DNA of 64,000 bases. Source: an uncultured Acidimicrobiaceae bacterium. Lineage in GTDB: Bacteria; Actinomycetota; Acidimicrobiia; Acidimicrobiales; Bog-793. Of this stretch, positions 1-64,000 are shown piece after piece. The notes below the pieces were generated by a model that had not been told where the DNA came from, did not search any database, and saw nothing but the letters and a program-made list of their open reading frames with translations. Position 1 is the first letter of the stretch, and the number at the start of each line of letters is the position of its first letter. A program made the position numbers and the translations under genes. The stretch covers positions 11,917-75,916 of the forward strand of contig CAWDKZ010000022.1 in NCBI GenBank assembly GCA_963803025.1, read 5' to 3'.

Positions 1-272
1 GCCTTCCAGAAGCCGGCGGCACCGAGAACTCCGTGGCTGATGAGGTACCAGGCCTGATAGCAGCCCGCGAAGTCGTAACCGAGCACGGCTCGGTTCGCTT
101 CGAGCACGCTCCACAGCACCAACGCCACGAGTTGAACCGCGAGGACTGCCAGCCCCCATCGGCGAATCCGGTGCAGTTCGACCTGCTCTCGCAGGGCGCG
201 GCGAGAAAGGGGCACCCCGGAAGCATCAGGCGTCTCGAGCGCGACGGGCTGCGATTCCGACGCCGTCGTCAT
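1..272 (-). CDS. membrane protein, N-terminal part; the gene runs off the left edge
   Basis: A reverse-strand ATG at 272-270 opens MTTASESQPVALETPDASGVPLSRRALREQVELHRIRRWGLAVLAVQLVALVLWSVLEANRAVLGYDFAGCYQAWYLISHG and stays open to position 1. A charged N-terminus is followed by a hydrophobic helix. It is absent from the ORF track because no stop falls inside the window. Confidence 0.5.
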   Translation of the reverse strand, partial: MTTASESQPVALETPDASGVPLSRRALREQVELHRIRRWGLAVLAVQLVALVLWSVLEANRAVLGYDFAGCYQAWYLISHGVLGAAGFWK

Positions 273-479
273 CGTTGACCCGTGGGTGGAGACGCCAACG
301 CTTCTGCTTCCTCGCTCGCTGTCCAAAACGCAGCACGATCTGCAGGCAGGGCCAGGGTAGTCGTGCCGACCGATGCCGGATCGGACCGGGAACAGCCCCG
401 GATTACCCCCGGCTGAAAGGGAGTTTCGGGCAGACGGCGTCAGGCCTTCTCGGATCCGCCGGGCAAGCCTCTGTGGTGA

Positions 480-2801
480 TCATCGCGACGCGTCTGCGCC
501 GTCGGCGATCCCGGTGGTCGCGGATCTTGTCCGCGCCCGGCGGTGCCAGAAGCGCGGCACGATTCCGAGAGCGATGAGGGTGACAATGGCGAGGGCAAAG
601 AGTTCCGGATAATCGGCATAAGCCTGATACCGGAACGTCACGACGTGGCTTCCGGGGCTCACCCGGACCCCGACGTACGCGGGGCCGATCATCTCGGTCT
701 TCTCCGGTCGCCCGTCGACCGTGACGCGCCATCCCGGATCGAACGTCGCCTTGAGCAGCACGACCGCGGTGCGATTCGCCCTCACGGTCACGCGCACGAG
801 TCCGTCGGCGAGGTCGTCGGACTGGCGAATGACCTCTCCGGCGGGTCCTTTGGGGAGCTTCGGCGAGGCGAGCGTCGGGGTGGCGGCCGAGCGGCCCCCG
901 AACGCGACCACGGGGTACAGCCCTTCACCGGCACGGTCGGCTTGCACGAACGACGCCGAGTCCGCCCCGAGGTGTGCCCTGTCCTCGACGAGCGCGGGAC
1001 CGTAGGTGTCGACCACCTGGACGTAGCCGTCGTGCGGGAGGATCCAGAGCTCGTAGGCACCGGCCCGCTGGAGGAGCCGCGCGCCCGGAGGCGTCTTATG
1101 TCCCGCCGGGTAGATGAGGAAGCGCACACCGAAGAGGGCGAAGTCGGCGGGATTGGCGTCATCGAAGTACGCCTCGGGGTCGCTCATCAGCGAGAAGGTG
1201 CGGTTCGTGAAGCCGATCTCGTCCACCTGGTCGTTTGTCAGGTACTCGGCGACCGGCACCCATCCGACGCGGAAGCGCGCCCCCCAGCCCGAGAAAGCCA
1301 TGCCGGCGTAGACGCGTCCGCCGCCGAGGCGCTCAACCGTCGCGACCAGTCGGTTGACCTGCATCTCCGCAGTCGACGCGGCACGCTGCGTCGCGATGAA
1401 GCTCGCGTCGGCGGCATCGGCGCTCGCGATCTCGGTCCACGCTGGCGCCATCGCCCCGATCACGAGGCCCGCGATCAGGACACGGGCGAGGACCGGACGC
1501 AGGCCCCGGCCCAGCCAGGAGTCGATCCCCCCTCGGAACACGCGGCGTGCAGCGAGAAGGGCGAACTGTCCGAGAGCGACGGCCCCGACGCCGGCGAGGA
1601 GAACACCGCCCAGGTGCACCCCGATGAGGAAGCGTCGAGTGAAGATGTCTCGGTTGCCGGGCAGCAGGTCGTAGACCGGCCCGAGCGTCGTCCTGCCGAA
1701 GAAGAACACGAGACTCGTGAGGAAGACGAGCACGTGGGCTCGTGAGGCGAGGTGGCGCCGCCACCGCACGAGGCAGCCGAAGAGCCCGACGCCGGCGAGG
1801 ATCGTGATCACGGGAAACCGGCCCTCGTCGAAGATCTGTCCCGTCACGAGCCAGCTCAACACCTGTCGGGCGCCGTAGGAGTTGGCGTCCGGACCGTTCT
1901 GCAGGAACTCGTCGATCGACGTCCAGCCGCGGTAGGCGACCAACGGGACGATCGCCCAGGCAGCGAGGCAGAACCCACCGACGGCGACGACGAGTGCACG
2001 TCCGAGGCGCTCGACGACGCGGGACGGTCTGAGGACGAGCCACAGCGCGACCGGGACGAAGGCGAGATAGCCGGTTTCGAAGTGGAGCGCGGCGGTCAAG
2101 GCGATGAAAAGGGCGGCGAGCAGGTAGTTGCGGCCGTCGTTGACGGCCCGCCAGGAGAATCCCCAGGCGAGTGGGAGCGTCCACATGCCCCAGGCCTGCG
2201 ACCAGACCCCGAAACCGCTCCAGAGATAGGCACCCTGCTCGTATCCGATGCCGATCGCGCTCGCGAGGAAGGGCGCGACCAGGGCGGCGAACGCCGACTC
2301 CCAGCGGGTCCAGCCGAAAAGTCGCCCAGCGGCATAGACGCTGATGGGCCAGGAGACGACGAGCAGATACAGCATGAAGCTGAACGACTGATTCGCGCCA
2401 AAGACGAGTCCGATCAGCCCGGTGATCATCGCTCCGAGGCTCTGGTAGTGGAGATAAAGCGGGGACCCGAGACCGAGATACGGGAACCACCCTTCGAGGG
2501 GAAATCGGCCGGCCCTCAACAGGGCGACTGCGTAACGCACCATTTCCGAGTGGAAGGCGGAGTCGTTGAGGTGCGGTACGTACGCGATCTCCGAGCGCAG
2601 CTCGATCGCGATGAACACGACCGGGGCGAGGACGACGCCGGCCGGCCCGAAGCGGGCGAACCGCGGGGAACCGCGCCCGGGCTTCGTATCGGCAGCGCGG
2701 TCGGACTCGGTCACGGGCGCGGACGAGCCGACGGTGGCCGAAGCACGGCGAAGATCCGCGACCAAGGCATCGGACTGGCCGGGAGAATGCTCACTACCCA
2801 T
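480..2801 (-). CDS. polytopic membrane protein, YfhO-like (putative GT-C type glycosyltransferase)
   Basis: This is the 786-aa ORF, with many hydrophobic helices. The C-terminal soluble part ends PGWRVTVDGRPEKTEMIGPAYVGVRVSPGSHVVTFRYQAY followed by a terminal TM helix, as in YfhO-family proteins. I place the start at ATG 2801 (MGSEHSPG) because a GAGGA lies 9 nt upstream. Confidence 0.6.
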   Translation of the reverse strand: MGSEHSPGQSDALVADLRRASATVGSSAPVTESDRAADTKPGRGSPRFARFGPAGVVLAPVVFIAIELRSEIAYVPHLNDSAFHSEMVRYAVALLRAGRFPLEGWFPYLGLGSPLYLHYQSLGAMITGLIGLVFGANQSFSFMLYLLVVSWPISVYAAGRLFGWTRWESAFAALVAPFLASAIGIGYEQGAYLWSGFGVWSQAWGMWTLPLAWGFSWRAVNDGRNYLLAALFIALTAALHFETGYLAFVPVALWLVLRPSRVVERLGRALVVAVGGFCLAAWAIVPLVAYRGWTSIDEFLQNGPDANSYGARQVLSWLVTGQIFDEGRFPVITILAGVGLFGCLVRWRRHLASRAHVLVFLTSLVFFFGRTTLGPVYDLLPGNRDIFTRRFLIGVHLGGVLLAGVGAVALGQFALLAARRVFRGGIDSWLGRGLRPVLARVLIAGLVIGAMAPAWTEIASADAADASFIATQRAASTAEMQVNRLVATVERLGGGRVYAGMAFSGWGARFRVGWVPVAEYLTNDQVDEIGFTNRTFSLMSDPEAYFDDANPADFALFGVRFLIYPAGHKTPPGARLLQRAGAYELWILPHDGYVQVVDTYGPALVEDRAHLGADSASFVQADRAGEGLYPVVAFGGRSAATPTLASPKLPKGPAGEVIRQSDDLADGLVRVTVRANRTAVVLLKATFDPGWRVTVDGRPEKTEMIGPAYVGVRVSPGSHVVTFRYQAYADYPELFALAIVTLIALGIVPRFWHRRARTRSATTGIADGADASR

Positions 2802-2869
2802 CGGGTGAATTCCTCGGCAAGGCGTGCGCATTCGGATCATCTACCCGTCGGTTCCGCATCTCGCGACGC

Positions 2870-3334
2870 TCACGTCTTGCGAGGCGCGCTCTTGGTACAA
2901 ACCGTGTCGTGGATCAGCTTGGTGAGTTTGTGCACCTCCGTGGTGAGATCGGTGTTCTGCTGAACGGCGACCGACAGCTTGTGCTCGACGCCGCTGATCT
3001 GCTGGTCCTGCGCACTGATCCGGGCGAGGGTCCTCTCGAGGTTGCGTTCGGAGCGGTTCGACGATGCCCCCACGAGGAATCCGATGTAGAGCTCAGCGAT
3101 GGTCGTGATGGTGTTCAGCGGGAAGTTGAAACCATTCGAGGTGAACCACGCGGGCAGGAAGCTGTGCTTGGCGAAGTAGGGACCGAGCGCGATCCAGGTC
3201 CCGACGAGCAGGATCCAAATGATGATGTTCGTCGGTGTCCCCATGCCGTAGCTGACTTTGTCGGCTATCCGTTGAAACAGCGAGAGCCTTTCTGTGGTTG
3301 CGACCGACCGCGACGGGTGCAGCACCTGGTTCAT
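2870..3334 (-). CDS. small membrane protein, low-affinity iron permease (Fet4-like/PF04120)-like, with a coiled-coil tail
   Basis: The pattern FQRIADKVSYGMGTPTNIIIWILLVGTWIALGPYF...LNTITTIAELYIGFLVGASSNRSERNLE resembles that family. ATG 3334 has a GGAGG 5 nt upstream. GC is about 58% by hand count over 100 nt, lower than the flanks. Confidence 0.6.
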   Translation of the reverse strand: MNQVLHPSRSVATTERLSLFQRIADKVSYGMGTPTNIIIWILLVGTWIALGPYFAKHSFLPAWFTSNGFNFPLNTITTIAELYIGFLVGASSNRSERNLERTLARISAQDQQISGVEHKLSVAVQQNTDLTTEVHKLTKLIHDTVCTKSAPRKT

Positions 3335-3641
3335 CACGCCTCCGTTCTCGCTCCTGTTGGTCGTGAAGCGTAGGGCGTCGGAATCGAGGATCGATGGACG
3401 GCAACTGCCCGGCAAGAGGCGGATAGGGGGCCTGTCCGTGGCTGCGTCCGGCAGGCCTCGTCCGAGAGCGCCGGGCGCTGCCGGCGGACGGTGTCGATCC
3501 GGCGCGAGCCGGATAGCCGTCCCCGCCGGTCAGCCGTGGCCGACGTCGCGCCTCACCTCGCCCGGGGACCCTCGCCGTCGGGGGCTCGCGGCCGGTTCGT
3601 AGGACGCGCCGACCCACGGTGGGCGGCGCGGGTGGGTTCGG

Positions 3642-4250
3642 CTAGGGGATCTCGGACAGTTCGCCGTTCGCGCCGCGGCCGAAGAGCGGAAGGGAACCGA
3701 GGGAGTGGACGAGACCCGCGTCGGGTCCGAGAGTGTCCCGCCAGGCCGCTCCTTCGGTCGCGAGGACCCCGACGGCGATCGGATGCGCGCCGGCGCGCCG
3801 CAGGAGGGCGAGCGCGGCGTGCACGGACGCTCCCGTCGAGATGACGTCGTCGATCAACGCGACGTTCCGACCGGCGGTGACGTCGATCCGATTCCGGTCG
3901 AGCAGGAGCTGCTGAGTCCCGCCGGTCGTGATCGATCGAAGGGGCTCGGAGAGGGCGTCGACGAGGTGGATCTTCGGGGTCTTCTGGAGCACCAGGTAGT
4001 CGTCGATTCCAAGCGCCCGGACGACTTCGATGGCGATCGGAATGCCCATCGTCGCCACGGAGGCGATGACCTCGACGCCGAGCGGCGCAAGCTGGTCGGC
4101 GAGTTCGCGTCCGGCTTGCTCGGCGAAACGCACTCCCTGGTCGACGGTGATCAACAAGGCGATCGCCAGGTCGTCGGAGACGGCCATCAGCGGCAGGTCC
4201 AGATCCTGTGAGCCGATGCGGGCGCGATGGACACCGAGCGGCGCGGTCAC
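3642..4250 (-). CDS. phosphoribosyltransferase (adenine/purine PRT-like)
   Basis: It carries the PRPP-binding motif NVALIDDVISTGASVHAAL within a 202-aa type I PRT-like layout. Confidence 0.8.
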   Translation of the reverse strand: MTAPLGVHRARIGSQDLDLPLMAVSDDLAIALLITVDQGVRFAEQAGRELADQLAPLGVEVIASVATMGIPIAIEVVRALGIDDYLVLQKTPKIHLVDALSEPLRSITTGGTQQLLLDRNRIDVTAGRNVALIDDVISTGASVHAALALLRRAGAHPIAVGVLATEGAAWRDTLGPDAGLVHSLGSLPLFGRGANGELSEIP

Positions 4251-4287
4251 CGCGAGATCGTGGCCCGCGGGTGCCGGAGATGCAACA

Positions 4288-5190
4288 TCAGCGAGACGGT
4301 GACCTCTTGGTCCGTCTGCGTTGGTCGAGCCCGCCGGCGAGGATCGACCGCGCCTTGGTCACGTCTTCGCCGCGGGGTCCGTGCCCGGAGCCCGGGACCT
4401 CGAGAATCGCCGGGACGCGGTCGAGCAGGGGATGGCTGACGAGGAGCCCGAGCGCCTCGGCCCCGATCTCGCCCTCGCCGAGGTTCTCGTGCCGATCCCG
4501 ATTTGACCCGAGAGCGACCTTCGAGTCGTTGAGGTGAATGCAGGCGAGCCGGTCGAGTCCGATCGTCCGGTCGAGCTCGAGCACGACATGGTCGGCTTCG
4601 GTTGCGTCTCGATACGCGACGCCCGAGGCGAACAGGTGCTGGGTATCGAGGCAGGCGCCCAGGCGGCGGTCGCGATCCGCCGCCTCGATGATGGCGGCGA
4701 TCTCGTCGAAGGTTCGCCCGACGGTGCCGCCGGCCCCGGCCGCGTTCTCGATGAGGAGTGGGCAGGTCGCGGCGCCGAGGGCGTCGCCGGCCTCGTCGAG
4801 CGCCGAGGAAAGCCGCGCCGCGACGGCCGCGATCACGGGCTCGAAGCCCTCACCGCGGTGACTCCCGACGTGAACGATCATGCCGGCGGCGCCGATCGCC
4901 GACGCGGCGACGAGGTTCTCGGCGAGACAGACCCGCGAACGCTCGGCGAGACCGAGATCGGGTGACGCGAGGTTGATGAGGTACGTCGCGTGGCAGAACG
5001 TCGCTTGGACCTGCGTCTCGGCTTGTTGCGCGGCGCGGTAGGCGTCGAGCTCGGCCGCGGTGTGCGAAGGGCTGCGCCAGGTGCGCGGGCTCTGAGTGAA
5101 GATCTGGATGACATCGGCGTCGAGTTCCCGGCCGCGTTCGAGCGCCCGTTCGAGACCGCCCGACGAGCTGACGTGCGCGCCGATGAGCAT
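4288..5190 (-). CDS. nfo: deoxyribonuclease IV (endonuclease IV)
   Basis: MLIGAHVSSSGGLERALERGRELDADVIQIFTQSPRTW together with HVGSH, LIENAAG and IHLNDSK are typical Nfo TIM-barrel motifs. Confidence 0.9.
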   Translation of the reverse strand: MLIGAHVSSSGGLERALERGRELDADVIQIFTQSPRTWRSPSHTAAELDAYRAAQQAETQVQATFCHATYLINLASPDLGLAERSRVCLAENLVAASAIGAAGMIVHVGSHRGEGFEPVIAAVAARLSSALDEAGDALGAATCPLLIENAAGAGGTVGRTFDEIAAIIEAADRDRRLGACLDTQHLFASGVAYRDATEADHVVLELDRTIGLDRLACIHLNDSKVALGSNRDRHENLGEGEIGAEALGLLVSHPLLDRVPAILEVPGSGHGPRGEDVTKARSILAGGLDQRRRTKRSPSR

Positions 5191-5231
5191 CCCAGGACGG
5201 TAACCGCTCCCGGGGCGCGTAGCCTTGGCGC

Positions 5232-6743
5232 GTGGCCCGCAAGTTCTTCATCCGTACCTTCGGTTGCCAGATGAACGAGCACGACTCCGAGCGGATCGCC
5301 GCCGACCTCGTCGCGGACGGCCTCGAGCGCACCGACGACCTCGACGCGGCGGACGTCGTCGTCCTCAACACCTGCTGCATCCGCGAGAACGCCGACACCA
5401 AGCTCTACGGTCACCTCGGCCAGCTGAAGTCGCTCGCCGAGCGCCGACCGGGCCTCCAGATCGCGGTGGGGGGTTGCCTCGCGCAAAAAGAGCGGGAGGC
5501 GATCCTCGCCCGGGCGCCCCATGTCGCGGCGGTCTTCGGCACGCACAACGTCGGGCGGGCCGGGCACCTCCTCGCCGAGGCCCGACGCCTCGGCCGCCCG
5601 GTGGTGGAGGTCCTCGAGGCGCGAAGCGACGACGCCGACGCCTTCGCCGCAGCGCAGCTCGTCCGTCCGGATCTGGCGTATGCGGCGTGGGTGACGATCC
5701 AGGTCGGCTGCAACAACTCCTGTGCCTTCTGCGTCGTGCCGTCGGTGCGCGGTCCCGAGCAGAGCCGGCCCTTCGGCGAGCTCGTCGAGGAGGTGCGGGT
5801 CCTCGCCGCACGCGGCACGACCGAGGTGACCCTCCTCGGCCAGAACGTGAACTCCTACGGCCGAGACCTCGCGCTCCGGTTGCGGAACACGCCCGGGAGC
5901 CACCTCGACGAGGCGCGCCTCGCCGGCGCGGCCTGGGCCGACGACAAGAGCCGCGCGCCGCGGCCGCTCTTCGCCGATCTGCTGCGGGCGATCGGCGCGA
6001 TCGAGGGGATCCGCCGGGTCCGGTTCACGAGCCCGCACCCCAAGGACCTCCGCCCGGAGACGATCGCCGCGATCACCGAGACCGGGGCGGTTTGTGAGCA
6101 GCTCCACCTGCCGCTCCAGTCCGGGAGCGACCGCGTGCTCGCCGCCATGCGCCGCGGCTACAGCGCGCGGCGGTACCTCGACCGGCTCGCCGCGGCGCGC
6201 GCCGCGATCCCCGACCTGGCGGTGACGACCGACGTCATCGTCGGCTTCCCCGGCGAGACCGACGCTGACTTCGACGAGACGCTCGCGGTCGTCGCCGAGG
6301 CCGCCTACGACAGCGCCTTCACCTTCGTCTTCTCGCCGCGGTCAGGCACGCGGGCTGCCGAGATGATCGACGCCTTCGTCCCCCCCGGCGTGATCGCGGA
6401 GCGCTTCGCCCGCCTGAAGGAGGTCGTCGACCGCTCGGCGTTGCAGCGCAACCGGGCGCGCATCGGGCGCGTCGAAGAGGTCGTCGTCGAGGGGCCCTCG
6501 AAGAAGGACCCCGGCGTCCTCGCCGGGAGGACGCGCCAGGGAAAACTCGTCCACTTCGACGGGGGGGAGCGCGGCATGGCGCCGGGCGTCTACGGCACGG
6601 TCCGCATCTCCTCGGCGGGACCGCACCACCTTGCCGGCGAGCTGGAGTCGCGCGAAGCATCCGCCGTTGCGCGACGCGACCGTCGGCGAACCGCGCTCCC
6701 CGGGCGCACCTCGGGGCTGCGAATCGCGGCCGATTTCCGCTGA
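5232..6743 (+). CDS. miaB: tRNA-2-methylthio-N6-dimethylallyladenosine synthase
   Basis: It has the N-terminal FIRTFGCQMNEHDSE, the radical-SAM CNNSCAFC motif and a TRAM-like C-terminus. The start is GTG 5232. Confidence 0.93.
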   Translation: MARKFFIRTFGCQMNEHDSERIAADLVADGLERTDDLDAADVVVLNTCCIRENADTKLYGHLGQLKSLAERRPGLQIAVGGCLAQKEREAILARAPHVAAVFGTHNVGRAGHLLAEARRLGRPVVEVLEARSDDADAFAAAQLVRPDLAYAAWVTIQVGCNNSCAFCVVPSVRGPEQSRPFGELVEEVRVLAARGTTEVTLLGQNVNSYGRDLALRLRNTPGSHLDEARLAGAAWADDKSRAPRPLFADLLRAIGAIEGIRRVRFTSPHPKDLRPETIAAITETGAVCEQLHLPLQSGSDRVLAAMRRGYSARRYLDRLAAARAAIPDLAVTTDVIVGFPGETDADFDETLAVVAEAAYDSAFTFVFSPRSGTRAAEMIDAFVPPGVIAERFARLKEVVDRSALQRNRARIGRVEEVVVEGPSKKDPGVLAGRTRQGKLVHFDGGERGMAPGVYGTVRISSAGPHHLAGELESREASAVARRDRRRTALPGRTSGLRIAADFR

Positions 6744-6809
6744 TATCGACGCGCGCACGGTTGTCGCCCAGGCGGGATCGCGCCGGGCCCGGACGTAGAC
6801 TGCCGTGAC

Positions 6810-9548
<2,739 letters not shown>

Positions 9549-9554
9549 AGCGCG

Positions 9555-10718
9555 ATGGCGCCCGCAGACGAGCGCGGGTCCCGTCCGGATGCGGGGACCG
9601 AATCGACGTCGATCGCCGAGGACCTTGGCGCGCTCCGGGTCCGTCTCGACGCGGCACGGAGCTACCTGCGTCTCGACGAGCTCGTCGCCGAGATGGCGAG
9701 GCTCGAGCCCGAGGTCGAGGCGCCCGACCTCTGGTCGGACCCCGAGCACGCCCGGGCGGTGACGACCGCCTACGGGCGCGTGCGGACCGAGGTGGAGACC
9801 TTCCGGAGCCTCGCCGCGCAGCTCGAGGACGCCGCGGCGCTCCACGAGATCGCGACGGCCGAGGGCCCCGACGCCCTCGCCTCGGTCGAGGACGACCTCG
9901 CCGGGTCGGTCGCCGCACTCGGGCGCGCCCTCGACGACCTGGAGCTGCACAGCCTGTTCTCCGGCGAGCACGACGACCGGGACGCGGTCTGCGAGGTGCA
10001 CGCCGGCGCCGGCGGCACCGACGCCCAGGACTGGGCGGAGATGCTGCTCCGGATGTACCTGCGCTGGGCGGAACGCAGGAGCTTCTCGGCCGAACTCGAG
10101 GAGGTGACGGCCGGCCAAGAGGCGGGGATCCTGTCGGCGACGTTCATCATCCGCGGCCGCCACGCCTACGGGCTCCTGTGCGCCGAGCGCGGCGTCCACC
10201 GTCTCGTGCGGATGTCGCCGTTCGACTCGGCGCACCGCCGCCACACGAGCTTCGCGTCGCTCGAGGTGACGCCGTTCCTCGAGGATCTCTCGGCCGAGGT
10301 CGTCATCGACGAGAAGGAGCTGCGCGTCGACACCTACCGCTCGTCGGGGGCAGGCGGGCAGCACGTCAACGTGACCGACTCGGCGGTGCGGCTCACGCAC
10401 CTGCCGACGGGGATCGTCGTCGCGGTGCAGAACGAGCGGAGCCAGTACCAGAACAAGGCGAAGGCGATGCAGATCCTCGCTGCCAAGATCGCCGAGCGCC
10501 AGCGCGAGGAGCGCCGCCGGGAGCTCGCGCAGCTCGCCGGGCCGCAGACCGAGATCGAGTGGGGAAGCCAGATCCGCTCGTACGTGCTCGCGCCCTATCA
10601 GCTCGTGAAAGACGTCCGGACCGAGCACGAGACCGGGGACGTGGAGGCCGTGCTCGACGGGGACCTCGACGCGTTCATGGTGGCCTACCTGCGCTGGCGC
10701 CGGGGCGGCGCGCCGTAA
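9555..10718 (+). CDS. prfB: peptide chain release factor 2 (single uninterrupted frame)
   Basis: It carries GAGGQHVNVTDSAVRLTHLPTGIVV (GGQ motif) and the SPF tripeptide (RMSPFDS). The N-terminal helical region is in the same frame, so there is no internal UGA frameshift site. Confidence 0.93.
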   Translation: MAPADERGSRPDAGTESTSIAEDLGALRVRLDAARSYLRLDELVAEMARLEPEVEAPDLWSDPEHARAVTTAYGRVRTEVETFRSLAAQLEDAAALHEIATAEGPDALASVEDDLAGSVAALGRALDDLELHSLFSGEHDDRDAVCEVHAGAGGTDAQDWAEMLLRMYLRWAERRSFSAELEEVTAGQEAGILSATFIIRGRHAYGLLCAERGVHRLVRMSPFDSAHRRHTSFASLEVTPFLEDLSAEVVIDEKELRVDTYRSSGAGGQHVNVTDSAVRLTHLPTGIVVAVQNERSQYQNKAKAMQILAAKIAERQREERRRELAQLAGPQTEIEWGSQIRSYVLAPYQLVKDVRTEHETGDVEAVLDGDLDAFMVAYLRWRRGGAP

Positions 10719-10935
10719 CGGCTTCGTCGTGCCGTGTCCTCGGTCCGGCGTCGGTCGACTGGTAGGGTGAGGCGCGCCTGTGACGCCGCCCTCATCCGAA
10801 CGGGAGATGCTCCCGACGCGCCCGACAGGTGGCTAGGACAGGGGTCCGCGTGTCGGCAGGGCGGACGTCGCCACCGGGCCCGTAGGCGGCGAACCGCACG
10901 GCCTGGCATCGGCAGCGACGACGAAGAAGAGGCTG

Positions 10936-11757
10936 ATGATCCGCTTCGAGGACGTCACGAAGACCTACAAGGGAGGATCGGTCACCGCGCTGCGGGACAT
11001 CTCGCTCGACATCGACAAGGGCGAGTTCGTCTTCCTCGTCGGGTCCTCGGGCTCGGGCAAGACGACGTTCCTCCGGTTGCTGCTGCGTGAGGAGATGCCG
11101 GACACCGGCAAGATCTGGGTCGCCGGGCGGGAGATCGGCGGGCTGTCGCCGTGGCAGGTGCCCTATCTGCGGCGCAACCTCGGCTGCGTCTTCCAGGATT
11201 TCCGTTTGCTGGCGAACAAGACCGTGTTCGAGAACGTCGCCTTCGCGCTCGAGGTGATCGGGCGCAACAAGTCGGTCGTGAAGTCGCAGGTCGGCATCGT
11301 CCTCGACCTCGTCGGGCTGGGCGAGAAGGCGGACCGGATGCCGGACGAGCTCTCCGGCGGCGAGCAGCAGCGGGTCGCGATCGCCCGGGCCTTCGTCAAC
11401 CGCCCGCTCGTCCTCATGGCCGACGAGCCGACCGGCAACCTCGACCCGGCGACGAGCCAGGGGATCATGAAGCTGCTCGACCGGATCAACCGGACCGGCA
11501 CGACGGTCGTCATGGCGACGCACGACGTCTCGATCGTCAACTCCATGCGCCGGCGCGTCGTCGAGCTCGACCACGGCCGGGTCGTCCGTGACCAGGCCCG
11601 CGGCGTCTACGGCTACGCGAGCGAACTCTCCAACACGACGTCGCGCGGGGTGCCCGCGGTGTCGATCGTCGACGAGGGCGACCTCGCCGGATCCGACAAG
11701 GGCGTACCGGTCACCTCCCGCGTCGCGGCGGCACGCGCCCGCCGGGGCAACCGGTAG
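10936..11757 (+). CDS. ftsE: cell division ATP-binding protein FtsE
   Basis: [23 protein letters not shown] (Walker A) and [14 protein letters not shown] (signature) are present. There is a C-terminal extension of about 45 aa. Confidence 0.92.
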
Positions 11758-11767
11758 CGGACGCGAG

Positions 11768-12655
11768 ATGGCCGTATCGCTCGACTACGTCGCCCGGGAG
11801 ACAGCGACGAACCTCTGGCGCAACCGTGTCATGGCGATCGCGGCGGTGCTCACCGTCGCGGTCTCGCTCTCGCTCGTCGGGACGGCGCTCCTGCTCCGCC
11901 AGGCGGTGAGGAGCCAGTTCGCCGAGTGGTCAAACAACGTCAGCCTCCAGATCTTCGTCGTCGCCAACGCCAACGCGAGCCAGGTCGCGCAGGTGCGCTC
12001 CCGCGTCGGTCAGGTCCCGCAGATCACACGGTGCACCTACCTCGACCACGAGCAGTCCTACAACCAGGCGAAGGTGCTCCTTGCCGACGCGCCGACGGCC
12101 ATCGCGGCGCTGACCCCGGCGATCACGCCGACGGTCTTCCGCTGCCAGTTGCAGAACCCGGGCGAGGCCAGCGCGGTGGCCGCCACGTTCCGGGGCAGCC
12201 CGTACGTCTACAGCGCGACCTTCCCGGGCCAGAGCATCCGGGTCATGCAGAAGTTGGAGGGCGCAGCCCAGGTCATCCTCATCGTGATCGCGCTGGTGCT
12301 GCTCGTCTCGTCGCTCGTGCTGATCCTGAACGCGATCCGGATGGCGATCTTCGCGAGGCGGCGCGAGGTGGGCGTGATGAAGCTCGTCGGCGCGACGAAC
12401 TGGTTCATCCGGGTCCCGTTCATGCTCGAGGGGCTGATCCAGGGCCTGCTCGGCGCGGTCGTCGCCGTCTTCGTCGTCCTGCTCGCCAATTTCGGCGTGA
12501 GCTATCTCGTCAGCCACTACCAGGTGGCCCTGTTGTCGTCGGCCGCGCTCTCGCCGCGGGATCTCTTCTTCACCGACCTCGTTGTCGTGCTGTTCGGTGC
12601 CGCCATCGGCATCGTGGGTTCGTTCGTCGCCATCCGCCGGTTCCTCGACGTCTGA
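11768..12655 (+). CDS. ftsX: cell division permease FtsX
   Basis: ATG 11768 gives MAVSLDYVARETATNLWRNRVMAIAAV, in frame with the 355-aa track ORF. It has four TM segments and lies directly after ftsE. Confidence 0.9.
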   Translation: MAVSLDYVARETATNLWRNRVMAIAAVLTVAVSLSLVGTALLLRQAVRSQFAEWSNNVSLQIFVVANANASQVAQVRSRVGQVPQITRCTYLDHEQSYNQAKVLLADAPTAIAALTPAITPTVFRCQLQNPGEASAVAATFRGSPYVYSATFPGQSIRVMQKLEGAAQVILIVIALVLLVSSLVLILNAIRMAIFARRREVGVMKLVGATNWFIRVPFMLEGLIQGLLGAVVAVFVVLLANFGVSYLVSHYQVALLSSAALSPRDLFFTDLVVVLFGAAIGIVGSFVAIRRFLDV

Positions 12656-12766
12656 GCCGGATCCCGCGGCCACCCTGTGGCGGTTTCGGCTCGGTACGGG
12701 CCCCGAGCCCCCACCAGGCCGCCCCACTACGCTTCCGGCGGTGAGGCAACCCTGCGGTCGTTCCCG

Positions 12767-13510
12767 ATGAAGGGCGTCCTGCTCGCCGGGGGTACCGGCA
12801 GCCGGCTCGACCCGCTCACGAGGATCACGAACAAGCACCTGCTCCCCGTGTACGACCGGCCGATGATCTCCTACGCCGTCGAGGCGCTCGTCAAGGCCGG
12901 GATCGACGAGATCATGGTCGTGACCGGTGGCACCCACGCCGGCGAGTTCCTGCGGCTGCTGTCGAACGGCGAGGAGCACGGGGTGCGACGGCTCACCTAC
13001 GCCTACCAGGACCGCCCCGGCGGCATCGCCGAAGCCCTCGGGCTCGCCGAGCGCTTCGTCGGCGACGAGCGCGTGCTCGTCATGCTCGCCGACAACGTGT
13101 TTGGACGGACGATCCGGCCGACCGTCGCGCGCTTCGCCGACCAGGAGAAGGGTGCCCGCATCGTGCTCGCCCGCGTCACCGAGCCGGAGCACCTCCGCCA
13201 CCTCGGCGTGCCCGAGCTCGACGGCGAGGGACGCGTCGTGCGCATCGTCGAGAAGCCCGCGGTGCCACCGAGCGAGTACTGCGTGACCGGCGTCTACTGC
13301 TACGAGCCGTCGGTCTTCGCGGTGATCACGACCCTCGTCCCCTCGTCCCGGGGGGAGCTCGAGATCACCGACGTGAACAACCACTACGTCGCGGCCGGCG
13401 AGATGTCCTACGACGTCTGCGAGGGCTTCTGGGGGGACGCGGGGGAGTCGATCGACGCCTACTACAGCGTCGTCGACGAGGTCCGGCGCAACGGGGCGAA
13501 CCTCGGCTGA
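12767..13510 (+). CDS. sugar-phosphate nucleotidyltransferase (glucose-1-phosphate thymidylyltransferase-like, short form)
   Basis: MKGVLLAGGTGSRLDPLTRITNKHLLPVYDRPMI is the canonical G-x-G-T-R-L nucleotidyltransferase N-terminus. The start is ATG 12767, inside the longer track ORF. Confidence 0.85.
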   Translation: MKGVLLAGGTGSRLDPLTRITNKHLLPVYDRPMISYAVEALVKAGIDEIMVVTGGTHAGEFLRLLSNGEEHGVRRLTYAYQDRPGGIAEALGLAERFVGDERVLVMLADNVFGRTIRPTVARFADQEKGARIVLARVTEPEHLRHLGVPELDGEGRVVRIVEKPAVPPSEYCVTGVYCYEPSVFAVITTLVPSSRGELEITDVNNHYVAAGEMSYDVCEGFWGDAGESIDAYYSVVDEVRRNGANLG

Positions 13511-13528
13511 CGCGACGGCCGAGCTCGC

Positions 13529-14776
13529 CTAGGCCGAGTCCGGGTCGGCGAAGGCTCCCGGTGATCGCCGCACGAGGGCGGCCCACTCCCGCGGGTGCGC
13601 GGCGATCGCTCGTGGGTAGTCCCCGAAGAGCCAGCGCGCGACGTTGCGCCGGAGGAGGTCGCTGCCGTCGACGACGCGCAGCGCGCCCCGGGCGCCGAGG
13701 GGCGTCGCGAAGAGCCCGCGGCACCAGCGGGAGACCCGGTGGTCCCGGCCGAGCGACCGGCGGACACCCTCGGCGTAGCGCGCGGCGGCGGTGTCGGGCG
13801 AGGTCGGCGTCCCGGCGATCGCCCGGGCCGCGAGGGTGCCGCTCGCCAGGGCCTGCTCGACGCCTTCGCCGGTGAACGGATCAGCGGCGCCCGCCGCGTC
13901 GCCGACGAAGAGCACCCGGCCACCGAGGCGGCTGAGCGCGGCGCGGTCGATGCCCGCCGGGATCGGCCAGGCCCGGGCCGGGTCGGCGAGGAGCGCGTCC
14001 GGGCCGACGAGGGACGTGACGAAGGGGCTGGCGAGCGCCGCCGCCCACAGCGACGCGAGCGCCGAACCGGCGCGACGTGGCACGCAGATGCCGATGTTCA
14101 CCGTGCCGTCCGCCAGCGGGAACGACCAGGCATATCCCGGCAGGAGACCGGCTTGGAACCAGACCCAGAGACGTTCGGCCGCGGCAGGGCGCGCGCCGGT
14201 GGCGTAGGCGCGAAAGGCGATCCACGGCGGCTGCCGGACGTCCGGGTTGTCGGGTCGGGGTGATGGGCCGTCCGCGATCAGCATCCGGCGAATCGGCGAC
14301 CAGGCCCCGTCGGCGGCGACGACGAAGGGAGCTCGCGCTCCACCGCCGTCCTCGAAGGCAACGCCCACGGTCCCGTCCGGCGCGGCGGTGACGCCGACGC
14401 AGCGTGTCTCCTCGAGGACCTTGGCGCCGCTGCGCCGGGCGAGGGCGACGAGCGCGGCGTCGAGGTCCCTGCGCCGGGCGACGGCGGCGAACACGCCGGG
14501 CCCGTGCGCGAGGGGCAGCAGGACGGTCCGCCCCGACGGCGAACGGACGGCGAGCTCTCTGGCGGGCCGGAACGAGGCAACGTCGCCGGGATCGAGGCCG
14601 AGCGCGTCGAGGCGTCGCACCGCCGCGGTCGTCAGTCCGTCGCCACAGCACTTGTCGCGGGGGAACCGCGCCCGATCGACGAGCAGCACCCGCGCCCCAG
14701 TTCGCGCCAGCGTGATCGCCGTGGCACAGCCGGCGGGGCCCGCGCCGACGATCGCGACGTCGACCTCGCCGCTCAC
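13529..14776 (-). CDS. FAD-dependent oxidoreductase, geranylgeranyl reductase family
   Basis: GTG 14776 gives VSGEVDVAIVGAGPAGCATAITLARTGARVLLVDRARFPRDKCCGDGLT. The 815-aa track ORF is read-through upstream of this start. Confidence 0.85.
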   Translation of the reverse strand: MSGEVDVAIVGAGPAGCATAITLARTGARVLLVDRARFPRDKCCGDGLTTAAVRRLDALGLDPGDVASFRPARELAVRSPSGRTVLLPLAHGPGVFAAVARRRDLDAALVALARRSGAKVLEETRCVGVTAAPDGTVGVAFEDGGGARAPFVVAADGAWSPIRRMLIADGPSPRPDNPDVRQPPWIAFRAYATGARPAAAERLWVWFQAGLLPGYAWSFPLADGTVNIGICVPRRAGSALASLWAAALASPFVTSLVGPDALLADPARAWPIPAGIDRAALSRLGGRVLFVGDAAGAADPFTGEGVEQALASGTLAARAIAGTPTSPDTAAARYAEGVRRSLGRDHRVSRWCRGLFATPLGARGALRVVDGSDLLRRNVARWLFGDYPRAIAAHPREWAALVRRSPGAFADPDSA

Positions 14777-15726
14777 GGCGAGGAGTCGTCCCCGGGGTCG
14801 AGGGCCGGCGGGCGGGGCGCGGCCAACGCCGCGGCGAGCGCCCCGTCGAGCCGGGGGTAGGCGAAGGAGAAACCCGTGTCGACGAGCTTGCGTGGCAGCA
14901 CGCGCTGGCTCGCGAGCGTGATTTCCTCGACCACCTCGCGACCCAGCGCGGCGTCGAGCACGAAACGCGGGATGCCGTAGAGCGAGCGACGGCGGACCGC
15001 CCGGGCGAACGCCTCGGCGAACTCGGCGTTGCGCGCGGGGTTCGGCGCGGTGAGGTTGCAGGGGCCGTCGACCGCCGGGGTCAACGCGGTGTGGATGATC
15101 GCCGCGACCTCGTCGTCGAGCGCGATCCAGCTCATCCACTGCCGGCCCGACCCGAGGTGGGGCCCGAGACCGGCGCGGAAGATCGGCAGCTGCATTTCGA
15201 TCAGCGGATTGGCGCGGGCGAGCACGATTCCCGTGCGGATGTTGACGACGCGGATGCCCGCGTCCCGGGCGGGCGCGGCGGCCGCCTCCCAGGCGCGGCA
15301 GAGTTCGGCGAGGAACCCGGATCCCGGGAGGCTCGTCTCGTCGAGCTCCTCGTCGTCGCGGGACCCGTAGTAACCGACCGCGGACGCCGACACGAAGACC
15401 GTGGGTGGCGTGTCGGCCGCGGCGATCGCCCGCGCGAGGAGATCGGTCGTGACGACGCGGCTGGCGCGCACGCTCTCCCGTTTGGCCCGACCCCAACGCA
15501 CCGGGGTGAGCCGCGCGCCGGAGAGGTGGAAGACCGCGTCGATCCGGTCGAGGTCCCCGCCCGGCAGCCCGGAAAGATCGAGGCGGCGTCCGGCGAGATC
15601 GAACGCCGCCTCCCCCGGCGCCGGTGCGCCCCGCACGAGGCGGTGGACCGAGTGCCCGTCGCTCGCGAGCCGGGCGACGAGGGCGCGTCCGATGAGGCCC
15701 CCTGAGCCACTGACGAGCATGCGCAT
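14773..15726 (-). CDS. NAD-dependent epimerase/dehydratase with a DUF1731 C-terminus (TIGR01777/YfcH-like)
   Basis: The product starts MRMLVSGSGGLIGRALVARLASDGHSV (Rossmann GxxGxxG) and is 317 aa. Its stop overlaps the downstream GTG start (GTGA). Confidence 0.85.
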   Translation of the reverse strand: MRMLVSGSGGLIGRALVARLASDGHSVHRLVRGAPAPGEAAFDLAGRRLDLSGLPGGDLDRIDAVFHLSGARLTPVRWGRAKRESVRASRVVTTDLLARAIAAADTPPTVFVSASAVGYYGSRDDEELDETSLPGSGFLAELCRAWEAAAAPARDAGIRVVNIRTGIVLARANPLIEMQLPIFRAGLGPHLGSGRQWMSWIALDDEVAAIIHTALTPAVDGPCNLTAPNPARNAEFAEAFARAVRRRSLYGIPRFVLDAALGREVVEEITLASQRVLPRKLVDTGFSFAYPRLDGALAAALAAPRPPALDPGDDSSP

Positions 15727-15913
15727 GAAAGACCCGTCCTTCGCCGGTGAGCCTAACGGGGACGCGCGCGGGGAATCGGCAACGCGAGGGACCACGAGCG
15801 CACGAATTCCCTCTCTTCGGCGGCGGTTCGGTCGGGATGCCCGGGATCGACCGGCACGGATCCGGGTGACGCCCGGTCGTAACCAAGAATCCGTGGGCCT
15901 CTCCACCGTTAAC

Positions 15914-18900
15914 ATGACGAGGGTGACGGTTGAGACCGGCCGAGGTCCCGCCGGCGCGGACGCTGAGCGGGCGCACTCGGATTCGCTCGGGATCAACGCC
16001 TGGCTCGTCGAGGAGATGTACCAGGCGTACCGGTCGAACCCGCTCTCGGTCGGGGACACCTGGCGCGACTTCTTCGCCGAATACCGGGGCCGCATCCCAC
16101 CAGACGTTCCCGCCGGCCCGGGCCGGGAGTCGTCCGGCGGCGTCGGTGGGGCGACGATCGACACGACGCTGCTCGCAACGAGCGCCCCGGCCGCCCCGGC
16201 GCCGCCCGCGGTGGGATCAGGCCCGGGACGCCGGTCGTCGCCGCCCTCCGGGGCACCCCCGCACGAGGACCCCGTCACGCTCCTGCGGGGCGCGCGCGGC
16301 CGGATCGCCGAGAACATGGTGGCGAGCCTCGCGGTGCCGACGGCGACGAGCGTGCGCCCGATCCCGGCGCAGGTGCTCGAGGCGAATCGCTCGCTCCTCA
16401 ACAAGATGCTGCGGGAGGCGGCGGGTCCCAAGGTGAGCTTCACCCACCTCATCGGGTGGGCGGTCGTGCGTGCCGTCGGCGCGGTCCCGGCGCTGAACGC
16501 GAGCTACGTCGAAGACGCCGACGGGATGGGCACGCCCGGGGTCGTCCGCCGCCCGCACGTCGGTCTCGGCCTCGCCGTCGACCTCGAGCGTCCCGACGGG
16601 TCGCGCACGCTCGTCGTCCCGGTGATCAAGGACGCGGACACCTTGGACTTCGCCGGCTTCGTCGACGCCTACGAGGAGCTCGTCGGCCGGGCGCGGGCCG
16701 GCAAGCTCGTCGTCGAGGACTTCGCCGGCGGAACGGTGACGATCACGAACCCCGGCACGCTCGGCACGACCCAGTCGATGCCGCGGCTGATGCGCGGCCA
16801 GGGTGCCATCGTCGGCATCGGCGCTCTCGACTACCCGGTCGAGTTCCAGACCAGCCCGCCAGAGACCCTGCGCGCCCTCGGCATCGGCAAGATCGTGACG
16901 CTGACGTCGACCTACGACCACCGGATCATCCAGGGGGCGGAGTCCGGCCTGTTCCTGAAGCGCGTCCGCGAACTCCTCGTCGGCGAGCACGACTTCTACG
17001 ACGAGGTGTTCTCCTCCCTCGGGGTCGCGGGCGAACCGCTCCGTTGGCCGAAGGGCCGTCCGACGGCCGAACCAGACGGCGACGAGCTGAAAAAGGAGCT
17101 GATGGTCCGGTCGCTCATCAACATGTACCGGGTGCGCGGCCACCTCATCGCGCGGCTCGACCCGCTCGAGACCGAACCACGCCAGATGCGCGCCGACCTC
17201 GACCCCGAGCAGTACGGGGTCGGGCCGGACGATCTCGACCGCGCCTTCCACACCTTCGGCCTGCCGGGGGGCGAGATCCTCTCCCTGGCGGAGATCCTCG
17301 AGATCCTGCGCGACGCCTACTGCGACTCGGTCGGCGTGGAGTACATGCACATCCAGAGTCCAGAGGAGAAGCTCTGGATCCAGCACCACGTCGAGGGGGT
17401 TTCCAAGGCGATGACGCCAGAGGTGAAGCGGCACATCCTCAGCCGGCTGAACGCCGCCGAGGCCTTCGAGACCTTCCTCCACCTGCGCTACGTGGGGCAG
17501 AAGCGATTCGGCCTCGAGGGCGCCGAGTCGGCGATCCCGTTCCTCGACGCCGTGCTCGACGCCGCAGCCCACGCCGGGATCGCCGAGGTCGTCCTCGGGA
17601 TGGCGCACCGCGGACGGCTGAACGTGCTCGCCAACATCATCGGCAAGTCCTACGGCGAGATCTTCGGCGAATTCGAAGGGAATCTCGACCCCGAGACCGT
17701 GCAGGGGTCGGGCGACGTGAAGTACCACAAGGGCGCCGTGGGCCGCTGGCGCGGTCGCGACGGCACCTCGCTGCGCGTCTCGCTCGCGTCGAACCCTTCG
17801 CACCTCGAGGCAGTCGACCCCGTCGTCGAGGGGATCGTGCGCGCCAAGCAGGATCGGGAGCCCAATCCGAAGGCCTTCTCCGTCCTGCCGCTGCTCGTCC
17901 ACGGCGACGCCGCGTTCGCTGGGCAGGGCGTCGTCGCCGAGACGCTCAACCTGTCGATGTTGAAGGGTTACCGCACCGGCGGGACGGTCCACCTCGTCAT
18001 CAACAACCAGCTCGGCTTCACGACACCCCCGACCGAGGCACGTTCGTCGGTGTACCCGACCGACGTCGCCAAGATGGTCCAGTCGCCGATCTTCCACGTG
18101 AACGGGGACGACCCCGAGGCGTGCGTGCGCGTCGCCCGACTCGCCCTCGCGTATCGCCAGACGTTCCACAAGGACGTCGTCGTCGACCTCGTCTGCTACC
18201 GGCGGCACGGCCACAACGAGGGCGACGACCCGAGCTACACCCAGCCGCTCATGTACCAGAAGATCGACGACCACCGTTCGGTGCGCACGCTGTACACCGA
18301 GGCGCTCGTCGCCCGCGGCGACATCACGGACGCCGAGGCCGAACAGGTCGGCGCCGATTTCCACGGCCGTCTGCAGTCGGCGCTCGACGAGACGCGTTCG
18401 GCGGCACCACCGCGAGTCGACCGGCTCCCCGAGCGGAAGGCGCCGCGAGTCGGCCGGCTCCCGCGCGCGACCGGCGTCGACGCGGCCCTGCTCGGAGCCG
18501 TCGTAAGACGCCTCGGGGTCATGCCGGCGGGATTCACCGTCCACCCGAAGCTCGCCCGCCAGCTCGACCAGCGCGGCGCCCTCTGGGGGGCGGGCGAGGT
18601 CGACTGGTCCCTCGCCGAGGCGCTCGCCTTCGCCAGCCTGTTGCTCGAAGGGACCGAGGTTCGTGTCACGGGCCAGGACACGCGGCGGGGCACGTTCTCC
18701 CAGCGCCACGCCGTCCTCGTCGACTACCTGACCGGCGCCGAGTTCACGCCCCTGGACTCGCTCGGCGAGTCGGTCGGCGGTGACCCGCCGCTTCCCGGCG
18801 GCGGGAGCGGGAGCTTCTTCATCCGGGACTCGTTGCTCTCGGAGTACGCGGTGCTCGGTTTCGAGTACGGCTACTCGGTCGAGGCGGCCGACGCGTTCGT

Positions 18901-19699
18901 CGCCTGGGAGGCGCAGTTCGGCGACTTCGCCAACGGCGCGCAGGTGGTGATCGACAACTTCATCGTCGCGGCGGAGGAGAAGTGGGGCCAGTCCTCCGGC
19001 ATCGTGCTCCTGCTGCCCCACGGCTACGAGGGCCAGGGCCCCGAGCACTCCTCCGCCCGCCTCGAGCGGTTCCTTACGCTCGCCGCTAGCCAGAACATCA
19101 CGGTCGCCCAGCCGACGACGGCCGCGCAGTACTTCCATCTCCTGCGCGCCCAGGCGAAACGCCTGGTGCGACGGCCGCTCGTCGTGATGACGCCGAAGTC
19201 GCTGCTGCGGGCGCGGTTTTCGCGCTCGCCGATCGCGGCGCTGACCGCGGGCAGCTTCACCGAGGTGCTCGACGACCCGGCGCGGGGAGCCTCGCTCGAG
19301 CCGCACATGGTGAGCCGGGTCGTCTGCTGTTCGGGCGAGATCGCCCGAGACGCGCTGGCGCGGCGCGACGCGCTCGTCGCTGCCGGGGTGACGGACCCGC
19401 TCAGCGCGGTGATCCGCCTCGAGCAGCTCTACCCCTGGCCGGAGGCGCAGCTCGTCGACGTGCTCGACCGCTATCCGGCCGCGGTCGAACTCGTCTGGTT
19501 GCAGGACGAGCCGGAGAACATGGGCGCGTGGAACTTCGTCCACGGACGGATCCACCGGCTGTTCCGCGACCGTTACCGTCTGCGCCACGTCAGCCGACCG
19601 CCGTCGGGGAGCCCCGCGACGGGGTCGCACGCCATCCACGAGCTCGAACGGCAGAGCCTGCTCGACGCGGCCGTCGGCGGGCTGCCGGGCGCATCCTGA
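15914..19699 (+). CDS. kgd: multifunctional 2-oxoglutarate dehydrogenase/decarboxylase, E1o fused to an E2o-like acyltransferase domain (Kgd/OdhA type)
   Basis: ATG 15914 gives MTRVTVETGRG...INAWLVEEMYQAYRSNPLSV. The E2 catalytic motif STYDHRIIQGAESGLFL precedes the ThDP-dependent E1 body (FGLEGAES, LVHGDAAFAGQGVV). Confidence 0.93.
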   Translation: MTRVTVETGRGPAGADAERAHSDSLGINAWLVEEMYQAYRSNPLSVGDTWRDFFAEYRGRIPPDVPAGPGRESSGGVGGATIDTTLLATSAPAAPAPPAVGSGPGRRSSPPSGAPPHEDPVTLLRGARGRIAENMVASLAVPTATSVRPIPAQVLEANRSLLNKMLREAAGPKVSFTHLIGWAVVRAVGAVPALNASYVEDADGMGTPGVVRRPHVGLGLAVDLERPDGSRTLVVPVIKDADTLDFAGFVDAYEELVGRARAGKLVVEDFAGGTVTITNPGTLGTTQSMPRLMRGQGAIVGIGALDYPVEFQTSPPETLRALGIGKIVTLTSTYDHRIIQGAESGLFLKRVRELLVGEHDFYDEVFSSLGVAGEPLRWPKGRPTAEPDGDELKKELMVRSLINMYRVRGHLIARLDPLETEPRQMRADLDPEQYGVGPDDLDRAFHTFGLPGGEILSLAEILEILRDAYCDSVGVEYMHIQSPEEKLWIQHHVEGVSKAMTPEVKRHILSRLNAAEAFETFLHLRYVGQKRFGLEGAESAIPFLDAVLDAAAHAGIAEVVLGMAHRGRLNVLANIIGKSYGEIFGEFEGNLDPETVQGSGDVKYHKGAVGRWRGRDGTSLRVSLASNPSHLEAVDPVVEGIVRAKQDREPNPKAFSVLPLLVHGDAAFAGQGVVAETLNLSMLKGYRTGGTVHLVINNQLGFTTPPTEARSSVYPTDVAKMVQSPIFHVNGDDPEACVRVARLALAYRQTFHKDVVVDLVCYRRHGHNEGDDPSYTQPLMYQKIDDHRSVRTLYTEALVARGDITDAEAEQVGADFHGRLQSALDETRSAAPPRVDRLPERKAPRVGRLPRATGVDAALLGAVVRRLGVMPAGFTVHPKLARQLDQRGALWGAGEVDWSLAEALAFASLLLEGTEVRVTGQDTRRGTFSQRHAVLVDYLTGAEFTPLDSLGESVGGDPPLPGGGSGSFFIRDSLLSEYAVLGFEYGYSVEAADAFVAWEAQFGDFANGAQVVIDNFIVAAEEKWGQSSGIVLLLPHGYEGQGPEHSSARLERFLTLAASQNITVAQPTTAAQYFHLLRAQAKRLVRRPLVVMTPKSLLRARFSRSPIAALTAGSFTEVLDDPARGASLEPHMVSRVVCCSGEIARDALARRDALVAAGVTDPLSAVIRLEQLYPWPEAQLVDVLDRYPAAVELVWLQDEPENMGAWNFVHGRIHRLFRDRYRLRHVSRPPSGSPATGSHAIHELERQSLLDAAVGGLPGAS

Positions 19700-19776
19700 C
19701 GACCCGCCCGGCACCCGGCGCGGTCGCACCGACGGGGCTGCGCGCCGGTGCGGTCGCGTCGTGGTTGACTGGCGAC

Positions 19777-21015
19777 GTGGATTCCCGCCACGTCGTCGTC
19801 GACGGCTCGAATCTCGCGACCGAGGGGCGGACAACGCCGAGTCTCGCCCAGCTCGAGGAGGCGGTCGCCGAGATGCGGCGCGAGCTCGGCGAGGCGGAGG
19901 TGACGGTCGTCGTCGACGCGTCGTTCGCACATCGGATCGAGGAAGCCGAACGCCCGCGCTTCGAGGAGCTCGCCCGGCGCGGCGAGCTCGTCTCGCCGCC
20001 GGCGGGCGCCGTCGGCCGGGGTGACGCCTTCCTGCTGCGCATCGCCGAGAAGGTGAACGGTGTCGTGCTCTCGAACGACTCGTTCCAGGAGTTCCATGGC
20101 GAGCACCCGTGGCTGTTCGCGCAGGGCCGGCTTCTCGGCGCGACGAAGGTGCCCGGCGTGGGCTGGATCTTCGTTGCCCGCAACCCCGTGCGTGGCCCGC
20201 GCAGCCAGGTCGCGGTGCGGGAGGCGGCGCGGGCGAAGAAGCAGGTCGCCAAGGCAATCGCCGTGGCGACGAAAGAGGTTGTCAAGCCGGCGCCGCTACC
20301 CCGCGCCGGGGCGAAGGCGCCACCGGCGGGCAAGGCCGCCGCGCCCCGAGCCGTGAACGATCCGATGACCTTCATCTCGTTCATCGCCGAGCACCCGCTC
20401 GGTGGCGAGATCGAAGCCGAGGTCGAGACGTTCTCCTCCCACGGCGCCGTCGTCCACTCCGGCGGGCTGCGCGCCTACGTGCCCCTCTCGGGGCTCGGCG
20501 AGCCGGCGCCGCGCAGCGCGCGCGCCGTCCTCCACAAAGGGGAGACACGCCGCTTCGTCGTCACCGCGCTCGACCCGTATCGGCGCGGGGTCGAGCTCGC
20601 GCTCCCCGGCGTGGGCGTCGTGTCGGGACATCCGAGCGAAGAGACCGTTGCCGCGGTCGTGAAGATGGCGAGGACCGGCGCCGCCAAGTCCGCCGTGCCG
20701 ACTCGTGCGGCGGCGACCCGCCGCGCCGCCAAGACCCCCGCAGACAAGGCCACGAAGAAGGCGCCTCCCCGGTCGCCGGCACCGCGCCCGGCCCGGGGCC
20801 GGGCCGCGGTGACGAGCCCGGCGCCGGTGAAGGCGCCACGGCCCGCACCACCGAAGATGGCGGCGGCGCTCCCGGTTGTCGCGACGGGACCGCGGCGCTC
20901 CCCCCGGGCGAGGAGACGCGTCGCCGCACCGCCTCCGGACGGGCGCGGTGCCGCGAGGCCGCGAAAGCTCGACGCCGACCAGGCCGCGGCGCCGCCACGG
21001 AAGAGGACCCGTTGA
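19777..21015 (+). CDS. NYN (Zc3h12a-like) ribonuclease domain plus S1 RNA-binding domain protein with Ala/Pro/Lys/Arg-rich linker and tail
   Basis: RHVVVDGSNLATEG...GDAFLLRIAEKVNGVVLSNDSFQEF matches the Zc3h12a/NYN pattern. The later EIEAEVETFSSHGAVVHSGGLRAYVPLSGL...GETRRFVVTALDPYRRGVELAL is S1-like. The start is uncertain (GTG 19777 or TTG 19765). Confidence 0.75.
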   Translation: MDSRHVVVDGSNLATEGRTTPSLAQLEEAVAEMRRELGEAEVTVVVDASFAHRIEEAERPRFEELARRGELVSPPAGAVGRGDAFLLRIAEKVNGVVLSNDSFQEFHGEHPWLFAQGRLLGATKVPGVGWIFVARNPVRGPRSQVAVREAARAKKQVAKAIAVATKEVVKPAPLPRAGAKAPPAGKAAAPRAVNDPMTFISFIAEHPLGGEIEAEVETFSSHGAVVHSGGLRAYVPLSGLGEPAPRSARAVLHKGETRRFVVTALDPYRRGVELALPGVGVVSGHPSEETVAAVVKMARTGAAKSAVPTRAAATRRAAKTPADKATKKAPPRSPAPRPARGRAAVTSPAPVKAPRPAPPKMAAALPVVATGPRRSPRARRRVAAPPPDGRGAARPRKLDADQAAAPPRKRTR

Positions 21016-21049
21016 TGGCGCGCCCACCGGCGCGAGGTCCGGAGTGTCG

Positions 21050-21472
21050 ATGACCTGGCGGGTCGAGGAGCTGCTCCCGCACCGCGCGCCGTTTCTTTTC
21101 GTGTCGGCGATCGACGAGTTGGTGCCCGGAGCGCGCGCCAAGGGACGCTGGGTGCTCCGCGGTGACGAGCCCTTCTTCGCCGGGCATTTTCCGGGACGTC
21201 CGACGGTGCCGGGCGTGTTGCTCGTTGAATCGCTCGCGCAGCTCGGCGCGGCGGCGGTGCTCGCCGACGCTCGGTTCGCCGGCAGGTTGCCTCTGTTCGG
21301 CGGCATCGACAAGGCCCGCTTCCGCCGTCAGGTGGTGCCCGGTGACGTGTTGGACCTCGAGGTGACGCTCGGGCGGCTTTCGGCCCGGGCTGGCACCGGA
21401 CAGGGTGTCGCGTCGGTCGGGGGCCAGCTCGCCTGCGCGACCGGGCTGTTCTTCGTGTTCGCCGAGACGTGA
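21050..21472 (+). CDS. 3-hydroxyacyl-ACP dehydratase, FabZ-like hotdog protein
   Basis: LPHRAPFLFVSAIDELVPG...FFAGHFPGRPTVPGVLLVESLAQLG is the FabZ/FabA active-site region. The start is ATG 21050. Confidence 0.85.
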   Translation: MTWRVEELLPHRAPFLFVSAIDELVPGARAKGRWVLRGDEPFFAGHFPGRPTVPGVLLVESLAQLGAAAVLADARFAGRLPLFGGIDKARFRRQVVPGDVLDLEVTLGRLSARAGTGQGVASVGGQLACATGLFFVFAET

Positions 21473-21480
21473 GACCCGCG

Positions 21481-22311
21481 ATGCGCCTCGTCACCTGGAA
21501 CGTGAACTCGCTGAAGGCCCGCTTGCCCCGCGTCGAGGCATGGATCGGCAGCCACGCGCCCGACGTGCTGCTGCTCCAGGAGACGAAGTGCACCGACGAC
21601 GCCTTCCCCGCGGAGGCGTTTGCGCAGCTCGGCTACGAGTCCGCCCACCACGGCGACGGCCGGTGGAACGGTGTCGCGATCGTCTCGCGCGTCGGGCTCG
21701 CAGACGTTCGCATCGGGTTCCGCGAGCGATCCTCACCTATCTCGGACGAGTGCCGGATCCTGGCGGCCAACTGCGGTGGGGTGAGGTTTTGCTCGGTCTA
21801 CGTGCCGAACGGCCGCGTCGTCGATTCCGAGTTCTACGCCGCCAAGCTGGAGTGGCTGGCGAACCTGCGCCACGAGCTCGACACGACGTGTCTCCCGACC
21901 GAGGCCGTCGCGGTCGGCGGCGACTTCAACGTCGCGCCCGAGGACCGCGACGTCTGGGACATCACGCAGTTCGCAGGCTTGACCCACGTGACGCGAGCGG
22001 AACGCGACGCGCTGCGCGCCGTGATGGACTTCGGCCTCGAGGACGTCGTTCGCCGGCTGCACCCCGACGACGCGGGGCCCTTCTCGTGGTGGGACTACCG
22101 CGGTGGGGCCTTCCACAAGGGCAAGGGCATGCGGATCGACCTCGTGCTCGTCTCAGCCCCGCTCGCCGCCCGCGTTACCGCCGCCTTCGTCGACCGCGAG
22201 GCGCGCAAGGGTCAGGGGAGCGAGCTTCAGCCGTCAGACCACGCTCCCGTCGTCGTCGACGTGATGTCCGAGGGGAGGCGCGGACAGGCGGTGGCCGAAG
22301 GGGAGGGGTGA
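21481..22311 (+). CDS. xthA: exodeoxyribonuclease III
   Basis: It contains MRLVTWNVNSLKARLPRVEAWIGSHAPDVLLLQETK and the C-terminal SDHAPVVVD. An alternative GTG start at 21469 would overlap the FabZ-like stop. Confidence 0.92.
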   Translation: MRLVTWNVNSLKARLPRVEAWIGSHAPDVLLLQETKCTDDAFPAEAFAQLGYESAHHGDGRWNGVAIVSRVGLADVRIGFRERSSPISDECRILAANCGGVRFCSVYVPNGRVVDSEFYAAKLEWLANLRHELDTTCLPTEAVAVGGDFNVAPEDRDVWDITQFAGLTHVTRAERDALRAVMDFGLEDVVRRLHPDDAGPFSWWDYRGGAFHKGKGMRIDLVLVSAPLAARVTAAFVDREARKGQGSELQPSDHAPVVVDVMSEGRRGQAVAEGEG

Positions 22312-22892
22312 CCTGCCGCGCGGGCCCGCGCCACTGCCGGCGGGCGCGTTGATCGTCCTGCGGCGCCACGTGCCCGGCGATCGGGGGGATGCCGGCCTCT
22401 TTCTTGATCGAGACAGCTCAGCGCCCAAGGGGCGTTCACTCAGATGGAGGGGCGCGCTCGTCTGATACCGGCCACCGGCATCTCACGCCGGTGGGCACCC
22501 GGGGTGCCGAAGGTCGGCTGGTCCGACGAGGCGGCGCGCCATGATCGGTTCGGTCGGCGTCGCTGCTTCGCCCGCCCGGACTCGGGCGGGGAACGCCCGG
22601 TCCTCTGCTCCTGCCGCCGGGCGTGCCCGTCGAGTCGGCGCTCAGGGTCACGACGGGCATCCCGTGAGGCGCGCCCGGAGCAGCTCCGAGGGATCGACTC
22701 GCTCTGCCCGGGCTGGCCGCGAGCAGCAACCCCGGAGGCCGGCCGGCTCACGCCACCGACCCACTGCGGTCCAACCCGGGCGCGGTGCCGCGACTCCCCG
22801 TGGCCGGGCCGCGCTCTCCGCTTTGGCGCGCGATCCGCCACGCGCCTTCACGATCGCCGTTCTGCGGCCCTGGGCGACCGAGTCGCACCCGG

Positions 22893-23483
22893 TCAGTGGA
22901 CGGGGACGCCCCAGATCGGGAACCAGCGGGTGAGGTCCGGCTCGATGGTGAGGTCCTCGGCGAGCTCGTTTTTCAACCGGAGCTCGACCTCGTTGTCCCT
23001 CGTCTCGGCGGCCGCCGGTACGAAGGGGTAGAACGTCCCGCGCTTGTAGAGGTAGACGAGGTAGATCGAGGCCGCCGGTCGGGGCGCGCCCGCCTGGGGC
23101 GTCGGCGCGAAACCGAAGACCGAGCAGAGGAGCTGCGGCCCGTAGCCGTTCTCCTGGAGCGTGGTGTTCGTCATGTGGACCCGCGTGACGAGCGTCTGGA
23201 AGTCGTCCGCCGCGACGACGACCCAGCGGTAGCCGTACTTGTCGGACTCCTCGTGCACCTTCGCCCCGGCGTCGTCGCCGAGGTCGAGGAGCGCCGTGAA
23301 CTCGGTCTCGGTGGAGGCGAAGGCCTGTCCCTCGGCGGGCTTGAAGCACACCCCCGCCTGCCCCGTCGGCTGGATCCCCTCGGACGCCTCCAGGGTGATC
23401 TGCGCCCCGGGCAGCCCGAAGAGCTTGTCGAGGTTGGCCTGGGCCGGTTTCGTCCGGCCGAGCAACGCGTCGAGGAATCCCAT
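22893..23483 (-). CDS. conserved hypothetical protein, resembles the PspA-associated protein PspAB
   Basis: This 196-aa soluble protein is the last gene of the pspA-htpX operon. The identification rests on recollection of the family name and on operon context. Confidence 0.6.
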   Translation of the reverse strand: MGFLDALLGRTKPAQANLDKLFGLPGAQITLEASEGIQPTGQAGVCFKPAEGQAFASTETEFTALLDLGDDAGAKVHEESDKYGYRWVVVAADDFQTLVTRVHMTNTTLQENGYGPQLLCSVFGFAPTPQAGAPRPAASIYLVYLYKRGTFYPFVPAAAETRDNEVELRLKNELAEDLTIEPDLTRWFPIWGVPVH

Positions 23484-23508
23484 CGCCCCGGCTCCGCTGC
23501 GGTCGCTC

Positions 23509-24441
23509 TTAGGCGGGGTTCCGACGCATCTCGGCGTCGAGCTTGGCGAGCTGGTCGAGGCGCTTCTGCAGCGGCGGGTGGGTGGAGAAGAGCGAGGACA
23601 GGCTCATGCCGGGGGCGAGCGCCGGGGCGAAGTAGAAGGCGTTGAAGTGCTCCGCGGCGCGCAGGTCGCGCGACGGGATGCGTGACATCTCACCGCTCAC
23701 CTTGACGAGCGCCTGGGCGAGCAGGGCAGGCTGACCGATGAGGATCGCGCCGCTCCGATCGGCCGCGAGCTCGCGGTAGCGCGAGAGCGCCCGGATGAGC
23801 ACGAAGCTGATCGCGTAAAAGATCGCCGAGACGAGGATCATCCCGAGCTCGAAGAGCGCGACCTGGCCACCGCCGCCACCGCCCCTGCCCCGGTTGCCCC
23901 CGCCGCCGAAGAGGCCCATGAACATGAACATCCTGGTCATGAGCCCGGCGAGGATCCCGAGGAAGCTCGCGATCGTCATCACGGCGACGTCGCGGTGGGC
24001 GACGTGGGAGAGCTCGTGGGCGAGCACCGCCTCGACCTCGGGCTCGTTCAGCCGGCGGAGGAGCCCGGTCGTCACGCAGACGACGGCGTGCTTCTGGTCG
24101 CGCCCGGTGGCGAACGCGTTCGGGATGTCGGTCGGCGCGAGCGCGACGAGCGGCTTGGGCATGTCCGCCATCGCGACGAGCCGATCGATGACGGCGTGGA
24201 GCTGGGGCTGCTGCTCGCGGCTCACGATCCGCCCGCCCATCGAGTACAGGGCGATCTTGTCGGAGAAGTAGTACTGGACGAACAGGATCCCGAAACCGAT
24301 GACGAGGATGACGCCGAGGTTGATCTTGGCGAGCACGAGCGCCGTGATGAACACGGCGTAGAGCAGTCCGAGGAGGAACACCGTCAGCAGCATGTGGCCC
24401 GTGAGGCCACGGTCGGCCGGGTAACGAGAGCGGGTTGCCAT
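23509..24441 (-). CDS. htpX: zinc metalloprotease HtpX (M48 family)
   Basis: It has the HELSHVAHRD zinc motif, four TM segments and a glycine-rich loop. Confidence 0.92.
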   Translation of the reverse strand: MATRSRYPADRGLTGHMLLTVFLLGLLYAVFITALVLAKINLGVILVIGFGILFVQYYFSDKIALYSMGGRIVSREQQPQLHAVIDRLVAMADMPKPLVALAPTDIPNAFATGRDQKHAVVCVTTGLLRRLNEPEVEAVLAHELSHVAHRDVAVMTIASFLGILAGLMTRMFMFMGLFGGGGNRGRGGGGGGQVALFELGMILVSAIFYAISFVLIRALSRYRELAADRSGAILIGQPALLAQALVKVSGEMSRIPSRDLRAAEHFNAFYFAPALAPGMSLSSLFSTHPPLQKRLDQLAKLDAEMRRNPA

Positions 24442-24450
24442 TTCCGGCGT

Positions 24451-24741
24451 TCAGCCCTTCTTCCTCTTGACCTTGATCGTCTCGGACGACAGCAACTCCT
24501 GCACCTCGGCGAGCGTCGATGCCGCGGCAGGCAGCGCGAGGTCCGAGGGTGTGATGACGCTCGGGTCGAGCCTCTTGCCCGAGTTGTGCACCGTCTTCAG
24601 GAGCGCGGCGAGCGCCTTGACGAACGCGGCTTCGTCGCTCTTGTCGAGTGCCTTTCCGAGCTTCGCGTCGAGGTCGTTGAGCTTCTTCGCGGTCGGCTTG
24701 TCGACCTTGTACTGGCCGTCTTCGAGGATGCGGACGATCAT
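24451..24741 (-). CDS. small helical protein, resembles the PspA-associated protein PspAA
   Basis: The 96-aa product starts MIVRILEDGQYKVDKPTAKKLNDLDAKL. Its start overlaps the pspA stop (ATGA). Confidence 0.6.
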   Translation of the reverse strand: MIVRILEDGQYKVDKPTAKKLNDLDAKLGKALDKSDEAAFVKALAALLKTVHNSGKRLDPSVITPSDLALPAAASTLAEVQELLSSETIKVKRKKG

Positions 24742-25613
24742 GACTCACCATCCGCGTCCGGGATGGTGAACGGGTCGGGGGTCTTCGTCGCGGCTTTATC
24801 CGGCGCGTCCTGCACCGGTTCGGCGTCGACGACCTTGTCCTCTTCCGGTGCCTCTTCTTCTTCCGGTGCCTCTTCTTCCGGCTTGTCCGGCGTACCGAGC
24901 GCGCCGGCTGGCGCGGCGACGGCGAGCTGGCCTTTCAGCTGGGCGAGCTCGGCGTCGACCTGGCCGGACTGGGAGGCCTTGTCGAGCTCGGCCTGGATCG
25001 GGTCCGTGCTCCCGGTGAGGTCGGTGAGTGCGCCCGAGGCGAGGAGCTCGTCGACGGCCCCGGCGCGCGCCTGCATCTGGGCGATCTTGTCCTGGGCCCG
25101 TTGCATCGCCATGCCGGTGTCACTCATCGACTCGGAGATGCCCGAGACGGCCTCGCCGATCTTGGTCTGGGCCTGGGCGGCGGTGTAGCTCGCCTTCAGC
25201 GTCTCTTTCTGGGTGCGGAACGCCTCGACGCGCGACTGGAGCTGTTGGGTCGTCTGGACGAGCTTGTCCTCCTGCGCGACGAGCTGGTCGTGCTGGGTCT
25301 TCAGCCCTTCGAGCTGGGTCGCGATCGCGGCACGCCGCGTGAGCGCCTCGCGGGCGAGGTCCTCGCGGTTCTGGCCGAGGGCCGTGCGTGCCTGATCTTG
25401 CAGCTTGTTGGCACTCACCTGGAGCTGCTCGGCCTGGAGTTCGATCCGCTTGCGGGCGGTCGCGACGTCGGCGACGCCCCGGCGCACCTGCTGGAGCTGC
25501 TCGAGCTGTTTCTCATAGGAGAGATCGAGCGTCTCGCGGGGGTCCTCGACGCGGTCGAGGACCTTGTTCGCCTTCGCCTGCACGACGCCGCTCAGGCGTT
25601 TCATCACGCTCAT
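24738..25613 (-). CDS. pspA: phage shock protein A / IM30 family (ESCRT-III-like), with an acidic C-terminal tail
   Basis: ATG 25613 gives MSVMKRLSGVVQAKANKVLDRVEDPRETLDLSYEKQLEQLQQVRRGVADV, a long coiled coil. The tail is PEEEAPEEEEAPEEDK. Confidence 0.9.
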   Translation of the reverse strand: MSVMKRLSGVVQAKANKVLDRVEDPRETLDLSYEKQLEQLQQVRRGVADVATARKRIELQAEQLQVSANKLQDQARTALGQNREDLAREALTRRAAIATQLEGLKTQHDQLVAQEDKLVQTTQQLQSRVEAFRTQKETLKASYTAAQAQTKIGEAVSGISESMSDTGMAMQRAQDKIAQMQARAGAVDELLASGALTDLTGSTDPIQAELDKASQSGQVDAELAQLKGQLAVAAPAGALGTPDKPEEEAPEEEEAPEEDKVVDAEPVQDAPDKAATKTPDPFTIPDADGES

Positions 25614-25791
25614 CGCTCGCTCCCTCCGAGACGAACCGGCCAATTCGGGGCCGATCCTTAGCCAGACGCTCCCGCACCCGCGAGATGGCGGCCGCGGCCT
25701 TCGACGATGTGAGCATACGCCGACCGCTCGCTGTCTTGGCGGGCGGGCCAGGCCGATCGGACCGTCGATCGCGGGCGGTATCTTCGTTCCC

Positions 25792-26679
25792 ATGCGGGAT
25801 CGTCTCTGTCTTCTCGCCGTGCACGCCCACCCGGACGACGAGGCGTCGAAGGGTGCGGGAACGATCGCGCGCTACCACGCCGAGGGCGTGCACACGGTGC
25901 TCGTGACGGCGACCGGCGGGGAGGAAGGCGAGATCCTCAACCCCTCGTTCGACACGGCCGAGGTCCGCGCCGACATCGGCGCGATCCGCCGCCGCGAGCT
26001 CGCGGCCGCAGCCGCCGTGATCGGCTACGACGAGGTCGTGCTGCTGGGGTACCGGGACTCGGGGATGGCCGACACGCCGGCGAACACCGATCCGCGCTGT
26101 TTCGCCCAGGCGCCGCTCGCCGAGGCGGTCGGTCGGCTCATCGCCGAGATCCGCCGGGTCCGCCCGCAGGTGATCGTGACCTATCCCGACGAGCAGAGCC
26201 GGTACCGGCACCCCGACCACCTCCGGGTGCACGAGATCTCCGTCGTCGCGTTCGACGCCGCCGGTGACCCCGCGGCCTTCCCGCGCGCCGGCGAGGCCTA
26301 CCAGCCCGAGAAGCTCTACTTCACGGTGTGGTCGCTCGAGCAGACGATGCGGCGGCACGAGAAGTTCCTCGAGCTTGGCATCGACTCGCCGTACGCCGAG
26401 TGGTTCGAAGACGGCTGGCCGAACCGGGTGAGCGAGGTCGCGCCCACGGCGAGGATCGACGTCCGGGAGTACTACGACGCCCGCCGCGGCGGCCTTCTCG
26501 CCCACGCGACCCAGATCGACCCGTCGTCGCCGTTCTGGTTCGGGCTGCCCGAGGACGTCGACCGCGCCCTCTACGCGGCCGACGCCTACGTGTGCGCCCG
26601 CAGCCTCGTCGGGCCGATCGGCGAGGAGGACGACCTGTTCGCCGGGATCAGGGAGAAAGTCACGGCCTCCGGGGGGTAG
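25792..26679 (+). CDS. mca: mycothiol conjugate amidase Mca (LmbE/PIG-L deacetylase family)
   Basis: MRDRLCLLAVHAHPDDEASKGAGTIARYHAEGVHTVLVTATGGEEGEILNP and the C-terminal HATQIDP...DDLFAGI match Mca. The related MshB cannot be excluded. Confidence 0.8.
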   Translation: MRDRLCLLAVHAHPDDEASKGAGTIARYHAEGVHTVLVTATGGEEGEILNPSFDTAEVRADIGAIRRRELAAAAAVIGYDEVVLLGYRDSGMADTPANTDPRCFAQAPLAEAVGRLIAEIRRVRPQVIVTYPDEQSRYRHPDHLRVHEISVVAFDAAGDPAAFPRAGEAYQPEKLYFTVWSLEQTMRRHEKFLELGIDSPYAEWFEDGWPNRVSEVAPTARIDVREYYDARRGGLLAHATQIDPSSPFWFGLPEDVDRALYAADAYVCARSLVGPIGEEDDLFAGIREKVTASGG

Positions 26680-26737
26680 AAAAGGGGGGCGGCGTTCCCG
26701 AGGGAGCCGCCGGCCGACTCACCAAGGAGGTCCCGAC

Positions 26738-27124
26738 GTGGCGAAGTGGCTCACCCAGGAGTGGCTCGACGAGAGCACCCGTCTCGCCGCGACCCAACCG
26801 GTCCATCCGGGCGCCTCGGCGAGGCTCCAGTACGTCGTCACCGGTGGTCCCGCCGGCGACGTGGCGTACTACTGGATCGTCCAGGACGGTCAGCTCGTCG
26901 AGAACCGGTTGGGCGAGCTCGCCGATTCCGAGGTGACGCTCACCGAGAGCTACGAGGACGCGAAGCGGATGCAGCAGGGCGAGCTCGACACGAACACCGC
27001 GTTCATGCAGGGCAAGGTCAAGGTGACCGGCGACGTCGCCAAGCTCATGGCGCTGCTGCCGATCACGATGTCGCCGGAGTTCGCCGAGTTCGAGAAACAG
27101 GTGCTCGCGATCACCGAGTTCTGA
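26738..27124 (+). CDS. SCP2 sterol-binding domain protein
   Basis: The 128-aa product contains AFMQGKVKVTGDVAKLMALLPI, typical of SCP2. The start codon is GTG. Confidence 0.75.
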   Translation: MAKWLTQEWLDESTRLAATQPVHPGASARLQYVVTGGPAGDVAYYWIVQDGQLVENRLGELADSEVTLTESYEDAKRMQQGELDTNTAFMQGKVKVTGDVAKLMALLPITMSPEFAEFEKQVLAITEF

Positions 27125-27235
27125 TTCGCTCGCCCGCGTCACCGGCGGAGCGGCGGCCGTTCCAACGATTGGCCCACACTCGGTACGATGTGGAGGTGGC
27201 GAAGCCGCGACGTTGGCCTTCCGTTGCGACCTTCG

Positions 27236-28495
27236 ATGTCCGCTGAGTTCGTCCACCTCTCCTCGATCATCCGGAGCCCGCTCGTCGACCCGGTGGGGGA
27301 ACGGATCGGTCGGGTCGACGACCTGATCGTCCGTCTCGACGGCAAGCCGCACCCGCCGATCACCGGGGTCGTCGCGCGCGTCGCCGGGCGCGAACTCTTC
27401 ATCCCGGTCGAGCGGATCGCGACGATGCGGCCCCGGTTCGTCCAGCTGATCGGGCAGACGCTCGCGCTCGGCCGCTTCGAACGCCGGCCGGGCGAGCTGC
27501 TGCTGGCCCGCGACCTCCAGGCACGCCATCTCATCCATATCGTCGGCGCGCACCTCATCCGGGCGAACGAGATCGAGCTCGCCGAGACCGATGGCCTCTG
27601 GCAGGTCGTCGGTGTCGACCCCTCGGGCCGCGGCGTGCTGCGTCGCCTCATGCCGCGCCCCCTCGCCTGCCGGATCCGCACGAAGTCGCTCGTCGACTGG
27701 GGGAGCATCGAGCCGTTCGTCGCGCACGTGCCGACCGCGCGCATGCGGATCCCGTTGCGCAAGCTCTCCCGGCTGCGCCCGGCGCAGATCGCCGACCTCG
27801 TCGAGGCGGCTTCGCACGAGGAGGGCGAGGAGATCATCGAGGCGGTGAGCCTCGACCGGGAGCTCGAAGCCGATGTGTTTGAGGAACTCGACCCCGAGCA
27901 TCAGCGGGAGTTCCTCGAATCCCGTTCGAACGCCGAGGCGGCGCGCGTGCTCGCGACGATGGCGCCGGACGACGCCGCGGATCTCATCAACGATCTCGAT
28001 CAGGATCGCCGCGTCGCCGTGCTCGAGACGCTGCCGCCGCGCCAGCAGGCCAAGGTGCGCCGGCTGCTCAACTACAACCCGGAGACCGGCGGGGGGTTGA
28101 TGAACCCGGACTTCCTGTCCCTTCCCGCCACGACGACGGCCGGGGAGGCGTTGGAGGCGATCCGCCGCAGTGACACCGCGCCCGAGGCGCTGGCGACGGT
28201 GTACACGAGCGACCAAGAAGGTCGGATCTCCGGGACGGTCTCGGTCGTGCGGCTCCTGAAGGCCTCCCCCCGGGCCAAGCTGTCTTCGATCGCCGAACGC
28301 GATCCCCCGACGGTGCGCGCCGACGCGGACATCCACGCGATCGTGCGCAAGATGTCGGACTTCAACCTCTCGACGGCACCGGTCGTCGACGAGGACCACC
28401 GCATGCTCGGCGTCATCACCGTCGACGACGTGCTCGAGCTGTTGCTGCCGACGGGGTGGCGGCGCGACTTCGGGATGACCGCGGCGGACGAGTAG
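27236..28495 (+). CDS. soluble PRC-barrel / MgtE N-terminal domain / tandem CBS protein (no membrane domain)
   Basis: The N-terminal SPLVDPVGERIGRVDDLIVRLDG is PRC-barrel-like. It is followed by MgtE_N-like ATMAPDDAADLINDLDQDRRVAVLETLP and then CBS-like segments. No TM helices are present. Confidence 0.8.
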   Translation: MSAEFVHLSSIIRSPLVDPVGERIGRVDDLIVRLDGKPHPPITGVVARVAGRELFIPVERIATMRPRFVQLIGQTLALGRFERRPGELLLARDLQARHLIHIVGAHLIRANEIELAETDGLWQVVGVDPSGRGVLRRLMPRPLACRIRTKSLVDWGSIEPFVAHVPTARMRIPLRKLSRLRPAQIADLVEAASHEEGEEIIEAVSLDRELEADVFEELDPEHQREFLESRSNAEAARVLATMAPDDAADLINDLDQDRRVAVLETLPPRQQAKVRRLLNYNPETGGGLMNPDFLSLPATTTAGEALEAIRRSDTAPEALATVYTSDQEGRISGTVSVVRLLKASPRAKLSSIAERDPPTVRADADIHAIVRKMSDFNLSTAPVVDEDHRMLGVITVDDVLELLLPTGWRRDFGMTAADE

Positions 28496-28586
28496 CCGGA
28501 CCCAGCCGACGCCGATCGCCTTGGTCGCGCCGTTACAGTTGGCGCGAGGGCGCGTCCGCGTCCAGGGAAGATCGGCAAGGCGACCC

Positions 28587-30104
28587 ATGCGTGCGTTGAG
28601 AACCCTCGCTCCCCTCGTGCTCCTCGTGGCTGGCTCGGCGTCGTTTCTCGGCGCGGGAGCGGCGAACGTGTCCAGCCGCGCCCGGGTCGCGGGCCACGCG
28701 ACCCCGGCGACGGTGAACTGGGCGACCTGTCGCGGCCACGCCACGTTCCGCTGCGCGTCGATCCCCGTGCCGATCGACTACGCGAAACCCTCGCTCGGCA
28801 CGATCGACCTCGCCGTCGTGATGCTCCCCTCGACCGGCGAGCATCCGCTCGGCGACGTCTTCACGAACCCGGGTGGACCAGGCGGCTCGGGGGTGGACTT
28901 CCTCGAGCAGAACGCGTCGTCGTTCCCTGCCTCGCTACGTGCGAGGTTCAACGTCGTGAGCTGGGACCCACGCGGCGTCGATCGCAGTGATCCCGTCGAC
29001 TGCGTCAACGCCAACGGCGTCCGCAAGCTCACCCAGACCGACCCGCAGCCTTCGACGCCGGCCGAGATCGCGCTGGTCGTGAAGGAGACGAAAGCGTTCG
29101 TCGCGGACTGTGTCGCGCACACGTCGCGTCTTCTGCTCGAGAACGTCGGGACGCGCACGACGATCGAGGATCTCGACCGCCTGCGCGCCGACCTCGGGCA
29201 GGCCAAGCTCGATTATCTCGGCTTCTCCTACGGGACGTACATCGGCGAGCAGTACGCGGAGAAGTACCCCACCCACATTCGGGCGATGGTTCTCGACGGC
29301 GCGCTCGACCCGGCCCTCTCCCTCACCGCGGGGGACCGCCAGCAGGCGCTCGGCTTCGAGCTCGACCTGCACGCCTTCTTCCACTGGTGCGATGCGAACG
29401 CGTCCTGCCACAAGCTCCTGCCCAGCGGCGCGCAGGTCTCCTACGACAAGCTGTTCGCGTTCTTCGATGCGGGTGGGGTCATCTCGGCTGACTTCAAGCC
29501 GCTCTACGGCGGGGTCCAGCCGGTGACCCTCGGCGTCGCCGAGCTCGGCGTGATCTCGACGCTGTATTCCGACCAAGCCTGGCCCTATCTCGGCCAGGCG
29601 ATCGAACAGGGTCTGCACCGCAACGGCGACCTGCTCGCGGAGCTCGCCTACCAATACGAGGGGCTGCAGCCCAACGGCACCTTCACGAACGAGGACGAGG
29701 CGAACGTCGCGATCAACTGCGTCGACTCCCCATCGCCGCGACAGCTGTCGTTCTACGAGAGGCTCGCGAAGCAACTCGCCGCCGTCGCACCGGACTTCGG
29801 GACGTCGGAGGCGTGGGGTTCGCTGACCTGCGCCTACTGGCCGATACCGGCACAGGGGACCCCCGGCCCGATCCACGCCCCGGGCACGCCGAAGATCCTC
29901 GTCGTCGGCTCGACGGGCGACCCCGCGACCCCCTACGCCTGGGCGAAGGCGATCGCCGCGCAGCTCGACAACGCGGTGTTGCTCACGCGGACGGGAACCG
30001 GCCACACGGGGTACTTCTCGAGTTCGTGCATCCGGAGCTACGTCGACCGCTATCTCGAGACCCTCGCGACGCCGGCGGCCCACACCGTCTGTCCGAGCGA
30101 CTGA
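28587..30104 (+). CDS. secreted alpha/beta hydrolase, tripeptidyl aminopeptidase (TAP) family
   Basis: The signal-like MRALRTLAPLVLLVAGSASFLGAGAA is followed by NPGGPGGSG and GFSYGTYIG (nucleophile elbow). Confidence 0.85.
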   Translation: MRALRTLAPLVLLVAGSASFLGAGAANVSSRARVAGHATPATVNWATCRGHATFRCASIPVPIDYAKPSLGTIDLAVVMLPSTGEHPLGDVFTNPGGPGGSGVDFLEQNASSFPASLRARFNVVSWDPRGVDRSDPVDCVNANGVRKLTQTDPQPSTPAEIALVVKETKAFVADCVAHTSRLLLENVGTRTTIEDLDRLRADLGQAKLDYLGFSYGTYIGEQYAEKYPTHIRAMVLDGALDPALSLTAGDRQQALGFELDLHAFFHWCDANASCHKLLPSGAQVSYDKLFAFFDAGGVISADFKPLYGGVQPVTLGVAELGVISTLYSDQAWPYLGQAIEQGLHRNGDLLAELAYQYEGLQPNGTFTNEDEANVAINCVDSPSPRQLSFYERLAKQLAAVAPDFGTSEAWGSLTCAYWPIPAQGTPGPIHAPGTPKILVVGSTGDPATPYAWAKAIAAQLDNAVLLTRTGTGHTGYFSSSCIRSYVDRYLETLATPAAHTVCPSD

Positions 30105-30245
30105 CGGCGGGAGGAGCGAGCGGCCGCGACCGCGCCGGGGCCGGACGGATTTTCGCCCGGGCCGTCCGGACGGACCGCGAGGTGTTCCTCGTGAAGTGCT
30201 GGAGCGTCGCGGGCGACCCGGGTAACATCCCCGTGCAAGCAGTCG

Positions 30246-30405
30246 CACCTCGTTCGGTGAGGCGGCTCGTCGCACAGAGGCCACTGACCCCACCTGTCGA
30301 AAGACACTCCGGGTCAGGACAGACTTTCCCGGCACAAGGGATCGTCCGAAGTGGCTGGCCGTACGGCCCACGGCGGCGGGCGCCAAAGCTCTGACGAGAG
30401 GGGTG
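30246..30405 (+). promoter_or_regulatory. M-box (ykoK leader) Mg2+-sensing riboswitch
   Basis: Hand alignment to the B. subtilis mgtE M-box finds four matching blocks: CGUUCGGUGAGGC (vs GUUAGGUGAGGC), GUCGAAAGAC...GGGUCAGGACAG (vs GUCCAAAGACGCUAAUGGGUCAACAG), CACAAGGG (vs CAUAAGGUG) and GCCAAAGCUCUGACGAG (vs GCUAAAGCUCUACGAU). A P1 pairing CCUCGU/ACGAG closes the element, which is about 160 nt. It lies 235 nt upstream of a transporter gene. Confidence 0.75.
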
Positions 30406-30640
30406 CGCCGAGGCGTTTGCCGCGGCGGTCCGTGCCCAACGGACTCCACCCACGCCGACTGGAGCTTGGGCACGACAAGGGAGAACCCCTGAGCGCCGAT
30501 AGACGTTCGTCCGACCGACGATGGCGCACGTCTCTCACGAGGTGACATGAGGGTTCGGTGACCCGAACCGGCCTCCTGCGGGCGTGCGCGACCGAACAGC
30601 AACGTCCGCGAAGCCCGAATCTGCGGGAGGTCGACCGAGC

Positions 30641-32284
30641 ATGGCCAATCGCGACCATGCATACGAAGACGGCAGGACCGCCGTCCTTGACTCGGCGCAC
30701 GTCGGAGACATCCGAGGTGCGCTCGGCACGATCGGCGTCGGTGACACCGGCGCGCGCCGGTCCTTTCTCGCGCGCCTGCTCACGCTGGCGGCGATCGTCG
30801 GACCCGGCCTCATCGTCATGGTCGGCGACAACGACGCCGGCGGCGTCGCGACCTACGCGCAGGCGGGCCAGAACTTCGGGCTGACGCTGCTGTGGACCCT
30901 GCCGCTGCTCATCCCGGTGCTCGTCGTCAACCAGGAGATGGTCGTGCGCCTCGGCGCGGTGACCGGCGTCGGCCACGCCCGCCTCATCAACGAGCGTTTC
31001 GGCCGGTTCTGGGGTGCGTTCTCGGTCGGCGACCTGTTCGTCCTCAACTTCCTCACGATCGTGACCGAGTTCATCGGGGTCAGCCTGGCGCTCGGCTACT
31101 TCGGCGTGAGCCCGTACATCTCAGTGCCGATCGCCGCGGTCGGTCTCGTCGCGATGACGACCTCGGGGAGCTTCCGCCGCTGGGAACGCTTCATGCTCCT
31201 GTTCGTGGTCGCGAACTTCCTCGTCATCCCGCTCGTCATCTTCTCGCACCCGCACGTCGGCCCCGTCGTCCGCGGCCTCGTCATCCCCGGCGTGCGGGGC
31301 GGCGTGAGCTCGACGGCGATCCTGCTCATCATCGCGATCGTCGGGACGACGGTCGCCCCCTGGCAGCTGTTCTTCCAGCAGTCGAACATCGTCGACAAGC
31401 GGATCACCCCACGCTGGGTGAACTACGAACGTGTCGACACCCTGATCGGCTCGCTCGTCACGGTCTTCGCGGCGACGTTGATCGTCACCACCGCAGCCTT
31501 CGCCTTCGGGCACACGCCCCTTTCCGGCCACTTCTCCAACGCCGCGGGGGTCGCGCGGGGTCTCGAGCACTACCTCGGGAACAGCGCGGGGACGCTCTTC
31601 TCGATCGTTCTGCTCAACGCGTCGATCATCGGCGCCGCGGCGGTGACCCTGGCGACGTCGTACGCCTTCGGTGACATGTTCTCGATGAAGCACTCGCTCC
31701 ATCGCCGCGTGAGCGACGCCAAGGCCTTCTACGCGACGTACTCGTCGCTCGTCTTCGTCGCCGCGGCCGTCGTGCTCGTGCCGCGCGCCCCCCTCGGGCT
31801 CATCACGATGGCGGTTCAGGCGCTGGCGGGCGTGCTCCTGCCGAGCGCGACGGTCTTCCTCGTGCTGCTCTGCAACGACCGTGAGGTGCTCGGCCCCTGG
31901 GTCAACCGGCTCTGGTTGAACGTCCTCGCCGGTCTCATCGTCTCGGTCCTCGTCGCGCTCTCGCTGATCTTGATGGCGACGACCGTCTTCCCGCACATCA
32001 ACGTGATGTTCGTGATCACGCTCCTCGGTGCGGTGCTCGTCGGGGGTGGGGTATTCGCCGCCGTCCTCGGCCTGCAGGCGCGGTCCCGCCGGGAGATCCC
32101 GGACGAGCCCCGCGCGACCCGGTCCCAGCGCGAGAACTGGCGAATGCCACCGCTCACGCTGCTCGCGCGACCCGTCCTGTCGAGGGGGCGCCGGATCACG
32201 ATGGTCGCGATGTGGGGCTACCTCGCGGTCGCCGTCGGGCTCCTCGCAGTGAAGGCCGTCGAGCTTGGCGTCGGCCAACGCTGA
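30641..32284 (+). CDS. NRAMP-related transporter with a non-canonical metal site (NRMT-like, probable Mg2+ importer)
   Basis: It has the NRAMP fold. TM1 reads VGDNDAGGVATYAQAG versus canonical IGYIDPGNFATNIQAG, and TM6 reads VGTTVAPWQLFFQQS versus LGATVMPHAIYLHS. It is preceded by the M-box. Confidence 0.85.
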   Translation: MANRDHAYEDGRTAVLDSAHVGDIRGALGTIGVGDTGARRSFLARLLTLAAIVGPGLIVMVGDNDAGGVATYAQAGQNFGLTLLWTLPLLIPVLVVNQEMVVRLGAVTGVGHARLINERFGRFWGAFSVGDLFVLNFLTIVTEFIGVSLALGYFGVSPYISVPIAAVGLVAMTTSGSFRRWERFMLLFVVANFLVIPLVIFSHPHVGPVVRGLVIPGVRGGVSSTAILLIIAIVGTTVAPWQLFFQQSNIVDKRITPRWVNYERVDTLIGSLVTVFAATLIVTTAAFAFGHTPLSGHFSNAAGVARGLEHYLGNSAGTLFSIVLLNASIIGAAAVTLATSYAFGDMFSMKHSLHRRVSDAKAFYATYSSLVFVAAAVVLVPRAPLGLITMAVQALAGVLLPSATVFLVLLCNDREVLGPWVNRLWLNVLAGLIVSVLVALSLILMATTVFPHINVMFVITLLGAVLVGGGVFAAVLGLQARSRREIPDEPRATRSQRENWRMPPLTLLARPVLSRGRRITMVAMWGYLAVAVGLLAVKAVELGVGQR

Positions 32285-32330
32285 CGCTGGGCTGTTTGCC
32301 GGGATCGCGGCGAGCGGCGAGGCTTGTCCG

Positions 32331-33632
32331 ATGACGCGCGCGGCGCGGCAAGCTCGTGCCCCCGATCAATCGGCTGCCGCCGACGGCCCGCTGCGCGTCG
32401 CATTCCTCGTCTACCGCGGCAACCCGCGCTGCGGCGGGCAGGGGGTGTACACGCGGCACCTCTCGCGGGCGCTCGCCGCGGCGGGCCATCGCGTCTCCGT
32501 GTTCGCCGGCCAGCCGTACCCGGAACTCGACGAAGGCGTGGACTTCACGCCGCTGGCGAGCCTCGACCTGTACCGGGAGCCGGACCCGTTCCGTCGGCCG
32601 CGCCTGCGCGAGATCGCCTCGCCGACCGACGCCGTGGAGCTCGCGACGATGTGGACCGGGGGTTTCGGCGAACCGCGCGCCTTCTCGTGGCGGGCGCGTG
32701 CCGCGCTCGCCGGCCGGCGAGGCGACTTCGACGTCGTCCACGACGACCAGGGCCTCGGATCGGGACTGCTCCGCATGCACGAGGAGGGCTGGCCGATCGT
32801 GGCGTCGATCCACCACCCGGTGACCATCGACCGCGCCCTCGACCTCGCGCAGGCGCGTGGGCTCGTGCGGACGCTGTCGCTGCGCCGGTGGTACGGGTTC
32901 GCGGCGATGCAGAGCCGCGTCGCGCGACGACTCCCGCGCATCGTGACCGTGTCGGAGTCGTCGCGGCGCGACATCGCCGCGGAGATGGGCGTCGTGCCCG
33001 AGAGGATCACGGCCATCCCGCTCGGTGTCGACACGGCGTGCTGGCGTCCGCTGCCGGCGATCCGCCGGGTCCCCGGGCGGATCATGACGACGGCGAGCGC
33101 CGACGTACCCTTGAAAGGACTCGTCTTCCTGCTCGAGGCGCTGGCGAAGTTGCGCACCGAAAGTGACGACGCGCACCTCGTCGTGGTCGGACAGCCGCGT
33201 GCCGCCGGTCCGGTGGCGGCGGCGATCGAGCGTCTCGGTCTCGAGGCGGCGGTGCGATTCGTCGCCGGGGAGTCCGACGGCCGTCTCGCCGAGCGGTACG
33301 CCGAGGCGTCGGTGGCGGTCGTCCCCTCGCTCTACGAGGGGTTCTCGCTCCCGGCCGTCGAGGCGATGGCGTGCGCCGTCCCGCTCGTGGCGACGAGCGG
33401 CGGGGCGCTGCCCGAAGTCGTCGGTCCCGACGGCGCGGCCGCGCTCGTCGTCCCGCCCGGGGATCCCGGCGCGATCGTCGCGGCCGTCGGCCGGCTCCTC
33501 GCGCAGCCGCCGCTCGCCCGGCGGCTCGGGACCGCGGCGCGCAACCGGGCGCGCGAGCGGTTCAGCTGGGATCGGGTCGCCGCCGCGACGGCCGACGTGT
33601 ACCGGGCCGTTCTCGAGGACCGGCCGTGCTGA
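32331..33632 (+). CDS. glycosyltransferase family 4 (GT-B)
   Basis: The N-terminus is LRVAFLVYRGNPRCGGQGVYTRHLSRALAAAGHRVSVF, and the C-terminal VPSLYEGFSLPAVEAMACAVPLVATSGGALPEVV carries the E-x7-E motif. Confidence 0.88.
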   Translation: MTRAARQARAPDQSAAADGPLRVAFLVYRGNPRCGGQGVYTRHLSRALAAAGHRVSVFAGQPYPELDEGVDFTPLASLDLYREPDPFRRPRLREIASPTDAVELATMWTGGFGEPRAFSWRARAALAGRRGDFDVVHDDQGLGSGLLRMHEEGWPIVASIHHPVTIDRALDLAQARGLVRTLSLRRWYGFAAMQSRVARRLPRIVTVSESSRRDIAAEMGVVPERITAIPLGVDTACWRPLPAIRRVPGRIMTTASADVPLKGLVFLLEALAKLRTESDDAHLVVVGQPRAAGPVAAAIERLGLEAAVRFVAGESDGRLAERYAEASVAVVPSLYEGFSLPAVEAMACAVPLVATSGGALPEVVGPDGAAALVVPPGDPGAIVAAVGRLLAQPPLARRLGTAARNRARERFSWDRVAAATADVYRAVLEDRPC

Positions 33633-34339
33633 CCGTCGACCTCGAACGGGCGGCGATCCGGCCGGGGCTGCTCGTGCTCGACCTCGGCTGTGGGGGCGGT
33701 CGCCACACCTTCGCCTGCCTGAAGGCCGGCGCGCACGTCGTCGCGCTCGACGCGGCGCGTTCCGAGATTGACGGTGTCCTCGGGATGGTGGCGGCGCTGC
33801 ACGGCGCGGGCGAGGTGCCGGGCGGCACGCGCCACGGCGGCGTCGTTGCCGACGCGACCCGGCTCCCCTTCGCCGACGCGAGCTTCGACCGGGTGATCGC
33901 GTCCGAGGTGCTCGAGCACCTCGTCGACGACGAGGCGGCGATCGCCGAACTCGCGCGGGTCCTCAAGCGCGGCGGGCTCGCCGCGCTGAGCGTCCCGGCC
34001 GCCGGACCCGAGCGGGCCAACTGGGCGCTATCCGCGGACTACCACCAGGTCGCGGGGGGTCACGTCCGCATCTACCGGCGCCGCGTGCTCGTCGGTCGGT
34101 GCGAGCGGGCCGGGCTGCGGTTCGTGGGTTCGCACCACGCGCACGCGCTGCACTCGCCGTACTGGCTCCTGCGGTGCGCGGTCGGCATCGGCCGCGATGA
34201 CCACCCCCTCGTCGCCGCCTACCACCGGCTGCTCGTCTGGGACATCACGCGACGCCCGGCCGTGACGCGCGCCCTGGAGAAGGTGCTCAACCCGCTCATC
34301 GGCAAGAGCCTCGTCGTCTACGTGGAGAAGTCGGCCTGA
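33626..34339 (+). CDS. class I SAM-dependent methyltransferase
   Basis: GTG 33626 overlaps the glycosyltransferase stop. It carries LVLDLGCGGGRH (motif I) and FDRVIASEVLEHL. Confidence 0.85.
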   Translation: MLTVDLERAAIRPGLLVLDLGCGGGRHTFACLKAGAHVVALDAARSEIDGVLGMVAALHGAGEVPGGTRHGGVVADATRLPFADASFDRVIASEVLEHLVDDEAAIAELARVLKRGGLAALSVPAAGPERANWALSADYHQVAGGHVRIYRRRVLVGRCERAGLRFVGSHHAHALHSPYWLLRCAVGIGRDDHPLVAAYHRLLVWDITRRPAVTRALEKVLNPLIGKSLVVYVEKSA

Positions 34340-35349
34340 TGGCCGGCGCGCTCGTCGAGGCGACGGATCGCGTCGGCATCTCGCCGACGGTGGCGACCAT
34401 CCTCGAGGTCCAGCGGGAGAGCGGCATGGTCCCGTGGTTCCCGGGTGGTCACGCCGACCCGTGGAACCACGTCGAAGCGGTGATGGCGCTCGCTGCGGCG
34501 GGCGAGCTCGCCGCCGCGGCGCGTGGCTTGGGGTGGCTCGCCCGCGCCCAGCTCCCCGACGGGAGCTGGCACTCCTACTACGCCTGCGACGGCACCGTCG
34601 AGGAGCCGAGGATCGACACGAACGGCGTCGCCTACGTCGCGACCGGTGTCCTCGAGTACCTCCTGGCGAGCGGCGACCTCGGTGGTGCCGAGGAGCTGTT
34701 CGCCGTCGTCGAGCGCGCGCTCGCCTTCGTCCTCGGCCTGATGGGCCCGGCCGGCGACGTCCCGTGGTCCGTCGAGCCCTCCGGGCGTCCGGCGGACTCC
34801 TCGCTGCTCGCGGCGAGCTCGTCGATCTACCAGAGCCTGGGCTCGGGCGTGCGCCTCGCGGCGGCGCTCGGCATCGAGCGTCCCGCGTGGGTGGAAGCTG
34901 CCGCCCGGATCGGGCGGCGCGTCATGGTCCGCGAGTCGCGCTTCGCCGACAACAGCCAGTTCGCGATGGACTGGTACTACCCGGCGCTCGCCGGGGTCCT
35001 CGGCCGTGCTGCGTCCCGGGAGCGTCTCGGCGCACGCCTCGGCGAGTTCGTGCTGCCCGCACGGGGGGTCCTCTGCCGTTCGGACCGGCGCTGGGTGACC
35101 GCGTCCGAGACCGCCGAGTGCGCCGTCGCGCTCGCCCGCGTCGGCTGGACGGACCGGGCCTCGGCGCTGCTCGCGACGACCGAAGACCTGCGGTGCGCCG
35201 ACGGGTCGTACCTGACGGGCCTCGTGCACCCCGAGCGATCGGAGTTCCCGCCCGGCGAGCGCACGACGTACTCCGCGGCGGCGGTCATCCTCGCCACCGA
35301 CGTGCTCGCCGGGGGCGTCAGCGCGGCGGTGTTCGACCGTCTCGCCTGA
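34339..35349 (+). CDS. prenyltransferase / squalene-oxidase-repeat-like (alpha/alpha toroid) protein
   Basis: Its ATG overlaps the upstream stop (ATGA). Repeated motifs of the type LPDGSWHSYY and CADGSYLTGL are seen in terpenoid cyclase/prenyltransferase repeats. Confidence 0.65.
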   Translation: MAGALVEATDRVGISPTVATILEVQRESGMVPWFPGGHADPWNHVEAVMALAAAGELAAAARGLGWLARAQLPDGSWHSYYACDGTVEEPRIDTNGVAYVATGVLEYLLASGDLGGAEELFAVVERALAFVLGLMGPAGDVPWSVEPSGRPADSSLLAASSSIYQSLGSGVRLAAALGIERPAWVEAAARIGRRVMVRESRFADNSQFAMDWYYPALAGVLGRAASRERLGARLGEFVLPARGVLCRSDRRWVTASETAECAVALARVGWTDRASALLATTEDLRCADGSYLTGLVHPERSEFPPGERTTYSAAAVILATDVLAGGVSAAVFDRLA

Positions 35350-36070
35350 GCGTCGTCGGCTCTTCGTCCCACGGCGCCGGCGTGCGCACGAGGACGCGCA
35401 GGCTGCCGCAGCCCGCGGCCGCGTCCTCGGTGAAACGCGCCGACGCGAGCGCGTCGGCGTAGCACTCGTACGGCGGGCGGCCACCCTGCGCCGGGTCGAC
35501 GAACACGTCGTGGAAGACGAGGAAGCCACCGGGCGCGACGTGACGCGCCCACCCGTGGTAGTCCGCCCAGCAGGTGGCCGCGCCGTGACCGCCGTCGATG
35601 AAGACGAGGACCACCGGCGTCGACCAGTTGGCGGCGACCCGCGCCGAGTCGCCGACGACGGCGACCACGAGATCCTCGGCGTCGGCGCGTTCGAGCGTGG
35701 CGCGGAACCGCCCGAGCGAATCCATCCGACCGGTACGCGGGTCGACGAGCGCGGGGTCGTGATCGGGCCAACCCCGCTGCATCTCCTCGGAACCACGGTG
35801 GTGGTCGACGCTGAACACGACGGCGGGGGACGCGTCCGCGGCGGCGATCGCCGCCGCGAGGAAGAGCGTCGAACGGCCGAGGTAGGAGCCGATCTCGACG
35901 AGCGGCCCGGTGCCGGCCCGCAACGCCCGCCCTGCCACGGCGAAGAGCGCCATCGCCTCTTCGACCGGCAGGAACCCCGCGGTCGCCCGCGCCTCGGCCA
36001 GCAGAGCTTGCGCCCGCGCCGGGGGCGCGTGCCGCTCGCCCCGAGATGGGGGTGGCGGCGCGGCGGTCAT
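35318..36070 (-). CDS. class I SAM-dependent methyltransferase (O-methyltransferase-like)
   Basis: ATG 36070 gives MTAAPPPP...PLVEIGSYLGRSTLFLAAAI...VLVFIDGGHG...GGFLVFHD. It converges on and overlaps the previous gene by about 30 nt. Confidence 0.8.
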   Translation of the reverse strand: MTAAPPPPSRGERHAPPARAQALLAEARATAGFLPVEEAMALFAVAGRALRAGTGPLVEIGSYLGRSTLFLAAAIAAADASPAVVFSVDHHRGSEEMQRGWPDHDPALVDPRTGRMDSLGRFRATLERADAEDLVVAVVGDSARVAANWSTPVVLVFIDGGHGAATCWADYHGWARHVAPGGFLVFHDVFVDPAQGGRPPYECYADALASARFTEDAAAGCGSLRVLVRTPAPWDEEPTTLRRDGRTPPR

Positions 36071-36711
36071 GCCGTGGCCGCCGCGACCGCGCTCCAGACG
36101 CCGAGGCCGAGCAGGATCACCCCGGAGAGCTTGCGCACGACGTCGAGCGGAACCGCCCGCGTGATCGTCCGGCCGGCGGCGACGCCGACGCCGCTGATGA
36201 CGACGAAGGCGAGTGCGGCACCGCAGAAGACGCTCAGCGGGTCGCGCGACTTCGCCGAGAGATTGGCGATCACGACCTGGGTGAGGTCGCCGAACTCCGC
36301 GAGGGCGATCACGAGGAACGTCACCGCGGCGATCCGCCACCGGGAGAGACCGTGTCGCCCGGTCCTGGGCGGCTCGTCGCCGTCGCCCGGCGCGAGCCGG
36401 CGCTCCTCGTCCGATGCGATCTCGCCGCTGCGGCGTTCGACGGCGGAGCCTCGGGCAGAAAAGAGGTACGCCGCGCCGGCGACGAAGAGTCCGGCGACGA
36501 TCGCGGCAACAACGCGGTGCGGCGCGAGCGCGAGGAGTCGGCCGGCGACGGCGGCAACGCCGGCCTGGGCGACGAGGCCCGCCGCCGCACCGCTCCACAC
36601 CGGGAGCGGACGGTGCCGCGAGGAGAGCACGACGGTGGAGACGAACGTCTTGTCCGGGAGCTCGGCGGGGATCACGACGGCGAAGGTCGCCGCCGCGAGT
36701 CCGAGGTTCAC
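36067..36711 (-). CDS. UPF0016 / TMEM165-GDT1 family cation (Mn2+/Ca2+) transporter
   Basis: Two copies of the E-x-G-D-(K/L)-T signature are present (AELPDKT and AEFGDLT), in a six-TM layout. There is an ATGA overlap with the downstream methyltransferase. Confidence 0.85.
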   Translation of the reverse strand: MNLGLAAATFAVVIPAELPDKTFVSTVVLSSRHRPLPVWSGAAAGLVAQAGVAAVAGRLLALAPHRVVAAIVAGLFVAGAAYLFSARGSAVERRSGEIASDEERRLAPGDGDEPPRTGRHGLSRWRIAAVTFLVIALAEFGDLTQVVIANLSAKSRDPLSVFCGAALAFVVISGVGVAAGRTITRAVPLDVVRKLSGVILLGLGVWSAVAAATA

Positions 36712-36718
36712 CGCGGCG

Positions 36719-39334
36719 TCAGCGGCGCGACAGGAGAGCGCCGAGCGACCCGCTGACCCGTGTCGCGAGACGGACGTTCACCTCGAGCTGCTCGACGATC
36801 TGGTCGAGGAGCCGCTTGCGGCCGCCGGAGAACTGCTCGTCGACGAAGGCGCGCACGGCCGTCGTGTAGACCGGCTCGCCGTCGGTGTCGAGTTCGGCGA
36901 GGCCCGCCATCCCCTCGAGCATGCGGTGGATCGAGTTGTCCGGGTAGCGGTCGGCGAGCTCGCCGAAGTGCGCCGAGATGAACGCCCAGGTGGCCGGTCC
37001 GATCGCCCGTTGGCCGAGCATCATCCCGAGCAGGTACGGCGCGTCCTGGCTGCGGATCTCGTGGCGACAGAGCTCGTGGACCTCGGCGGCGTAGCCGACG
37101 TCCGTGAGGAAGCCGAGGGCGTTGCGGTGGCGGCGCTCGTCGAGGGGAGAGCGCGGACGCCGGGCGCGGGCGACGATCGCGTCGAATTCCTCCTGGCGGG
37201 CGTTCCAGGCGACCGTCGCGAGGACGCCGCTGGCGATGTCGGCGTCGATCTCCCCTTGTCCGCGCTCGTCGGCCGCGAAGAGCTCGCGCGCCCTTGCGAG
37301 CACGTCCTCGTCGCCGCCGAAGGTGCCGAGCGCTGAGATGAGGGTGGCGCGCAGGACCGGCGTCTGCTCGCCCTCGTCCGCGCTCGCCTCCCATCCGAGG
37401 CGAGCGAGCTCCGGTTGCAGCACGGACCGCACGTAACGGGCGACGAGGGCGCGGTCAGACGCCGGCGCGACGAGATCGATGAGCCGCAACGCCGTCGTCA
37501 CGACCGACCAGATGTAGGGGTCGTCCTCGCCGGCGAAGTGGCCGACGGCGTCGAGGAACTCCCCGAGCTCGGCGAGGCCGGCGAGGACCGCGGCCCACAG
37601 GTCGCCGATGAGCCCGAGGCGTTCGATCGCATCGAGCGCCTCGAGACGGTTGAGCAGTCCCTCCCGGAGTGCCGGGTCGTGTCGGACGCGGTAGAAGCCG
37701 GTGCCGCCGGCGTTGACGACGACCGGCGACGCGCCGCACGCGAGCCGCAGCGGCGTGTCGGCGAGCAGGACCCGGGTGACCTCGCCGCGATCGTCCGCGG
37801 ATGCGGCGAGGACCGGGACGAGCCAGCGCGCGCCCGCCGTGGCATCCGGCGCCGTCGCGGCGGGAAGGTAGGAGAACGGCTCCTGGCGCAGCTCGATCTC
37901 GGCGCCGTCGGCACCGGGCACCCGGGAGGCGCTGACGATCGGGTAGCCGCCCTGGAAGACCCAGGAGTCCATGGCAGCGCGCAGCGGCACGTCGGGGTTC
38001 TCCGCCTCGATCGCGTCCCACAGGTCCGTCGTCTCGGCGTTGTCGAAGGCGTTCGTCGACAGGTAGCGGCGCACGCCGGCGCGGAACCGGTCGTGGCCGA
38101 TGTACTGCTCGATCATCCAGAGGACCGCCGGAGCCTTGACGTAGGTGATCGGCACGTCGAACATCGCCGCGGCCTCTTCGGGGGTGCGGACCGGGAACTC
38201 GATGGCGCGCGTGGAGCTCAGCCCGTCGACGAGGCGCGCGTACTCCCGCAGGCGGGCGAAGCCGACGAAGCACTGCCACTCGGGGTGGAAGTCGTCCTGG
38301 CAACGCAACGCCATGAACGTCGCGAAGGCCTCGTTCAGCCACACGCCGTTCCACCAGCGCATCGTGACGAGGTCCCCGAACCACATGTGGGCGAGCTCGT
38401 GCTCGATGACCTCGGCGATGCGGCGCATCTCGGGCCGCGCCGTGTCGGCGGGGTCGGCGAGGAGCTCGGCCTCGCGGAAGGTGACGCAGCCGAGGTTCTC
38501 CATCGCGCCCGACGCGAAGTCCGGGATCGCGACGAGGTCGAGCTTGTCGCCGGGATACGGGAGCGAGAAGTACTCGCGGTAGTAGCGCAGCGCGTGCGCC
38601 GCGACCTCGATCGCGAACGCCGTGAGGTGGCCCTTGCCCGGCGCGGTGACGACGCGCAAGGCGATGCCGTCGACGTCGACGGGATCGGTCGCCACCAGGG
38701 GGCCGACGACGAAGGCGACGAGGTAGGTCGACATCGGGATCGTGTCGGCGAAGTGGACGCGGCGCGCGCCCGAGGCGAGGTGCTCGACGGAGGTCTCGGG
38801 GCCGTTCGAGACCGCGAGCATCCCCGGGGGGGCGAGGAGCGTCACGCCGAAGACGGCCTTCAGGTCCGGCTCGTCAAAGCACGGAAACGCCTTGCGGGCG
38901 TCGGTCTCCTCGAACTGCGTCGTGGCGATCGTGCGCTCGTTGCCCTCGGCGTCGACGAACTGGCTGCGGTAGAAGCCCTGGAGTTGGTCGTTGAGGGCGC
39001 CCGCGAACCGGCACGCGAGGGTGTAGCGCCCGGGTGGTACCGGCGCGCCGTGCCCGAAGCGCACGAGCGTGTTGGCGACGTCGAGCGAGGCAGAGAGCGC
39101 CGTCGGCACCGTGGTCGCGTCGGCCCCCCAGCCAGGCGTGATCGTCGCCTCGCTGATCGTGAGGCCGTCGGCGTTGAGGACGATCTCGTCTAGTTCGTCG
39201 AGCACCTCGAGCTCGATTCGCTCGGTGCCTTCGAAGCGGCACGACGAGATGTCGGGGGCGAGCTCGAGGTCGTAGCGCCGTGGCACGGCGTTGCGGGGGA
39301 GTCGGTAGTCGGACGGATTCTCAGGCGTGGTCAC
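36719..39334 (-). CDS. pepN: aminopeptidase N (M1 family)
   Basis: It has the GAMENLG exopeptidase motif and the HELAHMWFGDLVTMRWWNGVWLNEAF zinc site. Confidence 0.95.
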   Translation of the reverse strand: MTTPENPSDYRLPRNAVPRRYDLELAPDISSCRFEGTERIELEVLDELDEIVLNADGLTISEATITPGWGADATTVPTALSASLDVANTLVRFGHGAPVPPGRYTLACRFAGALNDQLQGFYRSQFVDAEGNERTIATTQFEETDARKAFPCFDEPDLKAVFGVTLLAPPGMLAVSNGPETSVEHLASGARRVHFADTIPMSTYLVAFVVGPLVATDPVDVDGIALRVVTAPGKGHLTAFAIEVAAHALRYYREYFSLPYPGDKLDLVAIPDFASGAMENLGCVTFREAELLADPADTARPEMRRIAEVIEHELAHMWFGDLVTMRWWNGVWLNEAFATFMALRCQDDFHPEWQCFVGFARLREYARLVDGLSSTRAIEFPVRTPEEAAAMFDVPITYVKAPAVLWMIEQYIGHDRFRAGVRRYLSTNAFDNAETTDLWDAIEAENPDVPLRAAMDSWVFQGGYPIVSASRVPGADGAEIELRQEPFSYLPAATAPDATAGARWLVPVLAASADDRGEVTRVLLADTPLRLACGASPVVVNAGGTGFYRVRHDPALREGLLNRLEALDAIERLGLIGDLWAAVLAGLAELGEFLDAVGHFAGEDDPYIWSVVTTALRLIDLVAPASDRALVARYVRSVLQPELARLGWEASADEGEQTPVLRATLISALGTFGGDEDVLARARELFAADERGQGEIDADIASGVLATVAWNARQEEFDAIVARARRPRSPLDERRHRNALGFLTDVGYAAEVHELCRHEIRSQDAPYLLGMMLGQRAIGPATWAFISAHFGELADRYPDNSIHRMLEGMAGLAELDTDGEPVYTTAVRAFVDEQFSGGRKRLLDQIVEQLEVNVRLATRVSGSLGALLSRR

Positions 39335-39408
39335 AGCACGACGAGGCTAGTCAACGTCGGAAGGCCCGCCACCGAGGCGGGCGAAGCGGGCGGCACTAGG
39401 GTGTCGGC

Positions 39409-40458
39409 GTGACGGGGGAGAACCGGGCGGTCCGAGCGCGTCCGCCTGTCGCGCCGAAGCGTTTCGACGTCGTCTGCGTCGGCAACGCGCTGATGGACCA
39501 CCTGGCGTTCGCCCCGAGCGCGGTCGTCGAGTCGCTCGGACTGCCGCTCGGCGCGATGACACTCGTCGACATCGCGACGACCGAACGGATCCGGTCGGTC
39601 GTCGGCCAGGGCCGCCAGGTCTCCGGCGGGGCCGTGACGAACAGCGCGGTCGGGGTCGCCTCGCTCGGTGGCCGCCCGGCTTTCATCGGCGCGGTGGCGA
39701 CCGACGACCTCGGCGACCGTTTCACCGCCGACCTCGAAGCGGCGGGCGTGCACGCCGTCTTGCAGCGTTTCGTGGCCGATTCCGCAGGCGACGAGGCCGC
39801 GACCGGGCGGTGCTACGTGATCGTCACACCCGACGCCGAGCGGACGATGGCGACCGCGCTCGGCGTCGGCGGCCGGCTCGACTCGGCGGGCATCGATGTC
39901 GACGTCGTCGGGGACGCCGAGCTCGTCTACTTCGAGGGCTACGTCCTCGACCTGCCCGAAGCGCCCGCACTCGTCGAACGCCTCCTCGACGCGGCACGCG
40001 GCGCCGGCACGGCCGTCGCGCTCGCGCTGTCGGACACGCTCCTTGTCGAACGGCACCGGGGCGTGCTGGAGGACCTGACGGGCGGACCTGTCGACATCGT
40101 GTTCGGCAACGAATCCGAACTCCTCGCCCTGACCCGCCGCGAGGACGTGCCGAGCGCGCTGGGCGCGATCGCGCGTCCAGGGCTCACCGTGGCGGTCACC
40201 CTCGGGGAGAGAGGCGCCATGGTCGGGACGGCGGACGGGCTCGTCGACGTCCCCGCCTGCCCGGTCGACGAGGTCGTCGACCTGACCGGTGCCGGAGACC
40301 TGTTCGCGGCGGGATTCTGCTTCGGGGTCACCCACGGCTACGGCCCGTCCGGCGCGGCGCGCCTCGGCACGTTGGCGGCGAGCGAGGTGATCAGCCACCT
40401 TGGCGCCCGTCCGGAGTCGTCGCTCGCCGAGCTCGCTCGGGCGCGAGGGATCGCCTAG
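39409..40458 (+). CDS. PfkB-family kinase, adenosine kinase-like
   Basis: The N-terminus FDVVCVGNALMDHL and the C-terminal DLTGAGDLFAAGF (PfkB signature 2) are present, in a nucleoside-salvage neighbourhood. Confidence 0.8.
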   Translation: MTGENRAVRARPPVAPKRFDVVCVGNALMDHLAFAPSAVVESLGLPLGAMTLVDIATTERIRSVVGQGRQVSGGAVTNSAVGVASLGGRPAFIGAVATDDLGDRFTADLEAAGVHAVLQRFVADSAGDEAATGRCYVIVTPDAERTMATALGVGGRLDSAGIDVDVVGDAELVYFEGYVLDLPEAPALVERLLDAARGAGTAVALALSDTLLVERHRGVLEDLTGGPVDIVFGNESELLALTRREDVPSALGAIARPGLTVAVTLGERGAMVGTADGLVDVPACPVDEVVDLTGAGDLFAAGFCFGVTHGYGPSGAARLGTLAASEVISHLGARPESSLAELARARGIA

Positions 40459-40473
40459 CGGCACCGTGCCCGG

Positions 40474-41082
40474 TTAGGTGCTCGCTTCGGAGTCGTCGAC
40501 CGGCAGCGACGGGAGTTCCAGGTCGGCGAGGCGCACGAGCGCCGAGGCGACCCAGCGGGCGAGCGGCGCGACCTGGCCGTCGAGCCTCTCGGGTTCCTCG
40601 AGCACGGAGTCGCTCAGCCGGTAGGTGCCCTGGTAGGCGATCTCGATCGCCGAGGTCGCCGATCCCGGCGCGGCGTCGAAGGCCTGCTCGATGGTGATGC
40701 CGCTGCGCTCGAGTGGCTCACCGGCCAGTTCGGGGCGGCTGTCGCCGACCGCGGCAAGCACGACCGCGGCGTCGGGGACGCCGGCGAGGCGCTGGAGCCG
40801 CAGCGTCACCTCGACGACGAGCTCGGGTCGCTCCGCGGCTGGTTCGCCGATCGACCAGCTCCGGTAGGCGCTCTGGCTCCATGTCGGCCACTCGAGTCCG
40901 AGGTCGGCGCGGACGCGTGGCGGATTCTGCTCGCCGGGGAGCGAGAACGAGGTCTCGAAGGCGATGTCGCCGAGGAAGACGTCGACCTGGAAGCGTTCCT
41001 CGATGGCCTGCTGCTCCAGGAGCGCGCCTTCGAGCGCCTCGCGGAGCGCGCCGATCACGTCGAGGAGGATGTGGTCGATCAC
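40474..41082 (-). CDS. hypothetical acidic protein (202 aa)
   Basis: The ORF shows very strong GC3 bias throughout. I recognise no family. Confidence 0.65.
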   Translation of the reverse strand: MIDHILLDVIGALREALEGALLEQQAIEERFQVDVFLGDIAFETSFSLPGEQNPPRVRADLGLEWPTWSQSAYRSWSIGEPAAERPELVVEVTLRLQRLAGVPDAAVVLAAVGDSRPELAGEPLERSGITIEQAFDAAPGSATSAIEIAYQGTYRLSDSVLEEPERLDGQVAPLARWVASALVRLADLELPSLPVDDSEAST

Positions 41083-41330
41083 CGAGTCAGAGGCTATCGG
41101 TGCTGGCCGGGTCGGCGCGGACCTTCCCGCGTGGGGCCGTTAGCGTGTTTTCGGCCCGACGACGGCGGCAGGCGAAGTAGTAGCGTCGCCTTCGTAAATC
41201 GGCAGAGCGGTTCGGCATCAGCGACGGGGCGACCAACGGCGGACCGGATGTGACTGCACCTCCGGGCGGGCGAGCGCCCACCAGTCGCGGCCGACCGGTG
41301 CATACGTGAACCCAGCTCTAAGGAGGGCTA

Positions 41331-42506
41331 ATGGTTTCTCATGGCCTCAGTGATCCACTCACTCGGGTGGGTCATCACCGGCGGATGCCAGGAATTCGGG
41401 CGATCGTCCTCGTCTCGACGCTCACGCTCGTTGCGGGCGTGGTCTCGACCGGCGTCGCGTCGGCAACCGCGGTTGCGCGTCACCGCGCCCCGGCGGTCGT
41501 CAAGCACGCCAGCTCGTTCCTCGCCTGCGAAGTGACCGACACGGGAGGAATCAACGACCGTTCGTTCAACGCTTCGGCGTGGCAGGGCCTCAAGGCTGCC
41601 AAGGCGGCGGACCCGTCGATGACGATCCGCTACCTGTCGTCGACGTCGTCGAGCGACTACGTGCCGAACATCGCCACCTTCATCGGTGATCACTGCGGCA
41701 TCATCATCACGGTCGGCTTCCTGATGGGTCCGGCGACCGAGGCCGCGGCGAAGGCCCACCCGAAGCAGGACTTCGCGATCGTCGACTACAGCTACACGCC
41801 GCCGGTCAAGAACATCGACTCCCTGCTCTACGAGACGAACCAGGACGCCTTCCTCGGAGGATTCCTCGCTGCCGCGATGAGCAGGACGGGCAAGGTCGGC
41901 ACCTTCGGCGGCGAGGACATCCCGACCGTCACGATCTACATGGACGGCTGGGTGGCCGGTGTCCGCTACTTCGACAAGGTCGACCACAAGCACGTCGTCG
42001 CGCTCGGCTGGACCCCGAAGCCGAACCGCACGGCGGGCAGCTTCGACGGCACCGGCCTGTTCACCGGCTCGTTCACGAGCCAGGCGGCGGGCAAGACCGA
42101 CGCGACGTCGGAGATCCAGCAGGGTGCTGACGACATCTTCTCGGTCGCCGGTTCGGTCGGTCTCGGAGCGGCAGCCGCGGTGAAGGCCGCGGGACACGGC
42201 GTCACGATGGAGTGGGTCGACACCGACGGCTGCGTTTCTGCGCCGACGTACTGCTCGCTCTTCATCACCAGTGTGACCAAGGGGATCGTCGCCTCGGTGG
42301 AGAACGCCGCCCTTTCTACGGCTCATGGCACGTTCAAGGGCGGCAACTACTACGGCACGCTCGCCAATGGCGGCGTCGCGCTGTCCCCGTACCACGACTA
42401 CGCCAGCGTGATCCCGAAGGCCCTGCAAGCGGGTCTGAACACGATCAAAGGACTGATCATCGCGGGGAAGATCTCGGTCGACCCGAACTCCTACCCGGCG
42501 AGCTAG
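41331..42506 (+). CDS. BMP-family (PnrA/Med-like) ABC substrate-binding lipoprotein, nucleoside-binding type
   Basis: AAGGAGGG lies 5 nt upstream of ATG 41331. A signal-like hydrophobic stretch is followed by FLACEVTDTGGINDRSFN, then FGGEDIPTV. Confidence 0.88.
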   Translation: MVSHGLSDPLTRVGHHRRMPGIRAIVLVSTLTLVAGVVSTGVASATAVARHRAPAVVKHASSFLACEVTDTGGINDRSFNASAWQGLKAAKAADPSMTIRYLSSTSSSDYVPNIATFIGDHCGIIITVGFLMGPATEAAAKAHPKQDFAIVDYSYTPPVKNIDSLLYETNQDAFLGGFLAAAMSRTGKVGTFGGEDIPTVTIYMDGWVAGVRYFDKVDHKHVVALGWTPKPNRTAGSFDGTGLFTGSFTSQAAGKTDATSEIQQGADDIFSVAGSVGLGAAAAVKAAGHGVTMEWVDTDGCVSAPTYCSLFITSVTKGIVASVENAALSTAHGTFKGGNYYGTLANGGVALSPYHDYASVIPKALQAGLNTIKGLIIAGKISVDPNSYPAS

Positions 42507-42522
42507 TCGGCTCCTCGGGCCG

Positions 42523-42619
42523 CAGCCCGGGTCCGGATCCCGGACCCGGGCTGTAACGAACCGATACCACTGACGACATCTCGGACAGGAGGCCGGGCCG
42601 GCGCGGCCCGGCCTCCTGT
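42523..42619 (+). terminator. two strong GC hairpins between the binding-protein gene and the ATPase gene (attenuator / mRNA-stabilising structures)
   Basis: Hairpin 1 at 42523-42552 is CAGCCCGGGTCCGG-AT-CCGGACCCGGGCTG (14 bp, perfect). Hairpin 2 at 42585-42619 is ACAGGAGGCCGGGCC-GGCGC-GGCCCGGCCTCCTGT (15 bp, perfect), followed by TT. Confidence 0.6.
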
Positions 42620-42637
42620 TGCCGGTTCGAGGTAGCC

Positions 42638-44194
42638 GTGAAGCTTGAGCTGTTCGGGATCACGAAGACCTTCGGATCCCTCGTCGCCGACGACCACGTC
42701 GATCTCAGCGTCGAGCCCGGTGAGATCCACGCGCTCCTGGGTGAGAACGGCGCGGGCAAGACGACGCTGATGAACGTGTTGTTCGGCTTCATGCACCCCG
42801 ACTCGGGCGAGATCGCCCTCGACGGCGAGGTCCTGCAGTTCCCGGACCCCGGCGCGGCCGTCCGGCACGGCATCGGCATGGTCCACCAGCACTTCATGCT
42901 CGTGCCGGTGTTCACCGTCGCCGAGAACGTCGTGCTGGGGTTCGAGCCGACCCATCGCTTCGGTCTACTCGACCGGCGCAAGGCACGGGCGGAGATCCGC
43001 CGGATCTCCGAGGAGTTCGGACTCGAGGTCGACCCGGACGCCGTCGTCGAGGAGCTTCCCGTCGGGGTCCAGCAGCGCGTCGAGATCCTGAAGGCGCTCT
43101 CGCGCGACGCCCAGCTCCTCATCCTCGACGAGCCGACCTCGGTGCTCACGCCGCAGGAGACCGAGGCGCTCTTCGAGATCATGCGATCGCTGGCCGCGTC
43201 CGGTCGCTCGATCCTGTTCATCACGCACAAACTGAAAGAGGTCCTCGCCGTCGCCGATCGGATCACCGTCATGCGGCTTGGCGCGGTGATCGGCACGACG
43301 ACCCCCCAGACGACGACGGAGTCCGAGCTCGCCTCGATGATGGTCGGCCGGTCGGTCGAGCTCGTCGTGCGCAAGGAGCCGGCCCGACCGAAAGACGTCG
43401 TGCTCGCCGTGGAGGACCTGACCGTCGAAGACCTGCGCGGGCTGACCGTGGTCGACCACATCAGCTTCGACGTGCGCGCCGGTGAGATCCTCGCTCTCGC
43501 CGGGGTCCAGGGGAACGGGCAGACCGAGATCGAAGAGGCGCTCTGCGGCCTCGTGGAGGTCGTGGCGGGCAAGGTCGTGCTCCTCGGCCGCGACGTCACC
43601 CACGCCACCCCGAGGGCGAGGTTGCGCGCCGGGGTCGCCCACATACCCGAGGACCGGGTGCGGGACGGCCTCGTCGTCTCGATGACGATCGCCGACAACC
43701 TCATCCTCGACGTGTTCGACGTGGCACCCCATGCCCATTTCGGCGCGCGCAAGCTCGGCGAGATCAAGCGCAGCGGGGACGAGAAGCTGAGGGACTTCGA
43801 CATCCGCGCGAACTCCATCGACATGCTCGTTTCGATGTTGTCCGGAGGCAACCAACAGAAGGTGATCGTCGCCCGCGAACTTTCGCGACCGACGACGCTT
43901 CTCGTTGCGGCGCAGCCGACCCGGGGCCTTGACGTCGGTTCGATCGAGTACGTCCACCGGCGCATCGTCGAGGAGCGTGACCGCGGCGCCGCCGTTCTCA
44001 TCATCTCGTCGGAACTCGACGAGGTGCTCGCTCTCGGTGATCGGATCGCCGTGATCTACCGCGGCAGGATCATGGACATCGTCGACCCCTCCGCCGGGCG
44101 CGAAAAGATCGGACTTCTGATGGCAGGCGTGACCGACGACGGGGCAGGGACCGGACCGCCGATCGTCACGACAGCTCCGGGGGTCGGAGCGTGA
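42638..44194 (+). CDS. ABC transporter ATP-binding protein (duplicated ABC domains; sugar/nucleoside uptake type)
   Basis: GENGAGKTT (Walker A) and a second-domain signature LSGGNQQK are present. It is 518 aa. Confidence 0.92.
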   Translation: MKLELFGITKTFGSLVADDHVDLSVEPGEIHALLGENGAGKTTLMNVLFGFMHPDSGEIALDGEVLQFPDPGAAVRHGIGMVHQHFMLVPVFTVAENVVLGFEPTHRFGLLDRRKARAEIRRISEEFGLEVDPDAVVEELPVGVQQRVEILKALSRDAQLLILDEPTSVLTPQETEALFEIMRSLAASGRSILFITHKLKEVLAVADRITVMRLGAVIGTTTPQTTTESELASMMVGRSVELVVRKEPARPKDVVLAVEDLTVEDLRGLTVVDHISFDVRAGEILALAGVQGNGQTEIEEALCGLVEVVAGKVVLLGRDVTHATPRARLRAGVAHIPEDRVRDGLVVSMTIADNLILDVFDVAPHAHFGARKLGEIKRSGDEKLRDFDIRANSIDMLVSMLSGGNQQKVIVARELSRPTTLLVAAQPTRGLDVGSIEYVHRRIVEERDRGAAVLIISSELDEVLALGDRIAVIYRGRIMDIVDPSAGREKIGLLMAGVTDDGAGTGPPIVTTAPGVGA

Positions 44195-45477
44195 GCGACG
44201 CGGGGATCACCATCGGAGCCGCCGCCCCAGCCGCGGGCGAGAGGACCGCCTCGGCCCACGCGCCGAGGCAGTGGGGCCGGTTCTTCCACTGGATGGTCGA
44301 GGCGAACGTCGTCATGGTGACGGCGCTCGCCATCTTCAGTGGCCTGTTCGTCGGGGCGATCCTCATCATCGTCACCCAGCCGAACGTGCTCCACGCCTGG
44401 GCGGGGCTCTTCAGCCATCCCGGGACCACGGTGAGCGTGACGTTCTTCACGGTCGGCGACGCCTACCGTGACCTGTTCACCGGTTCGCTTGGCGACCCGT
44501 TCGTGTTCGGCCACGCCATCCGCACAGGACAAGGCTGGACCCAGGCGCTCACGCCCATCAGCGAGACGCTGCTCTACGCGTCGCCGTTGTGTCTCGCGGG
44601 ACTTGGCGTCGGGCTCGGCTTCCGAACCGGCATGTTCAACATCGGCGGTCAAGGCCAGCTCATCGGCGGGGCGATGGCGGCGAGCTACGTGGGTTTCGAG
44701 ATCAACCCTCCGGCTATCATCCACATCCCTTTGTGCATCCTCGCCGGGTTCGCCGGGGGCGCGGTGGTGGGTTTCGTCCCGGGATTCTTGAAGGCACGCA
44801 CCGGTGCGCACGAAGTGATCGTGACGATCATGCTCAACTACGTCATGCTGAACCTGCTTGTCCTCGCTCTGACGACCCAGCCGTTCCAGCAGCCCGGTCA
44901 GCAGAACGCCGTCGGAAGGACAATCTTTGGCGGCGCACAGCTTCCTCGCATCTTTGGCCACAACCTGCGGGTGAACCTCGGGGTCCTCATCGCCGTAGTC
45001 TGTGCCCTCGGCGTCTCCTGGCTCCTGCGGCGGGGCACGCTCGGCTTCGGCTTCCGCGTGGTGGGTGCGAACCCGAACGCGGCGCGCGTCGCGGGCATCA
45101 ACATCCGTCGGGCGACGATCCTCGTGCTCGTGATCTCGGGCGGGCTCTGCGGATTGGCGGGGATGACATCGCTCTGTGGGGCGGACTACTTCCTCTCCTC
45201 CGGCTACGGGGGGACCGTCGGCTTCGACTGCATCACCGTCGCGCTGCTTGGCCGGAACCGCCCGGTCGGCATCGTCCTCGGATCGCTCCTCTTTGCCGCG
45301 CTCAACGTCGGCGGGCGGTACATGCAGGCGTCGACGGGGATCCCGCTCGACCTCGCCTCGGTCATCCAGGCGATCATCGTGTTCTTCGTGGCCACGCCGG
45401 GCCTCGTCAACGAGGTCTACCGGCTGCGGGGGATGAACGTCGGCCAGGGACTTTTGACGAGGGGTTGGGCAGCGTGA
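44191..45477 (+). CDS. ABC transporter permease
   Basis: The start overlaps the ATPase stop (GTGA). It is a polytopic, BPD-type permease of CUT2/nucleoside systems. Confidence 0.88.
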   Translation: MSDAGITIGAAAPAAGERTASAHAPRQWGRFFHWMVEANVVMVTALAIFSGLFVGAILIIVTQPNVLHAWAGLFSHPGTTVSVTFFTVGDAYRDLFTGSLGDPFVFGHAIRTGQGWTQALTPISETLLYASPLCLAGLGVGLGFRTGMFNIGGQGQLIGGAMAASYVGFEINPPAIIHIPLCILAGFAGGAVVGFVPGFLKARTGAHEVIVTIMLNYVMLNLLVLALTTQPFQQPGQQNAVGRTIFGGAQLPRIFGHNLRVNLGVLIAVVCALGVSWLLRRGTLGFGFRVVGANPNAARVAGINIRRATILVLVISGGLCGLAGMTSLCGADYFLSSGYGGTVGFDCITVALLGRNRPVGIVLGSLLFAALNVGGRYMQASTGIPLDLASVIQAIIVFFVATPGLVNEVYRLRGMNVGQGLLTRGWAA

Positions 45478-45523
45478 GAGGGCGCGCACTGCTCGACGGG
45501 CGTGACCCGCGGGGAGCACGGAC

Positions 45524-46816
45524 GTGACCGCGGTCGCGCTCGTGAGCGGGAAGCGGGCCGCATCCACCGAGGCGCGCATCGTCACGGTCGGACTACGGCG
45601 GGGGATGGGGATCTTTCTCGTCCTCATCTCGGCGTTGATGCTGTTCACGTTCGGTCTCGCCGTCTCACCCCACGATGAGACGACGTTCCAACTCACCTCG
45701 ATGTACTCGACGGCGTGGTACCTCGCGCCCTTGCACTTCCCGGTGCGCGAGACGTCGATCGTGATGGCCGCCGTCTGCGCGGCACTCGGTATTTGGCTTG
45801 TCATCCGGCGCCAGACCCGCGGCAGCTACTTCATCTTCAGCGTCGGGATCGTGCTGTTCCTGTGGTCGTTCCTCGCCTGGGCGGCGCGCAACAACTCGCT
45901 CAACCTCGTCGGGATGATCGGCGTCACACTGATCTCGGCGGTGCCGATCATCTTCGGGTCGATGTCGGGCGTGATGTGCGAGCGCTCGGGGGTCATCAAC
46001 GTCGCGATCGAGGGGCAGTTCCTCATGGGCGCGTTCATCGCCGCGATGATCGCGAGCGCCTCGGGAAATCTGTGGCTCGGGCTCGTGTGCGGGGCACTCG
46101 CCGGCGGGCTGCTCGGCGGGCTGCTCGCCTTTCTGTCGCTGCGCTACGCCGCCGACCAGATCATCGTCGGCATCGTCATCAACGCCTTCGCCCTGGGGCT
46201 GACGAATTACCTCACGGACACCCTGCTCGTCCCGTACCAGAACACACTGAACTCCGGGCCGATCTTCTCGCCGATCGCGATCCCCGTCCTCGACAAGATC
46301 CCGATCATCGGTCCGGACATCTTCGACCAGAACCTCTTCGTCTACATCGCGGCGATCCTCCTCGTCGCGCTCACGACGGGTCTCTTCCGCACCCGTTGGG
46401 GACTGCGGGTCCGGGCGGTCGGCGAGCACCCCGAGGCCGCCGAGACGGTCGGGATCCGCGTGCTCAGTGTCCGCTACCGCAACGTCATCTGGGGCGGCGT
46501 AATCGCCGGTATCGGCGGGGCCGCGTTCACGATCGGCTCCACAGGCGAGTTCTCCTCGGACATGACCGCGGGCCTCGGCTTCGTGGCGCTCGCGGCGATG
46601 ATCTTCGGTCGCTGGCGCCCCTACGGGGGGCTCTTGGCGGCGTTGCTCTTCGGGTTCTCGAACTCGCTCCAGGCGACGCTCGCCGTGTTGAACGTGCCGA
46701 TCAACTCGAACATCTTGATCATGGCGCCCTACCTCATCACGATCGCCGTCGTTTCGGGCCTCGTCGGCAGGGTTCGCGCCCCCGCCAACGACGGCAAGCC
46801 GTACCGCCCGCAGTAG
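45524..46816 (+). CDS. ABC transporter permease
   Basis: This is the second polytopic permease of the same operon. Confidence 0.88.
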   Translation: MTAVALVSGKRAASTEARIVTVGLRRGMGIFLVLISALMLFTFGLAVSPHDETTFQLTSMYSTAWYLAPLHFPVRETSIVMAAVCAALGIWLVIRRQTRGSYFIFSVGIVLFLWSFLAWAARNNSLNLVGMIGVTLISAVPIIFGSMSGVMCERSGVINVAIEGQFLMGAFIAAMIASASGNLWLGLVCGALAGGLLGGLLAFLSLRYAADQIIVGIVINAFALGLTNYLTDTLLVPYQNTLNSGPIFSPIAIPVLDKIPIIGPDIFDQNLFVYIAAILLVALTTGLFRTRWGLRVRAVGEHPEAAETVGIRVLSVRYRNVIWGGVIAGIGGAAFTIGSTGEFSSDMTAGLGFVALAAMIFGRWRPYGGLLAALLFGFSNSLQATLAVLNVPINSNILIMAPYLITIAVVSGLVGRVRAPANDGKPYRPQ

Positions 46817-46823
46817 GCGGTCT

Positions 46824-47753
46824 TCAGCGCGCCGGCCGCGCGCCGGGGGTCGCGATCGCCCGCGCCGCGGCGGCGAGGCCCGCGGTAAGGGCGTCTCCCG
46901 CCGGCGAGTCGGCGAGCCAGGCGGCGAGGAACGTCCCGGTGAAGGCGTCGCCGGCCCCGGTCGTGTCGACCACCACACCGCGGGGCGCGGGGAGGATGAG
47001 CGCCGGCGTGCCGTCCTTCGACCAGAGCGCGCCAAGCGGGCCGAGGGTGAGGACGACCTCGCCGAAGTGCGCACCGAGTCGGCGCGCGACCGCCTCGGGG
47101 TCCTGTTCACCCGTGAGCACACGGCCCTCGTCGAGATTCGCACAGCACAGGTCGATCCCGTTGGTCCACGACAGGAACTCCTCCGCGCCGATCCTCGCGA
47201 GCGGACCCGCCGAGGAGGGGTCGAGCGAGCGCGACATCCCCGATCGTTCGCTCCGGCGGAGGATCTCGATCGCGGCGTCGCGGGTCTCGTCGTCGAGCAG
47301 TTCGTAGCCGGAGAGGTGGAGGTGATCTCCGGGCCGGAAGAGCGTCGCGGGCAGCCGAGCCGTCGTCAGGGCGAGATTCGCGCCCCGGTCGGTGAGCATC
47401 GAGCGCTGTCCCAACTCGTCGACGACCGAGACGACGACGCCGCTCTGCCGGTCGGGAACTCGGACGAGGTGCGCCGTGACCCCCTCGGCGCGTAGGGTGT
47501 GTCTCGACGCACGGCCAAGATCATCGTCGCCGACCACGCCGACGAGGTGCACCTCGACGCCGCAGCGGGCGAGCCAAACCGCCTGATTCGCAGCCGATCC
47601 GCCCGGCGCGATCGTGATCGACGACGGCGTGTCGCTTGCCGGGGCGAAAGTCGCGTGCTCGCGCACGATGACGTCGGTCATGACGTCGCCGACGACGACG
47701 ACCCGCCGCGCGGCACCGGGGCGCGCGCCTCTCCTTCGGCCGCGGATCCTCAC
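46824..47753 (-). CDS. PfkB-family carbohydrate kinase, probable pseudouridine kinase
   Basis: VVVVGDVMTDVIV and VDTTGAGDAFTGTFLAAW are present. Its GTG start overlaps the psuG stop (GTGA). Confidence 0.8.
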   Translation of the reverse strand: MRIRGRRRGARPGAARRVVVVGDVMTDVIVREHATFAPASDTPSSITIAPGGSAANQAVWLARCGVEVHLVGVVGDDDLGRASRHTLRAEGVTAHLVRVPDRQSGVVVSVVDELGQRSMLTDRGANLALTTARLPATLFRPGDHLHLSGYELLDDETRDAAIEILRRSERSGMSRSLDPSSAGPLARIGAEEFLSWTNGIDLCCANLDEGRVLTGEQDPEAVARRLGAHFGEVVLTLGPLGALWSKDGTPALILPAPRGVVVDTTGAGDAFTGTFLAAWLADSPAGDALTAGLAAAARAIATPGARPAR

Positions 47754-48700
47754 GGCGCGGTCTTCCTCGGCGGGCGCGGCGCCGCGGCGAGCGCCACCGC
47801 GATCCGGGCGGCGAGCACGGCGTTGCGCCGCACGATGGCGCGATTGACGCGCACGCTCTCACCGGCCGTCGCCGCGGCAAGGCGCGCGAGGAGGAACGGC
47901 GTCACGTCCTTGCCCGACACGTGCGCGGCCTCGGCGAGACGGAGCGCTTCGGCGAGGGCGGCGTCGTGGCGCACCGGGGCGAGCTCATCGGCTGGGGCGA
48001 CGGGATTGGCGAGCAACATCCCGCCCGGCGCGACCCGGCGGTGCGCGGCGAAGGCGAGGGCGGCCTCCTCGGGTGAGGCGACGCTCCAGTCGAGCCGGTG
48101 TTCGGTGACCGAGACGTAGAAACCCGGGAAGCGCGCGGTGCCGTAGCCGACGACCGGCACGCCGAGGGTTTCGAGGCGTTCCAGCGTGGCGGCGACGTCG
48201 AGGACCGATTTCACGCCCGAGGCGACGACGAGGATGGGGACGTCACGCATCGTCTCGAGGTCAGCCGAGACGTCCCAGGTCTCCTGGGCGTCGCGGTGGA
48301 CGCCGCCGAGCCCTCCCGTCGCCATCACCTCGATGCCCGCGAGTGCGGCGAGGGTAATCGTCCCGGCGACCGTCGTCGCCCCGTCGACGCCGGCGGCGAC
48401 GGCGACGCCGAGGTCACGCCGGCTGAGTTTCGCAACGGCGCCTCCCGGGTCGGCGAGACGCTCGATCTCGGTCGCCGACAACCCGACGGTCGCGACGCCG
48501 GCGACGACGCCGACGGTCGCGGCCTCGGCGCCCTGGTCCCGGACGTCCTGTTCGAGCTGGCGGGCGACCTCGAGGTTCTCCGGGCTCGGCAGCCCGTGGG
48601 CGATCAGTGTCGTCTCGAGCGCGACGACGCCGCGTCCATCGGCCAGGGCTTGGCGCACGTGGTCCCCGAGGCGGAACTGGCGACCTGCGGCGACTTCCAC
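47750..48700 (-). CDS. psuG: pseudouridine-5'-phosphate glycosidase
   Basis: VVALETTLIAHGLPSPENL, ATGGLGGVHR and SGVKSVLD are conserved PsuG blocks. The start is either GTG 48700 (native GC) or ATG 48742, which lies in low-GC island sequence. Confidence 0.88.
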   Translation of the reverse strand: MEVAAGRQFRLGDHVRQALADGRGVVALETTLIAHGLPSPENLEVARQLEQDVRDQGAEAATVGVVAGVATVGLSATEIERLADPGGAVAKLSRRDLGVAVAAGVDGATTVAGTITLAALAGIEVMATGGLGGVHRDAQETWDVSADLETMRDVPILVVASGVKSVLDVAATLERLETLGVPVVGYGTARFPGFYVSVTEHRLDWSVASPEEAALAFAAHRRVAPGGMLLANPVAPADELAPVRHDAALAEALRLAEAAHVSGKDVTPFLLARLAAATAGESVRVNRAIVRRNAVLAARIAVALAAAPRPPRKTAP

Positions 48701-48710
48701 GCGGCGAAAT

Positions 48711-48950
48711 TTATACGTATGGGTGAAACACGAAGCGATCAATTGTTTCTTCTTGTTCGAGGGTCAGTATCGGCTGACCCTTATCCCTTATGACCTCCGC
48801 AATAAGAAACGTTGAGGCAATGACCTCAAACTCTCCTCGCCGGGCGGCCTCAAGAATCTGTCGGGCCGTATCGGCTCTCCCATGCTCACCTTTGATGGCG
48901 GCGATATACACAGAGCTATCTAGATAGGGGCGCTTGTAGCTCGGTTCCAT
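48711..48950 (-). CDS. PIN-domain (VapC-like) protein, C-terminally truncated remnant
   Basis: MEPSYKRPYLDSSVYIAAIKGE...STFLIAEVI carries the first Asp (D11) and the Glu (E52) of the PIN acidic quartet. The ORF stops after 79 aa, exactly at the low-GC/high-GC junction, so the distal acidic residues are missing. Confidence 0.6.
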   Translation of the reverse strand: MEPSYKRPYLDSSVYIAAIKGEHGRADTARQILEAARRGEFEVIASTFLIAEVIRDKGQPILTLEQEETIDRFVFHPYV

Positions 48951-49685
48951 TTAGCTCAACTGCTCGATGTACTCACCGGTTCCCAATCTGCCGGTGAAGT
49001 TCGGATCTAATCCGATCAGATCGTCAACCGATGGCAGTTCTTCTTCGAGGGGCAATGGTTCAAGGATCGGCTTTTCAACCCGTAGCGGTTGACCTCTGCG
49101 ATTGCGGTAGATGATGCCCCGCACGCGCACCCGAGCACCTAGAGCGTCTTTTACGATTGCAAGGTCTTGATGAGGGAACCGGCAAGCAACGGCACGATAC
49201 CACAACTGGTCGTAGACGTTGAACAGATTGCCACCGCGGAAGGAAATGAGCTCAAGCTTTCCGATGACGGACACAATGCCCTTGTTCTTCACGGACATGA
49301 GATCATGAACGTTGGTTGCGGCCTGGCGCGTGACGTGAGCCGACGCATGATCGGCATGACCGTTAAGCGAAATGGCATCAAGGTGGGTCGATTCGTCACT
49401 GGCAAACCACTTCGCCATCGCGCCGACTCGACGTAGGTCGTACTCAACTAAGTAGGGCGGAAGATGATCCCCCTCTTGGATCGTGGCGAGACCGTTCACG
49501 TATTCCGTGCATAGAAATACGGGAAAGTCATCTGCGACGAGGGTAGAGCTTCGAGAGCTGATAATCGTGTCAGTACTTCCATTACGAAGGTCGGCGATAA
49601 GCCATTCGATCTGCGCGGATTGTTGCTTGTCGATGGCGTCGCCAATGCGGCCAAGTGCGCCCGTGGCAGATTGCAGCACGCGCAC
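48951..49685 (-). CDS. hypothetical protein (244 aa), unknown family; possible cognate partner of the PIN ORF
   Basis: Its stop TAA (48953-48951) directly abuts the PIN ATG (48950). The C-terminal third looks beta-rich and OB-like, and the tail is LPSVDDLIGLDPNFTGRLGTGEYIEQLS. The GTG start has no clear SD. The frame is open only 11 codons further upstream, so 5' truncation is possible. Confidence 0.55.
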   Translation of the reverse strand: MRVLQSATGALGRIGDAIDKQQSAQIEWLIADLRNGSTDTIISSRSSTLVADDFPVFLCTEYVNGLATIQEGDHLPPYLVEYDLRRVGAMAKWFASDESTHLDAISLNGHADHASAHVTRQAATNVHDLMSVKNKGIVSVIGKLELISFRGGNLFNVYDQLWYRAVACRFPHQDLAIVKDALGARVRVRGIIYRNRRGQPLRVEKPILEPLPLEEELPSVDDLIGLDPNFTGRLGTGEYIEQLS

Positions 49686-49738
49686 AAACTCATGGACGGG
49701 AATAGTGCCCTCGGGAGCCTAGTGTAGTGTCCCGTGCC

Positions 49739-50185
49739 ATGCCCCCGGTGGGGGAGCATCCGAGGATCGAGATCGACTGGCGTGACCTGCGCGCCCGCGC
49801 GATGCGGGCTGCGAAGCGTGCCTATGCGCCGTATTCCGGGCTGAGTGTCGGTGCCGCGGGTCTCGTGCCCGACGGTCGGGTCTTCGTCGGTTGCAACGTC
49901 GAGAACGCCTCGTACGGCCTGACGCTCTGTGCCGAGTGCGGTCTTGTCTCGAACCTCGTCGTGGCGGGAGCGGAGGGGCTCGTCGCCGTCAGTGTTGTCG
50001 CCCTCGACGGCAGGCCGCTCACGCCGTGCGGTCGCTGCCGCCAGCTCCTCATCGAGCACGGCAGTGTCGGTCTCCTGCTCGACAAGGGTGAGGAGTCGGC
50101 GCCGACACCGATGCGGGACCTGTTGCCCGAGGCGTGGCGACTCCCCTCGGACATCCCGTCGGTCCGGACGCCGAGTGCCCGCTAG
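49739..50185 (+). CDS. cdd: cytidine deaminase
   Basis: It has the zinc motifs CAECGLV and PCGRCRQLL, plus AYAPYSGLSVGAA. The start is ATG 49739, with GTG 49727 as an alternative. Confidence 0.92.
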   Translation: MPPVGEHPRIEIDWRDLRARAMRAAKRAYAPYSGLSVGAAGLVPDGRVFVGCNVENASYGLTLCAECGLVSNLVVAGAEGLVAVSVVALDGRPLTPCGRCRQLLIEHGSVGLLLDKGEESAPTPMRDLLPEAWRLPSDIPSVRTPSAR

Positions 50186-51471
50186 GGGCGCACCCCCCGT
50201 CTTCGACGTCGTCGATCTCATCCGCGCGAAACGTGACGGGCGGGCGCTCGCCGACGCCGAGATCGACTGGCTGATCGAGGGCTACGCCCGTGGCGTGCTG
50301 CCCGACGAGCAGGTCGCGGCGCTGCTCATGGCGGTCTACTTCCGCGGCATGTCGCCGGCGGAGCTGGCGGCGTGGACGGACGCGATCATCGCCTCCGGCG
50401 GGCGGATGGACCTGTCGGGACTGGCGCGCCCGACGGTCGACAAGCATTCGACCGGCGGTGTCGGTGACAAGGTCTCGCTCATCCTCGCGCCGCTCGTCGC
50501 GGCCTGCGGCGCCGCGGTGCCGCAGCTGTCCGGGCGCGGACTCGGTCACACCGGCGGCACGCTCGACAAGCTCGAGTCGATCCCGGGCTGGCGGTCCGAG
50601 CTGACGCCCGAGGAGATCCGCCGCCAGCTCGACGAGGTCGGCTGCGTGATCTGCGCCGCCGGGAGGGGTCTCGCGCCGGCCGACCGGAAGCTCTACGCGC
50701 TGCGCGACGTGACGGCGACGGTCGAATCGATCCCGCTCATCGCGGCGTCGATCATGTCGAAGAAGATCGCCGAAGGCACCGCCGCACTCGTACTCGACGT
50801 GAAGGTCGGATCCGGGGCCTTCATGACCGAGAAGGGCCGTGCCTCCGAGCTCGCCTCGACGATGGTCGAGCTCGGCAAGGCCTACGGCGTCGGCGTCGTC
50901 GCGCTCCTGACCGCGATGGACGCGCCGCTCGGGCGCGCCGTCGGCAACGCGCTCGAGGTCGCCGAGTCGATCGAGGTCCTCTCCGGGGGAGGCCCGGCCG
51001 ACCTCGTCGCGGTGACGCTGGCGCTCGCGCACGAGATGCTCGGCCTCGCGGGACTCGGCGACGTCGATCCCGGCCTGGCGCTGCAGGACGGCTCGGCGCT
51101 GGAACGCTTCCGGGCGATGGTCGTCGCCCAAGGAGGCGACCCCGACGCGCCCCTCGCGGGCGGCGATCGTGGACGAGGTCGTCGCCGACCGGTCCGGCTA
51201 CCTCTCTCGCCTCGACGCCCGCGCCGTCGGGGTCGCGTCCTGGCGGCTCGGTGCCGGCCGGGCCCGCAAGGAGGACCCGGTCAGCCCGTCGGCCGGGGTG
51301 ATCTGTCGCGCGAAACCCGGCGAAGCGGTGGTCGCCGGTCAGACGGTCCTCGAACTCCACGGTGAGCGCGCCGATGAGATCGCCCGGGCTCGCGAGGTGC
51401 TCGTCGGCGCCCTCGAGGTCGCCGAGTCGCCGCCGTCGGCTCCGCCGTTGGTCCTGGCGCGGATCGCCTGA
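50175..51471 (+). pseudogene. deoA: thymidine/pyrimidine-nucleoside phosphorylase, interrupted by a frameshift near 51150-51168
   Basis: Frame A carries DLIRAKRDG...DKHSTGGVGDKVSL...LDVKVGSGAF up to DPDAPLAGG and then turns Arg-rich. Frame B (the track ORF 51169..51471) carries the missing C-terminal domain, IVDEVVADRSGYLSRLDARAVGVASWRLGAGR. Confidence 0.85.
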
Positions 51472-51578
51472 CCACCCGCGGGCCAGGCGCTCGACGCCGG
51501 GTCCGCTCGCCCCGGCGTGTTCCACGGCCGCCCGACAAAGACCGACCGCCGGGCCGGGTCGGTCACTAACCTTTGGCC

Positions 51579-52700
51579 ATGCGAGACCAGGCTCCAACCC
51601 CCGACGAGATCGTCCGCTCCCCGAAGGTCCTCCTGCACGACCACCTCGACGGGGGTCTTCGACCGGCGACCCTCGTCGAGTTGGCGGCGGAATGCGGCTA
51701 CCGGGACCTGCCGACGACCGACCCGGACGAACTCGCCCGGTCGTTCGTCGTCGCCGCGCCCCGGCGGGACCTCGTCCGGTTCCTCGTCGGCTTCACCCAC
51801 ACGGTCGCCGTCATGCAGCACAAGGACGCGCTCGAACGCGTGGCGTTCGAGTGCGTCGAGGACCTCGCAGCCGATGGCGTCGTCTACGCCGAGGTCCGCT
51901 TCGCGCCGGAGCTCCACACCGAGGCCGGGCTCGAGCTCGTCGAGGTCGTGGAGTCGGTTCTCGGGGGCTTCCGGGCCGGCATGGCCGCCTCGGCGGCGGC
52001 GGGTCGGCCGATCGTCGTCCAGGCGCTCCTCACGGCGATGCGGACGGCGGCGCGTTCTCTCGAGATCGCCGAGCTCGCCGTGCGCTACCGCGACTCGGGC
52101 GTCGGAGGATTCGACGTCGCCGGGGCCGAGGCGGGGTACCCGCCGACGCAGCACCTCGACGCTTTCCAACTTGTGCAGCGGGAGAACTTCCACGCGACCC
52201 TCCACGCCGGTGAGGCCTTCGGCCTCCCTTCGATCTGGCAGGCGCTCCAGTGGTGCAACGCCGAGCGCCTCGGCCACGGCGTGCGGATCGTCGACGACAT
52301 CACCGTCGCGCCCGACGGTCGCGCCGTGCTCGGCCGGCTGGCGAGCTACATCCGGGACCGCCGCGTGCCCCTCGAGCTCTGCCCGACCTCGAACGTGCAC
52401 ACCGGTGTCGTCGCCTCGCTCGCCGACCACCCGATCGGACTGCTGCGCGAGCTGCGCTTCCGGGTGACCGTCAACACTGACAACCGTCTGATGAGCGGGC
52501 TGACGCTCTCCTCGGAGCTCGCCAGGGTCGCGGCGACGTTCAACTGGGGTTGGGACGACCTCAGCTGGCTGGCGATCAACGCGATGAAGAGCGCCTTCTA
52601 TCCCTTCGACGATCGGCTCGCCATCATCGACAGGATGATCAAGCCGGGGTTCGCGGCGCTCCTCGAGCAGCCGGCGACGCGCCAAGCGCCCGCGATCTAG
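51579..52700 (+). CDS. add: adenosine deaminase
   Basis: [15 protein letters not shown], the HAGE motif (TLHAGEAFG) and [11 protein letters not shown] are present. The start is ATG 51579, with TTG 51573 as an alternative. Confidence 0.93.
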
Positions 52701-52704
52701 ACGC

Positions 52705-54427
52705 TCAGCCGGCGAGCATCGCCTCGACGGCGGGACCCAACTGCCCGAGGATCGCCCGGGCGTGGCGGCGCGCCTCGTCGAGGCTGGATCGTCCGGGCGG
52801 ATCGGTCGTCACCTCGAGGTAGGCCTTGAGCTTCGGTTCGGTCCCGCTCGGACGGACGACGACCCGGGCGGTTCGGCCGAGGCGCAGGGCGAGCACGTCC
52901 GACGGCGGGAGCCCGCCTGCGCCGGGCGCGTAGTCGACGATGCCGCTCACGGCGATGCCGGCGAGCTCGGCCGGCGGACGCGAGCGCAGGCGCGTCATCC
53001 TCGCCGCGAACTCGGCGATCGCGCCTTCGTCACGTCCTCGGAGCGAGATCTGGGACGTCACGTGGACACCGAGGCGCGCCTCGATGTCGTCGAGCCGGTC
53101 GGCGAGGTTGCGTCCGGCCGCCTTCTCGCGCGGCGAGCTCGGCGGCGACGAGCGCGGCCGACAGCCCGTCCTTGTCGGCGACCGCGTCGCTCACGGCGTA
53201 GCCGAGGGCCTCCTCGTAGCCGAAGACGAGGCGGCTTCCGGGACGCCCGGCCGCGGCGCGGGCGATCCACTTGAAGCCGGTGAGCGTCTCGGCGTAGGCG
53301 ACGCCGGCCTCGTCGGCGAGCGCGGCGAGGAGCGACGACGAGACGATGGTCGTGGCGACGAGGCGGCCCGTGCCGTGCGTCTTCCCCAACAGATAGTCGC
53401 CGAGGAGCGCGCCGAGCTCGTCCCCGCTGAGCATGCGGAAGCCGCCGGCACGGTCGGCGAAGGCGACCGCGAGGCGGTCGGCGTCGGGGTCGTTCGCCAG
53501 CACGACGTCGGCCGAGACACGTCGCGCCTCCCCGATGGCGAGGTCGAGCGCGCCCGGCTCCTCGGGGTTCGGGAAGGCGACGGTCGGGAAGTCCGGATCG
53601 GGTTCGGCCTGACGGGCGACCGACACCGGCGGGTCGAAGCCCGCGCCGACGAGGAGGTCCGGCAGGACGGCACCGCCGACGCCGTGGAGCGGCGTGTAGA
53701 CGATCCGGAGCCCGCGGGGACCATCGGGGTCGAGGAGGCGCGTCGTCGCGGCCGAGTAGGCACGAAGGATCGCTTCCTCGTCGAGGTGCTCGATCAGCCG
53801 GTGCTGACCGGGCGGCGGCTCGGCGAGCGCCGGCGGCCCGAGCTCGCCGGCGAGCGTGGCGATCCGCGTGTCGTCGGGCGGGATGACCTGCGCACCGTCA
53901 GCGGCATAGGCCTTGTAGCCGTTGTCGGCCGGCGGGTTGTGGCTCGCGGTGATCATCACCCCCGCGGCGGCCCGGAGGTGGCGGACGGCGAACGCGGTGA
54001 GCGGGGTGGGGAGCGGTCTTGGCAGCAGACGGACGCGCACACCCGCCCCGGCTGCGACGGCGGCCGAGTCGGCGGCGAAGATCGCCGATCCGTGGCGGGC
54101 GTCGCGGCCGACGACGATGCCCGCTTCGCGCGCTTCGTCGCCCTTGTCTGCGACCCAGCGCGCGACCCCGGCCGTCGTCGCGCGCACGACGGCACGGTTC
54201 ATCCGCGCCGGGCCAGCGCCGAGCGCGCCGCGCAGCCCGGCGGTGCCGAAGACGAGCGGCCGGTCGAACCGGGCGCGTAGTTCCGCCTCGTCACCCGAGG
54301 CCAGCAGTCCCTCGAGCTCGAGACGGGTCGCCGGGTCTGGGTCGCGGGCGATCCAGGCGCGAACCTCGGCGACGAGGGCGGGGGAAAGCGCCGACCCGCC
54401 TCGGCCACCAGCGTTCGCGGTCGTCAC
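52705..54427 (-). pseudogene. phospho-sugar mutase (phosphomannomutase/phosphopentomutase-like), interrupted by a frameshift near 53121-53132
   Basis: The 465-aa ORF carries GTAGLRG and the ITASHNPPADNGYK phosphoserine loop, then becomes Arg-rich after LAARE. The 118-aa ORF (52705..53061) is the C-terminal domain (RPSGTEPKLKAYLE). Shifting frame at GCGCGAGAAGG restores AREKAAGRNLADRLDDIEARLGVHVTSQISLRG. Confidence 0.85.
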
Positions 54428-55245
54428 AACCGTCCGACGAACCCGGCGATCAGTAGGGCGAGGGCGGGGGCAGCGGCGGCGCCGGCCTCGAGCACCTCGA
54501 CGTGGTCGATCGGCGCGTGGGTGACACCCGCGGCGTGGTTCGTGACGAGCGAGACGCCGAGCACCGCGGCGCCCAGGTGACGCGCCGCGATCGCTTCGAG
54601 GGTGGTCGACATCCCGACGAGCTGCGCGCCGGCACCGTGCAGCATCGCGATCTCGGCGGGCGTCTCGTACTGGGGTCCGGCGAGGCCCGCGTAGACACCT
54701 TCAGTGAGCGAGGGGTCGACCTCGCGGGCGAGGTCGCGCAGTTCCGCGGAGTAGAGCCCGGTGAGGTCGATGAAACGCGGTCCGTACTTCTTCGGTGGCG
54801 GCGGTCCCGAAAGCGGCGACGCGCCGGTCAGGTTGATCTGGTCGCGGATGAGCACCGCCTGGCCCCGATGCATCGCCGGGTCGAGACCGCCGGCGGCGTT
54901 CGTGAGGACGACGACCGGGCATCCGGCGAGCACCGCGACGCGGATTGGGTGGACGACCTCCGCCGGGGAGCGTCCCTCGTAGAGGTGGACCCGGCCGAGG
55001 AGGACGAGAACTCGTCGGCCGCCGACGTCGACCGAACGGATGGCTCCTTCGTGACCGGCGACCGTCGGCCGGGAGAACGCTGGGAGCTCCCCGGTCGAGA
55101 GCTCGGTCTCGGTCGTCCCGAGCTTGGCCGCGGCATCCTGCCATCCCGAGCCGAGGACCACCGCCGCGACGTGGTGGACGCGGCCGATCCTCTTGGCGAG
55201 CACCTCCGCGGCCCACTCGGCGAGCTCGTAGGGGTCGAGCGTCAT
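54424..55245 (-). CDS. punA: purine nucleoside phosphorylase (trimeric PNP type)
   Basis: INLTGASPL, GPQYETPAE and GMSTTLEAIAARHLG are present. The start is ATG 55245 (MTLDPYELAEW). Its stop overlaps the mutase start (GTGA). Confidence 0.9.
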   Translation of the reverse strand: MTLDPYELAEWAAEVLAKRIGRVHHVAAVVLGSGWQDAAAKLGTTETELSTGELPAFSRPTVAGHEGAIRSVDVGGRRVLVLLGRVHLYEGRSPAEVVHPIRVAVLAGCPVVVLTNAAGGLDPAMHRGQAVLIRDQINLTGASPLSGPPPPKKYGPRFIDLTGLYSAELRDLAREVDPSLTEGVYAGLAGPQYETPAEIAMLHGAGAQLVGMSTTLEAIAARHLGAAVLGVSLVTNHAAGVTHAPIDHVEVLEAGAAAAPALALLIAGFVGRL

Positions 55246-55523
55246 CGTGTTTCCAGCATCGCCCGCGACGCTACCGTTTCGCGATTTGTGCTGGTTGGTT
55301 TCGCTCAAGTCGCTGGGGCCGGGCGCGGCGCGCGGCGCCCCTTGGAGGAGACGGGCCTGCGGCGCGCCGTCGACTCCGCGGCACCCGCAGCCGCGGCAGT
55401 CCTGGTTGTCGGGGATTGGTCAAGCGAGATCACGTCCGGTTGGCGGCTTGCGCCTTCTCGGCTGCCGGACATCCGCCTCGGTTCGGCGAGGCGCCATGCG
55501 TCGGCGGCAGCTGCGCTGTCTCG

Positions 55524-56141
55524 CTAGGTACCGAAGAGCCGGTCCCCGAAGTCGCCAAGGCCGGGGACGATGTAGGCGTGTTCGTTCAGCCCTTCGTCGA
55601 GCGCGGCGGTGTAGATCTCGACCGAGGGATGGGCGTCCGTGAGGTGGCGGACCCCCTCGGGAGCGGAGACGACCGACACGAGCGAAACGTTCCTGGCTCC
55701 GGCTTGGAAAAGGGCGGTACAGGCGGCCGTCGCGGAACCTCCGGTCGCGAGCATCGGGTCGAGCAACAGGACGAGCCTGCCTTGGAGCGGGGGGAGCTTG
55801 GAGTAGTAGAGCGACGGCTCGAACGTCGCGTGATCGCGCTCGAGCCCGATGTAGCCCACCGGGACCTCCGGGAAGAGCTCCGTGACCGCCTCGAGCATGC
55901 CGAGCCCGGCACGCAGGATGGGGACCGCGACGAACGTCGACGCGATGCGCCGGCCGGTCGTCGACTTGATCGGCGTCTCGACCTCGACGGTCTCGGTCGC
56001 GGCCGAGCGCGTCGCCTCGATGCAGAGCACCAGGGCGAGCCGCTTCGACAGGACGCGGAAGAGCGGTGGGGGCGTCGACCTGTCCCTCAGCGCGGTGAGC
56101 AGCGAGTGCGCGAGCGGGTGGTCGACGACATGCAGTGCCAC
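55524..56141 (-). CDS. upp: uracil phosphoribosyltransferase
   Basis: GTG 56141 (GGAG upstream) gives (M)ALHVVDHPLAHSLLTALRD...VLLLDPMLATGGSA...YIVPGLGDFGDRLFGT. Confidence 0.92.
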   Translation of the reverse strand: MALHVVDHPLAHSLLTALRDRSTPPPLFRVLSKRLALVLCIEATRSAATETVEVETPIKSTTGRRIASTFVAVPILRAGLGMLEAVTELFPEVPVGYIGLERDHATFEPSLYYSKLPPLQGRLVLLLDPMLATGGSATAACTALFQAGARNVSLVSVVSAPEGVRHLTDAHPSVEIYTAALDEGLNEHAYIVPGLGDFGDRLFGT

Positions 56142-56547
56142 AGGGGGTCTCCGTTCTTCTCGGGTGGGACCTACGCCCCTGGGGTGCGAGGTGGTCCCGT
56201 CCCCCAAGAATGAGCACATCCGGTGCGGTGTCGGCGTCGCGGTCGTTTCGGGCGCGTCCCGGGTCGCGCACCCCACGGGCTCGACCGTCGTCGCCGTCGC
56301 GCGTCCGAGCCCGGCGCGAAGCCCGACACGCACTTCGGCGAGATCGCGGGGATCGCCGTTCGTTCCCGTCGCGCCGACGATGCTCCCGTCATCGGCCACT
56401 CCACGGTTCGGCGCGCACGTGCCGCGGCACGTTGTTGCATCCTAGGGCGTCGCTGTGCGAGCCCAGGACGGAAAAGCGCCTTGCGAAGGCCCTTATGCGG
56501 CGAGGCGCGTCGATACCGCTGGCGGTGACACCGACTAGAACTCAGCC

Positions 56548-57405
56548 GTGGCGAACCCGTGGCTCGAGCGGCGCGTGCTCGCCTACGCGCACCGGGGGGG
56601 CGAGAAGGAAGCCCCGTCATCGACGCTCGACGCGATCGAACGCGCCTGCGCGCTCGGAGCGACGGGGATCGAGCTCGACGTCCACGCCACCCGCGACGGC
56701 GTGCTCGTCGTCGGCCACGACCCGACCCTCGATGGGACGACGAATGGCTCAGGGGTGATCGCCGCTTGCACGCTCGGGGAGATCCGACGTCTCGACAACG
56801 CCTACTGGTTCGTCCCCGGCGAAGGCACGGTGCGCGACCGCCCGGTCGATCGGTACACCCTCCGTGGCCGCGCCCCAGCCGACCGGCGCTTCGCGGTGGC
56901 GACGCTCGACGAGGTGCTGGAGATGACCACCGGTGTTCTCCTCAACCTCGACATCAAGCAGACGGCACCCGTCGTCCTCCCCTACGAGGAAGCGCTCGCC
57001 CGGGCGCTCGCGGCGCACAATCGGCGTGACGACGTCATCGTGGCGTCGTTCTTCGACTCGGCGACGGAGGCGTTTTTGAGATACGCGCCGCACGTCGCGA
57101 CGTCGCTCGGCCAGAACGCCGTCGTCGGCTTCACGCAGGCCGTCGCGCGTGGCGACACGCCGGATCCCTCGTTGTCACGGCACGCCGCCATTCAGGTGCC
57201 ACCGAGCTTCTTAGGAATCGAGCTCGTCACCGAGCGTTTCGTCGAGGCGGCGCACGCGCTCGGCCTCGCGGTGCACGTGTGGACGATCGATGAGCCGAGC
57301 GAGATGGCGCGTCTCTGCGCGCTCGATGTCGACGGGATCATGACGGACCGTCCGAGCGTGCTCATCGGCGTGCTCGACGGTCTCGGTGTCGCCTGGAGAC
57401 CGTAG
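56548..57405 (+). CDS. glycerophosphodiester phosphodiesterase
   Basis: AHRGGEKEAPSSTLDAIERACALGATGIELDVHATRDGVLVVGHD is the GDPD active-site region. Confidence 0.9.
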   Translation: MANPWLERRVLAYAHRGGEKEAPSSTLDAIERACALGATGIELDVHATRDGVLVVGHDPTLDGTTNGSGVIAACTLGEIRRLDNAYWFVPGEGTVRDRPVDRYTLRGRAPADRRFAVATLDEVLEMTTGVLLNLDIKQTAPVVLPYEEALARALAAHNRRDDVIVASFFDSATEAFLRYAPHVATSLGQNAVVGFTQAVARGDTPDPSLSRHAAIQVPPSFLGIELVTERFVEAAHALGLAVHVWTIDEPSEMARLCALDVDGIMTDRPSVLIGVLDGLGVAWRP

Positions 57406-57416
57406 CCTGAGGGGAA

Positions 57417-57435
57417 CTCGACGTGTGTCGTCGAG
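57417..57435. terminator. hairpin between convergent glpQ-like and bL37 genes
   Basis: CTCGACG-TGTGT-CGTCGAG is a 7-bp perfect stem in the 52-nt convergent spacer. Confidence 0.4.
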
Positions 57436-57457
57436 GACCGAACGCGGTGGCGAAGAG

Positions 57458-57541
57458 CTAGCCGTGACCGCAGTTCGGCTTCTTGCCGTGATTTGCCTTC
57501 TTCCTCTTCCGCAGCTTCCGCTTGTTCGTCTTCTTCGACAT
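57458..57541 (-). CDS. tiny basic ribosomal protein, bL37-like (27 aa)
   Basis: The reverse strand ATGTCGAAGAAGACGAAC...GGTCACGGCTAG encodes MSKKTNKRKLRKRKKANHGKKPNCGHG. This resembles the actinobacterial bL37 (KANHGKRPN core). It is too short for the ORF track. Confidence 0.7.
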   Translation of the reverse strand: MSKKTNKRKLRKRKKANHGKKPNCGHG

Positions 57542-57585
57542 GGCCCCGGCAGTGTAGCCGAGGCCTGCGAGTAGCCTCGACGTCC

Positions 57586-58662
57586 GTGGAACGCATCGGC
57601 CTCGTCGGGCTGCCGAACTCCGGCAAGTCCTCGTTGTTCAACGCGCTGACCGGCGCGCACGTGCCGGTCGCCCCGCATCCGTTCACGACGACCGAGACCT
57701 CCGTCGGCGTCGCCCACGTCGCCGACGCCCGGCTCAGCGCGCTCGCGGCGATGAGCGCCAGTCGCAAGGTCGTCGAGGCGACGGTCGAGGTGGTCGACAT
57801 CGCCGGCCTCGTCGCCGGCGCCGAACGCGGCGAGGGCCTCGGGAACCGATTCCTCGCGGGGATCCGCGAGGTGGACGCGCTCTGTTTCGTCCTGCGCAGC
57901 TTCGCCGACGAGTCGGTTCCCGGGGAGAACGACCCGCTCGCCGCGCTCGGCGTGCTCGAGCTGGAGCTCGTGCTCGCCGATCTCGCCTCCCTGGAGAGTC
58001 AGCTCACGAAGCAGCAGAAGGCGGCGCGGGCCAATCCCGCGCTCGCCGACGCGTCCCACGCGATGGAGGCCGCGCAGGCCGTGCTCTCGTCCGGCGTGCC
58101 GCTGTATCGATCGACGCTTGCCGCAGGGGACAAGGTCCTGCTCGCGCCGCTGTTCCTCCTCACGAACAAGCCCTTCTTCTGCGTCGTCAACCTTGGAGAG
58201 GACGAAGTCGCCGGGGCCGAGGACGTGCTCGGACCCGTCGTCGTCGAGCTCGGCGGGCACGCGACGGTTCTCGGCGTGAGCGTCGAGCTCGAAGCGGAGG
58301 CCCGCGCCCTCGAACCCGGTGAGCGCAGTGAGCTCCTCGCGGGCCTGGGACTCGGGGAAGGTGCGCTGCCACGCGTCGCGCGGGCGCTGTTCGACGCCAT
58401 CGGACGTTGGACCTTCCTCACGACAGGGGAGAAGGAGTCGCGCGCCTGGACGTTTCGCGAGGGCGCCAAGGCGCCCGAGTGCGCGGGGGTGATCCACTCC
58501 GACCTCCAGCGGGGGTTCATCCGAGCCGAGGTGATCCGCTGGGACGAACTCGTCGAGATCGGCTCTTGGGCGGCGGCGAAGGCTGCCGGGCGTATCCGCC
58601 TCGAGGGCAAGGACTACGAGGTCCAGGACGGCGACACCCTCGAGATCCGCTTCAACGTCTGA
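57586..58662 (+). CDS. ychF: redox-regulated ATPase YchF
   Basis: GTG 57586 gives VERIGLVGLPNSGKSSLFNALT, followed by a TGS/YchF C-terminal domain (GFIRAEVIRWDEL...GKDYEVQDGD). Confidence 0.93.
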   Translation: MERIGLVGLPNSGKSSLFNALTGAHVPVAPHPFTTTETSVGVAHVADARLSALAAMSASRKVVEATVEVVDIAGLVAGAERGEGLGNRFLAGIREVDALCFVLRSFADESVPGENDPLAALGVLELELVLADLASLESQLTKQQKAARANPALADASHAMEAAQAVLSSGVPLYRSTLAAGDKVLLAPLFLLTNKPFFCVVNLGEDEVAGAEDVLGPVVVELGGHATVLGVSVELEAEARALEPGERSELLAGLGLGEGALPRVARALFDAIGRWTFLTTGEKESRAWTFREGAKAPECAGVIHSDLQRGFIRAEVIRWDELVEIGSWAAAKAAGRIRLEGKDYEVQDGDTLEIRFNV

Positions 58663-58677
58663 TCTGGGCTCCGGGTG

Positions 58678-59073
58678 ATGGGATGGGCGACCGGCACCGG
58701 GTTACCGTTCACCGGCGCAGAGGTCTTCGTACGGGAGGTCGGCGTGGCCTGGCTGTTGCGAGGAGGTGACGTGCTCGCGAGCATCGAGCTCGCGCGGTCC
58801 CCGGGGCGTCGCGCGATCGGCCTGATCGGCCGGAAGCGGCTCGACGGGGGCCTTCTCCTCGAGCCCTGCCGGGTGATCCACACGATCGGGGTGCGGTTCC
58901 CGATCGACGTCGCGTACCTCGACCGTTCGGGAGTCGTGATCGGCATCCGCAGGTTCCGGCGATTTCGGATCGGTCTGCCGCGCCGACGCGCCCGTTCGGT
59001 CCTCGAGGCCGAGGCGGGGGCGTTCGAGCGATGGCGGCTCGCCGTCGGGGACACCTTGGAGACCAGGGAATGA
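58678..59073 (+). CDS. DUF192 domain protein
   Basis: RRAIGLIGRKRLDGGLLLEPCRVIHTIGVRFPIDVAYLD...VLEAEAG matches the DUF192 pattern. The start is uncertain. Confidence 0.7.
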   Translation: MGWATGTGLPFTGAEVFVREVGVAWLLRGGDVLASIELARSPGRRAIGLIGRKRLDGGLLLEPCRVIHTIGVRFPIDVAYLDRSGVVIGIRRFRRFRIGLPRRRARSVLEAEAGAFERWRLAVGDTLETRE

Positions 59074-59969
59074 CCGGCGCGCCCGCGTCCCGGCGCACCC
59101 GCGCCGCCCGACGGGGCGCGCTCGTCGTCGTCGCGACACCGATCGGCAACCTCGCGGATCTGTCGCCGCGGGCTGCCGAAGTGCTCGCGGCGGTCGACGT
59201 GGTCTGCTGCGAAGACACGCGTCACACCGGGAGGCTGCTCGAGCACGTCGGCGTGCACGCCAAGAAGCTCCTCGCCGTGCACGCGCACAATGAGGTCGAA
59301 CAGATCGGTGTCGTCCTCGACCTACTCGGCGCGGGTGCCGACGTCGCGCTCGTCTCCGACGCCGGGACACCGGTCATCTCCGACCCCGGGGGACGACTCG
59401 TCGCAGCGGTGAGCGACGCCGGCTTCGACGTGCGCGCGATTCCAGGGCCGTCGGCGGGACTCGGTGCCCTGGTGGTCAGCGGCTTCGACGTGAGCCGCTT
59501 CCGTTTCGAGGGGTTCCTGCCCCGCAAGGGAACCGAACGCCGGTCACGCCTCGAGGAGATCGCCGCGTCACCGTGCCCGACGGTCGTCTTCGAGGCACCG
59601 AACCGCGTCGCGAGGACCCTCGGGGACATTCTCGCCGCGACGGGGGCGGATCGCCGCGTCGTCGTCGCGCGTGAGCTCACCAAGCTGCACGAAGAGGTGT
59701 TCCGGGGCCGCGTCGGCGAGGCGTTCGCGCGGGCGAACGAGACCGAGCCCCGCGGCGAGCACGTCCTCGTCGTCGACGCGGCACCGGACCGTCCGCCGCG
59801 CCCGGCGGCCGACGTCCGCGCGGCGATCAGCCGTCTCGTCGCCGCCGGCGTCGGCCTGCGCGACGCCACGACGGCGGTCGAGGTGCAGCTCGGCGTCGCC
59901 CACCGCGTCGCCTACGCGGCCGCGCTCGAGTTGCGCGGGACCGCGGAAGCGAAGCGGACGGTGGGCTGA
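59070..59969 (+). CDS. rsmI: 16S rRNA (cytidine1402-2'-O)-methyltransferase
   Basis: LVVVATPIGNLADLSPRAAEVLAAVDVVCCEDTRHTGRLL is present. There is an ATGA overlap with the upstream stop. Confidence 0.92.
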   Translation: MTGAPASRRTRAARRGALVVVATPIGNLADLSPRAAEVLAAVDVVCCEDTRHTGRLLEHVGVHAKKLLAVHAHNEVEQIGVVLDLLGAGADVALVSDAGTPVISDPGGRLVAAVSDAGFDVRAIPGPSAGLGALVVSGFDVSRFRFEGFLPRKGTERRSRLEEIAASPCPTVVFEAPNRVARTLGDILAATGADRRVVVARELTKLHEEVFRGRVGEAFARANETEPRGEHVLVVDAAPDRPPRPAADVRAAISRLVAAGVGLRDATTAVEVQLGVAHRVAYAAALELRGTAEAKRTVG

Positions 59970-60029
59970 GCCGTTCTGCGACACGGTCACTTCGTCGAGC
60001 CATCTGTGCCCGGCCGGTACGCTGGCGAG

Positions 60030-61592
60030 GTGTCCGATCGGTTCTTCGTTACCACGCCGATCTACTACGTCACCGACCGTCCCCATCTCGGGACCGCCTA
60101 CACGACGATCGTCGCCGACGCGTTCGCGCGCTGGCACCGGCTCGTCGGGGACGACGTGTTCTTCCTCACCGGAGTCGACGAGCACGGCCTGAAGATCGCC
60201 CGGGCCGCCGAGGCCCAGCAGATGGATCCACAGGCGTGGGTCGACATGATGAGCGCCCACTTCGAACAGGCGTGGCGCGCGCTCGACATCTCCAACGACG
60301 ATTTCATCCGCACGACAGAGTCGCGCCACGCCAGGGCCGTGCAGCGGTTCGTCGAGGCGATCTACGACAACGGGTTCATCCACAAGGGCAACTACACCGG
60401 GTGGTACTGCGTCGCCTGCGAGGCGTACTACTCCGCCGATCAGCTCGCGCCCGGAGAGCTCTGCCCGGTCCACGAGAAGCCCGTCGAATGGCTGACCGAG
60501 GAGAACTACTTCTTCGAGCTGTCGCGCTTCGCGCAACGGCTCACCGACTGGTACGCGTCCGCTCCCTCGGCCGTCATCCCCGAGTCGCGTCGCAACGAAG
60601 CGCTCGGCATCATCAGGCAAGGGCTCGAGGACATCTCGATCACGAGGACGGCTTTCAACTGGGGCATCCCGGTTCCCTGGGACGAGGCGCACGTCGTCTA
60701 CGTCTGGTTCGACGCCCTCGTCAACTACGCCACCGCGATCGGCTACGGCGAGGACGAGGCTCGGTTCGCTCTGTGGTGGCCGGCGGTGCACCACCTCATG
60801 GCCAAGGAGATCGTGCGGTTCCACTGTGTGTGGTGGCCGGCGATGTGCATGGCGGCGGGCATCGACCCGCCGCGCCAGGTGATCGCACACGGTTGGCTCC
60901 TCGTCGGGGGCGAGAAGATGGCGAAGTCGAGGGCGAATCAGATCGACCCGGTCGCCCTGGCGGCCGACGTCGGCGTCGACGCCCTCCGCTACCACCTGCT
61001 CCGGGACGTGGTGCTCGGTCTCGACGGCGACATCACCTACGAGGGACTCGTCGGTCGCTACAACGCCGACCTCGCGAACAACCTCGGCAACCTGCTCCAG
61101 CGGGTGACGGCCGTCGTGCAGTCGAAGTGCGGCGGCATCGGACCCGCGCCGCGCGCGGCGGGTGCCGGGAACCGACTGGCAGGGCTCGCCGCCGAGACGG
61201 TCGACGCTGTCCGTGAGGCCTGGGTACGGGCAAATCCCCACGAGGCGCTCGAGGTGACGTGGCGGCTCATCCACGAGGCGAACGTGGAGCTCGAGAGCCG
61301 CGAGCCGTGGAAGCTGCCGCCGGGTGACGAGGTCGACGGCATCCTCGGCGACGCGCTCGAGGTTCTCCGCATCGTCGCGATCCTCGCCTCGCCGGCGATG
61401 CCGCAGGCATCGCAAACGATCTGGCGGAGGCTCGGCCTCGAGGGCGAGGTCGCCGCGCCGGGGCAGGCCTCGGCCGGCGACGGCGCGCTGGGTTGGGGCG
61501 GCTATCCCGGCGGACGACCCGTCGAGAGGACGGCGCCGCTGTTCCCGCGCCGCGAGCCGGCCGACCCGTCCGGGACCGGCAGCCGCAGATGA
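60030..61592 (+). CDS. metG: methionine--tRNA ligase
   Basis: FFVTTPIYYVTDRPHLGTAYT (HIGH region) and the KMSKS-like KMAKS are present. The start is GTG 60030 or 60006. Confidence 0.93.
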   Translation: MSDRFFVTTPIYYVTDRPHLGTAYTTIVADAFARWHRLVGDDVFFLTGVDEHGLKIARAAEAQQMDPQAWVDMMSAHFEQAWRALDISNDDFIRTTESRHARAVQRFVEAIYDNGFIHKGNYTGWYCVACEAYYSADQLAPGELCPVHEKPVEWLTEENYFFELSRFAQRLTDWYASAPSAVIPESRRNEALGIIRQGLEDISITRTAFNWGIPVPWDEAHVVYVWFDALVNYATAIGYGEDEARFALWWPAVHHLMAKEIVRFHCVWWPAMCMAAGIDPPRQVIAHGWLLVGGEKMAKSRANQIDPVALAADVGVDALRYHLLRDVVLGLDGDITYEGLVGRYNADLANNLGNLLQRVTAVVQSKCGGIGPAPRAAGAGNRLAGLAAETVDAVREAWVRANPHEALEVTWRLIHEANVELESREPWKLPPGDEVDGILGDALEVLRIVAILASPAMPQASQTIWRRLGLEGEVAAPGQASAGDGALGWGGYPGGRPVERTAPLFPRREPADPSGTGSRR

Positions 61593-62419
61593 GCGGTGAA
61601 TCGGCGCCCCGCTGGACCGACAGCCACTGTCACATCCAGGACGCCTACCTCGACGACCCCGACGGCGTGGACGCGGTGCTCGCGCGGGCGGCGGCGTCCG
61701 GCGTCCACCGACTCGTCTGCATCGGGACGGGCGACGAGGAGTCGCGCCAGGCGGTCGAGCTCGCGCGCAGGGTCGAGGCGGCTCGCTCCGACGTGGCGGT
61801 GTGGGCGGCGGTCGGTCTCCATCCGCACGAGGCGTCGCACGGCGTCGCGCCGATCGCAGCGCTGCTGGACTCGTCGGCGCCGGCTCCGGGTCCGAAGGGG
61901 CCCGGGACCGTTGTCGCCGTCGGCGAGTGCGGGCTCGACTACTTCTACGAGCACTCGCCGAAGGAGGCGCAGCGCGAGGCGTTCGCCGAGCAGATCGCCC
62001 TCGCCAAGCGCCACGGTCTCGCGCTCGTCGTGCACACGCGAGACGCCTGGGATGACACCTTCGACATCCTCGGCGCCTGCGGCATGCCGGAGCGGACCGT
62101 GATCCACTGCTTCAGCGGGGGAGAGGCCGAGGCGCGTCGCTGTCTCGACCTCGGCGCCTACCTCTCGTTCAGCGGGATCGTCACGTTCAAGAACGCGGGA
62201 GCCGTTCGGGAAGCGGCCGCAGTGTGCCCGGGGGACCGCCTACTCGTCGAGACCGACGCGCCCTTCCTCGCGCCGGTTCCTTTTCGCGGGAAGCCGAACG
62301 AACCGGCCTACGTCGCGCTCGTCGGTGCCGCGCTCGCGACGATTCGCGGCGAGTCGGTCGATGACCTCGCCGCGACGACGAGTGCCAACGTCGCGGCCGT
62401 GTTCTCGCTCGGCGCCTGA
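61589..62419 (+). CDS. TatD-family metal-dependent hydrolase/DNase
   Basis: ATG 61589 overlaps the metG stop. WTDSHCHI, GECGLDY and VVHTRDA are present. Confidence 0.9.
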   Translation: MSGESAPRWTDSHCHIQDAYLDDPDGVDAVLARAAASGVHRLVCIGTGDEESRQAVELARRVEAARSDVAVWAAVGLHPHEASHGVAPIAALLDSSAPAPGPKGPGTVVAVGECGLDYFYEHSPKEAQREAFAEQIALAKRHGLALVVHTRDAWDDTFDILGACGMPERTVIHCFSGGEAEARRCLDLGAYLSFSGIVTFKNAGAVREAAAVCPGDRLLVETDAPFLAPVPFRGKPNEPAYVALVGAALATIRGESVDDLAATTSANVAAVFSLGA

Positions 62420-62424
62420 CGCTG

Positions 62425-63294
62425 GTGACGGAGCAGCGACCGCTCGGGCGGCGCGAGCTGCGCGCGCTCCTCGAGTCGCGTGGCATCTCTCCGAGGAAGG
62501 CCCTCGGGCAGAACTTCGTCGTCGACCCCAATACCGTCGAGCGCGTCGCGCGGCTCGCCGGAGTCGGCGCGGGGGACCGAGTCGTCGAGGTGGGAGCCGG
62601 TCTCGGTTCGCTGACGGTCGCGCTCGCCCGCACCGGGGCCGAGGTGACGGCCGTCGAGATCGATCACCGGCTCGTCTGCGAGCTGCCGTCGCTCGTCCCG
62701 GGCACCGTCCGAGTCGTCGAAGCCGACGCGCTCAGATGCGACTGGGACGAGATCCTCGCCACCCCGGGTGGGCCCGGGGCGACGTGGGTGCTCGTCGCCA
62801 ACCTGCCGTACAACGTGGCGACTCCGCTCGTGGTCGAGGTGCTGAAGGCGGTACCGGTCATCGGCCGCATGCTCGTCATGGTCCAAGCCGAGGTGGGTGC
62901 GCGCCTTACTGCTGCGCCGAGCAGCCGCGCCTACGGAGCCGTGACCGTCCGCGTCGCCTACTTCGCGACGGCGCGTGTCGTCGGGCGAGTCCCACCCGAC
63001 GTCTTCTATCCGCGACCGAGAGTCGACTCGGTTCTCGTGGCGATCGAGCGGCGGGCCCAGCCCGCGGTCGGACCCGAGATCGCAAGCTACGGTGAGATCG
63101 ACGAGCTCGTTCGTGCCGGATTCGGCGGTAGGCGGAAGATGCTCCGTCGCTCGCTCGCCGCGCTCATCGCCCCCGAGGTCTTCGAAGCCGCAACTGTCGA
63201 CGCACGGCTGCGCGCCGAGCAGCTCGACGTCGTGGCGTGGGGCAAGCTGGCGGCATGGCGAAGGCTGATCGAACGCTCGCGCCCGCCAAGCTGA
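62425..63294 (+). CDS. rsmA: 16S rRNA (adenine1518/1519-N6)-dimethyltransferase
   Basis: LGQNFVVDPNTVERV, VVEVGAGLGSLT and ANLPYNVATP are present. Confidence 0.93.
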   Translation: MTEQRPLGRRELRALLESRGISPRKALGQNFVVDPNTVERVARLAGVGAGDRVVEVGAGLGSLTVALARTGAEVTAVEIDHRLVCELPSLVPGTVRVVEADALRCDWDEILATPGGPGATWVLVANLPYNVATPLVVEVLKAVPVIGRMLVMVQAEVGARLTAAPSSRAYGAVTVRVAYFATARVVGRVPPDVFYPRPRVDSVLVAIERRAQPAVGPEIASYGEIDELVRAGFGGRRKMLRRSLAALIAPEVFEAATVDARLRAEQLDVVAWGKLAAWRRLIERSRPPS

Positions 63295-64000
63295 CGCGGA
63301 CCTTTCGCGTCACCGGGCGACGCGACGACGGCTATCACCTCGTCGAGGCAGAGATGGTCGCCCTCGATCTCGCCGACGAGCTCGAGTTCGCCGAGGGCGA
63401 AGGTCTCGATGTCGTCGACGCCATTCGGTGGATCGGCCCCGGGCAAGCCGAGGCGACGTTGGCGGCGGTTCCCGTCGGAGAGAACCTTGTCGTGCGGGCC
63501 CTCGGGCTCGTCGGCCGGACCGCCCACGTCCGGCTCGTGAAGCGGATCCCCCCGGGGGCGGGTCTCGGCGGGGGCTCTTCGGACGCCGCGGCGGTGCTGC
63601 GCTGGGCTGGCGTCCGGGATCACCGGCTCGCGTCTCGTCTCGGCGCGGACGTCCCGTTCTGTCTACTGGGTGGTCGTGCCAGGGTGCGCGGCATAGGCGA
63701 GATCGTCGAACCGTTGGTTCCGGCGGACGTGACGGTCGTCCTCGTCACCCCGGCCTTCGGCGTGTCGACGACGGCGGTCTACGCCGCGTTCGACGAGGTC
63801 GGCGCGCCACCCCGCGGGGCCTCGATGAACGATCTGGAGAAGGCCGCGCTCGTCGTTGAGCCGCGGCTCGCGCGGTACCGAGACCTACTTGCGGAGGCAT
63901 CACAGCAGCGGCCGATGCTCGCGGGGAGCGGCGCAACCTGGTTCGTCGAGAGCGAACCACGCCGTGCGCCGCGGATCGCCGGCGAGGTGCGAGATGCGAT
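63255..64000 (+). CDS. ispE: 4-diphosphocytidyl-2-C-methyl-D-erythritol kinase (partial; runs off the right edge)
   Basis: ATG 63255 gives MAKADRTLAPAKLTRTFRVTGRRDDGYHLVEAEMVALDL...IPPGAGLGGGSSDAAAV (GHMP motif). It overlaps the rsmA end and is not in the ORF track because there is no stop inside the window. Confidence 0.85.
   Translation, partial: MAKADRTLAPAKLTRTFRVTGRRDDGYHLVEAEMVALDLADELEFAEGEGLDVVDAIRWIGPGQAEATLAAVPVGENLVVRALGLVGRTAHVRLVKRIPPGAGLGGGSSDAAAVLRWAGVRDHRLASRLGADVPFCLLGGRARVRGIGEIVEPLVPADVTVVLVTPAFGVSTTAVYAAFDEVGAPPRGASMNDLEKAALVVEPRLARYRDLLAEASQQRPMLAGSGATWFVESEPRRAPRIAGEVRDA

Follow-up and report, generated by a model that had tools for sequence, protein, structure and literature searches.

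In the window, by which we mean the whole 64,000-nt stretch of DNA that was analyzed, the genes for pseudouridine-5′-phosphate glycosidase (psuG, 47750..48700, minus strand; Pfam Indigoidine_A, E = 8e-107) and cytidine deaminase (cdd, 49739..50185, plus strand; Pfam dCMP_cyt_deam_1) form the native flanks of an island of foreign DNA. Ortholog alignment places the psuG start at GTG 48700, showing the ORF-finder start (TTG 48742) to be wrong, and orthology likewise places the cdd start at ATG 49739. These two starts are 1,038 nt apart here and 24 to 27 nt apart in three of three Acidimicrobiales relatives (L005, L006, and L007), whose uninterrupted junction reads GGACACTACACT followed directly by TCCGGACGCGTG; the window carries the same flanks split by the island. 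PsuG is 82% identical to its counterparts in L005 and L006 and 62% identical to that in L007, and the cdd product is 77% identical to those of L005 and L006. The genomes of the nearest relatives all come from metagenome assembly, and with the closest of them at 82% protein identity, the ancestral junction sequence is fixed only to ~2 nt. Because the cdd and psuG starts of the relatives are so close together, comparison of the junctions reveals a clean insertion into what appears to be a ~27-nt divergent control region, in agreement with the placement of the island between psuG and cdd in the preliminary description.

The abrupt loss and recovery of GC over about 1 kb that had first drawn attention to this region is borne out by the sliding GC trace, which falls from 0.72–0.76 to 0.52–0.57 over ~48700–49700 and climbs again thereafter. 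The boundaries originally drawn at 48705 and 49725 shift to 48708 and 49720 when composition is combined with alignment of both flanks to L005 and L006, where nothing interrupts the cdd-psuG junction, giving an insert of 1,013 bp (± 2 nt), to which no strand is assigned and whose psuG-side junction is placed within ± 2 nt; the island itself stands. Its GC content is 0.540 in a genome of ~71% GC, which lies at z = −6.3 relative to all other 1,013-bp segments (0.708 ± 0.027), the next-lowest of which has a GC content of 0.627. GC3 of the two island ORFs is also low (0.61 and 0.54) compared with that of five host genes (0.84–0.93). The low GC and GC3, together with the empty site in the nearest relatives, identify the island as horizontally acquired DNA, as had been proposed. 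Protein searches found the insert on a single contig, in one genome.

The island contains two abutting minus-strand ORFs and nothing else, one of 244 aa (48951–49685) and one of 79 aa (48711–48950), with the TAA of the former directly 5′ of the ATG of the latter at zero spacing, exactly as first read. Homology of the upstream ORF to its protein family, here called family A, extends beyond the annotated frame: it runs from an APEG codon stretch beginning at 49718 to the stop codon, whereas the longest ORF opens only at an internal GTG at 49685, before which we found no Shine–Dalgarno sequence. In-frame translation, family alignment (A1), and HMMER therefore define a 5′-truncated PIN-partner gene at 48951..49718 on the minus strand, with query residue 2 aligning to approximately residue 22 of the homologues. 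The start codon and the first nine family residues (MxRLxLxIE) are missing, and residues 2 to 9 of these correspond to strand β1 in an AF2 model of the full-length N-domain. On the 5′ side the foreign reading frame is closed by a TAG stop made by the junction itself (49719..49721, minus strand), in which the T is native and the AG foreign. The remainder of the window copy is collinear with family A along its full length, with 32 to 38% identity to the 13 members of A1, 34% full-length identity to a PIN-adjacent 256-aa gene in locus L001, and conservation of all 14 columns that are invariant across every row. The public annotation calls just one 155-aa gene here.

The downstream ORF is a 3′-truncated PIN (VapC-like) gene (48711..48950, minus strand), as defined by its Pfam match and by alignment to intact partners of family A (A4). 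It comprises 79 of ~153 codons and is homologous to the intact genes up to its last codon, ending in IDRFVFHPYV where the homologues go on through TWVELD, DAVHLASA, and WDxRF segments. The Pfam PIN profile matches it at positions 2 to 43 of 120 with E = 7.5e-4 and 20.5 bits, below the 23.6-bit cut-off. PIN nucleases carry four conserved acidic residues in the active site. Asp11 and Glu52 are kept in the fragment, and the aspartates of DAVHLASA and WDxRF lie past the truncation. The translated sequence thus marks the 79-aa ORF as derived from a PIN gene and not as a complete domain. A frameshift was suspected in the closest PIN relative, P0003; its missing half is not encoded in any alternative frame, indicating that P0003 is degenerate in some other way.

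The upstream gene had been regarded as an orphan of no recognized family, which proved incorrect. Exhaustive HMMER searching, with sequences clustered at 50% identity, recovered at least 1,107 homologous clusters (E ≤ 1e-3), 234 of them at E ≤ 1e-10, with a best non-self E-value of 2.7e-40 and identities up to 45%. A word-indexed protein search had matched the 244-aa ORF to itself alone, a misleading orphan appearance that the exhaustive search corrects; a profile-based indexed search added little, and the sole name it returned was “hypothetical protein.” Family A proteins are typically 260 to 270 aa long, consistent with the earlier remark that the partner is far larger than a normal VapB, and Pfam and NCBIfam assigned no domain among 116 members. 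For the window ORFs, Pfam, NCBIfam, PADLOC, and PHROGs returned nothing for the 244-aa ORF and sub-threshold PIN matches only for the 79-aa ORF.

The association with PIN genes suggested in the preliminary description holds in every locus examined, contrary to the refuting outcome set out there, in which homologues of the 244-aa ORF would never adjoin PIN genes. A PIN-like ORF overlaps the stop codon of the family A gene by 1 to 28 nt in 21 of 21 metagenome loci (L001–L004, L085–L096, and L099–L103, each with a full-length or contig-clipped copy), and all three homologues P0155, P0005, and P0007 have an overlapping neighbor with a precomputed PF01850 match, such that the two genes are coupled in 24 of 24 loci with full-length or contig-clipped copies. 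PF01850 matches all 14 members of A4 at E ≤ 0.01, the window fragment included, with a best value of 2.9e-19 among the intact partners. Intact pairs span, for example, 299–1557 in L003, 386–1635 in L089, and 6900–8166 in L107. Where the neighbors of intact pairs are readable, they include restriction-modification, ParE/Phd toxin–antitoxin, and IS genes. Family A is an undescribed kind of PIN partner.

Set against these intact loci, the island very probably represents an internal fragment of a two-gene PIN cassette that was captured, already broken, between cdd and psuG. The source cassette would consist of a ~265-aa gene followed by an overlapping gene for a ~153-aa VapC-like PIN ribonuclease, a pair widespread in other bacteria, and the captured piece would run from codon 10 of the first gene through codon 79 of the second. 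Each gene is cut exactly where the insert meets native DNA, and apart from the insertion the flanks are undisturbed, which argues that the cassette arrived already broken and that the module was, by this reading of the junctions, never intact in the host genome. As the sequence stands, the fragment cannot act as a toxin–antitoxin or defense module here, because the first gene lacks its own start and promoter and the PIN gene lacks half of its active site. The initial impression of a toxin–antitoxin- or defense-like pair is thus upheld with regard to descent, as the homologous loci attest, and fails with regard to a working system, since both genes are truncated; the alternative that had been offered alongside it, the remnant of such a system, is the correct one.

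The preliminary description considered the means of acquisition unclear, which the anatomy of the junctions makes too cautious. The absence of integrase, transposase, tRNA, and repeats reported there is reproduced by both an edge scan and a tRNA scan: the insert holds two gene fragments and no integrase or transposase, neither direct nor inverted repeats mark its ends, and no tRNA lies within ±5 kb. Alignment of the flanks to relatives shows no target-site duplication at the junctions, and the island has no match in Rfam. In view of the lack of repeats, tRNA, and Rfam match, a transposon, an integron, a tRNA-targeted island, and an RNA element are ruled out. What the alignment does show is microhomology of at most 1 to 2 nt (T/TT) and a possible loss of 2 nt. 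Capture by nonhomologous end joining (NHEJ) would be expected to leave just such a scar, with the ends joined without homology and barely trimmed and with nothing duplicated. Because there is no duplication, no terminal repeat, and so little microhomology, homology-independent end joining at a chromosome break is the likeliest route of entry, in which a stray foreign fragment would have been captured during double-strand-break repair by NHEJ or other illegitimate recombination. Other routes of illegitimate recombination leave scars similar to those of NHEJ capture, and eukaryotic analogues of such fragment capture exist in NUMT and filler-DNA insertions. Neither tblastn of plasmids and phages with the 244-aa ORF nor blastn of plasmids with the island revealed a donor or vector, and a search for the family of the 244-aa ORF among IMG/VR viral contigs was likewise negative. 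In Sinorhizobium, Ku/LigD NHEJ has been found to join pieces of heterologous DNA into broken chromosomes (Dupuy et al. 2019, PMC6379672). Like those inserts, the island has no homology to its target, no target duplication, no machinery of its own, and only small losses at the ends; unlike them, it is a natural event, reconstructed from sequence alone.

Two −10-like hexamers that overlap within 49721..49730 are conserved in the window and in L005, L006, and L007: the minus-strand TACACT (49726–49721), formerly 9 nt from the psuG start, and the plus-strand TAGTGT (49725–49730), 8 nt ahead of the cdd ATG. Promoter roles for these hexamers are inferred from conservation and spacing, and a σ70 consensus scan found no promoter. 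The insertion starts right after the last base of TACACT, so that the fragment sits directly downstream of this putative −10 box and in the same orientation as psuG. Transcription of psuG-psuK therefore probably now either starts at the old promoter and traverses the fragment or is driven by a fortuitous hexamer, TAAATT (48708..48713, minus strand), a possible replacement −10 box. This hexamer lies 7 nt ahead of the psuG GTG, and its initial TAA doubles as the PIN-fragment stop codon.

Co-option of the fragment, either as a promoter or translated leader for psuG-psuK or as a truncated OB-fold protein serving as an orphan antidote to incoming PIN cassettes, is an outcome that we consider unlikely. 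Both ORFs are fully open and every family-invariant residue is kept, which would be expected from either a very recent arrival or selection for residual function; the unameliorated GC3 suggests the former, which would be enough by itself to account for open frames. The co-orientation of the fragment with psuG and the absence of a convincing terminator between them, terminator-like sites being at chance level, are consistent with a leader or promoter role, as are the PIN-fragment stop codon, which precedes the psuG GTG by 10 nt, and the rarity of TAnnnT, which occurs at 3 of 1,008 positions on the minus strand of the island. Against this, the hexamer argument is post hoc, GTG 49685 has no Shine–Dalgarno sequence, the region is annotated with a single gene of 155 aa, and the insert is present in only one genome. 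Survival of the fragment through provision, at its end, of a new promoter or a leader for coupled translation of psuG may be entertained as a secondary possibility.

Decaying islands often contain gene remnants, and the fragment might instead be what is left of a larger island that brought in a complete cassette and was whittled down by later deletions. This history would require two independent deletions, each stopping exactly at an original junction. It is also difficult to reconcile with foreign coding sequence that adjoins native DNA on both sides with no leftover non-cassette foreign DNA, with native flanks that match the 27-nt empty site within ~2 nt, and with two gene pieces that keep the collinear, unbroken arrangement of intact cassettes, and we regard it as improbable. 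More doubtful still is an artefact of assembly or binning in which foreign reads were wrongly joined into a native contig as a chimera. The confinement of the insert to one contig would fit such an artefact, and the contig may, like those of its nearest relatives, come from a metagenome-assembled genome; however, a chimera would have had to leave the foreign DNA and re-enter the same 27-nt native interval, and the junctions share no repeat able to mislead an assembler. Least credible of all is an intact, working toxin–antitoxin or defense module, as would be suggested by co-directional ORFs in which TAA is directly followed by ATG and by the conservation of homologous pairs among restriction-modification, ParE/Phd, and IS genes, given that the PIN ORF has 79 of ~153 residues with a Pfam score below threshold and no third or fourth acidic residue, that the partner has neither a start codon nor strand β1, and that the window ORFs have no PADLOC match.

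Capture of a broken fragment would make this locus an unusually clean natural case of a chromosome break patched with stray foreign DNA, with junctions near base resolution, captured genes that would have been nonfunctional on arrival, and an insert placed exactly between psuG and its putative −10 box. To our knowledge, cases of fragment capture in natural genomes are seldom documented at such resolution. Laboratory experiments have demonstrated capture at breaks (PMC6379672). The locus also carries a caution, in that low-GC islets of defense-like appearance can be inert debris. In this instance the debris led to a sizeable protein family that lies outside Pfam, NCBIfam, PADLOC, and PHROGs.

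Confident structure prediction gives family A a ferredoxin-like N-domain and an OB fold, and the C-terminal tail of its members is conserved (LPxxxxLxGxxPDFTG). Residues ~115 to 210 of the 244-aa protein superpose on OB folds (Foldseek probability 0.99–1.0, E = 3e-3 to 2e-2), including the anticodon-binding domain of class IIb aminoacyl-tRNA synthetases, Stn1/RPA, and the RecG wedge, a likeness of fold only, at 10 to 20% identity and a TM score of ~0.25 over the whole query; two members of family A have faint Pfam matches to tRNA_anti-codon. Fold searches returned generic OB and generic ferredoxin-like folds with no relative of the whole protein, and a PDB sequence search with the family A profile gave one chance-level match only. 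The best viral match by predicted structure was a DUF6575 protein (236 of 244 residues, E = 2.7e-5), with a TM score of only 0.33 and an rmsd of 15 Å; no family A member matches DUF6575 by sequence, and the match is too weak for classification and serves as a lead, not as a sign of kinship. One E. coli anti-phage system, obtained by experimental selection, contains DUF6575 (PMC9519451). Comparison with known defense systems, which had been recommended at the outset, gave no PADLOC match for the window ORFs; among intact homologues, 4 of 116 family A members matched PDC-M32A weakly (best E = 2e-4) and the other 112 did not, and no PIN partner matched PDC-M32B, which is too weak for an assignment to PDC-M32, itself an uncharacterized PADLOC candidate (PMC12429752).

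The closest parallel is with VapBC. In the intact cassette, the downstream gene encodes a PF01850 PIN protein with the canonical acidic residues, and a PDB sequence search finds the VapC 7by2. The upstream partner overlaps the start of the putative toxin gene in the usual antitoxin-first, coupled arrangement, and the pairs sit among mobile and defense genes; in the window too, the two ORFs are adjacent and co-directional with the partner upstream, the gene order of type II toxin–antitoxin systems, in a copy that, unlike a working VapBC, is a broken fragment. VapB antitoxins are typically 70 to 90 aa in length, in contrast to the ~265 aa of family A, and neither the 116 members nor their predicted folds show an AbrB, RHH, PhD/YefM, or HTH DNA-binding domain. 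The predicted combination of ferredoxin-like and OB folds sets family A apart from known VapB antitoxins and makes it a candidate for a novel mode of PIN toxin control. We tentatively suggest, at somewhat less than even confidence, that the intact cassette may be an undescribed PIN module in which the ~265-aa protein, with an OB fold of the anticodon-binding type, regulates a VapC-like RNase or directs it to its target, possibly by sensing an RNA substrate or presenting one; in such a module this protein would stand in for the small DNA-binding antitoxin known from classical systems.

The low-GC DNA between psuG (Indigoidine_A, E = 8e-107) and cdd is a real, foreign segment derived from a PIN-associated cassette, and it is a fragment that was broken already at insertion, not a system. 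In a 200-bp sliding window, GC is 0.72-0.76 up to ~48700, 0.52-0.57 to ~49700 and 0.68-0.77 thereafter, reproducing the abrupt drop and recovery reported in the preliminary description, whose limits of 48705-49725 are here refined to 48708-49720. These 1,013 bp have a GC of 0.540, 6.3 sd under the host mean (0.708 +/- 0.027, minimum 0.627, across every other window of that size in the 64-kb sequence); a far milder dip at ~2350-3400 (0.59-0.63) is the second-lowest in the window. As originally described, the island carries two abutting minus-strand ORFs, one of 244 aa (48951-49685, GTG start) and one of 79 aa (48711-48950) whose ATG directly follows the TAA of the first. GC3 is 0.61 and 0.54 in these ORFs and 0.84-0.93 in the host genes psuG, psuK, cdd, add and the permease gene. 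No Rfam family matches within the island; the sole Rfam match across the whole window is an M-box (magnesium) riboswitch at 30242-30409 on the plus strand (RF00380, 119 bits vs a gathering score of 44).

A PsuG scan of species-representative genomes places the host in Acidimicrobiales, with the MAGs L005 and L006 as nearest relatives (82% identical), followed by L007 (62%). Among the relatives only these three have the divergent cdd/psuG arrangement, and in 3/3 a gap of 24-27 nt separates the cdd and psuG starts, versus 1,038 nt in the window; L005, the sole relative locus profiled, has no low-GC stretch. This empty site defines the insertion and, together with the low GC, bears out the proposed horizontal acquisition. 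The relatives' junction reads ...CAT-CACGTC-GGACACTACACT running directly into TCCGGACGC-GTG.... On the minus strand of the window, ...GGACACTACACT ends at 49721 and the island opens with AGGCTCCC... at 49720; on the psuG side it ends with ...CGTATAAATT at 48708, followed by TCGCCGC-GTG, the psuG GTG lying at 48700. Because the window flanks match the relatives' junction, the native flanks have been kept to within ~2 nt.

Both genes are cut at these junctions. The frame 5′ of the GTG of the 244-aa ORF keeps homology to the family (APEGTIPVHEFVRVL vs EGQPGTIPGSVLARVL in metagenome locus L001) and is closed by a TAG of which the T is native and the AG foreign; the gene is without its start codon and the first nine family residues, and residues 2-9 form strand beta-1 in a full-length N-terminal domain model (pLDDT 95.5). 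Public annotation has only a 155-aa gene here, P0001 (48951-49418, minus strand), starting from Met90 of the 244-aa ORF, a call consistent with a truncated 5′ end that has no proper start or ribosome-binding site. The PIN fragment is homologous up to its final codon (IDRFVFHPYV and stop vs IDAWVFHEFVTWVELD...) and ends ~74 residues short; in the alignment, two of the conserved acidic residues, the third and the fourth, which PIN nucleases need for metal-dependent catalysis, are missing from it. At each end the foreign coding sequence abuts native sequence directly, and the two gene pieces adjoin one another just as the genes of an intact cassette do. One insertion of an already truncated fragment is the simplest history; trimming of a larger island by later deletions is less simple, needing two deletions that each end exactly at an original junction. 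Since both cuts of the single inserted fragment are insertion junctions, the module was never functional in this genome, and of the earlier suggestion of a candidate system or the remnant of one, the remnant stands and the working system does not.

As first noted, no integrase, transposase, tRNA or direct repeat marks the junctions; there is no att-like repeat at the junctions, no direct or inverted repeat at the island edges and no tRNA within 5 kb. Comparison with the relatives' empty site gives no target duplication, and junction microhomology is at most 1-2 nt (one or two T residues in common), with a possible 2-nt loss. To judge from their sequence, the junctions are probably a scar left by joining without homology. 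Many Actinobacteria have NHEJ. Experiments in Sinorhizobium meliloti show Ku/LigD NHEJ capturing heterologous DNA fragments at double-strand breaks of the chromosome (PMC6379672). The unameliorated GC3 and fully open frames suggest that the insertion was recent. Even the best protein relatives share just 40-45% identity with the partner and 54-60% with the PIN protein; the island DNA has no match in plasmids, and protein searches of plasmids, phages and IMG/VR with the 244-aa partner were negative.

In Pfam, the 79-aa ORF matches PIN below threshold and over just the first third of the profile. Its nearest relative, P0003 (60% identical), lies in metagenome contigs directly 3′ of a 256-aa gene sharing 34% identity with the 244-aa ORF over its full length. 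P0003 (L001 8001-8393; also L002 and L085) is itself degenerate: PIN similarity ends after ITWVELDLSL, the absent DAVHLASA/WDxRF catalytic half is encoded in no other reading frame, and the gene belongs to a cassette of the same type that decayed independently. For the best homologue, P0004, the following gene overlaps by 1 nt and encodes a 154-aa PF01850 protein, and the next gene after each of P0155, P0005 and P0007 encodes a PF01850 protein of 160-161 aa. An ORF, typically of 152-158 aa, overlaps the stop codon of the family gene by 1-28 nt in 21/21 metagenome loci with a full-length or contig-clipped family copy (L001-L004, L085-L096, L099-L103). PF01850 is matched at E <= 0.01 by 14/14 aligned partners, window fragment included (best E = 2.9e-19); the intact ones have the PIN motifs YLDSSV, AEVI, DAVHLASA and WDxRF, and a PDB profile search with the PIN partners returned VapC. 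The family is thus clearly found adjacent to PIN genes, both in the 21 loci and after P0004, P0155, P0005 and P0007, and the case named in the preliminary description as refuting it, homologues that never neighbor a PIN gene, does not hold.

For the 244-aa ORF, Pfam, NCBIfam, PADLOC and PHROGs gave no match, and word-indexed searching of 5.8 billion clusters returned the ORF alone. The search method created this orphan appearance: when 1.84 billion representatives were searched exhaustively with HMMER, 1,107 proteins matched at E <= 1e-3 and 234 at E <= 1e-10, contradicting the initial view that the ORF belongs to no recognisable family. Most of the homologues have 260-270 aa and align from one end to the other; family members start MxRLxLxIEGxxGxI..F..VL and have a conserved C-terminal tail, LPxxxxLxGxxPDFTG..EY, behind an OB fold. 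Across 116 members, matches to Pfam and NCBIfam families do not rise above noise, and 4/116 weakly match the PADLOC candidate PDC-M32A. The high-confidence model of the 244-aa protein (pLDDT 93.3, pTM 0.83) predicts the OB fold at residues ~115-210; at a probability of 0.99-1.0, but with a TM of only ~0.25 over the whole query, it resembles the lysyl-tRNA synthetase anticodon-binding domain, Stn1/RPA and the RecG wedge. For the N-terminal domain the prediction is a ferredoxin-like alpha+beta fold of generic type, and the fold search brought up no specific relative (E >= 0.018). The best viral fold match, at low TM, is a DUF6575 protein; one anti-phage system obtained by experimental selection contains this domain (PMC9519451).

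Intact pairs adjoin type I and type IIG restriction-modification genes, ParE/Phd, an HNH protein and IS481/IS1595 transposases, and these neighborhoods are defense-island or mobile contexts. Neighbors in these contexts (L001 4173-7124; L003 1664-4714; L106/L107 ~5900-10100; L110 762-1699) include a methyltransferase-Mrr fusion, a 1,016-aa N6_Mtase/Eco57I-type enzyme, the type I fragments EcoEI_R_C and Methylase_S, and a ParE/Phd pair. The intact cassette is most likely a VapBC-like, translationally coupled pair in which the large partner would either inhibit the PIN RNase or direct it. It is laid out like a type II toxin-antitoxin, but the large partner has no DNA-binding antitoxin domain and would act instead through its tail and OB fold. 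The island is best seen as what a probable end-joining capture has left of a PIN module whose partner is undescribed. Its value lies in a cleanly resolved insertion event and in the lead to a large unnamed PIN-partner family, testable with intact copies from other genomes.

The insertion may also bear on expression of the flanking genes. The window and the three relatives all have a conserved TACACT 9-10 nt 5′ of the ancestral psuG start, and TAGTGT, its overlapping complement-strand partner, lies 8 nt 5′ of the cdd start in the window, L005 and L006 (site at 49721-49730 in the window, 5976-5991 in L005, 5586-5601 in L006 and ~5950-5960 in L007). Leaderless transcripts are common in Actinobacteria, and on motif and spacing the pair looks like back-to-back -10 boxes for such transcripts. 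The insert starts at the first base past TACACT, so that cdd retains its putative -10 box and gains new upstream sequence, and psuG is now 1 kb from its own. Since the insert ORFs are co-oriented with psuG, with no convincing terminator between them, psuG-psuK expression could take one of two routes. One is read-through, where re-initiation would be possible because the stop of the PIN fragment lies 10 nt 5′ of the psuG GTG; the other is a putative promoter, TAAATT, 7 nt 5′ of that GTG. TAnnnT occurs at only 3/1,008 positions on the psuG-sense strand of the island, though this argument is post hoc. Either route would account for the host's tolerance of the insert. The orthologous psuG start is GTG 48700; a mechanical ORF call (48698-48742, minus strand) stretches psuG to TTG 48742 in the foreign DNA, adding 14 residues (MIASCFTHTYKFRR), and this in-frame TTG could be an alternative translation start made by the insertion.
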